From: Bacilli bacterium
Lineage (GTDB): Bacteria; Bacillota_I; Bacilli_A; RFN20; CAG-826
DNA length: 52,976 nt
Assembly (NCBI GenBank): GCA_050874705.1
Contig: JBNMLE010000003.1
Location: 1-52,976, forward strand
Direction: 5' to 3'
In this document: piece by piece, positions 1-52,976 of the stretch
How positions within the stretch are numbered: position 1 is the first letter of the stretch
How the letters are laid out: every line of letters starts with the position of its first letter
Program-made: the position numbers and the translations under genes
Notes under the pieces: generated by a model
The model's input: only the letters and a program-made list of their open reading frames with translations
The model's database searches: none
What the model was told of the DNA's origin: nothing

Positions 1-47
1 ATTTAACACTCTATTTATATTAAAATAAATAAATGTTAGGAGATAAA

Positions 48-395
48 ATGGAAACAAGAGTTGAAAAATTTAAAGAATATCGTGAAGAAATTCAAAATTC
101 TTTTTCTGAAGCTGATTTAACAACTAAAATTGTAACTTCTAATCGAGTAAACGAGATAATAGATGAACAAAACAAAGTTGAAAATTATAAAAATGACTCA
201 AATACAATTTCATATGATCAACTCATGAATTCTTATCAAATTTATGAAAAAGGAGATAAGGATGAATATGTTTCACCATTAGCTTCTAAATATAAAAAGA
301 AATTAGCTTATATTATTACCGCGGTAAGTGTAAATTCGCTTTTAGCAATTGCCTTATTAGTGGTTACCATATTACATTTTGGAGGTATTTTATGA
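48..395 (+). CDS. Hypothetical protein with C-terminal transmembrane anchor
   Basis: ORF 33..395; AGGAG RBS favours ATG at 48; hydrophobic C-terminus; overlaps cmk start. Confidence 0.7.
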   Translation: METRVEKFKEYREEIQNSFSEADLTTKIVTSNRVNEIIDEQNKVENYKNDSNTISYDQLMNSYQIYEKGDKDEYVSPLASKYKKKLAYIITAVSVNSLLAIALLVVTILHFGGIL

Positions 396-1060
396 ACAAA
401 CGTGTTGTTGTTGCAATTGACGGTCCTGCTGCAGCTGGGAAATCTACCGTTTCAAAAGTGGTTGCTAAAAAACTAGGTTATACATATATAGATACAGGTG
501 CTATGTATCGCGCTTTTACAAGTTATGTTATTGATAAAGGCGTTGACCCAAAAGATGAAAAAGCATCTTGCGCTTTAATACCAGAAGTAAAAATTACTTT
601 ATATCCTGATGGAAAAGTAATGTGTTCTGGAAAAGATGTAACAAGAGTTATCCGTGAACCATTAGTAAGCGGAAATGTAAGTTATATCGCCTCATATAAA
701 GATATTCGTTTAGCACTTGTTGAGCAACAAAGAGAAATGGCTAAGTCTCAATCAGTTGTTATGGATGGTAGAGATATTGGCACATATGTTCTTCCTAATG
801 CTGATGTAAAGATTTTTATGGTTGCATCCGTTAAAGAAAGAGCGGATAGACGTTATAAAGAGAATATGGAAAAAGGTATTCCATGTACTTATGAAGACAT
901 TGTCGCAGATGTAGAAAAACGCGATAGAATTGACTCTTCGCGCGCTTTTGCTCCATTAAAACCCGCTGAAGACTCTATTTTACTTGATACTTCTACACTA
1001 AATATTGAAGAAGCTGTTAACGCTGTTTTGAAAATAATTAAAGACAAAGTAGGTGAATAA
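392..1060 (+). CDS. cmk: Cytidylate kinase
   Basis: AIDGPAAAGKST, DTGAMYRA and VMDGRDIGT motifs. Confidence 0.97.
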   Translation: MNKRVVVAIDGPAAAGKSTVSKVVAKKLGYTYIDTGAMYRAFTSYVIDKGVDPKDEKASCALIPEVKITLYPDGKVMCSGKDVTRVIREPLVSGNVSYIASYKDIRLALVEQQREMAKSQSVVMDGRDIGTYVLPNADVKIFMVASVKERADRRYKENMEKGIPCTYEDIVADVEKRDRIDSSRAFAPLKPAEDSILLDTSTLNIEEAVNAVLKIIKDKVGE

Positions 1061-1061
1061 A

Positions 1062-2369
1062 ATGGCATTAGGAGTAGTAGCACTTATTGGAAGCCCAAAC
1101 GTTGGTAAGTCAACTATTTTTAATCGTATCATTGGAAGAAGACGTTCAATTGTTGATGATCAACCAGGCGTAACAAGAGACCGCTTATATGAAACAACAA
1201 GTTGGCTCGGTAAAGAATTTAGACTCATTGATACCGGTGGAATTGAAGTTGCTGATAGACCATTTCAAGAACAAATTCGTATGCAAGCACAACTTGCTAT
1301 AGATGAAGCGGATGTTATTGTTTTTATTGCTGATGGAAAAAAAGGCGTTTCTAATGACGATAGACTTATCGCAAAAATGCTTTATAAAACAAAAAAACCT
1401 GTTATTTTAGCGGTAAATAAAATTGATAGTTATGAAATGGTGCCAAATCTTGGTGAATTTTATTCATTAGGTTTAGGAGAACCTATTCCAACAAGTGGTG
1501 AGCATGGTATTGGGATTGGAGATATATTGGATAAAATTATTAAAAATCTTCCTGATAAAAAAGATGATGAATATGATGACGCAATAACTTTTTCAATTAT
1601 TGGTCGTCCAAATGTCGGAAAATCATCTTTAGTAAACGCTTTATTAAATAAAGACCGTGTTATTGTTTCTAACATCGTTGGTACAACTAGAGATTCAGTT
1701 GATACTCCATTTACAAAAGATGGACAAAATTATGTTGTTATCGATACTGCCGGACTTAAAAAGCGTGGAAAAATTTACGAGGGTGTTGATAAATATTCTT
1801 CTTTGCGCGCTTTAGCGGCTATTGATAGAAGCGAGATTGTCTTATTTGCTATTGACGCTAACGAAGGTATTCTTGAACAAGATAAGCATGTTGTTGGATA
1901 TGCTGTAGAAAAGAAAAAAGGAATCGTTATAGTTGTAAATAAATGGGATTTAATTAAAAAAGAACAAAATACTCAAGCTGAGTTTGAAAAGAAAATTCGC
2001 AAAGAATTTGTTTTTATTGATTACGCTCCAATTGTTTTTGTTTCAGCTTTAAACAAAACAAAAATTGATAATATTTATAAAATGATAAAAATGGTACATG
2101 AAGCCTATGATACACATGTTCCAACAAGCCTATTAAATGATGTAATTCAAGACGCTCAAACAATGAATGAAGCCCCTGAATTCAACCATGGAAGACTAAA
2201 AATATATTTTGCCAATCAAGCAAATTCTTGTCCTCCAACTTTTGTATTATTTGTTAATAAACCTAAATATGCGCATTTTTCTTATATGAGATATATTGAG
2301 AATAGATTGCGAAATTCTTTTAATCTTGATGGAACACCGATTGAAATTGTACTTCGAGAGCGTGTATAA
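1062..2369 (+). CDS. der: Ribosome biogenesis GTPase Der (EngA)
   Basis: Two G domains (GSPNVGKST, GRPNVGKSS), DTGG/DTAG, NKID/NKWD; ATG 1062 follows AGGTG RBS (ORF from GTG 1053). Confidence 0.97.
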   Translation: MALGVVALIGSPNVGKSTIFNRIIGRRRSIVDDQPGVTRDRLYETTSWLGKEFRLIDTGGIEVADRPFQEQIRMQAQLAIDEADVIVFIADGKKGVSNDDRLIAKMLYKTKKPVILAVNKIDSYEMVPNLGEFYSLGLGEPIPTSGEHGIGIGDILDKIIKNLPDKKDDEYDDAITFSIIGRPNVGKSSLVNALLNKDRVIVSNIVGTTRDSVDTPFTKDGQNYVVIDTAGLKKRGKIYEGVDKYSSLRALAAIDRSEIVLFAIDANEGILEQDKHVVGYAVEKKKGIVIVVNKWDLIKKEQNTQAEFEKKIRKEFVFIDYAPIVFVSALNKTKIDNIYKMIKMVHEAYDTHVPTSLLNDVIQDAQTMNEAPEFNHGRLKIYFANQANSCPPTFVLFVNKPKYAHFSYMRYIENRLRNSFNLDGTPIEIVLRERV

Positions 2370-2401
2370 TAAAATAAACTTAAAGAAAAGGAGCTATATA
2401 T

Positions 2402-2674
2402 ATGAACAAAGCCGAATTAATGCAACTCGTTAGCGAAAAAGTTGACGTTTCCCGTGCAGATGTGGAAAATGTTGTCGACGAATTTCTCGCTTTGATTGAA
2501 AAATCAATCGTAAATGGCGAAGAAGTTAAGCTTTCTGGTTTTGGTATCTTTGAGAAAAAAGATCGCAAAGAACGTAAAGGAACAAATCCATCTGATGGTT
2601 CACATATTGTTATTCCTGCAAGTTCAACAATTGCTTTTAGACCTTCAAAGACCTTCAAAGCAAAACTCAACTAA
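2402..2674 (+). CDS. hup: HU family DNA-binding protein
   Basis: MNKAEL..., GFGIF, RKGTNP, FRPSKTFK. Confidence 0.93.
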   Translation: MNKAELMQLVSEKVDVSRADVENVVDEFLALIEKSIVNGEEVKLSGFGIFEKKDRKERKGTNPSDGSHIVIPASSTIAFRPSKTFKAKLN

Positions 2675-2688
2675 TCAATGTTAGAAAT

Positions 2689-2719
2689 AAGAAGCCGATT
2701 GATAATGGCTTCTTTTTTT
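2689..2719 (+). terminator. Intrinsic terminator after hup
   Basis: AAGAAGCC-loop-GGCTTCTT followed by T run. Confidence 0.8.
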
Positions 2720-2732
2720 ATATAATAAAAAT

Positions 2733-3344
2733 ATGCGAAATGAAACATTTGATTCCTTAGCCAAATTATTTAATAAAAATGGATTTCGACTTTATATGAT
2801 CGGCGGTACTTCAAGAGATAGCCTTCTTGGTCTTAATTTTGATGATTATGATTTTGTAACTGATGCTACGCCGAAGGAAATGAAAAAATTTTTATTAGAT
2901 GCAAACTATACATTTGAAAGATTTGGAACAGTAAAACTTAAAGTCGATAAATATCATGTTGATATAACAACATTAAGAATTGAAGAAGGATATAACGACC
3001 ATCGTCATCCAAGTTCAATTATTTTTACAAAGGATTTAGAAAAAGATTTTGTTAGAAGAGATTTTACTATTAATGCAATATATATAGATGAAAATTATAA
3101 AATTTATGATTTTTGTGGTGGTCTTTCTGATTTAAAAAATAAAATAATTCGATTTATTGGTGATCCCTATAAAAGAATTAAAGAAGATCCTTTAAGAATT
3201 CTACGCGCTGAAAGATTTAAAGAAAAACTTAATTTCATTATTGAACCAAATTCGTCAAAAGCAATAAAAGAAAACTATAATTTGTTAAATGAATTAAATC
3301 CTCAAAAAATAAATGAAGAAAATAAGAAAAAAAGTTTAATTTAA
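2733..3344 (+). CDS. cca: Class II tRNA nucleotidyltransferase (CCA-adding family), head/neck only, 203 aa
   Basis: GGTSRD, DYD, RRDFTINA and EDPLRILRAERF motifs; ends at motif E. Confidence 0.85.
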   Translation: MRNETFDSLAKLFNKNGFRLYMIGGTSRDSLLGLNFDDYDFVTDATPKEMKKFLLDANYTFERFGTVKLKVDKYHVDITTLRIEEGYNDHRHPSSIIFTKDLEKDFVRRDFTINAIYIDENYKIYDFCGGLSDLKNKIIRFIGDPYKRIKEDPLRILRAERFKEKLNFIIEPNSSKAIKENYNLLNELNPQKINEENKKKSLI

Positions 3345-3372
3345 TAATTAAACCTTGTAACATATAAGCATT

Positions 3373-4020
3373 ATGTCAAACGTTCAAATGGAAGCATTAG
3401 ACTTCCGCTACTTACTTCTTGAATATTATAAAAAGCTAAAAATTAGTGAAAACGAATTAGCGGTTATTTTTATGATTGACCATCTTTTGAGTCAAAAAAA
3501 CACATTGGTTACACCTGATTTATTATCATTAAAAATGAATTTATCAACAAAAGAGCTCGATAAAATCATGGTCAATTTAATTGAAAAGAATTTCCTTGTT
3601 TATGATATTGGCAAAAAAACAAAAATTTCATTGAAACCACTTCAAAAGAAATTATATGAAGCGTTTCAACTTTCACTCGCAAAAGAGCAAGAAATTTCTT
3701 CTAGTGAAGAAAAAAGCCAATATATGTCAAATATTTATGAAGTTTTTGAAAGAGAACTTAAACGTTCATTATCACCATTAGAATTATCATTAATTAATGA
3801 ATGGGTAAATGATGGTTTTAGTGATGAGACAATTATTAACGCTCTTAATGAGACTTTAAGAAAAGGAAAGAAGACTCTTAAAAGCGTAGACAAACTTCTA
3901 GTTCAATGGAAAACTAGAGATGATATTGAAAAAGAAGGTATTTCAAACGTTAAAGAAGTTTGGGATGATGATATTGAAAAAGCTATGGAAATAGCCAAAA
4001 CAAAATGGATCAATGATTAA
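3373..4020 (+). CDS. dnaD: DnaD replication initiation/primosome protein
   Basis: LLEYYKKLKISENE N-terminus, FERELKRSLSPLE domain; upstream of nth. Confidence 0.85.
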   Translation: MSNVQMEALDFRYLLLEYYKKLKISENELAVIFMIDHLLSQKNTLVTPDLLSLKMNLSTKELDKIMVNLIEKNFLVYDIGKKTKISLKPLQKKLYEAFQLSLAKEQEISSSEEKSQYMSNIYEVFERELKRSLSPLELSLINEWVNDGFSDETIINALNETLRKGKKTLKSVDKLLVQWKTRDDIEKEGISNVKEVWDDDIEKAMEIAKTKWIND

Positions 4021-4648
4021 TTCTGACTTATTACTAACCTATTTAAACAAACTTTACCCAAATGCACATTGTGAATTAAATTATTCAAATGATTATGAAC
4101 TTTTGATTGCTATTATGCTTTCAGCTCAAACCACTGATAAAGCAGTTAACAAAGCAACTGAAGTTCTTTTTAAGAAATACCCAACATTAAATGATTTGAA
4201 TAAAGCATCTAAAAACGATATTCAAGAATGCATTTCTAGATTAGGGATGAGTGATGTTAAAAGTAGAAATATTAAGGAAATTGCAAGGATTTTGGTTGAA
4301 AAATATAATTCCAAAGTTCCGTTAAACGAAGAGGTTTTATTATCTTTTCCAGGTGTTGGAAATAAAACAAAAAACTGTTTTCTAGCAGAAATGTATCACC
4401 TACCTTTTTTAGCGGTTGATACGCATGTTCAAAGAATTAGCAAAAGATTAAATATTGCTTTAGAAAACGATGATATAAATACTATCGAAAATAAATTATT
4501 AAAAATAATACCTCAAGATAAAATCATTTTAGCCAATCATCAACTTATATCTTTTGGTAGAAATATTTGTAAAGCAAAAAATCCTTTGTGCAACGAATGC
4601 GAATTAAAGAAATTTTGTTTGTATTTTAAAAATAAACTTCATCAATAA
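4013..4648 (+). CDS. nth: Endonuclease III
   Basis: LSAQTTD, HhH PGVGNKT, VDTHV, CKAKNPLCNECELKKFC Fe-S motif. Confidence 0.95.
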   Translation: MINSDLLLTYLNKLYPNAHCELNYSNDYELLIAIMLSAQTTDKAVNKATEVLFKKYPTLNDLNKASKNDIQECISRLGMSDVKSRNIKEIARILVEKYNSKVPLNEEVLLSFPGVGNKTKNCFLAEMYHLPFLAVDTHVQRISKRLNIALENDDINTIENKLLKIIPQDKIILANHQLISFGRNICKAKNPLCNECELKKFCLYFKNKLHQ

Positions 4649-5210
4649 TTGGTAAATAATCAAGACGAGGATGGTAACCTATTTTTATTAATTTTCCTTT
4701 TTCTTTAATAAATGAATAAGGAATAGAATGGCGTTCATTTTTCTCTTTAAAATCTATTATGTGATTAGCGTCAACTAAATATGTTTCATTTAATTTTGAA
4801 AATTGAATAATGAAAAAAGCGATACCACCAAATTCAATAACTTTTTTAAGATGTTTAATTTGTTGAATTGGTATATTGCTTAATGGAAAAGATGTAGTTG
4901 ATTGTGTTTGTTTTGCTTCAAAATCTATATATCTAGATTTATATATACCGTTATAGTCGGTAGTGGATTGTTTTTCAAAATAGGCATCAGTAATTCTAGC
5001 GCCTTTACTATAATCAACTTTTACAATATTTATTGGAGTTGGTCTTTTAGTAATCAAACATAAATTCTTTTCTAAATAATATTGATTAGAATCATTTATA
5101 TCGCTTTCAAGAGACATGCCTCTATTAGCGGCATTAAAAATATTCTTATGTTTTATTGTTTTTTGTGCTTTATTATTTTGATTTTTTTTACCGTTTGGAT
5201 AATTGATCAT
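4626..5210 (-). CDS. recU: Holliday junction resolvase RecU
   Basis: INYPNGK, NRGMSLE, KRPTP, STTDYNG, DFEAK. Confidence 0.97.
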   Translation of the reverse strand: MINYPNGKKNQNNKAQKTIKHKNIFNAANRGMSLESDINDSNQYYLEKNLCLITKRPTPINIVKVDYSKGARITDAYFEKQSTTDYNGIYKSRYIDFEAKQTQSTTSFPLSNIPIQQIKHLKKVIEFGGIAFFIIQFSKLNETYLVDANHIIDFKEKNERHSIPYSFIKEKGKLIKIGYHPRLDYLPIIDEVYF

Positions 5211-5932
5211 TCTAAAGAATCGCTCACAATTTTATCAAAGTCTTCTGGTGAGACACTTTCCCCTGATGCTAATTTAGCAATTACTTGGTGAACTGGCGAT
5301 GGGAGATGTCTCATTTTTTGTAAAACTTTTTTGTATTCTACTTTCATTATCGCTTTATTATGAAGCATTGCGTCATATAGATAAGCAAGATTTAATGCAT
5401 CAGCGTAAGCGTTATGTTGTGTTCCTTTAAAATCAACATTGAATATTTTTAACATGTTGGCAAGAGAATAAGTGTTTCCATTTTCATCTTTAATAAAAGT
5501 TGAAATAAAATCACTTAAATCAAAGGAGTGCTTAATCATAAGATGAACATCATCTGTACTCGCATCAAGATTATAAGCTAAAGATTGAGATAGAATTCTT
5601 AAATCATGAGAACCAAATGTCACAAAGAGAGTTTTTGTAAAATTAATACCAAGATATTTTTTTAATTCGTTTATAGCAACGCGAAAAGAAACTCCATCTT
5701 TTTTAGTCATATCTTCAGTAATATGTGTTAAATCAGTTACAACTTTCCCAATTTTGTTTTTCGCTTTGACAAGAGTGTAAAATCCTTTGTGATATTTTTT
5801 AATAGTCATGTCTTTTGCTAAATCGACTTTAACAGCTCCTATAGCAATCATTTCGTGTGAAAATTGTGTTCCTTCTAAATCAAGGAAACATAATGAACGG
5901 CGTTTTTGAATATGTTTTTCTAATTCTTTCAT
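5207..5932 (-). CDS. DEDDh 3'-5' exonuclease (KapD-like)
   Basis: FLDLEGT, GSHD, HNAYADA; overlaps recU start. Confidence 0.8.
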   Translation of the reverse strand: MKELEKHIQKRRSLCFLDLEGTQFSHEMIAIGAVKVDLAKDMTIKKYHKGFYTLVKAKNKIGKVVTDLTHITEDMTKKDGVSFRVAINELKKYLGINFTKTLFVTFGSHDLRILSQSLAYNLDASTDDVHLMIKHSFDLSDFISTFIKDENGNTYSLANMLKIFNVDFKGTQHNAYADALNLAYLYDAMLHNKAIMKVEYKKVLQKMRHLPSPVHQVIAKLASGESVSPEDFDKIVSDSLE

Positions 5933-6031
5933 AATTATTTTGCATTATATCATTACTTTAAAATAATTTTAAGTAAAAGTATTTGTTTTAATCTGAATTT
6001 TTAATATAATTAAAACGTCTCGGAGAGAATA

Positions 6032-6394
6032 ATGGCTAAAAAAATAAATTTTGATTCCAATACTTTGCTCAATCTAAAATTCAGCAAAAACGTTAAAGGC
6101 TATGATGCATTTCAAGTTGATTCAAGCCTTGATAAAGTTGTTAATGATTATCGTTTTTATGAAAGTTTTTATAAAGAAGCAAAGGATTATATCGCTGAGC
6201 TTGAAGGCAATATAAAAAAGCTTAAAGACGATGCAAGAAAAAAAGATGTCGAGATAGCTAAATATCAAAAACGTCTTGAAGGGATTAAAGATAAAACTAA
6301 TGTAACAAGTGAAAATATTGATTTATTGCAACGAATAAACGCATTAGAAAAAGCACTTTATTCTAGAGGTATTGACCCAAATAAAATAAAATAA
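6032..6394 (+). CDS. gpsB: GpsB/DivIVA-family cell cycle protein
   Basis: KFSKNVKGYDAFQVDSSLD N-domain, NIDLLQRINALEK C-domain; directly upstream of rnpB. Confidence 0.8.
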   Translation: MAKKINFDSNTLLNLKFSKNVKGYDAFQVDSSLDKVVNDYRFYESFYKEAKDYIAELEGNIKKLKDDARKKDVEIAKYQKRLEGIKDKTNVTSENIDLLQRINALEKALYSRGIDPNKIK

Positions 6395-6399
6395 ATATA

Positions 6400-6730
6400 T
6401 CCGGTCTGGATAATTGCTAGCATTGCTAGAGGAAAGTCCATGCTCGCACCATCTGAGATGATGGTAGTGATTGCGCTAACGGAAAAAATAACGTTAGGTA
6501 TGCAGGAGTGCATAACGGCGGAACTAATCTAAAACATTGTCATGATGATGTTCCTGAAAGTGCCACAGAGACGAGCTTGATAGAAATATCAAGGTGGAAC
6601 GATGGTAAACCCCACAAGCGAGAAACCCAAATTTGGTAGGGGAGGTCGAACGGAAGAATTCAATTCCAATCGGCATGTGAAAACATAGATAAATTATTAT
6701 CCTAGACAAAACATGGCTTATAGGATCGGA
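6400..6730 (+). ncRNA. rnpB: RNase P RNA, type B
   Basis: GAGGAAAGTCCATGCTCGC, GTGCCACAG, GGTAAACCCC, GAAACCCAAATTTGGTAGGGGA, AAAACATGGCTTA; terminal helix TCCGGTCT/GGATCGGA. Confidence 0.96.
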
Positions 6731-6755
6731 CACTCACTAAAAAGAAGGAAATAAT

Positions 6756-7394
6756 ATGAATTTGCCAAATAAGATTACAATATCAAGAATTATTCTAATT
6801 GTTTTAACAATAATCTCGATGTTTGTTTTAAACTGTATTGATTTTGTTGCACCAAATATCGGGAATACAAATATTAATCTCGTTTATCTAATTTATTGTG
6901 TTATTTTCATCATTGCTGCTTTAACAGATTTTCTAGATGGCTATCTTGCAAGGAAGCTTAATCAAATTACTTCTTTTGGAAAATTCTTAGATCCAATTGC
7001 GGATAAACTCTTAAATGATTCAATGATGATTTTTATTCTTGTTCCTCAGTTATACGCTCGATCGCAAAGAAACGATTCGAATATGCTAACAATATTAATG
7101 GTTTGCGTTATCTTAATGATTGCTAGAGATTTAGTTGTCGATGGAGTAAGGCTTATCGCGGTTCAAAAAGGAAAAGTAATTGCTGCGAATATTTTTGGAA
7201 AATGTAAAACTGTTCTTCAAATGATTGCTATTCCAATGCTACTTCTCAACGATTGGCCATTTTCGTATTTTGATTCTTCATGGCCTTCATATTTACAAAT
7301 TTCAAATATCTTCTTTTATTTAGCAACATTGATGTCAGTTATATCTGGAATCATTTATGTTGTTCAAAATAGATCGGTTTTTAAGGATAACTAA
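6756..7394 (+). CDS. pgsA: CDP-diacylglycerol--glycerol-3-phosphate 3-phosphatidyltransferase
   Basis: MNLPNKIT..R, DFLDGYLAR, GKFLDPIADK. Confidence 0.95.
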   Translation: MNLPNKITISRIILIVLTIISMFVLNCIDFVAPNIGNTNINLVYLIYCVIFIIAALTDFLDGYLARKLNQITSFGKFLDPIADKLLNDSMMIFILVPQLYARSQRNDSNMLTILMVCVILMIARDLVVDGVRLIAVQKGKVIAANIFGKCKTVLQMIAIPMLLLNDWPFSYFDSSWPSYLQISNIFFYLATLMSVISGIIYVVQNRSVFKDN

Positions 7395-7396
7395 TA

Positions 7397-7864
7397 ATGG
7401 AAGAACTTTTAAAATTATTAAAAGAAAAACATTTAACATTAGGAAGCGTTGAATCTATGACCGGAGGCATGTTTGCTTCTAGTTTTACATCTATTCCTGG
7501 TGCATCATCTGTATACAAAGGTTCTTTAATAACTTATTGCATTGAAGAAAAAATTAAATTAGCGAATGTAAAAAAAGAAATTATTGACCAATATTCAGTT
7601 GTTTCAAAAGAAGTATCAATTGAAATGGCTAAAGGTGGAAAAGATGTTTTGAATGTTGATGTTTGCGTTTCAGTAACAGGAAACGCAGGTCCTACTTCTG
7701 ATATTGGCGGTAAACCAGTTGGTGAAGCGCATATCGCTGTTGCGTTTAAAGATAAAATTTTTCATAAAGAACTTAGTCTCAAAGGAGATAGAAATCACAT
7801 ACGTTGTATGTGTGTAGATGAAATGGCTTCTTTTGTCTCATTTTGTCTCATGAATGAGGCATAA
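7397..7864 (+). CDS. cinA: CinA C-terminal domain / NMN deamidase PncC
   Basis: ESMTGG, PGAS, SVTGNAGP; pgsA-cinA-recA order. Confidence 0.88.
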   Translation: MEELLKLLKEKHLTLGSVESMTGGMFASSFTSIPGASSVYKGSLITYCIEEKIKLANVKKEIIDQYSVVSKEVSIEMAKGGKDVLNVDVCVSVTGNAGPTSDIGGKPVGEAHIAVAFKDKIFHKELSLKGDRNHIRCMCVDEMASFVSFCLMNEA

Positions 7865-7916
7865 AGAGAGATTTTTATTTTCGGTTGTTGTTTAATAATG
7901 GGGAAAGGAATCAAAT

Positions 7917-8900
7917 ATGAAAAAAGAAGATTTAAAAAAAGATAATAATTCATTAGAAGAAGCGCTTAAACAAATTGAGCATGTTTTTGGTAAGGGTTCT
8001 GTAATGAAACTTGGCGAAAGACCAAGAGTAGACGTTGATGTTATTCCTTCCGGCTCATTATTAATTGACGCCGCTTTAGGTGTTGGTGGATATCCAAAAG
8101 GAAGAATTATTGAAATTTATGGCCCTGAATCAAGTGGTAAAACCACATTAGCTTTGCATGCAATAAGCGAAGCACAAAAAAAGGGCGGAAGAGCTGCATT
8201 TGTTGATGCTGAACACTCAATCGACCCTGTTTACGCTAAAAACTTAGGTGTTGATATCGATGAACTAATTTTGTCTCAACCTGATAGTGGAGAACAAGCG
8301 CTTGAAATTGTTGAAATGTTAGCTAACAGTGGTGCATTTGATATTATCGTTGTCGATAGCGTTGCTGCTTTAGTTCCTCAACAAGAACTCGATGGAGAAA
8401 TGGGCGATAATCAAGTTGGTTTACAAGCTAGACTTATGTCTAAAGCAATGCGTAAACTTGCAGGTATTTTAAATTCTCACGAATGTACGGTTATTTTTAT
8501 TAACCAACTCCGTGAAAAAGTTGGCGTTATTTATGGCAATCCAGAAACCACAACTGGTGGAAGAGCATTAAAATTCTATGCTAGTGTTCGCATTGATATA
8601 AGAAGAGCTGAAGCTATTAAAAATGGAACAAATATTATCGGCAATACTGTTAATGTGAAAATTGTTAAAAACAAAGTTGCGCCTCCATTTAAAACCTGCC
8701 AAATTGATATCATTTATGGCAAAGGAATAAATAAGACAGGTGAAATCTTAGAAATAGGCGTTCAAAAAGGTGTTTTAACTAAATCTGGATCATGGTTTGA
8801 ATATCAAGGAAACAGATTTGCAAACGGAAAAGATGCGGCTAAAAACTATTTAGAAGAACATCCTGATTTAATGAATGAAATCATTGAAAAAATAAAATAA
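7917..8900 (+). CDS. recA: Recombinase RecA
   Basis: [31 protein letters not shown]. Confidence 0.99.
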
Positions 8901-8913
8901 TTATAAAAATTAT

Positions 8914-8939
8914 AAATGCGTCTTGATGGCGCATTTTTT
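8914..8939 (+). terminator. Intrinsic terminator after recA
   Basis: AAATGCGTC-TTGAT-GGCGCATTT plus T run. Confidence 0.75.
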
Positions 8940-8972
8940 ATATAATAAAGTCTAGATTAGATATAAGATTGT

Positions 8973-8981
8973 TGCTATAAT
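8973..8981 (+). promoter_or_regulatory. Extended -10 promoter for rny
   Basis: TGcTATAAT about 175 nt upstream of the rny ATG. Confidence 0.55.
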
Positions 8982-9155
8982 ATGAGCGTATCGAAAGATA
9001 CTTATTACCTATTAATTATAAAAATTTAGGATAAATTAATCCTTTAACTTAAATAATTCGTTGTTTTTTAAATATTAAAACAAGGTAATAAACACAATAA
9101 TAGGTGTTTTATTTTTAATAAAGTAATTCACCTTTCATATATCGGAGGTTTATTT

Positions 9156-10736
9156 ATGATCATTATGGATGCGATCCCAACTTGGGTAACAATTGTTTTA
9201 ATTGCGGCTGCATTAGTGTTCGGCTTTTTGGTAACTTTTTTAATTTTTAAATTAGTTCCTTCTTTTAAAGCAAAATCCGCTGACAAAAAAGCTGAAAAAA
9301 TCTTACATGATGCTGAAATTAAAGCGGAACAAATTAGAAAAAATGCTCAATTAGACGGAAAACAAACTGTCGCAGAATTAAAACAAGAAGCTGAAAAAGA
9401 AATTCGCGAAAGAAAACAAGAATATGCCCAACAAGAAAATAAATTAAATCAACGCGAACAAAATATTGATCGTCGTGATGCTAATTTATTAAACAAAGAA
9501 AACGCTATTGAAGAAAAAAATGAATTGCTTAATAGACGTTTAAAAGAATGTGACAAAAAAGAAACACTTTTACAATCAAAAATTGATTCAATCATTTCAG
9601 AACTTGAAAAGGTTGCTCAATTATCTGTAAAAGAAGCTCGTGAAGAAATTTTTGCTCGTGTAGAAAGCAAAATGTCGATGGAAATTGCTGCTTACATTAA
9701 AAACAAAGAAGATGAAGCAAAAGCAGAAGTTGAAGACAAAGCTAAAGAAATGCTCTCTCTTGCTATTAGTAAATTTTCTCAAGAAACAGTAACAGAAAGA
9801 ACTGTTTGTACAGTTTCTCTTCCAAGTGATGAAATGAAAGGTCGTATTATTGGCCGTGAAGGAAGAAATATTCGTACATTAGAACAACTTTTAGGTGTCG
9901 ATTTAATTATTGATGACACCCCTGAAGTTATTACTGTTAGCTGTTTTAATCCAATTAGACGTGAAATTGCTCGCCGCACATTAGATATTCTTATTAAAGA
10001 TGGAAGAATTCAACCAGGAAGAATTGAAGAAGTGACCGCAAAAGTCCAAAGTGAAATGGATTCACAAATTAAAAAAGCTGGAGAAGATGCGGCCTTTAAG
10101 TTAGGTCTTCCAAAAATTAACAAAGATTTATTGATGTATGTAGGCCGTTTAAAATATCGTACTTCATATGGCCAAAGCGCATATGATCATTCAATGGAAG
10201 TTGCATATTTAGCGGGCATTATGGCTGCTGAGTTGGGACTTGATCAAAATTTAGCAAAGCGCGCTGGTCTTTTACATGATATTGGTAAATCAGTTGATTT
10301 TGAACAAGATGGTTCACACGTTGAATTAGGCGCTAGATTAGCTAAAAAATATGGCGAACCTGATGTCGTTGTTAATGCTATTGAATCTCACCATGGTGAT
10401 GTTCCAGCTAAATATATTATTTCTAATTTAGTACAAGCCGCTGATACTCTTTCAGCAGCAAGACCAGGTGCTAGAAGCGAAACTCTTGAAAATTATATTA
10501 AACGAATTGAACAGCTTGAAACAATTTGTAAATCTTATGATGGTGTTTATCAATGCTATGCTATGCAATCAGGACGCGAAGTACGCGTGATGGTTATACC
10601 TGAAAAAATTGATGATTTAGCGGCATTTAAATTAGCGCGTGATATTAGAGAAAAAATTGAAACAGAAATGACTTATCCTGGTCAAATTAAAGTTTCAGTT
10701 ATTCGTGAATATCGTGCAGTAGAAACAGCAAAATAA
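9156..10736 (+). CDS. rny: Ribonuclease Y
   Basis: N-terminal TM, coiled coil, KH (KGRIIGREGRNI), HD (LLHDIGK). Confidence 0.97.
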   Translation: MIIMDAIPTWVTIVLIAAALVFGFLVTFLIFKLVPSFKAKSADKKAEKILHDAEIKAEQIRKNAQLDGKQTVAELKQEAEKEIRERKQEYAQQENKLNQREQNIDRRDANLLNKENAIEEKNELLNRRLKECDKKETLLQSKIDSIISELEKVAQLSVKEAREEIFARVESKMSMEIAAYIKNKEDEAKAEVEDKAKEMLSLAISKFSQETVTERTVCTVSLPSDEMKGRIIGREGRNIRTLEQLLGVDLIIDDTPEVITVSCFNPIRREIARRTLDILIKDGRIQPGRIEEVTAKVQSEMDSQIKKAGEDAAFKLGLPKINKDLLMYVGRLKYRTSYGQSAYDHSMEVAYLAGIMAAELGLDQNLAKRAGLLHDIGKSVDFEQDGSHVELGARLAKKYGEPDVVVNAIESHHGDVPAKYIISNLVQAADTLSAARPGARSETLENYIKRIEQLETICKSYDGVYQCYAMQSGREVRVMVIPEKIDDLAAFKLARDIREKIETEMTYPGQIKVSVIREYRAVETAK

Positions 10737-10738
10737 TT

Positions 10739-11521
10739 ATGAGAATACTTTTCTTTGGTGATATTGTCGGTAGAGTAGGCCGAGATGCTATTAAACATAA
10801 TATTGAAAAACTGATAAAAAAATATCAGATTGATTTTGCTATTGCTAATGGAGAAAATGTAACCCACGGAAAAGGATTAATCGAAAAGCACTACGATGAA
10901 TTAATTAATGATGGTATAGATGTTGTTACTCTTGGAAATCATTATTTAGGAAAAAATCGTATTTTGAGTTTTATAGATGATGCCGATTCTCTTGTAAGAC
11001 CTCTAAATTTAATTAAAAATATTGGAGGCCAAGGTTCAATTGTAAAAGAATGTGATGGTATTAAAATACGCGTTACTAATTTACTTGGAACGGCCTTTAT
11101 GAAAGAAGAAGTTACTGCTCCATACCTTTCACTGAAACAACTTTTAGATGAAATTGATGGTGAAGACAGCATTCATATTGTTGATTTCCATGCTGAAGCA
11201 ACAGGCGAAAAAATGTGCATTGGTTACACATTTGATGGCCTTGTAAGTGCGGTTGTGGGAACGCATACTCATGTTCAAACAAATGATGCAAAAATTCTTG
11301 AAAAAGGAACTGCTTTTATTTCTGATATAGGTATGTGTGGAGCCGCAAACGGAGTTCTTGGCTTTGAACGTAATAGTGTCATTAACAAAACTATTTTTGG
11401 TGGAACAGAAAGATTTGAAATCGGTGTCGATGATCAAGAGATGATTAATGCAATAGTTCTAGATATTGATAACGACACAAAAAAATGTAAAGAAATTTTT
11501 ACAGTTAAAGTATTAAATTAA
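10739..11521 (+). CDS. ymdB: YmdB-family metallophosphoesterase
   Basis: GDIVG, NGEN, TLGNH, DFHAEATGEK, GTHTH. Confidence 0.93.
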   Translation: MRILFFGDIVGRVGRDAIKHNIEKLIKKYQIDFAIANGENVTHGKGLIEKHYDELINDGIDVVTLGNHYLGKNRILSFIDDADSLVRPLNLIKNIGGQGSIVKECDGIKIRVTNLLGTAFMKEEVTAPYLSLKQLLDEIDGEDSIHIVDFHAEATGEKMCIGYTFDGLVSAVVGTHTHVQTNDAKILEKGTAFISDIGMCGAANGVLGFERNSVINKTIFGGTERFEIGVDDQEMINAIVLDIDNDTKKCKEIFTVKVLN

Positions 11522-11532
11522 GGAGAAATATC

Positions 11533-12975
11533 ATGGCAAACAAATGTGAATTTCTATCTTTACCAGATGACAAACTTGAAAGAAAAAGAAATATAAATTT
11601 TTCTTTCGATTATAGTGAAATTAAAATTCCTGAAGTCTTACATAACTACGCGATTGGAAAAAAATATTTTATTCATACATATGGCTGTCAAGCAAATTAT
11701 CGTGATGAAGAAATAATGTCTGGAATTTTAGAAAATGCTGGTTTTAGCAAAGCAACACATGAAAAAGAAGCTGATGTTATTATTCTTAATACATGCGCTG
11801 TAAGAGAAAATGCTGAAGATAAAGTATTTGGTAAAATTGGTGATTTAAAATCTTATAAGCAAGAAAACAAAAATGTCATCATCGGTATATGTGGTTGCAT
11901 GGTTCAACAAAAACACATTATAGAAAAATTGTTGGATAAATATAAACATGTCGGTTTAATTTTTGGCACCCATAATATTTATGATTTACCAGCTTTGCTC
12001 GATGAAATAATTAGAAAACGTGTTCGTTTAATTGATGTTAAATCAATCCCTGGAGATATAAGAGAAAATCTTCCATCAAAGCGTTTATCTTCTTTTAAAG
12101 CCTTTGTAAATATTTCATATGGTTGTGATAAATTTTGTACATATTGCATCGTTCCATATACTAGAGGCAAAGAAAGAAGCCGTAAAATGGATGACATCTT
12201 AAACGAAGTCAAAGAACTTAAAGATGCTGGTTATCAAGAAGTAACACTCCTTGGACAAAATGTTAATGCATATGGAAAAGATTTAGATGACGGTTCTACT
12301 TTTGCAAAATTATTAGATGAAGTTGCAAAAATCGGAATACCTCGTGTGAGATTTTTAACATCTCATCCTTGGGATTTTAAAGAAGAAATGATCGATGTTA
12401 TTGCCAAACACGATAACATTATGAAATATATTCATCTTCCTGTTCAAAGTGGTTCTGATGAAATACTTCGTTTAATGGGAAGAAGATATAGTGCAAAGCA
12501 ATATAAAGATCTTGTTGAATTAATAAGAAAAAAGATACCTGATGTTGCCTTATCAACAGACATTATTGTTGGTTTCCCAAATGAAACATATGAACAATTT
12601 TTGGAAACAGTAAAAATGGTTGAAGATGTTAAATATGATTCCGCTTTTACATTTATTTATTCTCCTAGAAATGGCACACCAGCCGCGAAGATTAAAGATA
12701 ATGTTTCTAGTAAGGAAAAATCACAGAGATTTAGAGAACTTGTAAAAGCGCTTGAAAAAACAATTGCGGTTTCCTCTGACGCTATGATTGGAAATACTTA
12801 TTCTGTTTTAGTGGAAGGCGTATCTGAAAAAAATCCTGAAATGTTATCGGGTTATACTGAAAAGAATAAACTTGTACATTTTAAAGGTGACATTTCTCTT
12901 GTTGGTAAAATTGTTAATGTAAAAATTAATGAATCCCATCTTTATTCATTACTTGGAGAACTTGTAAATGAGTGA
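11533..12975 (+). CDS. miaB: tRNA i6A37 methylthiotransferase MiaB
   Basis: TYGCQAN, NTCAVRE, radical SAM CDKFCTYC, TRAM domain. Confidence 0.95.
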   Translation: MANKCEFLSLPDDKLERKRNINFSFDYSEIKIPEVLHNYAIGKKYFIHTYGCQANYRDEEIMSGILENAGFSKATHEKEADVIILNTCAVRENAEDKVFGKIGDLKSYKQENKNVIIGICGCMVQQKHIIEKLLDKYKHVGLIFGTHNIYDLPALLDEIIRKRVRLIDVKSIPGDIRENLPSKRLSSFKAFVNISYGCDKFCTYCIVPYTRGKERSRKMDDILNEVKELKDAGYQEVTLLGQNVNAYGKDLDDGSTFAKLLDEVAKIGIPRVRFLTSHPWDFKEEMIDVIAKHDNIMKYIHLPVQSGSDEILRLMGRRYSAKQYKDLVELIRKKIPDVALSTDIIVGFPNETYEQFLETVKMVEDVKYDSAFTFIYSPRNGTPAAKIKDNVSSKEKSQRFRELVKALEKTIAVSSDAMIGNTYSVLVEGVSEKNPEMLSGYTEKNKLVHFKGDISLVGKIVNVKINESHLYSLLGELVNE

Positions 12976-13279
12976 TTTTGATATTGCGTTAGAACAATTA
13001 AAAAATGTTTTATATGATAACGAAATTATTAAAAATTATTTAGCAACTAAAAAAATAATTGAAAACAATACTGAAATAAATTCATTAATAAATGAACTTA
13101 GAAATCATCAACGTTTAATGTGCAAAAATGTTAATGATGATGAAAAATATTTATTAGAAAAAGAAAAATATTTAACTGTTCAAGATGAATTAAACTCAAA
13201 TCCTTTATATCAAAACTTTTTAAATTTGCAAAACGAAGTTAGCGCTTTATTAAAAGAAGTAAGAGATTATTTAAAATGA
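12968..13279 (+). CDS. YlbF/YmcA (RicA-like) family protein
   Basis: Helical 103 aa with NPLYQNFL motif, downstream of miaB as ymcA is in Bacillus. Confidence 0.65.
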   Translation: MSDFDIALEQLKNVLYDNEIIKNYLATKKIIENNTEINSLINELRNHQRLMCKNVNDDEKYLLEKEKYLTVQDELNSNPLYQNFLNLQNEVSALLKEVRDYLK

Positions 13280-14160
13280 TTATTGTTATCACTGGTCCAA
13301 CTTGTTTAGGAAAATCAGATACTGCGCTTAATATCGCTAAAATTTTGAACGCTGAAATAGTAAACGGCGATGCTTTCCAAAGTTATAAAGACTTTGATGT
13401 AGGAGTGGCTAAACCTCCAAAGGAATATTTTTCAATAGTTCCACATCATTTATATTCTTTTGTCGATCCATCTCATTCTTATTCAATAATGGAATATCAA
13501 AAGAATTTAAGAAAAACAATTGATGATATTTTATCTCGTAACAAAATTGCTATTATTGTTGGAGGTAGTGGCCTTTATATAAGAAGTGGCCTTTATGATT
13601 ATACTTTTGAAGATGAAAAAGAAATTGATATGTCTCAATTTGAAAAACTTAGTGATGATGAACTACATGATAAATTAAAAGAAATTGATGAAGTCGAAGC
13701 ATTAAAAATACATCCTCATAATCGCAAGAGAGTTTTACGAGCGCTTCAAATATTTTATTCGCAAAATCAAAAAAAGAGCGATATCATCGCGAAACAAAAT
13801 CATGAATTGATTTATGATAATGTCTATTTTTTTGTAAAGGATATGCCACGAGATATTCTCTATGAAAGAATTAATAAACGCGTTGATGAAATGGTTAATA
13901 ATGGTTTAATTGATGAGTTTAAAAATCTTTATAAAAAATATGGGAACGTTAATGCTATGCAAGCAATTGGTTATAAAGAATTAATTGGAATGAGCGATGA
14001 TAAATATGATATTGCTAAACGTATTGAACTTATAAAACAACACACTAGAAATTACGCGAAAAGACAAATGACTTTTATAAGGCATCAATTCCCTGTAATA
14101 TTTTACAAAGATGATGAAGATATTTTAAAGGTTATAAAAAATGAGCACATATCTAGATAG
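13276..14160 (+). CDS. miaA: tRNA dimethylallyltransferase
   Basis: GPTCLGKS, VPHHL, GGSGLY, QAIGYKE, TRNYAKRQMT. Confidence 0.95.
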   Translation: MIIVITGPTCLGKSDTALNIAKILNAEIVNGDAFQSYKDFDVGVAKPPKEYFSIVPHHLYSFVDPSHSYSIMEYQKNLRKTIDDILSRNKIAIIVGGSGLYIRSGLYDYTFEDEKEIDMSQFEKLSDDELHDKLKEIDEVEALKIHPHNRKRVLRALQIFYSQNQKKSDIIAKQNHELIYDNVYFFVKDMPRDILYERINKRVDEMVNNGLIDEFKNLYKKYGNVNAMQAIGYKELIGMSDDKYDIAKRIELIKQHTRNYAKRQMTFIRHQFPVIFYKDDEDILKVIKNEHISR

Positions 14161-14818
14161 AACTATTGAATTATTAGGAGAAGATCGCGTAAATTCTTTT
14201 AAAAATAAAACTATTTTAGTTGTCGGATTAGGCGGTGTTGGTGGAACAGCTTTAATGGCTCTTGCTAGAAGTGGTTTTATGAACTTTATTATCGTTGATC
14301 ATGATGTTGTTGATGAATCAAACATTAACCGCCAAATATTTTATTTTTCAGATGATGTAGGAAAAAATAAAGTTGATATTTGCGAACAAAATATAAAAAG
14401 AATAAATCCAAATATTAATGTTATTAAATTCAATATGTTTGTTAATGAAGATAATTTAAATGTTTTTGATAATTTTAATATTGATTTTATTATTGACGCA
14501 ATTGATAAAATTCCATCAAAAATATCTCTTATTAAATATGCAAAAAATAGAAATATTAAACTAATTGTTTCTCTTGGAATGGGAAATAAAATTAATCCTG
14601 AAAATGTGAGTTTAACGAAATTAGATAAAACTTCATATGACCCTTTAGCAAAGGTGTTAAGATATAAAATAAGAAAAGAAAATATTGATACAAAAACAAT
14701 CGATGTTGTATTTTCTAGCGAAAGTCCTCGCGTCAGAAATGAGAAACCTTCATCAATGATGATGGTTCCATCAACTGCCGGACTATTAATGGCGAAATTT
14801 ATAATTGAAAATATTTAG
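14141..14818 (+). CDS. tcdA: ThiF-family tRNA t6A dehydratase (TcdA-like)
   Basis: GLGGVG, DHDVVDESNINRQ, DAID, TSYDPLAK, VFSSE. Confidence 0.8.
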   Translation: MSTYLDRTIELLGEDRVNSFKNKTILVVGLGGVGGTALMALARSGFMNFIIVDHDVVDESNINRQIFYFSDDVGKNKVDICEQNIKRINPNINVIKFNMFVNEDNLNVFDNFNIDFIIDAIDKIPSKISLIKYAKNRNIKLIVSLGMGNKINPENVSLTKLDKTSYDPLAKVLRYKIRKENIDTKTIDVVFSSESPRVRNEKPSSMMMVPSTAGLLMAKFIIENI

Positions 14819-14827
14819 GAGGTAATT

Positions 14828-16429
14828 ATGAAACACATACTAGAAATTGCAAAGAAAAGTGGTATTGATGAAAAATATATTAAACAATACGGTAACGATA
14901 AAGCAAAAATATCTCTTGAATGTTTTAATGAAAACAAAAATAAAAAAGATGGAAAATTAGTTTTAGTAACAGCAATTACACCAAGCAAAGTTGGTGAAGG
15001 AAAAACAACTATGTCTATTGCTCTTCAAGATGGCTTATGCAAGATAGGAGCAAGTTCAATGCTTTGTTTAAGAGAGCCTTCACTAGGCCCTGTTTTTGGT
15101 CTTAAAGGTGGGGCAACAGGAGGCGGAAAAGCATCTGTTATACCTAGCGAAGATATTAATCTTCATTTTACTGGAGATATGCATGCATTAACATCGTCAA
15201 TTAATTTAATAAGCGCGATTATTGATAATCACATTTATCAAGGAAATGAACTCAATATCAATCCAGAAAAAATAGTATGGAAAAGATCAATGGATATGAA
15301 TGATCGCTCTTTAAGAGAAATTGAAATTGGACTTGGCAAAAATAATGGCATTCCTAGAAAAGATTCTTTCCAAATTACAGTTGCAAGTGAACTAATGGCA
15401 ATCCTTTGTCTAGCAAAAGATGAATTAGACTTTAAAAATAGAATTAATAATATCATTGTTGCTTATTCATTTGATGATAAGCCAATCTATTTAAAAGAAT
15501 TAAAAATATCAAACGCAATTATGAAACTAATGAAGGATGCTTTGATGCCAAATTTAGTTCAAACACTAGAAGGAAACCCTTGCATTATTCATGGTGGTCC
15601 TTTTGCCAATATTGCTCACGGTTGTAATTCATTAATTGCCACAAAACTTGCTTTAAAATTAAAAGATATTGTTGTTACAGAAGCTGGTTTTGGTGCTGAT
15701 TTAGGCGCTGAAAAGTTTTTAGATATTGCTTGTCCTATTGGTGATATGAAACCAAACTTAGTAGTGGTTGTTGCGACAATTAGAGCTCTTAAACTCCATG
15801 GCGGGCAATTATTTGAAGAACTTGAAAAAGAAGACGTTAATGCTTTACTTAATGGAGTTAATAATTTAAAAATTCATTTGGAGAATATGAAAAAATATGG
15901 TCTTCCAGTTTTGGTGGCCATCAACCATTTTGCATTCGATTCTAAGAAAGAAATTGATGCATTGACTTCATGGTGCAAAGATAATGGTTATGAAGTTACT
16001 TTTGTTGATTCTTATCTAAAAGGAAGCGAAGGTGGAGTGGATTTTGCAAACAAAGTTGTAACTTTATTAAACGAAAATTCCAATTATAAACCGCTTCAAA
16101 ATGTTGGTTTGTCTATAAAAGAGAATATTACAAAAATTGCTAAAGAGATTTATCGTGCAAGCGATGTTGAATACTTAGATAAAGCAAATGAACAAATTAA
16201 AAAATATGAAGATCTAGGATATGGACATGTTCCTGTTTGTATTGCTAAAACTCCGTTATCTTTATCAGATAATCCAAAATTAGAAGTTCAAGGAAATGAC
16301 CACGTTCTTCATGTAAAAGAAGTTAATTTATCTAGCGGAGCAGGTTTTATAGTTGCTTTAACAGGAAAAGTTATGACAATGCCTGGTCTTCCAAAAATAC
16401 CTGCAGCGGTTAAGATGGAGAACGAATGA
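14828..16429 (+). CDS. fhs: Formate--tetrahydrofolate ligase
   Basis: GEGKTT, LREPSLGP, KGGATGGG, HGGPFANIAHG, TEAGFGADLG, MTMPGLP. Confidence 0.97.
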   Translation: MKHILEIAKKSGIDEKYIKQYGNDKAKISLECFNENKNKKDGKLVLVTAITPSKVGEGKTTMSIALQDGLCKIGASSMLCLREPSLGPVFGLKGGATGGGKASVIPSEDINLHFTGDMHALTSSINLISAIIDNHIYQGNELNINPEKIVWKRSMDMNDRSLREIEIGLGKNNGIPRKDSFQITVASELMAILCLAKDELDFKNRINNIIVAYSFDDKPIYLKELKISNAIMKLMKDALMPNLVQTLEGNPCIIHGGPFANIAHGCNSLIATKLALKLKDIVVTEAGFGADLGAEKFLDIACPIGDMKPNLVVVVATIRALKLHGGQLFEELEKEDVNALLNGVNNLKIHLENMKKYGLPVLVAINHFAFDSKKEIDALTSWCKDNGYEVTFVDSYLKGSEGGVDFANKVVTLLNENSNYKPLQNVGLSIKENITKIAKEIYRASDVEYLDKANEQIKKYEDLGYGHVPVCIAKTPLSLSDNPKLEVQGNDHVLHVKEVNLSSGAGFIVALTGKVMTMPGLPKIPAAVKMENE

Positions 16430-16617
16430 AAGAATACAATTATAACATCGGTGATGTTGTTGAAATGAAGAAACCACATCCATGTGTTCATAGATCAAAA
16501 GTTTTTAAAATTATAAAACTTGGTGCGGATTTAAAAATCGAATGCATGGGATGCCACAATATAATAATTATTTCAAGAGATAGCTTTAATAAAGGTTTTA
16601 AAAAAATAATTAAATAA
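16426..16617 (+). CDS. DUF951 family protein
   Basis: GDVVEMKKPHPC...GADLKIECMGC. Confidence 0.9.
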   Translation: MKEYNYNIGDVVEMKKPHPCVHRSKVFKIIKLGADLKIECMGCHNIIIISRDSFNKGFKKIIK

Positions 16618-16668
16618 TTTTGAATAATGTTCACAAAAAACCACTATAAGAATAATGGAGGTTATAAT

Positions 16669-18729
16669 GTGGATATTTTTGCCATTAATAATTTGACACA
16701 AGTTTTCCAAAATGGAGAAAAAGAAAACATCGTTCTCAAAAATCTGTCCTTAAAATTCTCTAAAAATTCTTTTGTTGCTATTTATGGAAAATCTGGATGT
16801 GGCAAATCAACGCTTCTTAATTGCTTAAATGGAATTATCAAACCAACTAAAGGAAGCATTAAATATTTCGGCAAAGACATTAATGAATTATCAAATAAAG
16901 AAAAAAATATTTATTTGAATAAAGAAATAAATATGGTTTTTCAACATTATAACCTCTTTAATGATTTAACATCTATTGATAATGCAATAATTCCTTTGCT
17001 TATACGTGGTGAAAATAAAAAGAAATCATATAAAAAAGCACTTATTTTATTTAAGAGATTCAACCTTGAAAATTGTATTGATAAAAAAACTAAATTTTTA
17101 TCTGGTGGAGAAAAACAAAGAGTGGCTATTATAAGAGCAATATTATCGAATTCAAAAGTGATTCTTTGCGATGAACCAACAGGGGCATTAGATGAAAAAA
17201 ATTCAATCTTAATAATGGACATATTAAAGCAATTATCTAAGCAAAAGTTAATTATTTTTGTTTCTCATAATATTGAACTTGTTAATAAATACGCTGATAG
17301 AAAAATAGAATTGTGCGATGGAGAAATAATAAATGACGAAGCAATAAATGATATAAATAAGAATACTCCAATTTTTATAGAAGAAACCAAAATAAAAAAA
17401 CAACATGTCGTTTCATTATTTATTAAAAATTTATTAAAAAGAAATATAGGAAAAAATGTTCTTGCCTTCACAATTTCAACTTTTGGTTTTCTAGTTGTCC
17501 TTTTATCTATTTCATTCATAAATGGAAACGAATTAAATAAAGAAAATATTATTTATAAAAATGCTGATTCTTTTAATGCTACTTTATCAACTAAAACTTA
17601 TAAAGAAATACCAAACTCATCACTAGTTTTAGAGAAAGATTCTTTGCCAAATGAAGATGAGATAAAAAAGATCAAAGAAGTTTTTCCATCATCATATATT
17701 TGTAACAATTACGACTATTTTCTTCCTACATATAGTACATTTTCTATTAATAATGATTTGTTTAATAATATACAATTTATTCCATTTTATAAAAATAATT
17801 CCTTAGTTGAAAAGAGTTCAATAGAAACAATTAATGATGTAGTTATAAATGAAGAAATGTCGAAAATACTTCAAGAAGATAAAAATGAAATAATTGTTTT
17901 TAGTAAAAGTGAAGTAAAATTGCATACATTTGATAAAGACATGCCTTTAATTAAAGATGATTTTGTTTATAATTTGAAATTAAATGTTAAGCAAACAATA
18001 AAAGAATTTTCTTTTCTTAATGGACCGAAAGTTTATTATTCATATAGTTTGTTTGAGGAGTATTTAAAATCTAGTTATCTTCCCAATATAAGCGAATATA
18101 CAAAAAAAGATATAAACGTTATAGATTATCTAGATAGTTACTGTAAAGACGAAGCGATAAAAAATTATTCTAGAAGAATTTTCTTTTCATCTAAGGATGA
18201 TGTTCGAAACGCTTTTTCTTATATTGAAACAAATAAAACAAATATTTTTATTAATAGCAGTTCTTATGAAATAAAGAATGTATATGTTCAGTATATTGAA
18301 TCTTTTTCAAACGCATTTTTATTTTTTTCTATAATTTGTTTTATTTGTCTAAATCTTATTATTGGGATAACATCATTATCAAATTATGTTGAAAGAAAGA
18401 AAGAAAACGCAATATTAAAAAGTTTTGGATTAAGTGATAGTTCAATAAGAAAAATATATACAATAACAAACATAATAAACACATTCATTTCTTACATATT
18501 TTCTTTTTGTTTATTCTTTCCAGTTACATCTTTATTAAATGAAATAATTTATTCGAATTTTAATATGGAAAATTTAATTGTTTTTCCTTTGAATTCACAA
18601 AATTTATTGCTTTCTTTTTCGCCTCTACTTGTTTTGGGCATTGGAGCAATTGTTTCATATATGTTTGTTTACATACCTCTTTTAATGAGTAAAAAAATTG
18701 ATATCGCGAAAGAATTAAAAGATGAATGA
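16669..18729 (+). CDS. ABC transporter ATPase-permease fusion (MacB/FtsX-like)
   Basis: GKSGCGKS, LSGGEKQR, LCDEPTGALD, C-terminal TMs; GTG at 16669 follows GGAGG RBS (ORF from 16627). Confidence 0.85.
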   Translation: MDIFAINNLTQVFQNGEKENIVLKNLSLKFSKNSFVAIYGKSGCGKSTLLNCLNGIIKPTKGSIKYFGKDINELSNKEKNIYLNKEINMVFQHYNLFNDLTSIDNAIIPLLIRGENKKKSYKKALILFKRFNLENCIDKKTKFLSGGEKQRVAIIRAILSNSKVILCDEPTGALDEKNSILIMDILKQLSKQKLIIFVSHNIELVNKYADRKIELCDGEIINDEAINDINKNTPIFIEETKIKKQHVVSLFIKNLLKRNIGKNVLAFTISTFGFLVVLLSISFINGNELNKENIIYKNADSFNATLSTKTYKEIPNSSLVLEKDSLPNEDEIKKIKEVFPSSYICNNYDYFLPTYSTFSINNDLFNNIQFIPFYKNNSLVEKSSIETINDVVINEEMSKILQEDKNEIIVFSKSEVKLHTFDKDMPLIKDDFVYNLKLNVKQTIKEFSFLNGPKVYYSYSLFEEYLKSSYLPNISEYTKKDINVIDYLDSYCKDEAIKNYSRRIFFSSKDDVRNAFSYIETNKTNIFINSSSYEIKNVYVQYIESFSNAFLFFSIICFICLNLIIGITSLSNYVERKKENAILKSFGLSDSSIRKIYTITNIINTFISYIFSFCLFFPVTSLLNEIIYSNFNMENLIVFPLNSQNLLLSFSPLLVLGIGAIVSYMFVYIPLLMSKKIDIAKELKDE

Positions 18730-21509
18730 AAATCGAAATTAAAAATCTTTTTAAATCATTTGGTCAACAAGAAATTTTTGATAATGTTTCTTTATCATTT
18801 CCTGAGAAAGGTGTTGTTATTATTTGTGGTGATAGTGGTTCAGGAAAATCAACTCTTTTAAATATTATTTCAGGACAAGATTTTGATTATAAAGGTGATG
18901 TGTTTATAGATAACAAAAACATAAAAACATTTTTACAAAACGAAATAGAAAATTTAAGAATTAATAAATTCGGATTTATTTATCAAAATTTTAATTTGTT
19001 AAATTTAGAATCTGTTAAAAGCAATATTATTTTACCTTTAGATTGTTCTTCCTATTTAAGCCAAGATATTAAAAATAGAAGAGTAGCATCAACTTTAGAA
19101 TATGTAAATCTTCCAAATTATGAAGAAAAAACTATTAACAAATTATCAGGTGGAGAAAAACAAAGAACCGCTATTGCAAGAGAAATAATTAAATCTCCAT
19201 CTATTCTTCTATGTGATGAACCAACAGGATCATTAGATAGTAAAAATTCTGAGCTCATTATCTCTTTGTTAAAGAAAATTTCTGATGAAATGCTAGTAAT
19301 TATAGTCACACACGATAAGACATTTTTTAAAGAAGCAAATATTATATATAAACTTTCAAATGCAAAAATTGAATGTATTAAAAACGAAAAGACATTTGCT
19401 ATAAAAGAGAAATTTAAATTAATTGGTGGACATTTTAAAAAAAGAAAGCCACATATTCCTTTAAAGTTTGTTTTTTCTCATAGCGTTAAAAAAATGAAAG
19501 AAAGAAAAGTACGATCATTTTTAACATATACAATGCTCTCTTTTAGCTTGACAGGTATAGGTATTTCTTTGTTATTAGGTCTAACATTAAAAGACAAAAT
19601 AAATAGTTCGATTTCTTCTATAATTGATCGCGATTTAATTGTAATGAAAAATAAGAATAATAATGTATCTTCTTTTTCTAATCCTTACAGCGCCCCAAAA
19701 GGAGAAGTTGATAAAATTTATGAGAATTACAAGGATTTTATTAAAAATGTTGGTGTTTCTTATCAAATAAATTTTGAAGATTTTTTCAAAGATAGAAATG
19801 AAATTTATATAAAAAACAAGACAGATAAATACATTATTAGTTCATTAAGTTCTCGTTCTATAAACGAATATAAATATTATGAAAAAAATGAGGATGAAAT
19901 ACTATATCCTTATTCTATTGATTTCTTAGAAAATGATGAAATTATTCTTGGTTTAAATTATGTTGATATGGCTAATATTTGTTTTACTTTAAAAATACAA
20001 AGAAGCTATTCCTCGCTTGGCGAATATATTAAAACAAATGATTTATTTGTTATTTTAGATGTTAAAAACAGTGAGTGGCAGTATGAAGATGAACAAATAT
20101 TTTCTGTTAAAGCAATTAAGGAAAATAATAATACATGTATTTTTCATAGTTCCACTAATTGGAATGAATTCGTATTTGAAGAAAAAATGCGTTTTCCATC
20201 GGATGACGATAATGAAAAAATTTATCCATGGGAAATGTATAAAATCTATTATTTAAATTCTTATGGCGATCCTAAATTATTTTTAGATAAAGCAATATAC
20301 GACTATTCATTAAAAGATTTTATCTTTGAAAGAGCAAATAACTTTAATTCGCCTTTATTATGCAAAATTGGTGAAGCTTGTGAAGTTAAACGAATATACG
20401 TTTATTATGTTGATAAAGAAATGATTGATATGAATGCTTTTGAAAAAGTTCTAACTACATGCCCAAATATAAAAAACTATTATTTAACATGTGGTTTCTC
20501 ATATCAAGTATTTGAAGAAAGCTTTTTAAGTGGTTTTAGAAACAATTTTTATTTATCTCCAAACAAAGAAGTGCTTGAAATGATTTCTGATTATGAAACA
20601 AAAAACGAAACCGATAAAATTGTAATGCCAGATAATGTTTCAAATGGAAATTTTCTTATTAATTTTAACGATGGCTTTAAGTTTTCTACAATAGTTAAAG
20701 AGATATTATTAGGAAGAGAAGCTAAAAACATTGATGAAGTTTTAATTTCAAAAAAATTAAATCAAAAACTGGGCGATGTTTATGGAAAAAATATTTATGC
20801 CTGTACTCTAAAAAATCAAATTCAAAAAAATGATGGTATTGAAAATGAATATGTCATAAAGAAATTGACGGTTGTAGGAGTGGTAGATGAGGAAAAAGAG
20901 TTTCTTTATCAAGATAATAATTGGCCGATTTCTTTTTTTAGAGATTCGTTAGGCGTTTCCTCTTTTAATTTGATTCCAAACCAGATTGTATTTGAATTTG
21001 AAAATAAAACTGAATCTGAACAAACATTAAGCAAACTTGAAAAAATGTTTTCTACTGTAAAATTCGTTAATCCAAATAATTCAATTACTAAAAGCATTGA
21101 TCAAACGATGAAATATACAAATGTGATACTTTTCTCTTTTGCGTTTGTTGCTTCATGTATTTCTTTTCTTTTGCTAGCGATGGTCGTTTTCTTAAATGTT
21201 ATTGAAAGTAAGAACGAGATAGATTGTTTTAAGTTAATTGGATTAAATGAAAAGAATATAAGAAAAATCTATATTTTCGAAACGCTTTTATATGGCTTAT
21301 ATGCGTTCTTTTTGTCTTCTCTAGAAGTTGTTTTTTTCGATATTGTTTTGTCTAAAGCTATTGGAAGTATTTTCAAAAGTTCAAATAGTTTATCAATAAA
21401 CTTATTCCCAATAGCTTTATTACTATTTTTTGCAATATCATTAACAACCATTGTTGCTTTTATAGTTTGCAAAACATTAATAAAAACAAAGAAGAAAATT
21501 AATCATTAA
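18726..21509 (+). CDS. ABC transporter ATPase-permease fusion (MacB/FtsX-like)
   Basis: GDSGSGKS, LSGGEKQR, LCDEPTGSLD, large extracellular region, C-terminal TMs. Confidence 0.85.
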   Translation: MKIEIKNLFKSFGQQEIFDNVSLSFPEKGVVIICGDSGSGKSTLLNIISGQDFDYKGDVFIDNKNIKTFLQNEIENLRINKFGFIYQNFNLLNLESVKSNIILPLDCSSYLSQDIKNRRVASTLEYVNLPNYEEKTINKLSGGEKQRTAIAREIIKSPSILLCDEPTGSLDSKNSELIISLLKKISDEMLVIIVTHDKTFFKEANIIYKLSNAKIECIKNEKTFAIKEKFKLIGGHFKKRKPHIPLKFVFSHSVKKMKERKVRSFLTYTMLSFSLTGIGISLLLGLTLKDKINSSISSIIDRDLIVMKNKNNNVSSFSNPYSAPKGEVDKIYENYKDFIKNVGVSYQINFEDFFKDRNEIYIKNKTDKYIISSLSSRSINEYKYYEKNEDEILYPYSIDFLENDEIILGLNYVDMANICFTLKIQRSYSSLGEYIKTNDLFVILDVKNSEWQYEDEQIFSVKAIKENNNTCIFHSSTNWNEFVFEEKMRFPSDDDNEKIYPWEMYKIYYLNSYGDPKLFLDKAIYDYSLKDFIFERANNFNSPLLCKIGEACEVKRIYVYYVDKEMIDMNAFEKVLTTCPNIKNYYLTCGFSYQVFEESFLSGFRNNFYLSPNKEVLEMISDYETKNETDKIVMPDNVSNGNFLINFNDGFKFSTIVKEILLGREAKNIDEVLISKKLNQKLGDVYGKNIYACTLKNQIQKNDGIENEYVIKKLTVVGVVDEEKEFLYQDNNWPISFFRDSLGVSSFNLIPNQIVFEFENKTESEQTLSKLEKMFSTVKFVNPNNSITKSIDQTMKYTNVILFSFAFVASCISFLLLAMVVFLNVIESKNEIDCFKLIGLNEKNIRKIYIFETLLYGLYAFFLSSLEVVFFDIVLSKAIGSIFKSSNSLSINLFPIALLLFFAISLTTIVAFIVCKTLIKTKKKINH

Positions 21510-22362
21510 TTGATTCATGCACTCCATCATAAAAGAATTGAACTCCAAGTACAGATGGCCCAGCATGGTATGAATTTGTCGGCGAAGCAGGAGAAAAATA
21601 TACTTTTTTAAATCCTTTGTTAAGTAAATACTCTTTAACCTCTTTTATGGTTTCTTCGTCGCATGTTGAAATATTAATATAGGCCGCAGATAAATCCAAA
21701 TTTTTATATGAATTTAATCTATCTTCGACATATTTTTTAATGCATTTTTGTGAATTTCCACGATATATTTTTCCTATAGTGAAAGCTCCTTCTTTATTTG
21801 TTTCAATTACAGGTCGAAGTTTTAAAAGTTTCGTCGCATAAAATTTTAATGCTGTGCATCTTCCACCTTTATATAGATAATCAAGATCTTTAATTATAAA
21901 TGAAGTTGAAAGATAAGGAATTCTTTCTTCACATTTTTGGCATATCTCTTCAAAACTATAACCTTCCTTATTTAGTTTTATTGCATATAAAACAAGAAGA
22001 GCAGTAGCTCCGCTTGTGCCTCTCGAATCTATTATTCTTATATGTGGATTATTGTTTGATGCAGCAATTGCGTTGCTATAACATCCAGAAAGTTTTGATG
22101 ACATTGTAAAATGTATTAGATAATCATTTTCTTTTAATTGTTTTTCAAAAAAGTTTTGATATTCACCAATATTTGGTGCGGCTGTATGGCACATTATTTT
22201 TGTTTTATTTGTAAACTCAAACAATTCTTGAGTTGAAAATGTATCATCTCTATATGTTTTACCTTCTTTTTCAGTACTAAAATGAATAATAGGGATGTTA
22301 TATTCTTCAATTAATTCTTTTGTTAAGTCCGCTGTGCTTGTTGCGCTAATTAAAATTTTCAT
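21499..22362 (-). CDS. DegV family fatty-acid-binding protein
   Basis: STADL, TAAP, MSSKLSG, IDS, YLYKGGR, HAGP. Confidence 0.9.
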   Translation of the reverse strand: MKILISATSTADLTKELIEEYNIPIIHFSTEKEGKTYRDDTFSTQELFEFTNKTKIMCHTAAPNIGEYQNFFEKQLKENDYLIHFTMSSKLSGCYSNAIAASNNNPHIRIIDSRGTSGATALLVLYAIKLNKEGYSFEEICQKCEERIPYLSTSFIIKDLDYLYKGGRCTALKFYATKLLKLRPVIETNKEGAFTIGKIYRGNSQKCIKKYVEDRLNSYKNLDLSAAYINISTCDEETIKEVKEYLLNKGFKKVYFSPASPTNSYHAGPSVLGVQFFYDGVHESIND

Positions 22363-22419
22363 ATTGTTTCCTCACTATCTTTTATATAATATAAATGAGA
22401 AAAAAATCGTATGAATATA

Positions 22420-22448
22420 TTGATAGATTTTATTTCGTAGAATACAAT
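22420..22448 (+). promoter_or_regulatory. Sigma-A promoter of XRE-M6 protease operon
   Basis: TTGATA-17 nt-TACAAT. Confidence 0.6.
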
Positions 22449-22472
22449 TCTACCAGTAGTAGAGAGCAAAAT

Positions 22473-23099
22473 ATGGATATAAAAAAGAATGTAGCAAACA
22501 ACATTGCAAACTTAAGAAAAAAGAATAGGTGGACACAAGCTGAACTTGCAGAAAAAATCAATTATTCTGACAAAGCAGTTTCAAAATGGGAAAGAGGAGA
22601 AGCTGTTCCTGACATTGATACTCTTTATATGTTAGCCAATTTATTTAATGTAAAAATTGATTATTTTGTATATGACGATCACGAAGTTCAAAAAGAAATG
22701 ACTGTTCCAAAAATTGAAGGGTTATTTAAAAAACTAGCGGTTTTATTTCTATTCTCTTTAGCAACTGTACTTATAGCACTATTAATTTATGTCATTGGCG
22801 ATTCACAAAATTGGGATAATAAACCTTATTTATGGATGTCTTTTATTTGGGCTACGCCAATTCTTGCAACGATTACATTTGTGTTTTTCATTATTAATAA
22901 AATATGGTTAGGTTCACTAATTTCTTGTGGAATGATTGTTGTATGTTTGATTGGATGCATTTTTGGTGAATTTCTAATTCATAATATTCTAGGTGGAAAT
23001 GCGTGGATGGTTTGGCTATTTGTTCCAATTATTGTCGGTGCAATTGTTTTGATATTTTTTATGAGAAAAAGTAAAGGACAAATGAGGTTCAAACAATGA
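22473..23099 (+). CDS. XRE-family HTH regulator with membrane domain
   Basis: LRKKNRWTQAELAEKINYSDKAVSKWERG plus about 4 TMs; promoter position favours ATG 22473 (ORF from 22395). Confidence 0.85.
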   Translation: MDIKKNVANNIANLRKKNRWTQAELAEKINYSDKAVSKWERGEAVPDIDTLYMLANLFNVKIDYFVYDDHEVQKEMTVPKIEGLFKKLAVLFLFSLATVLIALLIYVIGDSQNWDNKPYLWMSFIWATPILATITFVFFIINKIWLGSLISCGMIVVCLIGCIFGEFLIHNILGGNAWMVWLFVPIIVGAIVLIFFMRKSKGQMRFKQ

Positions 23100-24601
23100 A
23101 AAATAACAAAAAATTGATTACATGTTTTTTATTTAGTTCAAGTCTACTTTTTTCATGTTCTTTATTTAATAATAATTTGGAAAATAGATCAGTTCCTGAT
23201 ATTGATGATGTAAATGGAGAAAGCGGTGAAGGATATTCAAAAATTAATTCCACATCTTTTTCGATGAATGATGTTTATGATTTAAACAACATGAAGTGTC
23301 TTCCATCAATTGGAGATTCATCAATATTAGTTGTGCCCGTGGAAACTAGCGACGCCCCTAAGTGGAACGAAACTATGTTAAATAATTTAAATTTGGCTTT
23401 TTTTGGAAATAGTGAAGAAACAGGTTGGGAATCAGTTTCTTCTTTTTATAAAAAAAGTAGCTATGGGAAACTAAATATTTCCGGTGAAATTGCTCCAACT
23501 TTAAAATTGAATTATACAACATCCACTTTAGCGGACGCTTATGTAGATACAAATGGTGAAAAATCACCTTATTTAATTGCAATAGATTCATTTGAAAAAA
23601 ATGTAACTTATGATTCTTATAGGAAAGAATTTGACAAAGATAAAGATGGATATGTTGATTCAATTGCTTTTATTTATTCAAACGCAATTGATTCTGAAAA
23701 TGGATATTGGGCAGTTACATCTTGGGTTAATTCAAATGCAAACTTTTCCCTTCCGAATACAAATGCATTTATGTGGGCATCTTACAATTTCATAAGCGGA
23801 AGTCAAAAACATAATCGCATTTATCCTTATGCTGCTTACGGAAATTTAGTTGATGCTCACACAATTATTCATGAGACCGGTCATCTTTTAGGACTCGACG
23901 ACTATTACTGTTATGATGAAGATGGTTGGGATCCTAGCGGAGCTATTGAAATGCACGCAAACAATGTTGGTGATGAATCAATTTATTCTAAATTTCAACT
24001 TGGATGGGTAAATCCTATTTATGTAAAAACTGACGATTCCGTCACATTAACTTTAAGAACATCATCAAAATATCCTGATGCAGTTTTAATAAATGACTTT
24101 TGGAATAATTCGTCTTGTGATGAATATTTGTTAATCGAATATTATTCTCCTGATATTTTAAATAACAAAGACGCAATTGATCCATATCCGGGAAATGGAT
24201 TTAGGATATATACAACTAGTGGTTTTCGCATTTACCATGTTGATGCAAGAATAGTTGAACTTACTCCTCGTGGGACAATGATTGACTATAGCGATAAACT
24301 TGAAAGCGGAAAGAATTATTTTGTCGGGGCATCGAATTCTGCATCTTTGTCTTATTTAAAAACACACCAAGATGATTTTAAATTACTTCATTTAATGGAA
24401 GCTGGTGGAGTAAACACTTTTAAAAGAAGAGGTGGAAACGCATCGAATAAAACTTTATTTAAAAAGAATGATATATTTGAACCTTCAAAAGAATTCTTTT
24501 ATAATAATAATAAATTTAATAGTGGTGAAGATATTGGGTATAAGATTTTCATAAACGATAGTTCTGATTTTCAAGGAACTTTAACTATACAAAAAAATTA
24601 A
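23096..24601 (+). CDS. M6-family (immune inhibitor A-like) zinc metalloprotease lipoprotein
   Basis: Signal ending LLFSC, SYGKL motif, HETGHLLGLDDYY. Confidence 0.8.
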   Translation: MKNNKKLITCFLFSSSLLFSCSLFNNNLENRSVPDIDDVNGESGEGYSKINSTSFSMNDVYDLNNMKCLPSIGDSSILVVPVETSDAPKWNETMLNNLNLAFFGNSEETGWESVSSFYKKSSYGKLNISGEIAPTLKLNYTTSTLADAYVDTNGEKSPYLIAIDSFEKNVTYDSYRKEFDKDKDGYVDSIAFIYSNAIDSENGYWAVTSWVNSNANFSLPNTNAFMWASYNFISGSQKHNRIYPYAAYGNLVDAHTIIHETGHLLGLDDYYCYDEDGWDPSGAIEMHANNVGDESIYSKFQLGWVNPIYVKTDDSVTLTLRTSSKYPDAVLINDFWNNSSCDEYLLIEYYSPDILNNKDAIDPYPGNGFRIYTTSGFRIYHVDARIVELTPRGTMIDYSDKLESGKNYFVGASNSASLSYLKTHQDDFKLLHLMEAGGVNTFKRRGGNASNKTLFKKNDIFEPSKEFFYNNNKFNSGEDIGYKIFINDSSDFQGTLTIQKN

Positions 24602-24632
24602 ATTTATTATCGTTGATAATAGGAAAGGATTT

Positions 24633-24833
24633 ATGAAAGGTAAAGTTATTCGCTTTAATCCAGAAAAAGGATTTGGATTCATTAAAACCGATGATGGCAA
24701 AGACGTTTTCTTCCATTATTCATCATTAGTGATGGATGGATTTAAAACTATTGATGTTAATTCGATTGTTGAATTTGATATCCAAGAATCTGAAAAAGGT
24801 TTACGCGCTTCAAACATCAGAAAAGTTGCTTAA
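24633..24833 (+). CDS. Cold shock protein
   Basis: KGFGFI and VFFHYS RNP motifs. Confidence 0.95.
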   Translation: MKGKVIRFNPEKGFGFIKTDDGKDVFFHYSSLVMDGFKTIDVNSIVEFDIQESEKGLRASNIRKVA

Positions 24834-24848
24834 GTCATAAGCCATTTA

Positions 24849-24878
24849 AAGAGCCTACTTTGTTAGGCTTTTTATTTT
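24849..24878 (+). terminator. Terminator after cold shock gene
   Basis: GAGCCTA-loop-TAGGCTT plus T-rich tail. Confidence 0.7.
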
Positions 24879-24916
24879 ATAAAAATATTTTATTTTTAAT
24901 ATATATGGATTAAAAT

Positions 24917-25594
24917 ATGAATAGTATGGAAAAGGTAAGAACTATTTTACTTTCAAGAAGCATGTATGATGATAACGATAAAGAAGCAGACATGCTAAGA
25001 GAATATTTAAAGAAAAGCAAGACATTGCTAATTAATGTTATGTCTTCTCCTGGCGCAGGGAAAACAACAACCCTTATTGCTTTGATTAATAAATTATCCA
25101 CTAACTATCGTGTTGGAGTTATGGAAGCGGATATTGATAGCGATGTAGACGCTAATAAAATCGCGAAATCAACAAACGCTAAGTCAATTCAACTTCATAC
25201 TGGTGGCATGTGCCATCTAGATGCTGGAATGACTAGAAGAGGACTAGATGAATTAAATATTGATGATTTAGATATTGTCTTTTTAGAAAATGTTGGAAAT
25301 TTGGTTTGCCCTGCTGAATTTGATACTGGTTCACTAATGAATATGATGATTTTATCTATTCCAGAAGGCGATGATAAACCTCTTAAATATCCTTTAATAT
25401 TTGAAAAATCAGATCTTGTAGTTATTAACAAAATTGATACATTGCCATTTTTTGATTTTTCATTAGAAAAATGCAAAGAATATATATATTCTCGCAATAA
25501 AAGTGCTACAATAATTTCAATCTCTGCTAAAAATGGAGAAGGAATAGATGATTTGGCTAATTATATAACCAAAAAACTCAAGGAGATAATATAA
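24917..25594 (+). CDS. hypB: Nickel-insertion GTPase HypB (copy 1)
   Basis: SSPGAGKTT, TGGMCHLDA, ENVGNLVCPAEFD, EGDDKPLKYP, NKID; start could be 24926. Confidence 0.93.
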   Translation: MNSMEKVRTILLSRSMYDDNDKEADMLREYLKKSKTLLINVMSSPGAGKTTTLIALINKLSTNYRVGVMEADIDSDVDANKIAKSTNAKSIQLHTGGMCHLDAGMTRRGLDELNIDDLDIVFLENVGNLVCPAEFDTGSLMNMMILSIPEGDDKPLKYPLIFEKSDLVVINKIDTLPFFDFSLEKCKEYIYSRNKSATIISISAKNGEGIDDLANYITKKLKEII

Positions 25595-25604
25595 GGAGAA
25601 CTTT

Positions 25605-28466
25605 ATGCCAGAGCAAAATAAGAAAATTATTTCTAAGTATCAAGGAGAAAAAGACCTAGACAAAGCATATGCTGAGTTAGGAAAAAAGATTACTGATGTC
25701 GTTCCTCACAAACTAAAAGGCGTCACTTCAAATGATCCAGAATACTGGGGTTTAAAAGAAGTCTTAACACCTGAAATGGTTGCGTTAGGAAACAAGATGA
25801 AACTTCGCAAATATTATACTTTTGAAGAATTAATGGAAATGAACAAAGACATGGAACCATGCGATCTTCAAAAATTGCTTGATGAGATGTCAATTATCGG
25901 CATTATCGAATATGATTATGGTGACAATTACGATCATAATGGAGAATTGAAAGACAAACCTAGAATTAAACGTTATCGTTTACCTTATTTTGTTCCAGGT
26001 AGTGCTGAATTATTTAATTCAACTGTTGATAGAATTGAAAAAAATCCTGCTGTTGCTTCTTTCTTTGAAAGAATGACTTTTATTCCACTTGCAGGTGTTA
26101 CTCAAATGCTTCCACCTGGTGGAGATGGTGTTGGAATGCATGTTATTCCAGTTGAAAAAGCTATTAATTCCAAATCCGAGTCAGTTGATTTAGAGCACAT
26201 TTCTTATTGGCTTAAAAAATACGAAGGTCATATTTCCGCAGGTATATGCTCTTGCCGTGCAAGTAGAGCTTTCTTAGGTGATGGCTGTTCTGATGATAAC
26301 CAAGATTGGTGTATTCAACTTGGTGATATGGCTGATTATACTGTCGAAACAGGTCGTGCGCATTATATTACAAAAGAACGCGCTCTTGAAATTCTTGAAA
26401 TTTCTGAAAAGAACGGATATGTGCACCAAATCACTAACATTGATGGTGAAAACAAGATTTTTGATATTTGTAACTGCAATGTCAAGATTTGTAACGCTTT
26501 AAGAACTTCTTTATTGTTCAATACTCCATATTTATCAAGGAGTTCATTCACTGCAAAAGTTGATCCAAAAAATTGTGTTGCTTGTGGTAAATGTGTTGAA
26601 TCCTGCCCAGCTGGTGCTGTTAAATTAGGACAAAAGATGTGCCATAAAAATGGTAAACCAGTCACTTATCCACATGCCCCATTACCAGATAACAATATTT
26701 GGGGTCCATATGCTTGGGATGAAGAATATCGTGATACTGCTCGTATGTCTAATACATATGAAAGTGGAAGTGCACCATGTAAAGCTGCATGTCCAGCACA
26801 TGTCCCTGTCCAAGCTTATTTAAAACTTGCTCATGATGGCAAATATAAAGAAGCACTTGCAATGATTAAAACAGAAAACCCATTCCCAGCGGTATGTGGT
26901 CGTATTTGTAATAAACGTTGTGAAGACGCTTGTACTCGTGGAGATATAGATGCACCTGTATCAATTGATGCAGTTAAGAAATATGTTGCTGACTTAGATT
27001 TAAATGCAAAAGATCGCTATATTCCTGAAAAATTAATACAATCAGCAGTTCTTGATCATTTCGATGAAAAGATTGCTATTATCGGGGCTGGTCCAGCAGG
27101 TTTAAGTGCTGCATATTATTTAGCATTAATGGGTTATAAACCAACAGTATTTGAAAAGAATCAAAGACCTGGTGGTATGTTAATGTATGGTATTCCAACA
27201 TATAAACTTGAAAAAGATGTTATCGATGCTGAAATAGAAGTTATTAAACAACTAGGTGTTGAAATTAAATGTGGTGTAAATGTTGGTGAAGATATTTCAA
27301 TCGACGAACTCAAAAAACAAGGATACAAAGCCTTCTATATCGCAATTGGATGCCAAGGTGGTAGACGTCCAGGTATTAAAAACGATGATGCAATCGGAAC
27401 TGAAATTGCTGTTGAATATTTGCATAATTCATTCGAAAAACGTGAACAATTTAATGGCGATGTCGTTGTTATCGGTGGTGGTAATGTCGCTATCGACTGC
27501 GCTCGTAATGCTCACCGTTTAGGCGCTAAATCCGTTTCAATGTTCTCTCTTGAAGATCGTGATTCAATGCCTGCAAGCAAAGAAGAAATCAAAGAAACAC
27601 TTGAAGAAAATGTTTCTATTAATAACTCTTGGGGCCCAAAAGAAGTTATCGTTGATGAAAACAATCATGTAACTGCTATTGTTCTTAAAAAATGCTTAAG
27701 AACTATTGATCCTGAAACAAAGAAATTCTCACCTTTATATGATGAAAATGAAACAATGACTGTAGCTGCAGACAAAATTGTGTTCGCTATTGGTCAAACT
27801 ATCAATTGGGGTAAATTGCTTGAAAACACTAAAGTTACATTCTGGCATGGTAATTATCCAATTGCTGATAAACTTACATATCAAACTGCTGATGAAGATA
27901 TATTTGTTGGTGGTGATGTATTTACTGGACCACGCTTTGTTATCGACGCTATTGCAGCGGGTCACGAAGCTGCTGAAAGCTTGCATCGTCATGTAAGACC
28001 TCTTGCTTCATTAACAATTGGTAGAGATCGTCGTCGTTTTGTCACTCTTGATAAGAAAGATCTTCAATATCCTTCTTACGATACAATGGGTAGACAAGAA
28101 GCTGGCATGGATGAATCAATCGATTACAAGAATTCTTTCAAAGACGCTCATAAAGACTTAACCGAAGAACAAGTCCATATCGAAACAGGACGTTGCCTCT
28201 CTTGTGGTGTATCATATGTCGATCCTAATAAATGTATTGGATGCGGTATTTGTACAACTAGATGTAAATTTGACGCAATTCATCTTGTGAGAGATCGCCC
28301 AGATTGCACAAAAATGGTTGCAGGTGAAGAAAAAATTAAATACATGCTTCCATATGTAATCAAACGTGGATTCAAGATTCTCGGTCACTCTGGCAGTAAA
28401 GAAGCTAGAGAACTTGCTAAAAAACGTCGTGCATATAAAAAAGCACAAAAGGCTAATAAAAAATAA
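25605..28466 (+). CDS. Large FAD/NAD(P)-dependent Fe-S oxidoreductase (GltD-like core, ferredoxin motifs, Cys-rich N-terminal domain)
   Basis: CVACGKCVESCP; PCKAACP...CGRICNKRCEDAC; GAGPAG; GGGNVAIDCA; GGD; RCLSC; CIGCGICTTRC. Confidence 0.88.
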   Translation: MPEQNKKIISKYQGEKDLDKAYAELGKKITDVVPHKLKGVTSNDPEYWGLKEVLTPEMVALGNKMKLRKYYTFEELMEMNKDMEPCDLQKLLDEMSIIGIIEYDYGDNYDHNGELKDKPRIKRYRLPYFVPGSAELFNSTVDRIEKNPAVASFFERMTFIPLAGVTQMLPPGGDGVGMHVIPVEKAINSKSESVDLEHISYWLKKYEGHISAGICSCRASRAFLGDGCSDDNQDWCIQLGDMADYTVETGRAHYITKERALEILEISEKNGYVHQITNIDGENKIFDICNCNVKICNALRTSLLFNTPYLSRSSFTAKVDPKNCVACGKCVESCPAGAVKLGQKMCHKNGKPVTYPHAPLPDNNIWGPYAWDEEYRDTARMSNTYESGSAPCKAACPAHVPVQAYLKLAHDGKYKEALAMIKTENPFPAVCGRICNKRCEDACTRGDIDAPVSIDAVKKYVADLDLNAKDRYIPEKLIQSAVLDHFDEKIAIIGAGPAGLSAAYYLALMGYKPTVFEKNQRPGGMLMYGIPTYKLEKDVIDAEIEVIKQLGVEIKCGVNVGEDISIDELKKQGYKAFYIAIGCQGGRRPGIKNDDAIGTEIAVEYLHNSFEKREQFNGDVVVIGGGNVAIDCARNAHRLGAKSVSMFSLEDRDSMPASKEEIKETLEENVSINNSWGPKEVIVDENNHVTAIVLKKCLRTIDPETKKFSPLYDENETMTVAADKIVFAIGQTINWGKLLENTKVTFWHGNYPIADKLTYQTADEDIFVGGDVFTGPRFVIDAIAAGHEAAESLHRHVRPLASLTIGRDRRRFVTLDKKDLQYPSYDTMGRQEAGMDESIDYKNSFKDAHKDLTEEQVHIETGRCLSCGVSYVDPNKCIGCGICTTRCKFDAIHLVRDRPDCTKMVAGEEKIKYMLPYVIKRGFKILGHSGSKEARELAKKRRAYKKAQKANKK

Positions 28467-28468
28467 TT

Positions 28469-28813
28469 ATGCATGAATTAGGCATAGTTGTTCATGTCAT
28501 TGATCAAATCGAAAAAATTGCTGAAGAAAATAAAGTAAACAAAGTTGTAAAACTTACTTTAGAAATAGGTGAAGTTTCAACAATTGTTCCTTCTTATTTC
28601 AGAGATTGCTTTGAGTGGTCAAAGAAGAAAACAAAATACATGAAAGATTGCCAACTAGAATTAATTATTATTGAAGGCAAATCTTATTGTAAAAATTGTA
28701 AAAAAACTTATAAAACAACTGAATATGCAAAAGAATGTCCTTATTGCCATAGTTTAGATACATATTTAATTACTGGCAATGAAGCAAATATAAAAGATAT
28801 TCAAGTAATCTAA
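28469..28813 (+). CDS. hypA: Nickel metallochaperone HypA
   Basis: N-terminal MHE, IGEVS, CKNC...CPYC zinc site. Confidence 0.93.
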   Translation: MHELGIVVHVIDQIEKIAEENKVNKVVKLTLEIGEVSTIVPSYFRDCFEWSKKKTKYMKDCQLELIIIEGKSYCKNCKKTYKTTEYAKECPYCHSLDTYLITGNEANIKDIQVI

Positions 28814-28838
28814 AAAGAGAGCAAGTGCTCTCTTTTTT
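28812..28838 (+). terminator. Terminator of hypB-oxidoreductase-hypA operon
   Basis: AAAAAGAGAGCA-AG-TGCTCTCTTTTT. Confidence 0.8.
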
Positions 28839-28853
28839 CAATTATTTTGCAAT

Positions 28854-28879
28854 AAAAAAGCAAGAGTTAATCTTGCTTT
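28854..28879 (-). terminator. Terminator of isomerase gene
   Basis: AAAGCAAGA-GTTAA-TCTTGCTTT with A run on the left (U tail on the minus strand). Confidence 0.75.
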
Positions 28880-28895
28880 ATTAATAATTAAATGA

Positions 28896-30269
28896 TTAGA
28901 AGAATCTACCGATTAAATCACGGCTATATTCGACTGTTTCTTCCATATCGCCGAATGCCATAACTTCACCAGCATAGAAGGTGTTGTTTTCACCTTGCAT
29001 ACCTTCAACCTTATCATACCATCCATCAGCGTAATCTTTTGAAGAAACGTGTGGGAAGTAATACCAGTCATCGATACGTTCAACTTTTTCAACTGGACGT
29101 TTGCAGATTTCCATATCTTTTAATGTTGTTTCTTTAGCAACTTCGAATGGAACATCTTCCATACCTTCGTGATTGCGGAGTGTGAATGTAACGAGTGGTT
29201 GATCTAAATCTTCTGGCCAACGATGATAGAAAACCATTAAGTGTCCTCTTGTTTCGTTTGTCATATTTTCGAAGAAGTAGTATGAGATATCAGGTGTATT
29301 TCCTTCAGCAGTGCGAACCGCCATTGTGAAATATTCTTTATGAACAATTTTTGAGAATAATTCTTTTTCTTTTTCGTTTGGATCACCATATTTGAGGAAT
29401 AATTCAAGTGGTGTACAAATAATTAATTTATCGAATACTTCAACTTTTCCATTTACTGTGATGTAAACTTTGCCGTCTTTTCTTTCAACTTTTGTAACTT
29501 CGCTATTTAATAATGCTGGATGTTTAAGATGGCTATTAACACCTTCCCAAATGGATTGAGTACCATTTTTCCATGTCCAGAGCTTACCTGTTGAAAGGAA
29601 TTGCTTTACTGTAAATGCATCCAAATATTTTAAAACATAAGCTGCAGGAATTTCATCGAAATAACCATAACCAAATGATGTGAATGGTCCTTTCCAAACT
29701 GTTGTAGCGGCTTCACATTTGTTAAGTTTAAGGAATTCACTAAATGGCATGCACAAATCCTTAAGATTTGGGTTTTCGCCTTCAATATGTGCAAGTTTCA
29801 TTTTTGGTGATGGGCAAAGACCTTCATATCTTCCTTGTGCAACGCCTCTATGACCATTGACGTCATATCCTTTATATTTGGTGTCAAGAAGTCTTGATAA
29901 TTTGTTAAGTTTCATAAGCATATTTAACTTAACATGTAGTGGACGTTTTACTTCTTTTCCATCAACAGTCATAAATTTACGACCCATCTTAGGACCATCT
30001 AAGTGTGATGCGCCACCGAATTCTTCACATTCACGGACTGCGAAATAAGTATCACAACCCATAACAGCGCCCATTTCAATAGTCTTATCAACCCATTCGC
30101 CATTTGCTGTTTTTACTTTCATTAATGGTGAAAATGCTTTGCCACCAACGCGGTTTGATTTTTCGTAGATGACATAATTGTTGTATCCTTTTTTCTCAAG
30201 ATACATAGCTGCTGACGTTCCGGCTGGACCGCCACCAATGATGCAGATTCTTTGATTTAAATCCTTCAT
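28896..30269 (-). CDS. FAD-dependent polyunsaturated fatty-acid (linoleate) isomerase homologue, PAI-like
   Basis: GGGPAG FAD motif; EMGAVMG, PFTSFGYGYFDEIPAAYVLKYLD, HLMVFYHRW, WYYFPHVSSKDYADGWYDKVEGMQG closely match C. acnes PAI as recalled. Confidence 0.82.
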   Translation of the reverse strand: MKDLNQRICIIGGGPAGTSAAMYLEKKGYNNYVIYEKSNRVGGKAFSPLMKVKTANGEWVDKTIEMGAVMGCDTYFAVRECEEFGGASHLDGPKMGRKFMTVDGKEVKRPLHVKLNMLMKLNKLSRLLDTKYKGYDVNGHRGVAQGRYEGLCPSPKMKLAHIEGENPNLKDLCMPFSEFLKLNKCEAATTVWKGPFTSFGYGYFDEIPAAYVLKYLDAFTVKQFLSTGKLWTWKNGTQSIWEGVNSHLKHPALLNSEVTKVERKDGKVYITVNGKVEVFDKLIICTPLELFLKYGDPNEKEKELFSKIVHKEYFTMAVRTAEGNTPDISYYFFENMTNETRGHLMVFYHRWPEDLDQPLVTFTLRNHEGMEDVPFEVAKETTLKDMEICKRPVEKVERIDDWYYFPHVSSKDYADGWYDKVEGMQGENNTFYAGEVMAFGDMEETVEYSRDLIGRFF

Positions 30270-30390
30270 TTTAATTTTTTCTCCATAAAGAAGTTGTGCT
30301 TCTTGTTAGCATTAGTTTATTACTAAAAAATTAAGGTGGCGAAAAAATTTTTCAAAATATACATATAATCGGTATTTTTTTATTGAATTA

Positions 30391-31062
30391 TTATTTTTCA
30401 ATATATTCTTTAATTTGATTTTCTAAATAAGTAGTCAATTCATCGATGCCTTCACCATTTTTAGCAGAAGTGACAAAAAGTGGGATATTTTTGTTACGAA
30501 TTCTAATATTAGATTTTGCTCGTTCAATATCAAAATCAAATAGGTCTTTAACATCAGCTTTTGTAATAGCAATTAAATCAGCTACTTCAAACATAAGAGG
30601 ATATTTTAAAGGCTTATCGTCGCCTTCGTTTGTAGAAAGAAGAACGAGATTTTTTGTAGCACCAGTATCAAATTCAGCAGGGCAGACTAAATTGCCAATG
30701 TTTTCAAGAATGACAACATCTAAATCGTCAACTCCAAGAGCGATAAGAGCTTCTCGAGACATTTGGCAAGTTATATGACACGCCCCCATAGTGTGCATTT
30801 GAATTGTTTTGACACCTAGACTATTTATCGTTTTAGCGTCTACATCGCTATCAATATCTGCTTCAATAACTCCAATTCTATATTTACTTTTCAATTTATT
30901 GATTAAAGAAGTAAGAAGGGTTGTTTTCCCGCTTCCTGGTGAAGACATAACATTTAAATAAAACACATGTTTGTTTTTTAAATTTTCTCGTATATCTTTT
31001 GCTTCTTTGTTATTTCTTGAGATTATATCTTCTTTGATTTCTACAATTTTAATATCGTTCAT
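30391..31062 (-). CDS. hypB: Nickel-insertion GTPase HypB (copy 2)
   Basis: SSPGSGKTT, TMGACHIT, ENIGNLVCPAEFD, EGDDKPLKYP, TKAD. Confidence 0.92.
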   Translation of the reverse strand: MNDIKIVEIKEDIISRNNKEAKDIRENLKNKHVFYLNVMSSPGSGKTTLLTSLINKLKSKYRIGVIEADIDSDVDAKTINSLGVKTIQMHTMGACHITCQMSREALIALGVDDLDVVILENIGNLVCPAEFDTGATKNLVLLSTNEGDDKPLKYPLMFEVADLIAITKADVKDLFDFDIERAKSNIRIRNKNIPLFVTSAKNGEGIDELTTYLENQIKEYIEK

Positions 31063-31210
31063 ATTTTTCCTCTTTTATTATTATAAACGCTTATAACAAT
31101 TTTTTGTTCAATAAATCATGACGAGGCGAAACACAACATGGTAAATTTACTTTTTCGATTAAGAGATGTAAATATATTAGTATTTTTTATTTTAATAAGG
31201 GGTAAACAAT

Positions 31211-31966
31211 ATGAAAAAATCATCAACAATTGCATTGAGTCTTATTTCAGTTTTAGCGTTGGCAAGCTGCGATAAGCAAATCACCAAAGAAGAATATTTG
31301 CAAGCGGTAGGCAATCACGAAATAACTGAGTATAAAACATTTATTAAACAATACAATAGTATCGAATATGTCTCTACAAAACAAGGCAACGCGATTCCAA
31401 GAAAACCTTCTGTAGCTTTTATGTTTGCTGATTTCACTGATGATGATGACCCACAATATTTCAGTTTTTCAGGAGGTCAAACATCCAGTGATGATCTTCT
31501 TGATATTACGCTTTATCAAGAATCATATATGAGAAGATCCGGTTCAAATTATGTTTTAGTAGATAAAGATTGGAAAAATCAAAGTAATTCGAAAGAATAT
31601 TTCTATAAAACTGCCGAAGAAGCTAAACAAGCCTTATATTTAAGAGTGGAAAGTAAAATAAGACATGTCAACGAAGAATGGCTTCGTATTAATGACGATG
31701 CTACTTTATTTTCTTCTGAAAATGGATACAAAGTAAAAGATAGTTCATTTATATATAATCTCAACGAAAATGGATTTGAAACTTCCGTTGTTGCGGATTT
31801 TGAAGGCAATAAAGTAAGAGGCTTATTTGATTACGATGTCGAAATTAACAGAGATATTTTTGGAAAAGATTTTTATAATGCTCAATCTGTTGTAAGACAA
31901 TATGTTACTGTTGAAAATCTTTTCGACGGAATGGGCAAAGTTATTATTAATTTCAAAAATGATTAG
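31211..31966 (+). CDS. Hypothetical lipoprotein
   Basis: MKK..., hydrophobic core, LASC lipobox. Confidence 0.75.
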   Translation: MKKSSTIALSLISVLALASCDKQITKEEYLQAVGNHEITEYKTFIKQYNSIEYVSTKQGNAIPRKPSVAFMFADFTDDDDPQYFSFSGGQTSSDDLLDITLYQESYMRRSGSNYVLVDKDWKNQSNSKEYFYKTAEEAKQALYLRVESKIRHVNEEWLRINDDATLFSSENGYKVKDSSFIYNLNENGFETSVVADFEGNKVRGLFDYDVEINRDIFGKDFYNAQSVVRQYVTVENLFDGMGKVIINFKND

Positions 31967-32267
31967 ATAATATTTTATTTAATATTATTGCTTTGATTTA
32001 TATCGTTTTTTAGTTTTTACAATATTTAGTTTATTAAAAAACAAATTTAAAATAACTCAGACTATTTTTTTGTTATATTTTTTAAAAAAATATATTTTTA
32101 ATATATTAACTATTGTGATGTTGATTTAGCAAAATCTTAAATTAAGAATCGGTTTTATTTAAAATGAGTTTTTAGTTTAAGAATTATGCTTTACAACGAT
32201 TTTCAGCATATAAAACTTTACTTAACTATATAGTTAAGATAAAATAAACGCCTAAGGAAGTATTATT

Positions 32268-33374
32268 ATGTCACTTAAAGCAGGTATTGTTGGCCTTCCA
32301 AATGTAGGAAAATCTACATTATTTAACGCCATCACAAATTCACATGTTGAAGCAGCGAATTATCCGTTTGCTACTATAAATCCAAACACTGGAGTAGTTA
32401 ATGTTCCAGATGAAAGGCTTAACTATCTTACAAATCTTTTTAAACCAAAACGCACAATTCAAGCAACTTTTGAATTTTACGATATTGCTGGACTTGTAAG
32501 AGGCGCAAGCAAAGGCGAAGGATTAGGAAATCAATTTCTTGGCCATATTAGAGAATGCGATGCGATTGTAGAAGTTGTTCGTTGTTTTGATTCAAATGAA
32601 ATTATTCACGTTGATGAAAGTGTTGATCCTAAACGCGATATTGAGACAATCAATCTAGAACTTGCAATGGCGGATTTAGCAACAGTTGAAAAACGTATTG
32701 CGGCTATATCAAATAAAGCTCGCATAAACAAAGACAAAGAATCAACTTATGAAATGTCTCTTCTTGAACCTTTGCATGAAATATTGCTTAAAGGCGAACC
32801 AGCAAGACTTCTTAATATGAAAGATGAAGATTTTGAATTTGCTTTTAAAAATTATCATTTATTGACTTTAAAACCGATAATTTATGTGGCTAACGTATCT
32901 GACAGCGATTATATGGATTTAGATAATTGTAAATATTTAAATGTAGTAAAAGAAATAGCTAATAAAGAAGGATCACAAGTAATACCAATTTCTTGTGAAA
33001 TAGAATATGAACTTTCTTCACTAAGCAAAGAAGAAAGAATGGAATATCTACAATCATTAGGCGCGAATGAATCAGGATTGGATAAGGTTATTAAATCGGT
33101 TTATAAATTATTAAATCTTGAAACATTCTTTACAGTCGGGCCAGATGAATGTAGAGCATGGACATTCCATAAAGGTATGTTAGCACCTCAATGTGCTGGT
33201 ATAATTCATACAGATTTCGAAAAAGGCTTCATCAAAGCGGAAATTTATTCCTTTGATGATTTAACAAAATATGGCAGTGAACTTGCTTTAAAAGAAGCAG
33301 GAAAAATAAGAATGGAAGGCAAAACTTACATCATGCAAGATGGCGATATTGCTTTCTTTAGATTTAATGTATAA
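32268..33374 (+). CDS. ychF: Redox-regulated ATPase YchF
   Basis: GIVGLPNVGKST, ANYPFAT, DIAGLV, GEGLGNQFL, IHTDFEKGFI. Confidence 0.97.
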   Translation: MSLKAGIVGLPNVGKSTLFNAITNSHVEAANYPFATINPNTGVVNVPDERLNYLTNLFKPKRTIQATFEFYDIAGLVRGASKGEGLGNQFLGHIRECDAIVEVVRCFDSNEIIHVDESVDPKRDIETINLELAMADLATVEKRIAAISNKARINKDKESTYEMSLLEPLHEILLKGEPARLLNMKDEDFEFAFKNYHLLTLKPIIYVANVSDSDYMDLDNCKYLNVVKEIANKEGSQVIPISCEIEYELSSLSKEERMEYLQSLGANESGLDKVIKSVYKLLNLETFFTVGPDECRAWTFHKGMLAPQCAGIIHTDFEKGFIKAEIYSFDDLTKYGSELALKEAGKIRMEGKTYIMQDGDIAFFRFNV

Positions 33375-33382
33375 GGAGGAAA

Positions 33383-33862
33383 ATGATGTTTAGAATTGGA
33401 TTTAGTGAAGATATTCATCCATTTAAAGAAGGAAGAAAATTATTTTTAGGTGGAATTGAAATTCCAAACGAAGTTGGACTAGATGGTCACAGCGACGCTG
33501 ATGTTGTTTTACATGCAGTTAGCGAAAGCATTTTAGGCGCTATGACATATGGTGATTTAGGTCATTTATTTCCTGACGACGATCCAAAATATGAAGGCAT
33601 TTCAAGTGTTGAAATATTAAAAGAAGTTGTTTATATAATGAAAAAAGAAGGATTTAAAATCAATAATATTGATATTCAAATCGCAACTGCTCATCCAAAA
33701 TTAAGCAATTATATTGTTAAGATGAGAGAAAACATTGCTGAAATTCTTGAAACAAGACCAATTAATGTTTCAATTAAAGCAATGTCTAACAATGGTGTTG
33801 GTCCAATTGGAGAAGGAAAGGCTTGTAAAGCACAAGCTTTTGTATTTTTAAAACATAAATAA
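33383..33862 (+). CDS. ispF: 2-C-methyl-D-erythritol 2,4-cyclodiphosphate synthase
   Basis: RIG..DIH, GHSDADV, GDLGHLFPD. Confidence 0.93.
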   Translation: MMFRIGFSEDIHPFKEGRKLFLGGIEIPNEVGLDGHSDADVVLHAVSESILGAMTYGDLGHLFPDDDPKYEGISSVEILKEVVYIMKKEGFKINNIDIQIATAHPKLSNYIVKMRENIAEILETRPINVSIKAMSNNGVGPIGEGKACKAQAFVFLKHK

Positions 33863-33910
33863 ACTATTGATTGAGTAATATTACTCTTATATAATAAGGC
33901 GTTAAAAATT

Positions 33911-35536
33911 ATGAATATTGAATTGTTACTAAAAGAAAAAATAATAAAATGTCTCAAAGAAGAAGGAGTCGAAGCATCAATTAATGATGTAATTATCGAA
34001 AACTCAAAGACCCCTGAACACGGAGACTACGCAACAAATGCGGCATTAAAATTTGCATCTAGACTTCATTTAGCGCCTAGAATTTTAGCTGAAAAAATTG
34101 TTTCTACCATCGATAAAGAAGGTATAGAAAAAATTGAAATCGCTGGTCCTGGATTTATCAATTTCTTTATGAAAAAAGATATGATGAATTCCGTTATTGA
34201 AAAAATTATTAATGAAGATGTTAATTATGGACGAGGCGAAAACAAAAATTTAAAAGTTAATGTTGAATTTGTATCCGCAAACCCAACTGGTGATCTTCAC
34301 GTTGGTCATGCTCGTATAGCGGCAGTAGGTGACAGCATTTGTCGTTTATATGATTTCGCTGGTTATGATGTAACTAGAGAATATTATGTGAATAATGCTG
34401 GTAATCAAATTTATACTTTAGGATTATCTCTTGAAGTTAGATATCATCAACTTAATGGTGAAAATGTTGAGCTTCCTGAAGATAGTTATCACGCTCATGA
34501 TATTGTTGATATTGCAACAAAATTTAACAATTTATACGGAACAAAATATCTAGAAAAAACAAAAGAGAACTTTGATTTCTTAACCAAATTTGGTATGGAA
34601 GAAGAATTGAATAAAATCTGGAGAGATCTCGATTTATTCCGTGTTCATTTTGATATAGTTAGTCTTGAAACAGATATTAGAAAAAATAATCATGTTCAAG
34701 AAGTTTTAGATACAAAATTTAAAGAATATTCTTATGTAGATGATGGTGCAACATTTTTAAGAACAACAGCTTTCTTAGATGATAAAGATCGCTGTGTTGT
34801 TAAAAAAGATGGTTCATATACTTATATGATGCCTGATATTGCATACCACTTAAATAAATTATCTAGAGGATACGATTTATTAATTGATGTTCTTGGAGCC
34901 GACCATCACGGATACATTAACCGTATGAAATCCGCTTTTATGATGCAAGGTTATTCAAAAGACACATTAGAAATTGAACTAATTCAAATTGTTCGTCTTA
35001 TTAAAGATGGTAAAGAAGTAAAAATGTCTAAAAGAACAGGTGCAGGCATTTCATTAAGGGAACTTTGTGAAGAAGTTGGTGTTGATGCTGCTAGATATTT
35101 CTTTGTTTCTCGTGCTGCAAGCGCTCATTTAGATTTTGATTTAAATTTAGCTCTTGAACACAATTCATCAAATCCTGTTTATTATGCTCAATATGCTCAT
35201 GCAAGACTTTGCAAAGTCCTTGAGCTTGCAAATGATATTGAATTGAATATCAAAAATCCTAAGCTTTCTAACAAATATGAAATTGAATTATTAAAATGCT
35301 TAGGTGATTTTCCAAAGGTTGTTCAAAATGCCGCGATTAAACGCGCTCCACACCTTATGGCTAATTATATTCAAGAATTGGCAAGTCTTATTCACTCTTT
35401 CTATACAGAATGTAGATTGATTGATAGAGATAATATTGAGATTACATCATCGCGATTAGCTTTAGCTAAAGCCGCACAAATAGTAATGAAAAATGCATTG
35501 AATTTAATTGGGGTTTCTGCCCCAAAAAATATGTAG
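33911..35536 (+). CDS. argS: Arginine--tRNA ligase
   Basis: GPGFINF, SANPTGDLHVGH, GADHHGY, KMSKR, YAQYAHAR. Confidence 0.97.
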   Translation: MNIELLLKEKIIKCLKEEGVEASINDVIIENSKTPEHGDYATNAALKFASRLHLAPRILAEKIVSTIDKEGIEKIEIAGPGFINFFMKKDMMNSVIEKIINEDVNYGRGENKNLKVNVEFVSANPTGDLHVGHARIAAVGDSICRLYDFAGYDVTREYYVNNAGNQIYTLGLSLEVRYHQLNGENVELPEDSYHAHDIVDIATKFNNLYGTKYLEKTKENFDFLTKFGMEEELNKIWRDLDLFRVHFDIVSLETDIRKNNHVQEVLDTKFKEYSYVDDGATFLRTTAFLDDKDRCVVKKDGSYTYMMPDIAYHLNKLSRGYDLLIDVLGADHHGYINRMKSAFMMQGYSKDTLEIELIQIVRLIKDGKEVKMSKRTGAGISLRELCEEVGVDAARYFFVSRAASAHLDFDLNLALEHNSSNPVYYAQYAHARLCKVLELANDIELNIKNPKLSNKYEIELLKCLGDFPKVVQNAAIKRAPHLMANYIQELASLIHSFYTECRLIDRDNIEITSSRLALAKAAQIVMKNALNLIGVSAPKNM

Positions 35537-35553
35537 AAAAGAGGATTATTCTT

Positions 35554-35970
35554 ATGACATCAAAAGCATTAATAGAATATGCAAATGACGCTTTAACACT
35601 TTCAAATGGTTCTTTAAATTTTAAGGATTTATTTGATAAAGCAATTTCTTTATCTGGTCTAGAATTAACTGAGTCTGAAACAAAATCAAAAATGGCTTCA
35701 TTATATACTCAACTTACATGCGACGGACGTTTCGCTTTATTAGATGATGGAAAATGGGATTTACGTTCACGACATTCATTTGAGCAAGTCCATGTAAACC
35801 TTGATGCCTTTGATGACGATGATATTGGCGAAGATGATGAAGAAGAAAAAACACTTCTTAAAGCCGAACTTGGCGAAGATGCATCAGATGATGATAAAGA
35901 CGATTCATCCGATAGTGATGATATCGATTTTGATAAACCAAAGAAAGATGTCGAAGACGAAGATTATTAA
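35554..35970 (+). CDS. rpoE: RNA polymerase delta subunit
   Basis: LYTQLTCDGRF..L..GKWDLR plus acidic tail; follows argS. Confidence 0.9.
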   Translation: MTSKALIEYANDALTLSNGSLNFKDLFDKAISLSGLELTESETKSKMASLYTQLTCDGRFALLDDGKWDLRSRHSFEQVHVNLDAFDDDDIGEDDEEEKTLLKAELGEDASDDDKDDSSDSDDIDFDKPKKDVEDEDY

Positions 35971-36929
35971 TGGATAAAGCAGCTAAACAAATATATAAAT
36001 TAATAAAAAAGTATGATATTATCACAATTCACGGACATATAAATCCTGATTGCGATTGTTATGGTAGTTCTCTAGGATTAAGAGAAATTTTGAGAGATAA
36101 ATTTAAAAATAAAAAGATTTACTCTTTAGGTTATGGTAGCGACGCGCTTTATGATATTTTAGGAAAATATGATGAAGTTGATGATGAAACAGTCAAAAAC
36201 TCATTAGCGATTGTTGTGGATTGTTCTGAAACATCAAGAGTTATGGATCAAAGAGTGGTGACCGCTAAACAAATTGTAAAAATTGATCACCATATCGAAT
36301 CTACTCCATTCATTGGTTATAAATGGGTTGATAATGGTTCAATTGCATGTGCTCAAATGATTGCGGAATTTGCTTTTCATTTTCATTTAAAAGTCTCACC
36401 AAAAGCCGCCAATTTATTGTATCTTGGTATTTGCACTGATTCAGGAAGATTTAGATATGCTCCAACTAATGCAAAAACTCATAGAATTGTTGCTAAGTTA
36501 TATGAACTTGGAGCGGACCCAAAGCCACTTTTTGATAGACTTTATCAATCAGAAGCAATTTATGTAAAATATCAAGCTTTGCTTGTTAGCAAATTTCAAA
36601 TTACCGAACATAAAGTTGTATATTGTTTCGCAGATGTCCCTGATTACGAACAATTTAATTTAAAATATGAACAAGTTTCTAAAAATGTTAATGTTATTGG
36701 AAATATAAAAGGCTGCCCAATATGGGTATTATTCACAAGAAGCCCTGAAGGAACAATTCGCGTTGAATTTAGAAGCAACGGACTTGATGTTCAAAAAATT
36801 GCTAAGAAATATGGCGGTGGTGGCCATAAATGCGCTTCTGGTGCAAGACTTGAAAATCAAAAAGATTTTTTATTAGCAATGAAAGTCGTTGAAGATTTAG
36901 ATAAATTAGCAATGGAGAATAATTATTAA
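35970..36929 (+). CDS. nrnA: DHH/DHHA1 nanoRNase/pAp phosphatase
   Basis: HINPDCD, VD, IDHH, TDSGRF, GGGGH. Confidence 0.85.
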   Translation: MDKAAKQIYKLIKKYDIITIHGHINPDCDCYGSSLGLREILRDKFKNKKIYSLGYGSDALYDILGKYDEVDDETVKNSLAIVVDCSETSRVMDQRVVTAKQIVKIDHHIESTPFIGYKWVDNGSIACAQMIAEFAFHFHLKVSPKAANLLYLGICTDSGRFRYAPTNAKTHRIVAKLYELGADPKPLFDRLYQSEAIYVKYQALLVSKFQITEHKVVYCFADVPDYEQFNLKYEQVSKNVNVIGNIKGCPIWVLFTRSPEGTIRVEFRSNGLDVQKIAKKYGGGGHKCASGARLENQKDFLLAMKVVEDLDKLAMENNY

Positions 36930-36930
36930 T

Positions 36931-37716
36931 ATGTATCAAAGAGAATTAAATGTTTGTATCGACGCTGTCATAAGTGCCTCAAAAATTATAATGGAAATTT
37001 ATAATTCAAATGATATGGCTGTTGAAATAAAATCAGATAATTCTCCTGTTACTAAAGCAGATAAAGCAGCGGATTTAATAATCCGCACTTTTTTGACCAC
37101 AAATTTTCCAACTTATGGTTTGTTGACTGAAGAATCAAGCGATAATTTAGACCGTCTTAAAAAAGATTATGTTTTTATTGTTGATCCAATTGACGGAACA
37201 AAAGAATATATCGCCCACACTGATGAATTTAGCGTTAATATTGGTCTTTCTTACAAACATGAAGTTGTTATGGGCGTTATTATGATTCCTGTAACAGGTG
37301 AAATATATTATGGAATTAAAGGCGATGGAGCATATTATTTAAAAGACGCTTCTTCAAAACCAATTAAAATACATGTTAATGATAAAACAAAAGATTTAAC
37401 TGTTTTAATGTCTAGATGTCACGCTAATAAGCAAGAATTTGATATGATTAAAAAACATAGCGACGTTATTAAAAACGAAAAAGCTGTTGGTGCAACTATC
37501 AAAGGTTGTTTAATTGCCAAAGGCGATGCTGAGTTATCATACAGATTTTCATCAAATACTAAAGAATGGGACACATGTGCAATGCAAGCAATTGTTGAAG
37601 CAGCAGGCGGATATATTCTTAAGTTTGATAAAACACCTATAAAATATAATCGCGAAGATGTGTATAATAGAGATGGATACATTATTATTAATTCATTAAA
37701 TAATTATTTATTGTAA
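36931..37716 (+). CDS. cysQ: CysQ-like 3'(2'),5'-bisphosphate nucleotidase (inositol monophosphatase family)
   Basis: KSDNSPVTKAD, DPIDGTKEY, MSRCH, EWDTCA. Confidence 0.8.
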   Translation: MYQRELNVCIDAVISASKIIMEIYNSNDMAVEIKSDNSPVTKADKAADLIIRTFLTTNFPTYGLLTEESSDNLDRLKKDYVFIVDPIDGTKEYIAHTDEFSVNIGLSYKHEVVMGVIMIPVTGEIYYGIKGDGAYYLKDASSKPIKIHVNDKTKDLTVLMSRCHANKQEFDMIKKHSDVIKNEKAVGATIKGCLIAKGDAELSYRFSSNTKEWDTCAMQAIVEAAGGYILKFDKTPIKYNREDVYNRDGYIIINSLNNYLL

Positions 37717-37723
37717 GGAGAAA

Positions 37724-39265
37724 ATGATGAAAATTAAGAAAATTTTACTTCCCCTAATAATACTTCCTTTTATAAGTGGGTGTGGTGAGAACGAAGGAAC
37801 TAATATTCCAATTGAAGATTATCTTCCAAATCTTCCTGAAATTAAAAATAAAAACGAAGGTGCAATTAAGGAAGATGAAAATTTTGTTTATTTTGATTTC
37901 TATGAAATAAGCGATTTTCATGGTGCTGTAGAATATAACAAAGATGATGATCATATTGGAATTGAAAAATTATCAACTTATTTTGACCAAAAACGCGCGA
38001 ATAATCCTGGTGGAACAGTTCTTCTTTCAGGAGGAGATATGTGGCAAGGAACCGCTGATTCAAATGTAACAAAAGGGAATTTAGTAACATATTCAATGAA
38101 TGTTATGAATTTTGATGCAATGACACTTGGAAATCATGAATATGACTGGACAGATGCATTTATCAAAAACAATAAAGAAAAAGCTAATTTTCCATTTTTA
38201 GCCGCTAATATTATTGAAGATAGTACAGGAAAGAATCCTGATTATGTTCAAACTTCAACTATTCTTAATAGAGGTGACTATAAAATTGGTGTTATTGGCA
38301 CAATTGGAGATTCTATTAAAAATACAATTCTCGCTTCCTCAGTTGAAGGATTAACATTCGAAAAAGAAGTAACGGTTGTTAAATCTGAGGTTAAAAAGCT
38401 TGAAGAAGAAGGCTGCGATATTATTGTTTGGTCATCACATAATGATTTAAAAGAATTAAAAACAAAAATTAATGGCGAAACAGATTTAGGCGTTGACCTT
38501 ATTTTCGGTGGCCATAGCCACACAAATCTTGTTGATGAGTCAAATGGTATTCCTATGATTGAAACAGCATCAAAAGCTGAAGGTATTGCTCATTGTCAAT
38601 TAAAACTAAATAAAGAAACTAAGGAAGTTAGTTTTGTCGAAGGATATGGTTATGAAACTAATTTAACTGATAAAGAATTTGCTAACGATCCTGATATCAC
38701 AATGATTTATGATCAATATAAAAAAGATTATATCAATCCAATTAAGAATAGAAAAATAGCTAAAGCAAATGGCGATTTTGATAAAAAAATTAGATTGCCG
38801 AACTTAGCTGTTGAAGCAATGTATAACACTGTTAAGAAAGACTATCCAAATGTTCGTGCAGCATTTACAAATATTAATGGTGGCGTTCGTCAAGATATTA
38901 AAAGTGGCACTGTTACATATGGAAATATATATGAAGCATTCCCATTTGATAATGAACTTGTGATTATTGAAATTAATGGAAAAGCAATGAAAAAGAATGT
39001 CACTAATCCACCAAGCAATGCCGCAATATATCAAGATGTTTTAGTGGCGGCAAATTTAAGTAGCAGTGAAAAATATCAATTTGTTACAACTGAATTCTTA
39101 GCCACATCATCTGATTTCTTCCTTGGAAGTGGTGAAGTTATTGCTTATACAAAGATTAATTTGCGTGATTGCATAAGCGATTATATGCAAGAGAAGAAAA
39201 CTTTAAGGGCAGATGATTATAAATCAAATGCTAAAAAGGAATTCAATAACGCTGAATCATTCTAA
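37724..39265 (+). CDS. 5'-nucleotidase family lipoprotein
   Basis: ISGC lipobox, SDFHG, GGD, GNHEYD, GGHSH, NGGVR, PFDN. Confidence 0.88.
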   Translation: MMKIKKILLPLIILPFISGCGENEGTNIPIEDYLPNLPEIKNKNEGAIKEDENFVYFDFYEISDFHGAVEYNKDDDHIGIEKLSTYFDQKRANNPGGTVLLSGGDMWQGTADSNVTKGNLVTYSMNVMNFDAMTLGNHEYDWTDAFIKNNKEKANFPFLAANIIEDSTGKNPDYVQTSTILNRGDYKIGVIGTIGDSIKNTILASSVEGLTFEKEVTVVKSEVKKLEEEGCDIIVWSSHNDLKELKTKINGETDLGVDLIFGGHSHTNLVDESNGIPMIETASKAEGIAHCQLKLNKETKEVSFVEGYGYETNLTDKEFANDPDITMIYDQYKKDYINPIKNRKIAKANGDFDKKIRLPNLAVEAMYNTVKKDYPNVRAAFTNINGGVRQDIKSGTVTYGNIYEAFPFDNELVIIEINGKAMKKNVTNPPSNAAIYQDVLVAANLSSSEKYQFVTTEFLATSSDFFLGSGEVIAYTKINLRDCISDYMQEKKTLRADDYKSNAKKEFNNAESF

Positions 39266-39282
39266 GAATCTTATATTTCATA

Positions 39283-39308
39283 AAAATAACGGCACCAGCC
39301 GTTATTTT
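39283..39308. terminator. Bidirectional terminator
   Basis: AAAATAACGGC-ACCA-GCCGTTATTTT between convergent genes. Confidence 0.8.
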
Positions 39309-39314
39309 CATTAA

Positions 39315-39566
39315 TTATTTGTTTGGCATTTCACTTGCAAGCTTAACGCCTAATACACCTGGAACCTCGTCCATTAATATGATTTCAATGCCTTCAGATA
39401 ATGTGTTATCTATTAATGAGCATCCATCACATGCGCCAAGCATTTTGACATAGACAATTCCATCGATGAAGTCGACAAATTCAATATCTCCTCCATCTCG
39501 GTTTATAAATGGTCTAATCTTTTCAAGTGTTTGAACAATTAATTCTTTTGTTTCTTTTTCGTCCAT
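39315..39566 (-). CDS. NifU-like (Nfu) Fe-S carrier
   Basis: IRPFINRDGGD, GACDGC; ATG at 39566 (ORF from TTG 39572). Confidence 0.9.
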   Translation of the reverse strand: MDEKETKELIVQTLEKIRPFINRDGGDIEFVDFIDGIVYVKMLGACDGCSLIDNTLSEGIEIILMDEVPGVLGVKLASEMPNK

Positions 39567-39622
39567 AGACAAGATTATAACGCAGTTATATTTCTTTGCA
39601 AGTTTTGTGTTAAACTATTTTT

Positions 39623-40021
39623 ATGGTAATTAAAAGAAAAGACATATTTGATATAAATCTAACTCATTATAAAATACTTCTTACTTTGAATGAATTAAAC
39701 AAAAGAAATAAATACCCTTCACCAAAAGGAATTAATTTCATTTTACAAGGAATCGACAATGAAGATACTTCTGGATTAGATGATATTATAACTTTTGGCA
39801 CATTGATTTCTTTATCTAATAAAAGGATAAGTTTTCTTGTTTTAACTCTTTTTAGACATGGCTTAATTAAAAATATATATAGTGATAAATATGATCAAAG
39901 CTATTTAACTATCACAAGCAAAGGTCAATCATTCATAGAGGATTACCAAATAAAACATAAAATAGTTTTTAAGAAGAAAATTAAAAAAGAAATTTCAAAA
40001 AAAGAAATAGTGGAATTATAG
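39623..40021 (+). CDS. Standalone RQC-like winged-helix protein
   Basis: ILQG...FGTL...GLI...YLTITSKG pattern resembling the RecQ C-terminal domain; basic tail. Confidence 0.6.
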   Translation: MVIKRKDIFDINLTHYKILLTLNELNKRNKYPSPKGINFILQGIDNEDTSGLDDIITFGTLISLSNKRISFLVLTLFRHGLIKNIYSDKYDQSYLTITSKGQSFIEDYQIKHKIVFKKKIKKEISKKEIVEL

Positions 40022-40031
40022 ATATAAAAAA

Positions 40032-40051
40032 AGTTAGCCGATTGGCTAACT
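40032..40051. terminator. Bidirectional terminator
   Basis: AGTTAGCC-GATT-GGCTAACT flanked by A and T runs. Confidence 0.75.
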
Positions 40052-40565
40052 ATTTTTGTTTATTTGATTTTAAGTAACTATATTCTTTTTTAGCGTTAAT
40101 GACTTTAGATTGTTCTTTAACGTTGAAGGCGCCTAAGATAATTAAGGCTGCTCCGAAGAAGAGAAGCAATGCGCCTACAAGGTAAGGAACAAAATTTAAT
40201 TCTCCGCGACCATTATACACAACATTTATTGTCAAATTCATTGACATGAACATTGCTCCAGCAAGTAATGTAAATGCTCCACCAACAATTGGAAGCACTG
40301 GACTCTTGCGTGAAGGAATAAGCGAAGCTAATGCAAATAGAATGAATATAAGACCAAGAATTCCTGCAACACTAGCACGTGAACCTGGATTATTATCTGC
40401 TAAATAATTAATACCATCGATGTTAGAGAAATGAAATATAACTTCATATCCATTGTATCCTTGCCCTTTAATCGTGGCGAATTGACCAGGAATAATAAGT
40501 AAGATGCAAGACACAACAAGGACGGCAATAGTGATGATAGAGGTTAGGAATACTCTCTTTTTCAT
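40050..40565 (-). CDS. Hypothetical membrane protein (about 4 TM)
   Basis: Hydrophobic segments; purine-rich RBS. Confidence 0.75.
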   Translation of the reverse strand: MKKRVFLTSIITIAVLVVSCILLIIPGQFATIKGQGYNGYEVIFHFSNIDGINYLADNNPGSRASVAGILGLIFILFALASLIPSRKSPVLPIVGGAFTLLAGAMFMSMNLTINVVYNGRGELNFVPYLVGALLLFFGAALIILGAFNVKEQSKVINAKKEYSYLKSNKQK

Positions 40566-40587
40566 TTTCTATCCCCTTTCCAATGTT

Positions 40588-40661
40588 CGGCTGGGGCGAC
40601 TGGGTTCGAAACAGTGCTCATGGGTTCAGAGCCCACTGCCTTACCACTTGGCTACGCCCCA
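40588..40661 (-). tRNA. tRNA-Gln(CTG), degenerate (possible pseudogene)
   Basis: Cloverleaf TGGGGCG/CGCCCCA, anticodon loop CTCTGAA; T53:C61 mismatch; ends GCCG rather than CCA. Confidence 0.8.
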
Positions 40662-40687
40662 AAATAAAAGGCGGCGTTATTGGTAAA

Positions 40688-40776
40688 TGGTGCCCGGGAC
40701 AGGACTTGAACCGGTATGGGATTTGATTCCCGAGGGATTTTAAGTCCCTTGCGTCTACCAATTTCGCCACCTGGGC
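40688..40776 (-). tRNA. tRNA-Leu(TAA)
   Basis: Long variable arm, loop CTTAAAA, ACCA end; two stem mismatches. Confidence 0.92.
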
Positions 40777-40784
40777 ATTTAAGA

Positions 40785-40861
40785 TGGTCTCCCGTAGACG
40801 ATTTGAACGTCCGACCCCTTGATTAAAAGTCGAGTGCTCTAGCCAGCTGAGCTAACGGGAG
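40785..40861 (-). tRNA. tRNA-Lys(TTT)
   Basis: Acceptor CTCCCGT/ACGGGAG, loop CTTTTAA, ACCA end. Confidence 0.92.
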
Positions 40862-40982
40862 ATCTTACAATTCAATTTGAATTGCTTTGATATTATTACA
40901 CATTGTAAATGCATTTGCTACTATTTTTTTAAAAAATATTAAAATATTGTATTATCATCATAAATTCATTATTTATTTTAAT

Positions 40983-41005
40983 AAAAATAAAACGCCCGAA
41001 GGCGT
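40983..41005 (-). terminator. Terminator of tRNA Val-Tyr-Gln operon
   Basis: ACGCC-TTCG-GGCGT-TTTATTTTT on the minus strand. Confidence 0.75.
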
Positions 41006-41018
41006 AAATATTTCGAGT

Positions 41019-41094
41019 TGGTTGGGGTGGCTGGGATCGAACCAGCGAAGTGACAGAGTCAAAGTCTGTTGCCTTACCGCTTGGCTACACCCCA
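41019..41094 (-). tRNA. tRNA-Gln(TTG)
   Basis: TGGGGTG/CACCCCA, loop CTTTGAC, CCA end. Confidence 0.96.
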
Positions 41095-41098
41095 AGAG

Positions 41099-41182
41099 TG
41101 GTGGAGAAAGGTGGATTTGAACCACCGAACCCGAAGGAACTGATTTACAGTCAGCCGCGTTTGGCCACTTCGCTATTTCTCC
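41099..41182 (-). tRNA. tRNA-Tyr(GTA)
   Basis: Loop CTGTAAA, long variable arm, CCA end. Confidence 0.97.
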
Positions 41183-41203
41183 AAGACTTAGCACACATAT
41201 TAA

Positions 41204-41279
41204 TGGTGGATGTTAAGAGGCTCGAACTCCTGACCCCCGCCGTGTAAAGGCGATGCTCTCCCAACTGAGCTAAACATCC
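41204..41279 (-). tRNA. tRNA-Val(TAC)
   Basis: GGATGTT/AACATCC, loop TTTACAC, CCA end. Confidence 0.97.
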
Positions 41280-41308
41280 GCTTCACACTAAATAAAGCGT
41301 GCTAAATT

Positions 41309-41338
41309 AATATATCATTTTAGATATTAATAAGTCAA
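41309..41338 (-). promoter_or_regulatory. Sigma-A promoter of tRNA operon
   Basis: TTGACT-18 nt-TATATT with TGn extension. Confidence 0.6.
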
Positions 41339-41353
41339 CGCAAAAATTGACTT

Positions 41354-42631
41354 TTAATAACCTTCTTTTCCAAGTAGATGGAACATGTTTTTCTTATAGA
41401 CTTCAACGCCAGGTTGATTAAATGGATTTACATCTAATAAATACGCGCTCATCGCACATGTTTTCATGAAGAAATAGAACAAGTATCCAAGGTTATATGC
41501 ATCTAATTTTTCAACATTGAGTATCACATTTGGTACTTTACCAACTTCAGTGTGAGCCTTTAAGGTACCTAAGAATGCTTTTTCATTGACAAATTTCATA
41601 TCCTTGTTTTGAAGATAATTTAATCCATCAAGATTTTCTTTATCAAATGGAACGACTACTTGGTGATTTGGGTTTTCGATATAAAGAATTGTTTCAAATA
41701 AAACTTTTGATCCTTCTTGAACAAATTGTCCTAATGAATGGAGGTCTGTTGAAAATGTTGCTGAATCAGGAAGAAGTCCTTTTCCTTCTTTTCCTTCACT
41801 TTCACCAAATAATTGTTTAAACCATTCACTTAATTGAGTTAAACGTGGTTCATAAGTAACAAACATTTCGACCTGTTTATTATGATTAAAGAAATAATCA
41901 CGAATAACAGCATATTTATAGGCATTATTTTCATTAATATTTGGGTTTCTTAATTCAACCATTGCATCATGAGCGCCTTTTAAAAGTGAATCAATGTCAA
42001 TATTAGCAACCGCCATTGGGAATAATCCGACAGCAGTGAAAACACTATAACGCCCACCGATATTGCTTGGGAGGACAAATGTTTGATAGCCTTCTTTTGT
42101 AGCTAATGTTTTAAGAGCGCCTTTTTCTTTATCAGTTGTTGCAAAAATTGCTTTTCTTGCTTCTTCTTTACCAACTTGTTTTTCAAGTAAATCTTTTAAT
42201 AATCTAAAAGATATTGCTGTTTCAGTTGTTGTTCCACTTTTTGAAATTACATTAATGGCGAATTTTTTATCTTTAAGATAATTTAGTGTGTCATATATGT
42301 AATCTGATGAGAATGTTTGACCAAGGAAAATAATTTCAGGTTTTCCTCTTGTTAATCCGTTTAATGCTTCAATAGCTGCTCTTGCACCTAAATATGAACC
42401 ACCAATTCCACAAACAACAAGAATATCAAAATTATCTCTTACGTATTTTGCGGATTTCTTAATTTGTTCAAATTCGACTTTGTCATAAGTGTCAGGATAA
42501 TTTAACCAACCAAGAAAATCATTTCCAGGTCCTGTTTTTTCATCGATCATTTTGTTGATTTGACTGACTTTTTCTTGATAAGAATTGTAGTCGATTTTGT
42601 TTAAAATGTGTTCATCATTAACTTTAACCAT
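41354..42631 (-). CDS. pgi: Glucose-6-phosphate isomerase
   Basis: GIGGSYLG, ISKSGTTTE, GGRYSV, QLFGESEGK, NPFNQPGVE. Confidence 0.97.
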   Translation of the reverse strand: MVKVNDEHILNKIDYNSYQEKVSQINKMIDEKTGPGNDFLGWLNYPDTYDKVEFEQIKKSAKYVRDNFDILVVCGIGGSYLGARAAIEALNGLTRGKPEIIFLGQTFSSDYIYDTLNYLKDKKFAINVISKSGTTTETAISFRLLKDLLEKQVGKEEARKAIFATTDKEKGALKTLATKEGYQTFVLPSNIGGRYSVFTAVGLFPMAVANIDIDSLLKGAHDAMVELRNPNINENNAYKYAVIRDYFFNHNKQVEMFVTYEPRLTQLSEWFKQLFGESEGKEGKGLLPDSATFSTDLHSLGQFVQEGSKVLFETILYIENPNHQVVVPFDKENLDGLNYLQNKDMKFVNEKAFLGTLKAHTEVGKVPNVILNVEKLDAYNLGYLFYFFMKTCAMSAYLLDVNPFNQPGVEVYKKNMFHLLGKEGY

Positions 42632-42989
42632 TTTGTTTTTCTTCCTTCTTTACCCATTCTGGTAATTTTTCTTTTAAAGCTTCGAAATCAATATATTGTT
42701 TATCGACTGGAACTTTTCTTGCACTTTGATTATGATATAAATCTTTTTCTTCTTGACTAATTTTGTTCATTGATACTTTTAAAAAACCATCATCCGCTAT
42801 TTCGATAACTTTTACATGATATGTTTTTCCAATGAGAAGATAACGAGAAATATTCCTAATAAAAGTATTAGCGATTTCTGAAATATGAAGAAGACCTTTT
42901 CTTCCATCTTCGAAAATCATAATAGCCCCAAAAGGACGTATTGATATGACTGTTCCTTCGATTATATCGTTGATTTTGTATTCATTCAT
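42624..42989 (-). CDS. S1-domain RNA-binding protein (YugI/Gsp13/CvfD-like)
   Basis: GTVISIRPFGA, GLLHISE, C-terminal LKEKLPEW. Confidence 0.85.
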   Translation of the reverse strand: MNEYKINDIIEGTVISIRPFGAIMIFEDGRKGLLHISEIANTFIRNISRYLLIGKTYHVKVIEIADDGFLKVSMNKISQEEKDLYHNQSARKVPVDKQYIDFEALKEKLPEWVKKEEKQNG

Positions 42990-43656
42990 TTTTTAACATC
43001 GCCTTAAGATAATTAATATCTTCAACAGTAGTTATTTTATAAAGTTTTTTATTTCCTTCAACTATTTTTATTTTTTCTTTTGATTTTAGTAGTAGTTGAG
43101 TATCGTCACTTGCTAAATGATTTTTCACATTATGATTATCAAAAATAGTTTTAAATTTAAACGCTTGTGGAGTTTGGATGCGCACATATTCATTTCTATT
43201 TGGAACATCCACAATGACATCATTTTCAATTTTTGCAATTGTATCTTCTAAATTAATGGCCAACGTTGCTGCATTATATGTTTTTAATGCTTCCAATAAG
43301 TCAACAATATTTTTTTCTTCAACAAGTGGCCTTGCTCCATCATGAATTAAAATATTATCGTTATCATCAGCTAAATTATTTGCTTTTAAAAACTTAAGAG
43401 CGTTATCTACGGAATCGAATCTTTGCTCTCCATTATCCACAAAATAATATTCTTTATTCTCTAGATATTTTTTGAAAATATCTTGATGATTTTTGTTTGT
43501 AACAATGATTATTAAATCGATATTTTTTGAGTTTATGAATGGTTGTAATGAATAAAAACAAAGAGGTTTATCATTAACAATATAAAATTGTTTTAAAACA
43601 TCATTTTTAAATCTTGTTGAATTACCACCAAAGAGGATTATTGCAATGTTTTTCAT
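42982..43656 (-). CDS. ispD: IspD/TarI family cytidylyltransferase
   Basis: GGNSTRF..KQF, IHDGARP, QTPQAF, KITT.ED; ispF present in window. Confidence 0.75.
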   Translation of the reverse strand: MKNIAIILFGGNSTRFKNDVLKQFYIVNDKPLCFYSLQPFINSKNIDLIIIVTNKNHQDIFKKYLENKEYYFVDNGEQRFDSVDNALKFLKANNLADDNDNILIHDGARPLVEEKNIVDLLEALKTYNAATLAINLEDTIAKIENDVIVDVPNRNEYVRIQTPQAFKFKTIFDNHNVKNHLASDDTQLLLKSKEKIKIVEGNKKLYKITTVEDINYLKAMLKNE

Positions 43657-44519
43657 TATTTACGAGAATATTTTTCTCCACGCATTTCTTTTTTGAGGAG
43701 TTGCTCTTCTTTTCGTTTGATTTGGTGTTCAACTGAAATCTTATCGATAATTAATTTGATTGTTTGATCTACGTCAGAAAATTCACGATAATCAGCTTCG
43801 CATGCAAAATTAACACGACCACCTTTTAAAAGAGATGAAACAGTGGATTGATCTTTTTTATTATAAATAGCAATAGCGTTACCGCCATTTTGTTTAACAA
43901 GAACCATGCAAGGAACATCAGTCATTCCATCACCAAGATAGACCATATTTTCATATGGAATTCTTCTCGATGTTGTTTTGTTATTAACTGAATCATCTTT
44001 TATGTTTGTTATACCTTTTGAAATTCTAAAGAAATATTGTGTTTTTTGCGTATAATTAATTGCGAATTTTGGCCAAACAGGAAGTTTTGTTTCAGGGTCA
44101 TAATAAAATTCACAGCCATAAATCTTTTTAAATTCTTTTGCGATAGTGGTGCCATCAACAATTTCTTTTGTACCACTTGAAATTAGGTAATGTTCGATTT
44201 TAACGCCTTTTTCTTTTCCGTATTCATTTATTCGTTTGAACCAAGTTTCAACGCCTGGATAATAGACAACTTCTTTGCCAAGTGAATTAAGCCATTTTTG
44301 TGTGCATTGAATTCCTTTTTGCTTTGATAAATAAATCATCATCCACATGTAAGAAAGAATTCTTTCTGTTCCAGTTTTCTTTGAAAATTCACCAGTTGCA
44401 CCCCAAAATTCTTCTGGTGTCATTCCGAGTGCTGGAATAAATCCATAGTTTTGCATATCGGTTGTAGACAATGTTTTGTCAAAGTCATACATAATTGCCA
44501 TTATTGGTTTTTTAATCAT
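43656..44519 (-). CDS. HAD-family hydrolase
   Basis: YDFDKTL, ISSG, YLGDGMTDVP; ATG 44519 follows GAGG RBS. Confidence 0.85.
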   Translation of the reverse strand: MIKKPIMAIMYDFDKTLSTTDMQNYGFIPALGMTPEEFWGATGEFSKKTGTERILSYMWMMIYLSKQKGIQCTQKWLNSLGKEVVYYPGVETWFKRINEYGKEKGVKIEHYLISSGTKEIVDGTTIAKEFKKIYGCEFYYDPETKLPVWPKFAINYTQKTQYFFRISKGITNIKDDSVNNKTTSRRIPYENMVYLGDGMTDVPCMVLVKQNGGNAIAIYNKKDQSTVSSLLKGGRVNFACEADYREFSDVDQTIKLIIDKISVEHQIKRKEEQLLKKEMRGEKYSRK

Positions 44520-44629
44520 ATTTTTACCTCTCGTAAAGATTAACATTGTTGCGATAATAAGTCAATTTTTGTAAAAATTGGCTTTATAATAAATGTTTAC
44601 ATATTTTTTATTTTTGGTATTATCAAGTT

Positions 44630-45202
44630 ATGATTTCATTGGTATATGATTCGTTAGAAACAAATATTATGCCTCAATGGTTATTTATAACTTTAATTGT
44701 TATTGGAGTTATTATCGGCTTATGGTTGATTTTATTTTTGATGTGCATTTCTTTCGCGATTGTTTTTAAAAAGAAAATTAGAAGTATTTCATCAACTATT
44801 AATATGCTTATGTATCAGCGATATGAAATTGTTCAATCTTTAATTAAAATTTTGAAAAAGCACAACATTGAAATTTCCTTAAACGATGAAAACGCAATTT
44901 CTATGCTTGAAAGAGTGCATGATTTTCAAACACTTCCAAAAAATGATCGCGATAATAGAGTCCTTTCATTTGTTCATTCATCACATAATATTTTGTCATT
45001 ATGTGAATCATCTTCTGAAGTAGTGAATGATGATGAATATGTAAATAAATTGGTTAATTTCAACGATATTGAAGAAACATATAGACAAAAGAGTGCATTA
45101 TATAATTCCGATGTTATCGGATATAATTATTGGGTTAATGTAAAACTTGTTAAAAGTTTATTAAGACTTTTTAGATTTAAACCAAAAGATTTAATTGTTT
45201 AA
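44630..45202 (+). CDS. Membrane-anchored LemA-like protein
   Basis: N-terminal TM, helical body, YNSDVIGYN motif. Confidence 0.55.
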   Translation: MISLVYDSLETNIMPQWLFITLIVIGVIIGLWLILFLMCISFAIVFKKKIRSISSTINMLMYQRYEIVQSLIKILKKHNIEISLNDENAISMLERVHDFQTLPKNDRDNRVLSFVHSSHNILSLCESSSEVVNDDEYVNKLVNFNDIEETYRQKSALYNSDVIGYNYWVNVKLVKSLLRLFRFKPKDLIV

Positions 45203-45267
45203 AAATTGTCCAATTACGTCTATTTAATTTATTCACCAAAAAAGTGGTGATTTTTTTAAAAGAAAAT

Positions 45268-45296
45268 AAAAAACTTTGACGCTTTCGCATCAAAGT
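45268..45296 (-). terminator. Terminator after tRNA-Leu(GAG)
   Basis: ACTTTGATGC-GAAA-GCGTCAAAGT-TTTTT on the minus strand. Confidence 0.75.
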
Positions 45297-45308
45297 AATT
45301 AGTAATTT

Positions 45309-45393
45309 TGGTGCAGCGAATGAGAATCGAACTCACACGGATTGCTCCATACGCCCCTCAAACGTACGCGTCTACCAGTTCCGCCATCGCTGC
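45309..45393 (-). tRNA. tRNA-Leu(GAG)
   Basis: GCAGCGA/TCGCTGC, loop TTGAGGG, long variable arm, CCA end. Confidence 0.95.
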
Positions 45394-45446
45394 ATCGATA
45401 ACGCTTATTAACTATACACTTTTGTTTAACTCTTAACAAGTTATTT

Positions 45447-46925
45447 TTATAAAAGCCAACTTGAGAAGGCAAAAGACGCTATTCCAAAATATGTTAATAA
45501 ACTAATAACATCAACAATTGTTGTTAAAAGTGGTTGAGCAACAACAGCTGGATCTTTTTTAATTGCGGCAACACCAATTGGAAGCATAACCGCAACAATT
45601 TTTGAAATAAAAGTTGTAAGGAATAATGTTCCAGATACAATAAATGAAACTTTTAATGCAACTTCCGCAAATTCAAGTGTCCAACAATTTCCGTGCCAAA
45701 TATTTACATTCGTGAAATTAAATATTGCATTATCTCCTTCAACAGCACTTAAATCTCCAAGTGAAACAATTCCTGCATATTGCTCAAATGTAAACCAAAT
45801 AAATGCAAAGACAGCAACACAAGCACTAATCAATAATGCTGATAAAACTTCTTTTCCAAAAACTTTCCAAAAATCTTTTGGTTCAAATTCTTTTGTGGCA
45901 AGACCACGGATCATAAGAGCAATTGTTTGTCCTCCAGCATTTCCTCCTGTATCCATTAATACTGGTATGAAAGCCGCTAAAACAGGGACAATGGCGAGTT
46001 TGTCTTGGAATATAGAAAGAACCATCGATGAGAATGTTCCAAGAACGAGAAGAATTACAATCCAAGGTACACATTTTTTAGCCATTTGAAAAACAGAAGT
46101 TTCCAAATAAGAATTTTCAAGTGGTGCAACGTGAGATAAACTTTGAACGTCTTCGTTAGCTTCTTGTTCGATAACATCGACGATATCATCGACTGTAATT
46201 AAACCGACAAGTCGTTTTTCATTATTTAAAACAGCAATTGCGTTTAAGTCATATCTTTTAATTAAGTTGGCAACTTCTTCTTGGTCAGTGTTGACATTAA
46301 CTGTTACAAAGTCACGATTCATTATTTCTGTAAGTTGAGTATCGCCTTTTGCAAAAATTAAATCATCTAAGTCAAGAGTTCCGACAAGATTTCTTTTATT
46401 ATCAATAATAAATAATGTATAAATTGTTTCTTTTGTTTTTCCAACTGTTCTAATTTGAGAAATAGCTTCATCAGCGGTTAAAGTAGATATAAGAACAAGA
46501 AATTCAGTGGTCATAATTGAACCCGCTGAATCATCTTTATAATTTAACAATCTATTAATAGTTGCGCGTCTTTCTTTCGATACATTTTTCAAAACACGTG
46601 TAACTAAATTTGCAGGTAAGTCTTCAAGGTCATCGACAAGGTCATCGGTAAATTGTTTGTCTAAAATTGTAGCAAGCTCAGCATCGCTCATTACATGAAT
46701 TAGTTTTTCTTTTGTCTCAGGTGAAAGTTCAGTGAAAAAATCCGCAGTATATTCACTTTTAACAACTTTAAAAATAAAAACTAATTTCGTTGTATCTTCT
46801 ATATCATCACAAGCTTCAGATATGTCGATAGTGGGAATAAGCTCAAAAAGTTGGCGAATACCAACAATATCATGGCTATCAATTAAGTCTTCAATTTGTT
46901 TTGTTGATATTAATTCATTCTCCAT
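45447..46925 (-). CDS. mgtE: Magnesium transporter MgtE
   Basis: SAGSIMTTE CBS pair, GGNAGGQ, DPAVVAQPLLTTIVD. Confidence 0.95.
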   Translation of the reverse strand: MENELISTKQIEDLIDSHDIVGIRQLFELIPTIDISEACDDIEDTTKLVFIFKVVKSEYTADFFTELSPETKEKLIHVMSDAELATILDKQFTDDLVDDLEDLPANLVTRVLKNVSKERRATINRLLNYKDDSAGSIMTTEFLVLISTLTADEAISQIRTVGKTKETIYTLFIIDNKRNLVGTLDLDDLIFAKGDTQLTEIMNRDFVTVNVNTDQEEVANLIKRYDLNAIAVLNNEKRLVGLITVDDIVDVIEQEANEDVQSLSHVAPLENSYLETSVFQMAKKCVPWIVILLVLGTFSSMVLSIFQDKLAIVPVLAAFIPVLMDTGGNAGGQTIALMIRGLATKEFEPKDFWKVFGKEVLSALLISACVAVFAFIWFTFEQYAGIVSLGDLSAVEGDNAIFNFTNVNIWHGNCWTLEFAEVALKVSFIVSGTLFLTTFISKIVAVMLPIGVAAIKKDPAVVAQPLLTTIVDVISLLTYFGIASFAFSSWLL

Positions 46926-47031
46926 TTTTATTCCCTCCTTTATTGAGTTTACTCACTTTATTAAAATAAAGAAAGAAAAATTTTTGTTTCTATTTTTATG
47001 TGCTAAAATACCAGTGTTGGAGGTTTTACTG

Positions 47032-47628
47032 ATGGAAAAAATATTAGTAGAAACAAGCGCACGTCATGTGCACGTTACACAAGAAACATTAGAAGTATTG
47101 TTTAGCAAAGGGCATACTCTTGAAGTGAGAAAAATGCTTTCTCAACCTGGACAATTTGCATCAACAGATAAAGTTGATGTTATTGGATATAATCTAAAAG
47201 ATCCAAATGGTGTTAGACCATCCGCTAAATTTTCGATTCTTGGACCAGTTAGAAAAGCAAACCAAGTTGAAGTTTCATTTACAGACGCAAGAAATCTTGG
47301 ACTTACTGCACCTGTTAGAGAAAGTGGCGATATTGTAGGTTCCGGAAAATGCACATTAAAAGGACCTGCTGGAGAAGTCGACTTAGAAGAAGGCGTTATT
47401 GTCGCAAAAAGACACATTCATATGACACCAAAAGACGCTGAAGAATTTGGTGTTAAAAATGGCGACATTGTAAATGTTAAAGTTGATTCAGGCAAAGGAC
47501 GTGCTTTAATATTTGGCGACACTGTTGTTCGTGTAAGCGAGAAATTTGCTTTAGCAATGCACATTGATACAGACGAATGCAATGCTTGTGCAGGTAGCGG
47601 TGTTATTTACGGAGAAATTGTTAAATAA
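47032..47628 (+). CDS. pduL: Phosphate propanoyl/acetyltransferase PduL
   Basis: SARHVH, LSQPGQFA, ILGPVR, RESGD, AKRHIH, HIDTDE; ATG 47032 follows GGAGG (upstream part of the long ORF is antisense to mgtE). Confidence 0.92.
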   Translation: MEKILVETSARHVHVTQETLEVLFSKGHTLEVRKMLSQPGQFASTDKVDVIGYNLKDPNGVRPSAKFSILGPVRKANQVEVSFTDARNLGLTAPVRESGDIVGSGKCTLKGPAGEVDLEEGVIVAKRHIHMTPKDAEEFGVKNGDIVNVKVDSGKGRALIFGDTVVRVSEKFALAMHIDTDECNACAGSGVIYGEIVK

Positions 47629-47630
47629 TC

Positions 47631-47888
47631 ATGAAAACATTCGAATATATACCTCAAAATGTTTGCTCAAGAAAGATTATTTTTAGTGTTGACGATAATA
47701 ATAAAATAACAAATCTTGAAGTTGTCGGAGGATGTAATGGTAATCTTCAAGGCATTTCTAAACTTGTTGAAGGAATGGATGTTAATGACGCTATTAAACG
47801 TCTTGAAGGAATTAAATGTCGCGGTTCAAGAACAGGTTTAACTTCTTGCCCTGACCAAATTGCGAATGCTTTGAAAAAAGCTTTATAA
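47631..47888 (+). CDS. Small TSCPD-domain protein
   Basis: VCS, GGCNGNLQG, GIKC, TSCPDQ. Confidence 0.88.
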   Translation: MKTFEYIPQNVCSRKIIFSVDDNNKITNLEVVGGCNGNLQGISKLVEGMDVNDAIKRLEGIKCRGSRTGLTSCPDQIANALKKAL

Positions 47889-47893
47889 AATAA

Positions 47894-47922
47894 TTGAATA
47901 GTATTTATTCAAAGAATATAAT
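47894..47922 (+). promoter_or_regulatory. Sigma-A promoter of metK leader
   Basis: TTGAAT-17 nt-TATAAT. Confidence 0.75.
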
Positions 47923-47930
47923 ACATATAA

Positions 47931-48030
47931 CTTATCAAGAACTATGCCATAAGGATGAAATAGCATAGTAGCAACTCTTTAATAAAGTAAGTGCTCTTCC
48001 TTAGCAGAGGCCCACCCTCTGAGCGATAAG
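47931..48030 (+). promoter_or_regulatory. SAM-I clan riboswitch aptamer (atypical P2)
   Basis: P1 CTTATC/GATAAG, J1/2 AAGA, P3 AGCAAC...GTGCT, P4 CAGAGG/CCTCTG; upstream of metK. Confidence 0.85.
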
Positions 48031-48045
48031 ATGGACAAAGTAGAT

Positions 48046-48080
48046 AACGGCTGTCCCATTGGTGGGAAGCCGTTTTATTT
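48046..48080 (+). terminator. Riboswitch expression-platform terminator
   Basis: AACGGCT.TCCCA-TTGG-TGGGA.AGCCGTT-TTATTT. Confidence 0.8.
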
Positions 48081-48098
48081 ATATTTAGGAGAAAAAAG

Positions 48099-49247
48099 AT
48101 GAACGAAAAGAATTTGTTTACAAGTGAATCCGTTAGCGAAGGGCATCCTGATAAAGTCTGCGATCAAATTGCTGATGAGGTACTTGATTATTGCTTGAGC
48201 ATTGATCCGCTTTCACGCGTTGCATGCGAAGTATTTGCGACCACAAATTATGTACTTATTGGAGGCGAAATTACTTCAAAAGCAAAACCTGATTATGAAA
48301 AAATTGTCAAAGATGTTATGAAACGCATTGGTTATACCAAAGACGAATATGGTTTTAGCGTTGATAAAGTAAAAATTGATGTAAAAGTAAAACAACAATC
48401 TCAAAACATTGCTCAAGGTGTTGATACTGGTGGCGCCGGTGACCAAGGAATAATGTTTGGCTACGCAACTAATGAAACAAAAGGATATATGCCTTTAGCA
48501 ATTTCAATTGCTCACAAGCTTGTAAGAACCGCAACTAATTTAAGAAAAAGCGGTGAATTTAAATATGCTAGACCAGATATGAAGTCACAAGTAACAATTG
48601 ATTATGAAGATCCTAAACATCCACGCGTTGTAACAGTTTTAATGTCTATTCAGCATGATGGAGATTATAATGAAAAAGAATTCAAACATTACATCGTGGA
48701 ACATATCATGAAACCAGTTGTTAAATCATTTGATATGAATGATGATTTTGAAATTCTTATTAATCCAACTGGTCGATTTGAAATTGGAGGACCAGCTGGT
48801 GATACAGGTGTGACAGGAAGAAAAATTATTGTTGATACATATGGTGGAGCCGCACGTCATGGTGGAGGTGCTTTTTCTGGAAAAGACCCAACAAAAGTTG
48901 ATAGAAGCGCAACATATATGGCGCGTTATATCGCAAAGAATCTTGTCGCAAGCGGTGTTGCGGACAGATTAGAAATACAACTTGGATATGCGATTGGGAA
49001 AAGTGAACCAGTTTCAATTGGTATTACGACATTTGGAACAGCTCATTATAGCGACGAAGTGATATTAAATATCATTCATAAAATATTTGATTTAAGACCA
49101 AATAGCATTATTGAAAAATTCCATATGCGCACTCCAAATTATAAATATACCGATTTCACTTCATATGGACATTTAGGAAGACAAGACCTTCATCTTCCTT
49201 GGGAAGAACTTGATAAAGTTGAAGAAATTAAGTCATTATTAAAGTAA
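48099..49247 (+). CDS. metK: S-adenosylmethionine synthetase
   Basis: FTSESVSEGHPDK, GAGDQG, GGGAFSGKD. Confidence 0.98.
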   Translation: MNEKNLFTSESVSEGHPDKVCDQIADEVLDYCLSIDPLSRVACEVFATTNYVLIGGEITSKAKPDYEKIVKDVMKRIGYTKDEYGFSVDKVKIDVKVKQQSQNIAQGVDTGGAGDQGIMFGYATNETKGYMPLAISIAHKLVRTATNLRKSGEFKYARPDMKSQVTIDYEDPKHPRVVTVLMSIQHDGDYNEKEFKHYIVEHIMKPVVKSFDMNDDFEILINPTGRFEIGGPAGDTGVTGRKIIVDTYGGAARHGGGAFSGKDPTKVDRSATYMARYIAKNLVASGVADRLEIQLGYAIGKSEPVSIGITTFGTAHYSDEVILNIIHKIFDLRPNSIIEKFHMRTPNYKYTDFTSYGHLGRQDLHLPWEELDKVEEIKSLLK

Positions 49248-49254
49248 AATTATC

Positions 49255-49283
49255 ACCCATCAATTGCTGATGGGTTTTATTTA
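49255..49283 (+). terminator. Terminator after metK
   Basis: ACCCATCA-ATTGC-TGATGGGT-TTTATTT. Confidence 0.75.
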
Positions 49284-49379
49284 TAAAAAATATTCATTTT
49301 ACTCTTTGAAAAATAGCAAAAGTATTGCATAATAAAGTAAGAAATTATCATCATTGCATAATTTGGAAAGGAGAACTTT

Positions 49380-49937
49380 ATGAAATACCAAATTATTGGT
49401 AAGAACATCGAAGTTACCGAAGGTATTCGTTCAGCAATCGAAAGCAAACTTTCACGTATGAACAAATATTTCGTCATCAATGAAGATGTTACTTGCCGCG
49501 TTGTTGTAAGATCCTACAAAGTAGGCGCTAAAATCGAGGTAACAATTTTCACACCTCAAATGGACTTACGTGCTGAAGTCACTAATTCAGACCTTTATGC
49601 AGGCGTCGATTTAGCAATTGACAAGCTCGAAGGACAAATGCGCAAATTAAAAACAAGAATGGATCGTTCTCGTGGAGGAAAAATCTCCCTTGGAAAAGCA
49701 ATTTCTTTAGAAAATATTGAACCAATCGAAGATGAAAACGATGATAACGAAACTGTTGTTCGTACAAAATCAATTTATCTTGAACCAATGAGTCTTGACG
49801 AAGCTGTTACAAGAATGGAAGCCATTGATCACCCATTCTTCATTTATCTTGATGAAGAAGATGATAAAATCTCTGTTTGCTACACTAGAAAAGATGGTGG
49901 ATATGGCGTAATTCAAGCTGAGAATAGCCTCAAATAA
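49380..49937 (+). CDS. hpf: Ribosome hibernation factor (long HPF)
   Basis: IIGKNIEVT, DLYAGVD..DKLEGQ, PMSLDEA, YTRKDGGYG. Confidence 0.93.
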   Translation: MKYQIIGKNIEVTEGIRSAIESKLSRMNKYFVINEDVTCRVVVRSYKVGAKIEVTIFTPQMDLRAEVTNSDLYAGVDLAIDKLEGQMRKLKTRMDRSRGGKISLGKAISLENIEPIEDENDDNETVVRTKSIYLEPMSLDEAVTRMEAIDHPFFIYLDEEDDKISVCYTRKDGGYGVIQAENSLK

Positions 49938-49960
49938 ATTAACTTAATCATTAATAATAT

Positions 49961-49998
49961 GGATGCTTCCTGTAAATAAAAAGGAAGCATCTTTTTTT
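49961..49998 (+). terminator. Terminator after hpf
   Basis: GATGCTTCCT...AGGAAGCATC plus T run. Confidence 0.8.
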
Positions 49999-50141
49999 AT
50001 TCAATACAACTGTAATCAATAATAGTAAAAGAACAAAATGTATGCATATTTTCCTTAATATTCAAAAAGATTATTAACTTTAATGTCATTTTTGAAATAA
50101 AAATCTTGTTATTTGCGTTTAATGTTAATAAAATTAACAAC

Positions 50142-50975
50142 ATGGGAAAAGTTATTGCTACAGACCTCGATGGCACTCTTTTATATCCTAAGAAGAGGGT
50201 TCGCATGATTTCCACGAAAACCCTTCGTTTTTTAAGGAAGTTTGCGGATGATGGAGGAAAAATCGTTCTTGTCAGCGGTAGAAATAGCGAATATTTAGAA
50301 AAAGTTGCTAAAAAGATTGACCGTAAATGTGACATGATCGGTTGCAATGCATCTTTTGTTATTTCAAATGATGAATACATTAAAAAGGTTTACTTCAATA
50401 ATGCAAGACTTGAAGAAATACTTGATGATATAGAAAAAACATATAAACCAAAAACTTTCTTTCTTATGAGCGAAGATAACCAATTTATCATGAGAGACTC
50501 ATTTGAAAGTAGATTATATTCTGCAGGATATGCTTTATGGAACTTTTTTGAAGGTGTTTATCGTGAACCTTTTATTGTCGATAAAGAAAAATTTAACGAA
50601 ATTCTTCATACAGGAAAAATTCGTAAAATTATGATTTTCTTCGGTATAGGAAAAAAGAACGTTAATTCATCAAAAGAAGCAAACAAAGGTATATATGAAA
50701 AATATAAAAACGAAGTTGAACCAAGCTGGTCTGGAGAATTTATAGAATTGTCCCCGTTTGGATGTTCTAAATCAGAAGGATTGAAATATTATATTCAATA
50801 TAATAAAATCAATCATAACGATGTTTATGTCGTTGGTGATTCTGGGAACGATATTTCTATGTTTAAAGAATTTCCTGAAAATAGTTTCTGCATGAAGCAT
50901 TCGCCACTATCGGTCTCGAAGTATGCGAAGCATGTTATCAAACATTTCAGTGACTTAGAGAAATATATTGTTTAG
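50142..50975 (+). CDS. Cof-type HAD-IIB hydrolase
   Basis: DLDGTL, SGR, SK, GDSGND; ATG 50142 (ORF from TTG 50106). Confidence 0.88.
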   Translation: MGKVIATDLDGTLLYPKKRVRMISTKTLRFLRKFADDGGKIVLVSGRNSEYLEKVAKKIDRKCDMIGCNASFVISNDEYIKKVYFNNARLEEILDDIEKTYKPKTFFLMSEDNQFIMRDSFESRLYSAGYALWNFFEGVYREPFIVDKEKFNEILHTGKIRKIMIFFGIGKKNVNSSKEANKGIYEKYKNEVEPSWSGEFIELSPFGCSKSEGLKYYIQYNKINHNDVYVVGDSGNDISMFKEFPENSFCMKHSPLSVSKYAKHVIKHFSDLEKYIV

Positions 50976-50990
50976 AAAGGAAATTATAAA

Positions 50991-51851
50991 ATGAACAATT
51001 ACACAGCCGCGATCGCAAGTTTTGTTAGATTTGACACAGTCATTTTTAACACACTTGAATACGCAATGAAAAAAGAAAGTTACGATATTAATGCATATCG
51101 TGCAAGAAAAGAAATTATCGAAATCGAAATTACAAAAAACACTCCTCTTAAAAGCTGCTTAGATAATAGTGGTGAAGCTGGAGAAAAATTAATGAACAAG
51201 ATTAAAGAATTATTGGATTTAATTTATAGTGATAATTCTACAATTGTTCGTATTGGCGCTGATGGAACAGAACTTAGAGTAGATGCTGCACAACATATTG
51301 CAGTTTATGATGCTGTTATGCCAATTCACGAAGAATTAAGAAATATTATTGCTGCACATGTTCAACAAGCTAATAAAGAAGGAAAGTTTGACGAACCAAC
51401 ATTCCCTGAAGTTCTTGAGAAAGAAGAATATTTCTATCGTGGACTTGTCAATATGTTATTAATTGATGATTTAGATCATCTTTTCGCGGAATATAACAAA
51501 GCTCGTCAAGAAGCAAAAGGCGCAATTACTCCTCAATCAAATTTCATTCAAAACGATATCGGTAGAATCGTTGGTTTTATGAATTTGTCACGTCAACGTT
51601 GTGCTTTAAGAAGTGCAGATTATTACGAATTAATCGATCCTGAGTTTGCATTAATTGAAATGACAAGCGGAAGAAGAGATTTACCTGCCGGAAAGAATTT
51701 CGGAGATGTATTCACCGAAATGAAAAAACTTGCTCATGACAAGACAATGAAGTGGGAAGAAGCTTGGAAACCAGTTTACGAAAAATTTATAAATCATTTT
51801 GCTGAAGAAGCACGTAAACTACAAGAAAACGATAATAGTCACGCTGCTTAA
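50991..51851 (+). CDS. Hypothetical helical cytoplasmic protein
   Basis: 286-aa ORF, AAAGGA RBS, no recognisable motif. Confidence 0.75.
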   Translation: MNNYTAAIASFVRFDTVIFNTLEYAMKKESYDINAYRARKEIIEIEITKNTPLKSCLDNSGEAGEKLMNKIKELLDLIYSDNSTIVRIGADGTELRVDAAQHIAVYDAVMPIHEELRNIIAAHVQQANKEGKFDEPTFPEVLEKEEYFYRGLVNMLLIDDLDHLFAEYNKARQEAKGAITPQSNFIQNDIGRIVGFMNLSRQRCALRSADYYELIDPEFALIEMTSGRRDLPAGKNFGDVFTEMKKLAHDKTMKWEEAWKPVYEKFINHFAEEARKLQENDNSHAA

Positions 51852-51906
51852 TCTTTAATTAGATAATTTATTGTGGTAATATTAACCCACTGGAAAAGAG
51901 AACAAT

Positions 51907-52308
51907 ATGAAAAATAGAACTGTATCAGGAAAAGAAATTGCGTGGTATGTTATCGCGGGTATATTTGTAATGTTAGGTTTAACATTAATGGTTTTTGGTA
52001 TTATTGGCCATCACATGAATGTTGCGCTTGATGATAATTTCATTAAACAAGCTGAAGATAATTTAGTTAACGCAATTAAAGTGCCTTTTGATTTCAGAAT
52101 TTGGGGCATTATGTTTGTTTTACTTGGTGCAATTATTACTATTATTACTCTTAATTTCAACGCTAAGAAAACTGACAGAGAACTTGAAAGAACAGTTCGT
52201 CGTCAACAAAGATTAAATGCTGGTATGGATACAAAAATGGAAGTTAAATCAGCCGTTCAAATAATTGAAGATAATCCAACACCAGAAATTGTCGAAGAAA
52301 AGAAATAA
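51907..52308 (+). CDS. Hypothetical two-TM membrane protein
   Basis: Two hydrophobic segments and charged tail. Confidence 0.75.
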   Translation: MKNRTVSGKEIAWYVIAGIFVMLGLTLMVFGIIGHHMNVALDDNFIKQAEDNLVNAIKVPFDFRIWGIMFVLLGAIITIITLNFNAKKTDRELERTVRRQQRLNAGMDTKMEVKSAVQIIEDNPTPEIVEEKK

Positions 52309-52313
52309 CAATT

Positions 52314-52340
52314 AGGGCATTCTAAATGCCCTTTATTTAT
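52314..52340 (+). terminator. Probable terminator
   Basis: AGGGCAT-TCTAA-ATGCCCT-TTATTT. Confidence 0.6.
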
Positions 52341-52341
52341 T

Positions 52342-52976
52342 ATGAGTGCAGAAATTATAATTCAGGTTATTTTATTAGGCGTTGCTTTAAGTATGGATGC
52401 TTTTGCGGTATCTATTACTGACGGACTTATTTATACAAATATAAAGAAAAGGCATATGTTTTTTATTGCAGGTGTTTTTGGATTCATGCAAGCTCTTATG
52501 CCATTAATTGGCTTTTGGATTGTTGAACTAATTACCATAATTGTTGGTGAAAGTGGTGGAGAGCAAGCCGGAAACATCATGTCAATTATTGTTACTTGGC
52601 TTTCTTTTGCTTTGCTTTTGTTTATTGGTGGCAAAATGCTTGTTGAAGCTATCATCGATCTAAAAAAGCCTGCTGAAGAAAAACACCCAAAAGAATTTTC
52701 TATTAAAGAAGTGCTAATAATGGGTGTCGCAACCGCGATAGACGCTCTTGCTGTTGGAGTTTCGCTTCACGCCGATACATATGTTGACGAAACAAAATGG
52801 ATTTTTCTTCACGTATCAATAATTATGGTTATAACTTTTATAATTTCTTTATGTGGGCTTCTCTTTGGGAAAACATTTACAAAATTATTTAAAGGTAAAT
52901 TTGAAATTACATCGATCATCGGTGGTGTAATTCTTATATGTTTAGCTATTTGGATTGTTCTTGGACATTATTTAGG
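52342..52976 (+). CDS. mntP: MntP-family manganese efflux pump (runs off window end; absent from ORF track)
   Basis: Manual translation MSAEIIIQVILLGVALSMDAFAVS..., FQALMP-like MQALMP, ATAIDALAVG. Confidence 0.85.
   Translation, partial: MSAEIIIQVILLGVALSMDAFAVSITDGLIYTNIKKRHMFFIAGVFGFMQALMPLIGFWIVELITIIVGESGGEQAGNIMSIIVTWLSFALLLFIGGKMLVEAIIDLKKPAEEKHPKEFSIKEVLIMGVATAIDALAVGVSLHADTYVDETKWIFLHVSIIMVITFIISLCGLLFGKTFTKLFKGKFEITSIIGGVILICLAIWIVLGHYL

What the first reader, a model, noticed from the sequence alone, without database searches (positions are those of the whole stretch)
24917..31062. Candidate new system: orphan nickel-maturation genes around an Fe-S flavoenzyme and a fatty-acid isomerase
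Seen: hypB, a 953-aa oxidoreductase and hypA form a tight operon (10 and 2 bp gaps) that converges on a PAI-like isomerase gene preceded by a second hypB. No hydrogenase large subunit, hypCDEF, urease, CODH or lar gene is in the window. Established: HypA/HypB deliver Ni to [NiFe]-hydrogenases (and to H. pylori urease); PAI converts linoleate to conjugated linoleic acid; biohydrogenation needs an isomerase followed by a conjugated-diene reductase. Inference: the sandwiched flavoprotein is itself the HypA/B client, i.e. an unrecognised Ni (or other metal) enzyme. It may be the reductase in a two-step PUFA isomerise-then-reduce pathway for detoxification or electron disposal.
Basis: partly seen in the sequence, partly recalled or inferred. 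Interest (0 to 1): 0.92.

Follow-up and report, generated by a model that had tools for sequence, protein, structure and literature searches.

The report
Nickel-chaperoned diene reductase beside fatty-acid isomerase
A small gut bacterium carries a large iron-sulfur flavoenzyme of the recently described "putative isoprene reductase" family with its own nickel-delivery genes, and here it is paired with a linoleic-acid isomerase, which makes it a testable candidate for a missing step of gut fatty-acid hydrogenation.

Summary
hypB, a 953-aa Fe-S flavoprotein and hypA form one tight operon. It converges on a second unit, hypB2 plus a full-length homologue of the P. acnes fatty-acid isomerase PAI. 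The 1.13-Mb genome gave no match to a [NiFe]-hydrogenase large subunit, HypD, urease alpha, LarA/LarC or ACS, and no credible CODH.

The core idea, that the flavoprotein is the HypA/HypB client, is strongly supported by comparative genomics. It is not new, though. The protein belongs to the IsrA "clade 9" family (Kronen et al. 2023), for which HypA/HypB linkage and a Ni-binding Cys6 site with two CxC motifs were already proposed. No biochemistry exists for any member.

The PAI link appears to be new. In a 300-genome class sample, PAI homologues occur only in genomes carrying this reductase (8 of 8; 0 of 269 others). They sit in the same cluster in at least five gene orders. In 75 of 76 metagenome PAI loci with room, the reductase gene starts within 800 nt downstream. 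These loci come from few lineages.

Best reading (about 0.5): PAI makes a conjugated diene from linoleate, and a Ni-matured, NAD(P)H-driven IsrA-type enzyme reduces it. Nickel content and substrate are untested.

The parts
24917..25594 (+). hypB1, a G3E GTPase nickel chaperone (225 aa, P0122)
   Evidence: TIGR00073 scores 223 bits against a cut-off of 121. It aligns with M. jannaschii HypB 2hf8 at E 1.4e-40, and the CH...C metal motif and P-loop are visible in the alignment.
25605..28466 (+). IsrA-family Fe-S flavoprotein (953 aa, P0001), the proposed diene reductase and HypA/HypB client
   Evidence: Domain hits are. The family description is in PMC10134865.
26247..26492 (+). Codons for the invariant Cys/His site of the N-domain: C215, C217, R218, C236, H274, C289, C291, C296 (two CxC motifs 74 residues apart). 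This is the proposed Ni/Fe-S catalytic site.
   Evidence: These residues are invariant in 34 diverse sequences and in 85 full-length homologues. The CxC spacing equals that of IsrA C180/C182-C254/C256. There is no Pfam hit even at E<=10 and no PDB fold match at E<=1e-3.
26766..28004 (+). GltD/NfnB-type module: Fer4_20 (two [4Fe-4S]) plus an FAD/NAD(P)-binding domain, residues about 388-800
   Evidence: PF14691 scores 76 bits and PF07992 93 bits. PDB relatives are 9bov_A, 8oh5_C, 9n5u_A and 5jca_L, with E 2e-85 to 1e-62.
28182..28304 (+). C-terminal ferredoxin-type 4Fe-4S motif (residues about 860-900)
   Evidence: PF00037 hit at residues 871-892.
28469..28813 (+). hypA, a nickel metallochaperone (114 aa, P0124)
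   Evidence: PF01155 scores 103.6 bits. M1-H2-E3 and four Zn cysteines (C74, C77, C90, C93) are invariant in 23 IsrA-linked HypA sequences. It is the only HypA in the genome.
28812..28879 (.). Convergent terminator-like hairpins that end the two transcription units
   Evidence: 28812-28837 (+), 11 pairs; 28879-28857 (-), 9 pairs.
28896..30269 (-). PAI-type FAD-dependent polyunsaturated fatty-acid isomerase homologue (457 aa, P0002)
   Evidence: It matches 2b9w_A at E 2.5e-119 over query residues 5-457, with an insertion of about 28 aa. Its linkage to the reductase is shown.
30391..31062 (-). hypB2, a second HypB paralogue (223 aa, P0123), upstream of PAI in the same direction
   Evidence: TIGR00073 scores 225 bits. 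It is 53% identical to hypB1. Two hypB copies occur in 13 of 80 related loci.

Best explanation
The locus is a two-unit module for hydrogenating polyunsaturated fatty acids.

(1) The PAI homologue, an FAD isomerase, converts linoleate or a related free PUFA into a conjugated diene. For P. acnes PAI the product is t10,c12-CLA.

(2) The 953-aa protein is a member of the IsrA family. It takes electrons from NAD(P)H through FAD and a chain of [4Fe-4S] clusters: two in the Fer4_20 domain and one in each of the two ferredoxin motifs. The chain ends at an N-terminal site built from six invariant cysteines (two CxC motifs) and one histidine. There the unactivated conjugated diene is reduced to a monoene.

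(3) HypA and the two HypB GTPases are dedicated maturation factors that load nickel into that site.

Shown here: gene identities, operon structure, lack of matches to the other Ni enzymes searched for, and conserved linkage of reductase with hypA/hypB and of PAI with reductase.

Inferred: nickel as the metal, the Cys6/His site as its location, the electron path, and conjugated fatty acid as the substrate.
For: Hyp linkage:
- hypA is directly downstream in 62 of 73 loci with at least 500 nt of room. Of 61 loci with room on both sides, 35 hold a hypB.
- In the class sample of 301 genomes, HypA is over its cut-off in 32 and the full-length reductase is present in 31. All 31 overlap, with hypA flanking the gene. 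The only HypA genome without the reductase (G221) has HypD 3 kb from hypA.
- Of 10 genomes whose reductase locus lacks hypA, 9 encode HypA elsewhere.
- 34 of 40 carrier genomes lack both the [NiFe] large subunit and HypD, and 23 of 40 also lack any Prismane/CODH-family gene.
- The own genome gave no match to the Ni enzymes searched for.
- The chaperones look functional: the HypA MHE motif and Zn cysteines are invariant, and the HypB CH...C motif and P-loop are present.
- The Cys/His site is invariant in 85 of 85 homologues.
- Published proteogenomics links IsrA plus hypA/hypB to reduction of the conjugated diene isoprene, and its authors propose Ni at the Cys6 site (PMC10134865).

PAI linkage:
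- PAI homologues occur in 8 of 300 class genomes. All 8 are among the 31 reductase carriers and span 4 families. None occurs among the 269 non-carriers.
- PAI lies in the same cluster in G000, in G207 (PAI>hypB>hypA>reductase with 3-nt gaps and one overlap) and in G129 (PAI-like>hypB>reductase>hypA).
- In 75 of 76 metagenome PAI loci with room, the reductase starts within 800 nt downstream, mostly after a 16-nt gap.
- The module proteins are 75-82% identical between genomes of 30% and about 52% GC, which suggests transfer as a unit.
- PAI-adjacent reductases form their own clade (7 of 7 rows, SH-like support 100; FastTree).
Against: - No member of the family has been purified, and IsrA's own function is putative.
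- No CbiM/NikM or NiCoT nickel transporter was found in this genome.
- HypA scores below the TIGR00100 equivalog cut-off (76.4 against 88.1), so it belongs to a divergent subfamily whose metal could differ.
- The N-domain model (pLDDT 76) has no fold match to ACS, CODH or any solved Ni enzyme. Only winged-helix pieces matched.
- PAI is absent from 23 of 31 carriers in the class sample and from 38 of 40 carriers in the mostly clostridial set. Conjugated fatty acid therefore cannot be the family's general substrate.
- In five of the eight PAI-bearing genomes, PAI is not adjacent to the reductase.
- The metagenome loci come from few lineages and are not independent.
- A different CLA reductase has been purified and sequenced from Butyrivibrio fibrisolvens (Fukuda 2007, seen only as a citation). 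I could not compare it.
Confidence: 0.5

Rival explanations
1. Same enzyme family and same Hyp dependence, but the substrate is not a fatty acid. It could be isoprene, a terpenoid or another dietary diene. The PAI homologue would then do something unrelated, or act on that other substrate.
For: The only experimental link for the family is to isoprene (PMC10134865). Most carriers have no PAI. In about 16 Lachnospiraceae-type loci the neighbours are quite different: a CooC-like ATPase, 2x HGD-D, a BcrAD activator and a CdhC-like protein.
Against: PAI is found only in carrier genomes (8 of 8) and stays adjacent through at least five different gene orders. P0002 matches the fatty-acid isomerase 2b9w at E 2.5e-119 over its full length. 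Kronen et al. report an oleate hydratase beside the homologue in two Acetobacterium species.
Confidence: 0.2
2. HypA/HypB paralogues here insert a metal other than nickel, or help build an unusual Fe-S cluster at the Cys6/His site. The reductase would then be a pure Fe-S flavoenzyme.
For: HypA is below the TIGR00100 equivalog cut-off. No dedicated Ni importer was found. CxC motifs also bind ordinary Fe-S clusters, as Kronen et al. note.
Against: The M-H-E N-terminus is invariant; it is the known Ni site of HypA according to the paper. The HypB CH...C motif is kept.
Confidence: 0.13
3. The PAI-like flavoprotein is itself the C=C reductase, and the 953-aa protein is only its low-potential electron donor (NAD(P)H to Fe-S chain to PAI-FAD).
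For: The two genes are separated by 16 nt in the commonest arrangement. The 953-aa protein has an Nfn/GltD-type electron-input module. From recall, not checked: the purified Butyrivibrio CLA reductase is about the size of P0002.
Against: It does not explain the Hyp genes or the invariant Cys6/His site. Most family members work without any PAI. P0002 is a close, full-length relative of a redox-neutral isomerase.
Confidence: 0.1
4. hypA/hypB serve some other nickel enzyme or are decaying remnants, and their position next to the flavoprotein is chance.
For: The genome is a draft of 86 contigs at 97% completeness, so a gene could be missing. Glyoxalase I and other minor Ni enzymes were not searched.
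Against: A 1.13-Mb genome keeps three intact hyp genes. Adjacency is conserved in 62 of 73 loci across at least two phyla. Co-occurrence is 31 of 32 in the class sample. None of the known clients searched for gave a match.
Confidence: 0.03

Closest known systems
IsrA, the putative isoprene reductase of Acetobacterium wieringae ISORED-2, and its 'clade 9' homologues (Kronen et al. 2023, PMC10134865)
   Same: Same architecture: an unannotated N-domain of about 270-310 aa with six cysteines in two CxC motifs 74 residues apart, then a ferredoxin motif, Fer4_20, an FAD/NAD(P) domain and a C-terminal ferredoxin motif. Same hypA/hypB neighbourhood. Same proposed role, namely reduction of an unfunctionalised conjugated diene with Ni at the Cys6 site.
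   Different: 953 aa against 901 aa. There is no second hypA and no separate 350-aa ferredoxin gene. There are two hypB genes. The partner here is a PAI-type fatty-acid isomerase, which the paper's main text does not mention ('linole' gave 0 hits). The host is a 1.13-Mb gut bacterium with no match to any other Ni enzyme searched for, whereas Acetobacterium has CODH/ACS and Lar. I could not align the two sequences directly.
HypA/HypB of [NiFe]-hydrogenase maturation (and H. pylori urease maturation)
   Same: Both families pass their Pfam or TIGRFAM thresholds. The Ni (MHE) and Zn motifs of HypA and the GTPase and CH...C motifs of HypB are kept.
   Different: No HypD and no hydrogenase large subunit in the genome. 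HypC, HypE and HypF were not searched. The inferred client is an Fe-S flavoprotein. HypA is below the TIGR00100 equivalog cut-off.
PAI, the Propionibacterium (Cutibacterium) acnes polyunsaturated fatty-acid isomerase (PDB 2b9w)
   Same: Full-length homology (E 2.5e-119) and an N-terminal FAD dinucleotide-binding motif.
   Different: About 28 extra residues (142-169). Product and substrate are untested. It is encoded next to a reductase and a hypB, which is not known for P. acnes (recalled, not checked).
NfnB / GltD / dihydropyrimidine-dehydrogenase-type Fe-S flavoprotein modules (for example 5jca_L, 9n5u_A, 9bov_A)
   Same: Residues about 370-870 align with these chains at E 1e-62 to 2e-85: two [4Fe-4S] clusters plus FAD plus NAD(P)H.
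   Different: No NCBIfam model of these families reaches its cut-off (best is PRK12771, 444.6 bits against 516). The 385-aa N-domain has no counterpart in them.
Acetyl-CoA synthase A-cluster (Ni-Ni-[4Fe-4S] with a Cys-Gly-Cys motif)
   Same: The pattern of four cysteines followed some 50-70 residues later by a Cys-X-Cys resembles the A-cluster ligand pattern (my recollection). Kronen et al. make the same comparison.
   Different: No sequence or fold similarity was detected: no PF03598 hit and no Foldseek hit. This is an analogy only.
Known CLA-reducing systems: the B. fibrisolvens CLA reductase (Hughes 1982; Fukuda 2007) and the Lactobacillus plantarum CLA-HY/DH/DC/ER pathway (recalled)
   Same: The proposed overall chemistry is the same: an isomerase followed by a conjugated-diene reductase in biohydrogenation.
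   Different: Those enzymes are not described as Ni-dependent or Hyp-linked. The Butyrivibrio sequence could not be obtained or compared here.

Membership tests
IsrA 'clade 9' oxidoreductases (Kronen et al. 2023) | Protein of about 900-950 aa whose first 270-310 residues have no recognised domain | tested here: met
   No Pfam hit for residues 1-320 at E<=10. All Pfam hits begin at residue 313 or later.
IsrA 'clade 9' oxidoreductases (Kronen et al. 2023) | Six clustered cysteines with two CxC motifs (IsrA C180/C182 and C254/C256) | tested here: met
   C215/C217 and C289/C291 have the same 74-residue spacing, and C236 and C296 complete the set. They are invariant in 34 and in 85 sequences.
IsrA 'clade 9' oxidoreductases (Kronen et al. 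2023) | Fer4_20 plus an FAD/NAD(P) domain plus two further ferredoxin-type motifs | tested here: met
   PF14691, PF07992, and PF00037 at residues 317-338 and 871-892.
IsrA 'clade 9' oxidoreductases (Kronen et al. 2023) | hypA and hypB within a few genes | tested here: met
   The gaps are 10 and 2 nt in the window. hypA is adjacent in 62 of 73 related loci.
IsrA 'clade 9' oxidoreductases (Kronen et al. 2023) | Placement in clade 9 by alignment or phylogeny with VUZ27132.1 | not tested
IsrA 'clade 9' oxidoreductases (Kronen et al. 2023) | Diene (isoprene) reduction, or induction by the substrate | not testable with these tools
   No RNA holder was listed. This needs an enzyme assay.
HypA (PF01155 / TIGR00100) | Family score, N-terminal M-H-E nickel site and two CxxC zinc motifs | tested here: met
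   Pfam scores 103.6 bits against 28.9, and the motifs are invariant. TIGR00100 scores 76.4 bits, below its 88.1 cut-off, so this is a divergent subfamily.
HypB (TIGR00073) | Equivalog score, P-loop and CH...C metal motif | tested here: met
   223 and 225 bits against 121. The alignment to 2hf8 shows the motifs.
[NiFe]-hydrogenase maturation system (HypABCDEF plus large subunit) | Presence of HypD and of a [NiFe] large subunit in the genome | tested here: not met
   0 matches for PF01924 and PF00374 in the own genome. Both are also lacking in 34 of 40 carrier genomes.
PAI-type PUFA isomerase (PDB 2b9w) | Full-length homology to the solved isomerase, with the FAD-binding motif | tested here: met
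   E 2.5e-119, query residues 5-457 against chain residues 6-423. The NAD_binding_8 / Amino_oxidase hits are.
PAI-type PUFA isomerase (PDB 2b9w) | Isomerisation of linoleate to a conjugated diene | not testable with these tools
   Needs an enzyme assay. Catalytic residues were not checked.
NADPH-dependent glutamate synthase small subunit / NfnB equivalogs | Score over the curated NCBIfam cut-off | tested here: not met
   The best hits, PRK12771 (444.6 against 516) and TIGR01316 (269 against 471.75), are all below their cut-offs. Only the domain module is shared.

The most novel reading that the evidence does not exclude
IsrA-type proteins are a new class of nickel-iron-sulfur enzymes, matured by HypA/HypB without HypCDEF, that hydrogenate unactivated conjugated dienes. 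The PAI-linked clade, which is abundant in human and animal gut metagenomes, is the missing reductase of a trans-10-type linoleate biohydrogenation route: linoleate to t10,c12-CLA to an 18:1. The PAI-reductase-hypA module moves between distant gut lineages as a unit.
Probability: 0.35. Interest if true: 0.85.

Novelty: new variant of a known kind. Interest (0 to 1): 0.62.

Why it matters
Only about ten kinds of nickel enzyme are known (my recollection, not checked). A Hyp-matured Ni-Fe-S reductase for unactivated C=C bonds would add a new one with unusual chemistry. So far the case rests on one proteogenomic study of isoprene reduction.

This locus adds two things. First, it sits in a minimal genome where none of the known HypA/HypB clients I searched for gave a match, which makes the client assignment much cleaner than in Acetobacterium. 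Second, it has a conserved partner gene that names a concrete, purchasable substrate class, conjugated linoleic acids, for the first enzyme assays.

The bacteria that form ruminal trans-10 intermediates are still described as unclear (abstract of PMC7339423, seen in the listing). I recall, but did not check, that the enzymes are also unknown and that the route matters for milk-fat depression and for bioactive CLA and trans-fatty-acid levels in the gut.

Tried and rejected
- Fold search of the N-domain model against the PDB: no match at E<=1e-3, only winged-helix fragments. It gave no support for an ACS-like fold and no alternative assignment.
- Pfam at E<=10 on the N-domain: nothing.
- Complex prediction with the N-domain and HypA: no verdict, score 0.00. 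It is not used as evidence either way.
- The look-up of sequencing runs: no RNA holder listed. The DNA holders were gut and manure metagenomes from 5 studies, two of them possibly the source. Read laying was not run, because contigs cannot show expression.
- Rfam over the window: only RNase P and tRNAs, and no metal riboswitch near the operon.
- CODH as the client was rejected. The only Prismane hit is a 43-bit, cysteine-poor fragment on contig C79.
- Nickel importers CbiM/NikM and NiCoT were not found. NikABCDE-type ABC systems were not searched.
- I tested whether homologues whose loci lack hypA have lost the Cys/His site. They have not, and 9 of 10 such genomes have hypA elsewhere.
- Urease was searched only in the own genome, not in the 40 carrier genomes.
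- Literature searches. One search ('linoleic acid' + 'hypB' + 'isomerase') returned 0 papers. One search ('biohydrogenation' + 'conjugated linoleic acid' + 'reductase' + 'hypA') returned one paper, and its hypA mention concerns a hypABCDEF cluster.
- What I read of Kronen et al. 2023: outline and abstract, sections 8 and 9, and discussion passages found by term search. Its supplementary tables (S8, S12 neighbourhood network) were not seen and may list amine-oxidase/PAI neighbours.
- For the Pelotomaculum preprint 10.64898/2026.02.25.708027 I saw only the outline and abstract. The other preprint (10.64898/2026.02.19.706888) I saw only in a search listing.
- Fukuda et al. 2007 (CLA reductase sequence) is not held. 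I know it only from citations.
- The second structure job and read laying were left unused.

Full report
**What is there.** The window is contig C3 of a 1.13-Mb, roughly 30% GC, 97%-complete draft genome of 86 contigs.
- hypB1: 24917-25594 (+)
- 953-aa ORF: 25605-28466 (+)
- hypA: 28469-28813 (+)
- PAI homologue (457 aa): 28896-30269 (-)
- hypB2: 30391-31062 (-)

The plus-strand gaps are 10 and 2 nt. The two units converge on an 82-nt spacer with terminator-like hairpins on both strands.

**Gene identities.**
- Both HypB proteins pass the TIGR00073 equivalog cut-off (223 and 225 bits against 121). They are 53% identical to each other. They keep the P-loop and the CH...C metal motif when aligned to M. 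jannaschii HypB.
- HypA passes Pfam (103.6 bits) but not TIGR00100 (76.4 against 88.1).
- The 457-aa protein is a full-length homologue of the P. acnes polyunsaturated fatty-acid isomerase PAI (2b9w, E 2.5e-119).
- The flanking genes are unrelated to the cluster: tRNA synthetase, YchF, IspF, ABC exporters, a DegV/FakB-like protein and a lipoprotein.

**The 953-aa protein.** Residues about 370-870 form an NfnB/GltD-type module: Fer4_20 with two [4Fe-4S] clusters, an FAD/NAD(P) domain, then a ferredoxin motif. No NCBIfam model of those families reaches its cut-off.

The first roughly 310 residues match no Pfam family, even at E<=10. An AlphaFold model built on a 34-sequence alignment (pLDDT 76, pTM 0.80) has no PDB fold match at E<=1e-3. 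Only tandem winged-helix pieces matched.

The domain holds C215, C217, R218, C236, H274, C289, C291 and C296. These residues are invariant in 34 diverse sequences and in 85 full-length homologues. A single CxxCxxCxxxC motif follows.

**Are known nickel enzymes present?** In the own genome there is no match to:
- the [NiFe] large subunit
- HypD
- urease alpha
- CdhC/ACS
- LarC
- LarA

The only Prismane-family hit is a 43-bit, cysteine-poor fragment on a 1.2-kb contig. There is one HypA and two HypB in the genome. No CbiM/NikM or NiCoT importer was found, which counts mildly against nickel use.

**Is the hyp linkage conserved?** Yes, strongly. A scan of species-representative genomes returned 80 loci with homologues at 53-97% identity. 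The record titles name Lachnospiraceae, Oscillospiraceae, Erysipelotrichaceae/Coprobacillaceae, Anaeroplasmataceae and Treponema, among others.
- Of 73 loci with at least 500 nt downstream, 62 have hypA directly after the gene.
- Of 61 loci with room on both sides, 53 have hypA, 35 hold a hypB and 7 have neither.
- 13 of the 80 loci have two hypB genes.
- Of 10 genomes whose locus lacks hypA, 9 encode HypA elsewhere.

In an evenly drawn sample of 301 genomes of the window's own class:
- HypA is over its cut-off in 32 genomes.
- The full-length protein is present in 31 genomes.
- All 31 are HypA genomes, and the coordinates put hypA flanking the gene in each.
- The single HypA genome without the protein (G221) has HypD 3 kb from its hypA.
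- HypD is over its cut-off in only 4 of 300 genomes; G190 was not scored.

Of 40 carrier genomes from the first scan, 34 lack both the [NiFe] large subunit and HypD. The same six genomes have both. 23 of the 40 also lack any Prismane-family gene. So in these lineages HypA travels either with HypD or with this protein. That is the signature of a dedicated client.

**Already in print.** Kronen et al. 2023 (PMC10134865) describe IsrA, a 901-aa oxidoreductase of Acetobacterium wieringae ISORED-2. I read the abstract, sections 8 and 9, and discussion passages. Their points:
- IsrA is encoded with two hypA genes, one hypB and a ferredoxin, and is induced during isoprene reduction.
- They define 'clade 9' homologues across Firmicutes, Spirochaetes, Tenericutes and other phyla.
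- In a neighbourhood network of 988 homologues, HypA co-occurs at 0.73 and HypB at 0.56.
- They propose that IsrA is the nickel client.
- They point to a Cys6 site with two CxC motifs (C180/C182, C254/C256), which they liken to the ACS A-cluster. The 74-residue spacing is the same as here.
- They suggest that homologues hydrogenate unfunctionalised conjugated double bonds.

I could not align P0001 with IsrA directly. No enzyme of the family has been purified.

**What appears to be new: the PAI partner.** 'Linole' gives no hit in that paper's main text. No paper in the library holds 'linoleic acid', 'hypB' and 'isomerase' together.

Evidence for the linkage:
- Class sample: PAI homologues (E<=1e-20) occur in 8 of 300 genomes. 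All 8 are among the 31 carriers and span four families. None is among the 269 non-carriers.
- Order sample: only 3 of 61 genomes have a PAI homologue. One of them (G368) also has two reductase copies, not adjacent to PAI.
- The same cluster holds PAI in G000 (convergent), in G207 (PAI>hypB>hypA>reductase on one strand, with 3-nt gaps and one overlap) and in G129 (a 28%-identical PAI-like gene>hypB>reductase>hypA).
- A metagenome scan with PAI gave 80 loci at 80-99% identity. Of 76 with at least 600 nt downstream, 75 have the reductase starting within 800 nt. The main form is PAI>reductase>hypA with a 16-nt gap, and one locus reads hypB>PAI>hypB>reductase.
- These loci come from few lineages and are not independent. 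However, they sit in genomes of about 52% and about 40% GC, while PAI, reductase and HypA stay 82%, 79% and 75% identical to the window's proteins. This suggests the three genes move together.
- In a FastTree of 85 reductases, the PAI-adjacent ones nearest the window form an exclusive 7-row clade (SH-like support 100). G207's copy lies in the sister group and G129's lies in a deep branch. This is FastTree only, and the long branches are unsure.

Evidence against generality:
- 23 of 31 carriers in the class sample have no PAI.
- 38 of 40 carriers in the mainly clostridial set have no PAI.
- Other clades have other neighbours. In 15-17 of the 80 loci these are a CooC-like ATPase, two HGD-D proteins, a BcrAD-type activator and a small CdhC-like protein.

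**Mechanism proposed.** The steps below are inferred except where marked.
1. PAI conjugates a methylene-interrupted diene of a free fatty acid. This is established for the P. acnes enzyme and inferred here.
2. The resulting diene lies far from the carboxylate and is as unactivated as isoprene, so flavin hydride chemistry of the enoate-reductase type should not work.
3. Electrons pass from NAD(P)H through FAD and the [4Fe-4S] chain to the Cys6/His site.
4. HypB (GTP-dependent) and HypA load nickel at that site, and the diene is reduced there to a monoene.

The chemical parallel between CLA and isoprene, the PAI linkage, and the oleate hydratase next to homologues in two Acetobacterium species all point to fatty acids for this clade.

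**Verdict.** I put the whole statement at about 0.5.
- The Hyp-client relationship: about 0.85.
- Nickel as the metal: about 0.65.
- A conjugated fatty acid as the substrate for this clade: about 0.5.

Rivals are listed separately. The locus is a new variant of a known, still putative kind. Its value lies in the clean genomic background and in the substrate hint from PAI.

Noticed in passing
L018:7845-13066 (and 15-17 of the 80 loci): In Lachnospiraceae-type loci, five further genes follow hypA. They are a CooC/MinD-like ATPase (AAA_31), two HGD-D proteins (2-hydroxyglutaryl-CoA dehydratase D-component family), a BcrAD/BadFG activator ATPase and a 233-aa protein with a weak CdhC (ACS beta) hit of 32 bits. 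This could be a second Ni-related, ATP-driven low-potential reductase system linked to the same family.
   Followed up: partly
G000 contig C79 (L002:3-1214, minus strand): A 404-aa open frame fills a 1.2-kb contig. It has a 43-bit Prismane-family match (profile positions 165-354) but almost no cysteines, so it is not a credible CODH or HCP. By eye its C-terminal part looks like a different protein, so the contig may be a chimera or a degenerate domain.
   Followed up: partly
window 21499-22362 (-): A DegV/FakB1-like fatty-acid-binding protein gene lies 2.5 kb upstream of hypB1 (TIGR00762, 190 bits). It could supply or bind the free fatty-acid substrate. Its proximity was seen only in this species (L007, L095).
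   Followed up: no
class-sample genomes, e.g. G200:C1:1755840-1756310, G085:C1:1588499-1588936: Ten genomes without the full-length reductase gave weak hits, as did three carriers (G085, G114, G263) in addition to their full-length copy. Apart from a 69-aa contig-end fragment in G263, these hits are ORFs of 253-440 aa matching only residues about 170-347 of the N-domain (E 1e-11 to 1e-17). They are stand-alone relatives of the Cys-rich part, comparable to the isr-operon ferredoxin described by Kronen et al., and are not linked to hypA. Their cysteine pattern was not checked.
   Followed up: no
L058, L060, L061: Near-identical reductase genes sit in bins labelled Evtepia and Desulfovibrio piger (L058/L060). 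A copy close to the Faecalibacillus/Erysipelotrichaceae ones sits in a bin labelled Bacteroidaceae (L061). This looks like binning contamination or recent transfer.
   Followed up: no
L017:3815-10922; L340-type second copy G340:C1:1235339-1236409: Some genomes carry two reductase paralogues. They are in tandem in L017. In G340 there is a second copy away from hypA.
   Followed up: no
window 24847-24874 (+): A terminator-like hairpin (11 pairs followed by a T run) lies about 40 nt upstream of the hypB1 start, 250 nt after the preceding gene ends. It could end that gene or act as a leader or attenuator.
   Followed up: no
window 6402-6725 and 40591-41279: RNase P RNA class B (260 bits) and a cluster of six tRNA genes. 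This is consistent with a low-GC Bacillota lineage.
   Followed up: no
L156, L157, L164 and four similar metagenome loci: In a few metagenome contigs the reductase gene downstream of PAI is split into two or more ORFs. These are frameshifts or assembly errors.
   Followed up: no

Follow-up and report, generated by a model that had tools for sequence, protein, structure and literature searches.

What does a homologue of the C. acnes fatty acid double-bond isomerase PAI do in a bacterium with a small genome, and does it act alone? The window, a 52,976-nucleotide stretch of DNA from a Bacilli bacterium, belongs to an assembly of 1.13 Mb in 86 contigs with 97% completeness, which bears out a sequence-only reading that had called the genome reduced. 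The isomerase gene is present in one copy in this genome. Sequence comparison confirms that the ORF is real and that its predicted product is a PAI-family protein, closely related to the CLA-making C. acnes PAI. The best match among all PDB chains searched with phmmer is 2b9w_A (C. acnes PAI, 424 aa), with an E-value of 2.5e-119 and 402 bits; the second-best match reaches only 1.8e-05. The alignment consists of two stretches, residues 5–141 against chain residues 6–134 and residues 170–457 against 139–423, and the similarity to PAI is end-to-end, as had been read from the sequence. The protein matches the Pfam families PF01593 (43.3 bits) and PF13450, and its N-terminal FAD-binding Rossmann motif, GGGPAG, occupies residues 12–17. 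The AlphaFold model (pLDDT 93.4, pTM 0.91) finds its best structural match in 2b9w, with a TM-score of 0.95 when normalised to the target and 0.88 when normalised to the query, an rmsd of 2.3, and 44% identity over 458 columns; the runner-up structure has a TM-score of 0.74. The window protein shares with PAI full-length homology, the fold, and the GxGxxG motif, and differs from it by two extra beta-hairpins of 9 and net 24 aa and by the position of its gene inside a redox and nickel-chaperone gene cluster; its activity is predicted by homology.

Met62, Arg88, Phe168, and Phe193 are residues that we take to form the substrate gate and pocket of PAI, and Arg88 and Phe193 reportedly make up a carboxylate gate. 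The alignment with PAI, which had been proposed as a check on the retention of the pocket, pairs all four with identical residues in the window protein: the methionine of GAVMG with Met62, the arginine of DGPKMGR with Arg88, the second phenylalanine of FTSFGY with Phe168, and the phenylalanine of KQF with Phe193. Among 117 proteins that are at least 50% identical, the equivalents are kept in 113 (Met62), 114 (Arg88), 115 (Phe168), and 116 (Phe193), as opposed to 13, 23, 49, and 22, respectively, of 111 distant relatives. These counts support the gate and pocket residues in common with PAI as sequence signatures of the clade.

Both insertions that had been noticed in the sequence, of about 9 aa after GGKAFSP and about 24 aa after NGH, have the expected sizes in the PAI alignment, and the second places 28 residues opposite PAI residues 135–138. 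In the model, the hairpin that includes the first insertion is formed by strands 49–53 and 59–63, and that of the second by strands 147–152 and 160–165, with a pLDDT of 85–96 for the block. The two segments do not behave as novelties of the lineage. The first varies by subclade, with 7–9 of the 9 positions filled in most members nearest to the window protein, 1–5 in a few of these, and 2 in the subclade of approximately 450-aa proteins nearest to PAI. The second has 25–28 of its 28 positions filled in all members with at least 50% identity, and also in the distant proteins P0128 and P0135. Because no long-form member examined lacks it, and these two distant proteins have it too, the second segment is probably an ancestral feature that PAI has lost; PAI looks like a long-form member minus the segment.

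The isomerase is no lineage oddity, and belongs to a large long-form clade of gut and rumen anaerobes, with 991 sequence matches and at least 479 genome stretches. PAI appears to fall inside or beside the long-form radiation, a placement based on the bit scores of four members against 2b9w (P0106 493, window protein 402, P0074 385, and P0128 213), as the FastTree tree of the clade does not include PAI. The outgroups P0128 and P0135 are pulled inside this tree by long branches, and its root is only provisional. Four loci labelled Bacteroidota (L026, L028, L035, and L077) are possibly mis-binned, and no conclusion is drawn from them; a near-identical MAG copy of the locus (L016) is labelled no more narrowly than 'Bacillota bacterium'. 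Cultured carriers of the isomerase include Olsenella sp. KH3B4, with an unlinked copy, and Acutalibacteraceae SVS042, with a linked isomerase-isrA-hypA arrangement.

Table 1. Features of the window at the isomerase locus
Feature	Position	Strand	Basis
Second HypB-type nickel GTPase, 225 aa, opens the plus-strand unit	24917..25594	+	TIGR00073, 223.3 bits (cut-off 121.2); CH...C
IsrA-like Fe-S flavoprotein, 953 aa	25605..28466	+	Pfam Fer4, Fer4_20, Pyr_redox_2; PRK12771
HypA nickel metallochaperone, 114 aa	28469..28813	+	PF01155, 103.6 bits (cut-off 28.9)
Terminator-like hairpin past hypA	28812..28837	+	11-pair stem followed by T run
Terminator-like hairpin past the isomerase gene	28857..28879	-	9-pair stem followed by T run
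Putative PAI-family FAD-dependent fatty acid double-bond isomerase homologue, 457 aa	28896..30269	-	ORF with ATG start spanning the interval exactly; PDB 2b9w match; PF01593; model
Second insertion relative to PAI, codons 142–169, predicted ordered beta-hairpin	29763..29846	-	28 aa face 4 aa (net 24 aa)
First insertion relative to PAI, codons 49–57, part of a predicted beta-hairpin	30099..30125	-	9-residue gap in PAI after GGKAFSP
HypB-type nickel GTPase, 223 aa, co-directional with and upstream of the isomerase gene	30391..31062	-	TIGR00073 hypB, 224.9 bits (cut-off 121.2)

Five genes of the window are organized into two convergent units, hypB-isrA-like-hypA on the plus strand and hypB-isomerase on the minus strand (Table 1). 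Because the isomerase and IsrA-like genes lie in convergent and separately terminated units, they cannot be co-transcribed in the window. The region contains 7 terminator-like sites, compared with 2.8 ± 1.7 in shuffled sequences; the promoter scan of the region gave no enrichment, with 31 sites compared with 32.3 in shuffles. HypA has an N-terminal MHE motif and two CxxC pairs, and scores 76.4 bits on TIGR00100, under the cut-off of 88.1. The two HypB copies are 53% identical to each other, and both contain the CH...C motif in the G-domain. The position of the minus-strand HypB recurs in 11 fully flanked loci that have two HypB genes. A 501-aa ORF at positions 23096–24601 encodes an M6-like lipoprotein protease, and was rejected as a member of the cluster, being probably only a syntenic neighbour. 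DegV fatty-acid-binding genes are located near several loci, including that of the window.

The flavoprotein can be divided into an N-terminal cysteine-rich domain, a ferredoxin motif, an NfnB/GltD-like FAD/NAD(P)H module, and a C-terminal ferredoxin, and matches PRK12771 with 444.6 bits over residues 376–896. The N-terminal domain is predicted with a mean pLDDT of 53.5, falling below 50 around the cysteine site, and is matched only by Fer4 in Pfam and by '4Fe-4S binding protein' clusters in the Atlas. Across 34 sequences, cysteines 215, 217, 236, 289, 291, and 296 do not vary. Two CxC motifs (residues 215–217 and 289–291) precede the first ferredoxin motif, CxxCxxCxxxC at residue 324, as in the Cys6 site of IsrA-type proteins, and the spacings of 74 and 35 aa are those given for IsrA (180–182, 254–256, and 289) in the available passages of its description. 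The order of an unassigned N-terminal domain, a ferredoxin motif, a DPD-II 4Fe-4S pair, an FAD/NAD(P)H module, and a C-terminal ferredoxin agrees with that described for the IsrA type (clade 9). HypA and HypB genes adjoin the flavoprotein gene in a genome in which the searches covered NiFe hydrogenase and HypD and found neither, which is likewise the IsrA-type context. The flavoprotein is IsrA-like by comparison with the published description of IsrA, whose layout its sequence follows.

The isr operon of Acetobacterium wieringae ISORED-2 and strain Y is described, in the parts of the sources available to us, as encoding the putative isoprene reductase IsrA, two HypA, HypB, and a ferredoxin (PMC10134865, PMC9765523). 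According to the same passages, IsrA is isoprene-induced, and its designation as a putative reductase comes from proteomics and RT-PCR, the protein never having been purified. The window differs in the length of the flavoprotein (953 aa versus 901 aa in A. wieringae), in the numbers of HypA and HypB (one and two here, two and one there), in lacking a separate ferredoxin gene, and in containing the PAI-like isomerase gene, of which those passages report none. In the accessible text on the gene neighbourhoods of 988 IsrA homologues, amine oxidases are not among the neighbours listed at a threshold of 20%.

What is new here is the context, with the isomerase gene standing beside genes for an IsrA-like flavoprotein and HypA/HypB; our literature search found no paper linking a PAI-type isomerase with an IsrA-type reductase. 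Among 64 loci with an isomerase at least 65% identical to that of the window, 34 contain an IsrA-like gene, on the same strand in 33 and within 1.5 kb in 32. At the 43 loci flanked on each side by 4.5 kb or more of sequence, the IsrA-like gene is present in 25, HypA in 24, and at least one HypB in 17, and the neighbour set of the close loci comprises an Fe-S flavoprotein of approximately 950 aa, HypA, and HypB. The isomerase gene is located upstream in Clostridia and Atopobiaceae, is convergent in the window, and comes downstream, after isrA-hypA, in L013 and L015, two loci of the same genus.

The 18 of the 43 well-flanked loci in which the IsrA-like neighbour is absent would fit a stand-alone isomerase that releases trans-10,cis-12 CLA as its end product, the adjacency then reflecting synteny without a common pathway. 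Such an enzyme would also agree with the close homology to PAI and its kept pocket residues, with the convergent, separately terminated units of the window, and with C. acnes PAI itself, which acts without a partner and releases CLA according to the available text of PMC2885616. We nevertheless consider a stand-alone role unlikely, because the pairing occurs in three gene orders and recurs across phyla, and because the two genes co-occur. In genomes that are kin, so that the counts are statistically non-independent, an IsrA-like gene is present in 17 of the 18 same-genus genomes that have the isomerase, the lone exception being 45% complete, in 7 of 18 same-genus genomes without it, and in 5 of 24 genomes of other families that have no isomerase. 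All five genomes with an unlinked isomerase contain a full-length IsrA-like gene elsewhere.

Given the conserved gene linkage to a putative diene reductase of the IsrA type, CLA may be an intermediate of a pathway and not necessarily a released end product. The proposal that the lineage is an unrecognised CLA producer is strengthened by membership of the PAI family and by the retained pocket, and is weakened by this linkage as well as by precedent, since published work puts forward rumen-MAG homologues of PAI as trans-10 candidates (PMC10019597). That set, of the same kind of homologue, was selected by BLASTp at 40% identity to PAI or more and covers Lachnospiraceae, Oscillospiraceae, and unclassified rumen MAGs; the available passages report presence and correlation only and do not mention gene context, a reductase partner, or the insertions.

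A second gene context surrounds the subclade nearest to PAI and contains an acyl-ACP thioesterase, an acyl ligase, a ferredoxin-reductase-type protein, and a CrtI/CRTISO-like flavoprotein; the cultured Lachnospiraceae YH-ros2226 is a carrier with this context. The thioesterase and the ligase point to fatty acids as the substrates. The PAI-like protein belongs to the amine-oxidase/CrtI superfamily and has electron-transfer neighbours in both contexts, the IsrA-like protein in one and the ferredoxin-reductase-type protein in the other. It might therefore itself be a reductase or saturase, the FAD of which would be reduced by electrons from the IsrA-like protein and would pass a hydride to a fatty acid double bond, similarly to some reduced-flavin-dependent CrtI/CRTISO-type flavoenzymes. 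This is very unlikely, since the clade is marked by the residues that it has in common with the isomerase PAI, no reductase-specific feature was identified in the PAI-like protein, and the IsrA family has its own cysteine-rich candidate active site and chaperones and is induced by isoprene in A. wieringae, as far as the accessible text describes it.

The CrtI/CRTISO-like flavoprotein of the second context, together with the terpenes that the IsrA authors propose, in the passages available, as substrates of IsrA homologues, could instead indicate a pair acting on a polyene other than a fatty acid, such as a terpenoid, a carotenoid-derived acid, a sorbate-like compound, or another dietary diene, in which the PAI-like enzyme would shift bonds into conjugation for the reductase. 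We rate such a substrate as the least probable of the readings considered here, given the retained equivalents of Arg88 and Phe193, the thioesterase and ligase genes, and the DegV genes.

The host genome bears on the role of the nickel chaperones and on the source of the substrate. Searches of the 97%-complete genome covered NiFe hydrogenase, HypD, urease, and LarA and found none of them, and the sole Prismane match is a fragment of HCP. A known nickel enzyme as the client of HypA and HypB is rejected for the enzymes searched. No ketoacyl synthase was found in the genome by a search that was positive in 14 of 14 reference genomes; the organism thus appears to have no fatty acid synthesis of its own.

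The presence of the isomerase beside a diene reductase served by nickel chaperones, in many gut and rumen bacteria, suggests a two-step hydrogenation of dietary PUFA. We give roughly an even chance to this explanation, in which linoleate-type acids are isomerized to a conjugated diene that the IsrA-like enzyme goes on to reduce; CLA would be an intermediate and not the end product. The PAI-like FAD enzyme would convert the methylene-interrupted cis,cis-diene of a free linoleate-type PUFA to a conjugated diene, which by analogy with PAI may have the trans-10,cis-12 configuration. HypA and the two HypB proteins probably mature the IsrA-like protein with nickel. Electrons would then pass from NAD(P)H through FAD to the 4Fe-4S chain of the IsrA-like protein, and one bond of the conjugated diene would be reduced to give a monoenoic acid. 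This scheme does not require the isomerase and the reductase to bind each other. Strain Y of A. wieringae reduces isoprene and 1,3-butadiene, and not ethene, propene, or fumarate, according to the passages available of PMC9765523; this preference for conjugated dienes would explain the need for a prior isomerase. The loci without linkage, the IsrA-like genes in genomes without the isomerase, the sufficiency of PAI alone, and the convergent units of the window count against the two-step explanation, as do the merely putative status of IsrA as a reductase and the lack of amine oxidases among the listed neighbours of the 988 IsrA homologues.

The PUFA saturation system of lactic acid bacteria (CLA-HY, CLA-DH, and CLA-DC, named in PMC9241672) is also gene-clustered and leads from linoleic acid through conjugated intermediates towards saturation. 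It differs in its unrelated enzyme families (hydratase, SDR, decarboxylase-like isomerase, and enone reductase), in its hydroxy and oxo intermediates, and in the lack of a PAI-type flavoenzyme, an Fe-S flavoprotein, and nickel chaperones. CLA-ER is a further enzyme of that system.

A wider reading is tentative and, on balance, doubtful. The five genes could amount to a complete biohydrogenation module that depends on nickel and is horizontally mobile. The PAI-like enzyme would make trans-10,cis-12 CLA, and the CLA reductase that has long been sought, yielding trans-10 18:1, would be the IsrA-like Ni/Fe-S flavoenzyme; the carriers would be agents of the rumen trans-10 shift, and the IsrA family would generally reduce unactivated conjugated dienes in lipids. 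We know of no CLA reductase gene that is firmly established. Naming the microbes and enzymes of the rumen trans-10 route is a standing problem. The available passages of PMC9853040 regard C. acnes as an improbable main agent, and describe what Olsenella and the [Eubacterium] coprostanoligenes group contribute as unknown. If the wider reading is true, the carriers among Oscillospirales, Atopobiaceae/Olsenella, Erysipelotrichaceae, and small-genome Bacillota would be the unidentified agents behind the trans-10 shift and milk-fat depression. The isomerase and IsrA-like pair provides concrete, testable candidate genes for trans-10 biohydrogenation, and several carriers are cultured. For the IsrA family, which has hitherto been linked to isoprene alone, the pairing would point to a class of substrates that is natural and abundant, and the few nickel enzymes known would be joined by a further candidate. 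The window organism, which appears unable to make fatty acids, would use the module to detoxify dietary PUFA that it scavenges or to tailor them, which suggests a route for making them usable.

The isomerase open reading frame lies exactly where the sequence-only reading had placed it. Among all PDB chains, the sole strong match of the encoded protein is the C. acnes isomerase PAI (PDB: 2b9w_A; E 2.5e-119, 402 bits). Two stretches of the match together cover PAI residues 6–423, so the similarity is end to end, as had been proposed, whereas the runner-up (E 1.8e-05) spans scarcely more than a short segment. Pfam assigns the protein to the flavin amine-oxidase superfamily (PF01593, 43.3 bits), and no NCBIfam model matched it above its cut-off. 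The AlphaFold model, calculated from an input alignment of 19 sequences, has a pLDDT of 93.4 and a pTM of 0.91. Its top structural match is 2b9w, with TM-scores of 0.95 to the target and 0.88 to the query, an rmsd of 2.3, and 44% identity over 458 columns of the structural alignment; the second, CpaO, is far behind at 0.74. The two insertions described earlier are both seen in the alignment with 2b9w_A: nine extra residues follow GGKAFSP, and after NGH 28 residues stand opposite four of PAI, a net difference of 24. Both are predicted to be ordered beta-hairpins (strands 49–53/59–63 and 147–152/160–165).

The distribution of these segments was followed in an alignment of 228 full-length family proteins (400–520 aa) out of 270 fetched. 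The second segment fills 25–28 of its 28 positions in all members of at least 50% identity and 7–18, usually about 11, in most of the distant family; two distant proteins, P0128 and P0135, nevertheless have it. Most of the window protein's own subclade has the first segment complete, and a few of these proteins retain 1–5 positions of it. In a subclade of about 450 residues typified by P0097, P0106, and P0124, which is similar to PAI around this site, two positions remain. PAI is nearest to the latter subclade, because P0106 has the highest score against 2b9w of the four members compared (493 bits; window protein, 402; P0074, 385; P0128, 213). From these alignments, the insertions are probably ancestral and PAI the derived form; PAI looks like a member of this radiation in which the second hairpin has been lost.

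The four pocket residues previously named as retained correspond, by position count along the alignment, to Met62, Arg88, Phe168, and Phe193 of PAI. Among the 117 proteins of at least 50% identity, their equivalents are kept in 113, 114, 115, and 116, respectively, and among the 111 proteins below 45% identity in 13, 23, 49, and 22. Other signatures, among them the tryptophans of LWTW and that of GWY, do not vary in the close set and are seldom found in the distant one. We take Arg88 and Phe193 to be the carboxylate gate of PAI, and Phe168 presumably has a functional role.

There is nothing exceptional about the window protein within its kind. At E<=1e-10, 991 similar proteins came up in a word-indexed search; the best 120 of these are 54–100% identical, mostly 450–470 residues long, and bear only the names 'FAD-dependent oxidoreductase' or 'protoporphyrinogen oxidase'. 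When representatives clustered at 50% identity were searched exhaustively without a profile, 159 clusters passed E<=1e-30; among these, a few long-form clusters at about 517 bits are followed by a fall to proteins of about 415–430 residues with 27–42% identity. Scanning one genome per prokaryote species gave at least 600 matching stretches, at least 479 of them encoding a relative. The best 80 of the latter are from metagenome-assembled genomes (MAGs) and a few isolates labelled as Oscillospiraceae, Acutalibacteraceae, Christensenella, Ruminococcaceae, Erysipelotrichaceae, Bacilli, Lachnospiraceae, Atopobiaceae/Olsenella, Coriobacteriales, and a few Bacteroidota bins. Olsenella sp. KH3B4, Acutalibacteraceae bacterium SVS042, and Lachnospiraceae bacterium YH-ros2226 are among the cultured carriers. 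To judge by their record names, many of the assemblies come from the rumen or from human, mouse, or chicken gut. The stretch of the window itself is present in metagenomes of animal gut and manure, in four studies not counting its possible source.

Features of the window around the isomerase gene
Feature	Coordinates	Strand	Remark
Two adjacent proteins, 700 and 927 aa	16627-21509	+	each an ABC ATPase fused to an FtsX-type permease
DegV-family fatty-acid-binding protein	21499-22362	-	2.5 kb upstream of cluster
Lipoprotein, 501 aa	23096-24601	+	lipobox, HExxH motif
HypB	24917-25594	+	
Fe-S flavoprotein, 953 aa	25605-28466	+	
HypA	28469-28813	+	
Isomerase homologue, 457 aa	28896..30269	-	ATG start
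Second HypB	30391-31062	-	directly upstream of isomerase gene
Six tRNA genes (Gln, Leu, Lys, Gln, Tyr, Val)	40589-41279	-	clustered
tRNA-Leu	45309-45393	-	lone

The convergent arrangement of the cluster is common to the window, the same-genus genome G013, and the MAG UBA8580, and in the window hypA and the isomerase gene are each followed by a terminator-like hairpin. Many further loci (for example L018–L023, L032, L040, and L076) carry the same five genes all in one direction, ordered HypB, isomerase, HypB, flavoprotein, HypA, and elsewhere (for example L024, L025, L029, L030, L033, L036, and L039) the isomerase, flavoprotein, and HypA genes are separated by gaps of 14–23 bp. The same-genus loci L013 and L015 have the flavoprotein, HypA, and two small ORFs before the isomerase. 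Linkage was counted in 64 loci with an isomerase at least 65% identical to that of the window, leaving out L038, which has no full-length ORF match. The flavoprotein is present in 34, on the same strand in 33 and within 1.5 kb in 32. In the 43 loci with at least 4.5 kb on each side, the flavoprotein occurs in 25, HypA in 24, at least one HypB in 17, and two HypB in 11; the flavoprotein is absent nearby in the other 18, the Olsenella loci among them. Below 65% identity, it is found in 3 of 15 loci, 3–4 kb downstream. The linkage is frequent, not universal. At 1e-4 the 501-aa lipoprotein has no match in Pfam; Peptidase_M6 accounts for part of its Atlas neighbours, and homologues with 30% identity adjoin the isomerase gene in same-genus loci L008–L011.

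Co-occurrence at the genome level agrees with the locus linkage, with counts that overstate independence since the genomes are kin. Of the 18 same-genus genomes that have the isomerase, 17 carry a full-length flavoprotein gene, the exception (G027) being 45% complete; of the 18 without the isomerase, seven have the flavoprotein and 11 neither gene. All five tested genomes with an unlinked isomerase encode a full-length flavoprotein homologue elsewhere (46–76% identity).

Residues 376–896 of the flavoprotein make up a module of NfnB/GltD type, which has a 4Fe-4S pair and sites for FAD and NAD(P)H (PRK12771, 444.6 bits), matching the NfnB-like parts of PDB entries 9bov, 8oh5, 9n5u, and 5jca, and each end of the protein has one further ferredoxin motif. 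The first ~315 residues have no family match. They contain CxC motifs at 215–217 and 289–291, followed by a ferredoxin motif at 324; cysteines 215, 217, 236, 289, 291, and 296 show no variation across 34 members of the family. The putative isoprene reductase IsrA from Acetobacterium wieringae ISORED-2 is described with this same architecture. IsrA has 901 residues, an unassigned N-terminal domain of ~270 residues, CxC motifs at Cys180–182 and Cys254–256 that form a Cys6 site, put forward as a possible site for nickel, and a ferredoxin motif beginning at residue 289 (PMC10134865). The motif spacings of 74 and 35 residues are identical in the two proteins.

The same account places HypA and HypB in the isrA operon of a genome that lacks both NiFe hydrogenase and hypCDEF, and reports HypA near 73% and HypB near 56% of 988 IsrA homologues; the neighbours listed are HypA, HypB, TetR, and DUF5692, and the candidate substrates terpenes (PMC10134865). 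In the window, HypA has the MHE start and two CxxC pairs, and the CH...C motif is retained in each HypB copy. G000, the genome of the window, was searched for the large subunit of NiFe hydrogenase, for HypD, for urease alpha, and for LarA; none was found, and positive controls worked. HypA and HypB therefore have no known client among the enzymes searched, as in the described A. wieringae genome. The single Prismane match is a hybrid-cluster-protein fragment. G000 has three [FeFe]-hydrogenase large-subunit-like genes (contigs C4:36733-37593 and C5:29353-33309; L097–L099), and thus hydrogen metabolism without any nickel hydrogenase.

PAI moves the double bonds of linoleic acid into conjugation. 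To an IsrA-like reductase that needs a conjugated diene, methylene-interrupted linoleic acid would be unusable until a PAI-type isomerisation. Since the bonds would need to be conjugated first, we propose two steps: the isomerase would supply a conjugated fatty acid, which the IsrA-like enzyme would reduce to a monoene with NAD(P)H-derived electrons. We infer the regiochemistry, electron donor, nickel use, and any physical interaction of the pair. Fatty acids are suggested as the substrate class by the retained residues of the presumed carboxylate gate, by the lipid genes of a second conserved context, and by DegV genes near several loci, including the window. The second context comprises 11 loci (L083, L084, and L086–L094) around the subclade nearest to PAI, with an AMP-dependent acyl ligase in 10, a CrtI/CRTISO-like flavoprotein in nine, an acyl-ACP thioesterase in eight, a ferredoxin-reductase-type protein in six, and an IsrA-like gene in three. 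Across L083–L094, in other genomes, this lipid cluster is conserved and sometimes includes the IsrA-like gene. DegV genes also occur in L016, L034, L069, and L076.

The sequence-only reading had taken the gene to mark a possible unrecognised producer of conjugated linoleic acid. Membership of the PAI family stands; the interpretation holds in part and needs recasting around a widespread clade with a conserved IsrA-like, HypAB-served reductase partner, a partnership that points to a two-step biohydrogenation module. A search of open-access papers and bioRxiv brought up none that connects a PAI-type isomerase with IsrA or with HypA/HypB, and nothing relevant beyond the isoprene papers on a biohydrogenation or CLA reductase gene cluster with a flavoprotein. 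The words 'linoleic', 'rumen', and 'gut' are absent from the text of the IsrA paper (PMC10134865), the supplementary tables of which could list a rarer amine-oxidase neighbour. A study of the rumen trans-10 shift considers C. acnes unlikely as its main agent (PMC9853040); the overlap of the groups named there with labelled carriers of this family is circumstantial only.

The isomerase gene is single-copy in G000 (1,130,234 bases, 86 contigs, 97.07% complete). Homologues occur in 18 of 36 other genomes of the genus and in none of 24 genomes from seven other families of the order. Only the G013 copy is near-identical (99%); the other same-genus copies are 52–61% identical to the window protein, below Clostridia and Atopobiaceae proteins that reach 70–84%. 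In a FastTree phylogeny of 94 rows with SH-like supports, with PAI outside the tree and the root unsettled, the window protein, G013, and UBA8580 form one clade (99), nested in an eight-row group of small Bacillota/Bacilli MAGs (97). This group belongs to a 66-row clade (100) that mixes Oscillospiraceae, Christensenellaceae, Erysipelotrichaceae, and Actinomycetota, and the other ten copies from the genus group in a clade of their own (100) on a different major branch. This split of one genus into two lineages points either to horizontal replacement or to an old paralogy followed by differential loss. The G+C content is 0.34–0.365 at 26001–30000 and about 0.30 elsewhere in the window, which fits outside acquisition or merely the composition of these genes.

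No ketoacyl synthase (PF00109) match was found in G000 (97% complete), and the control detected it in all 14 reference genomes. Fatty acid synthesis appears to be lacking in this organism, which would therefore have to live on scavenged fatty acids, a reliance that would give the isomerase–reductase module a plausible purpose.
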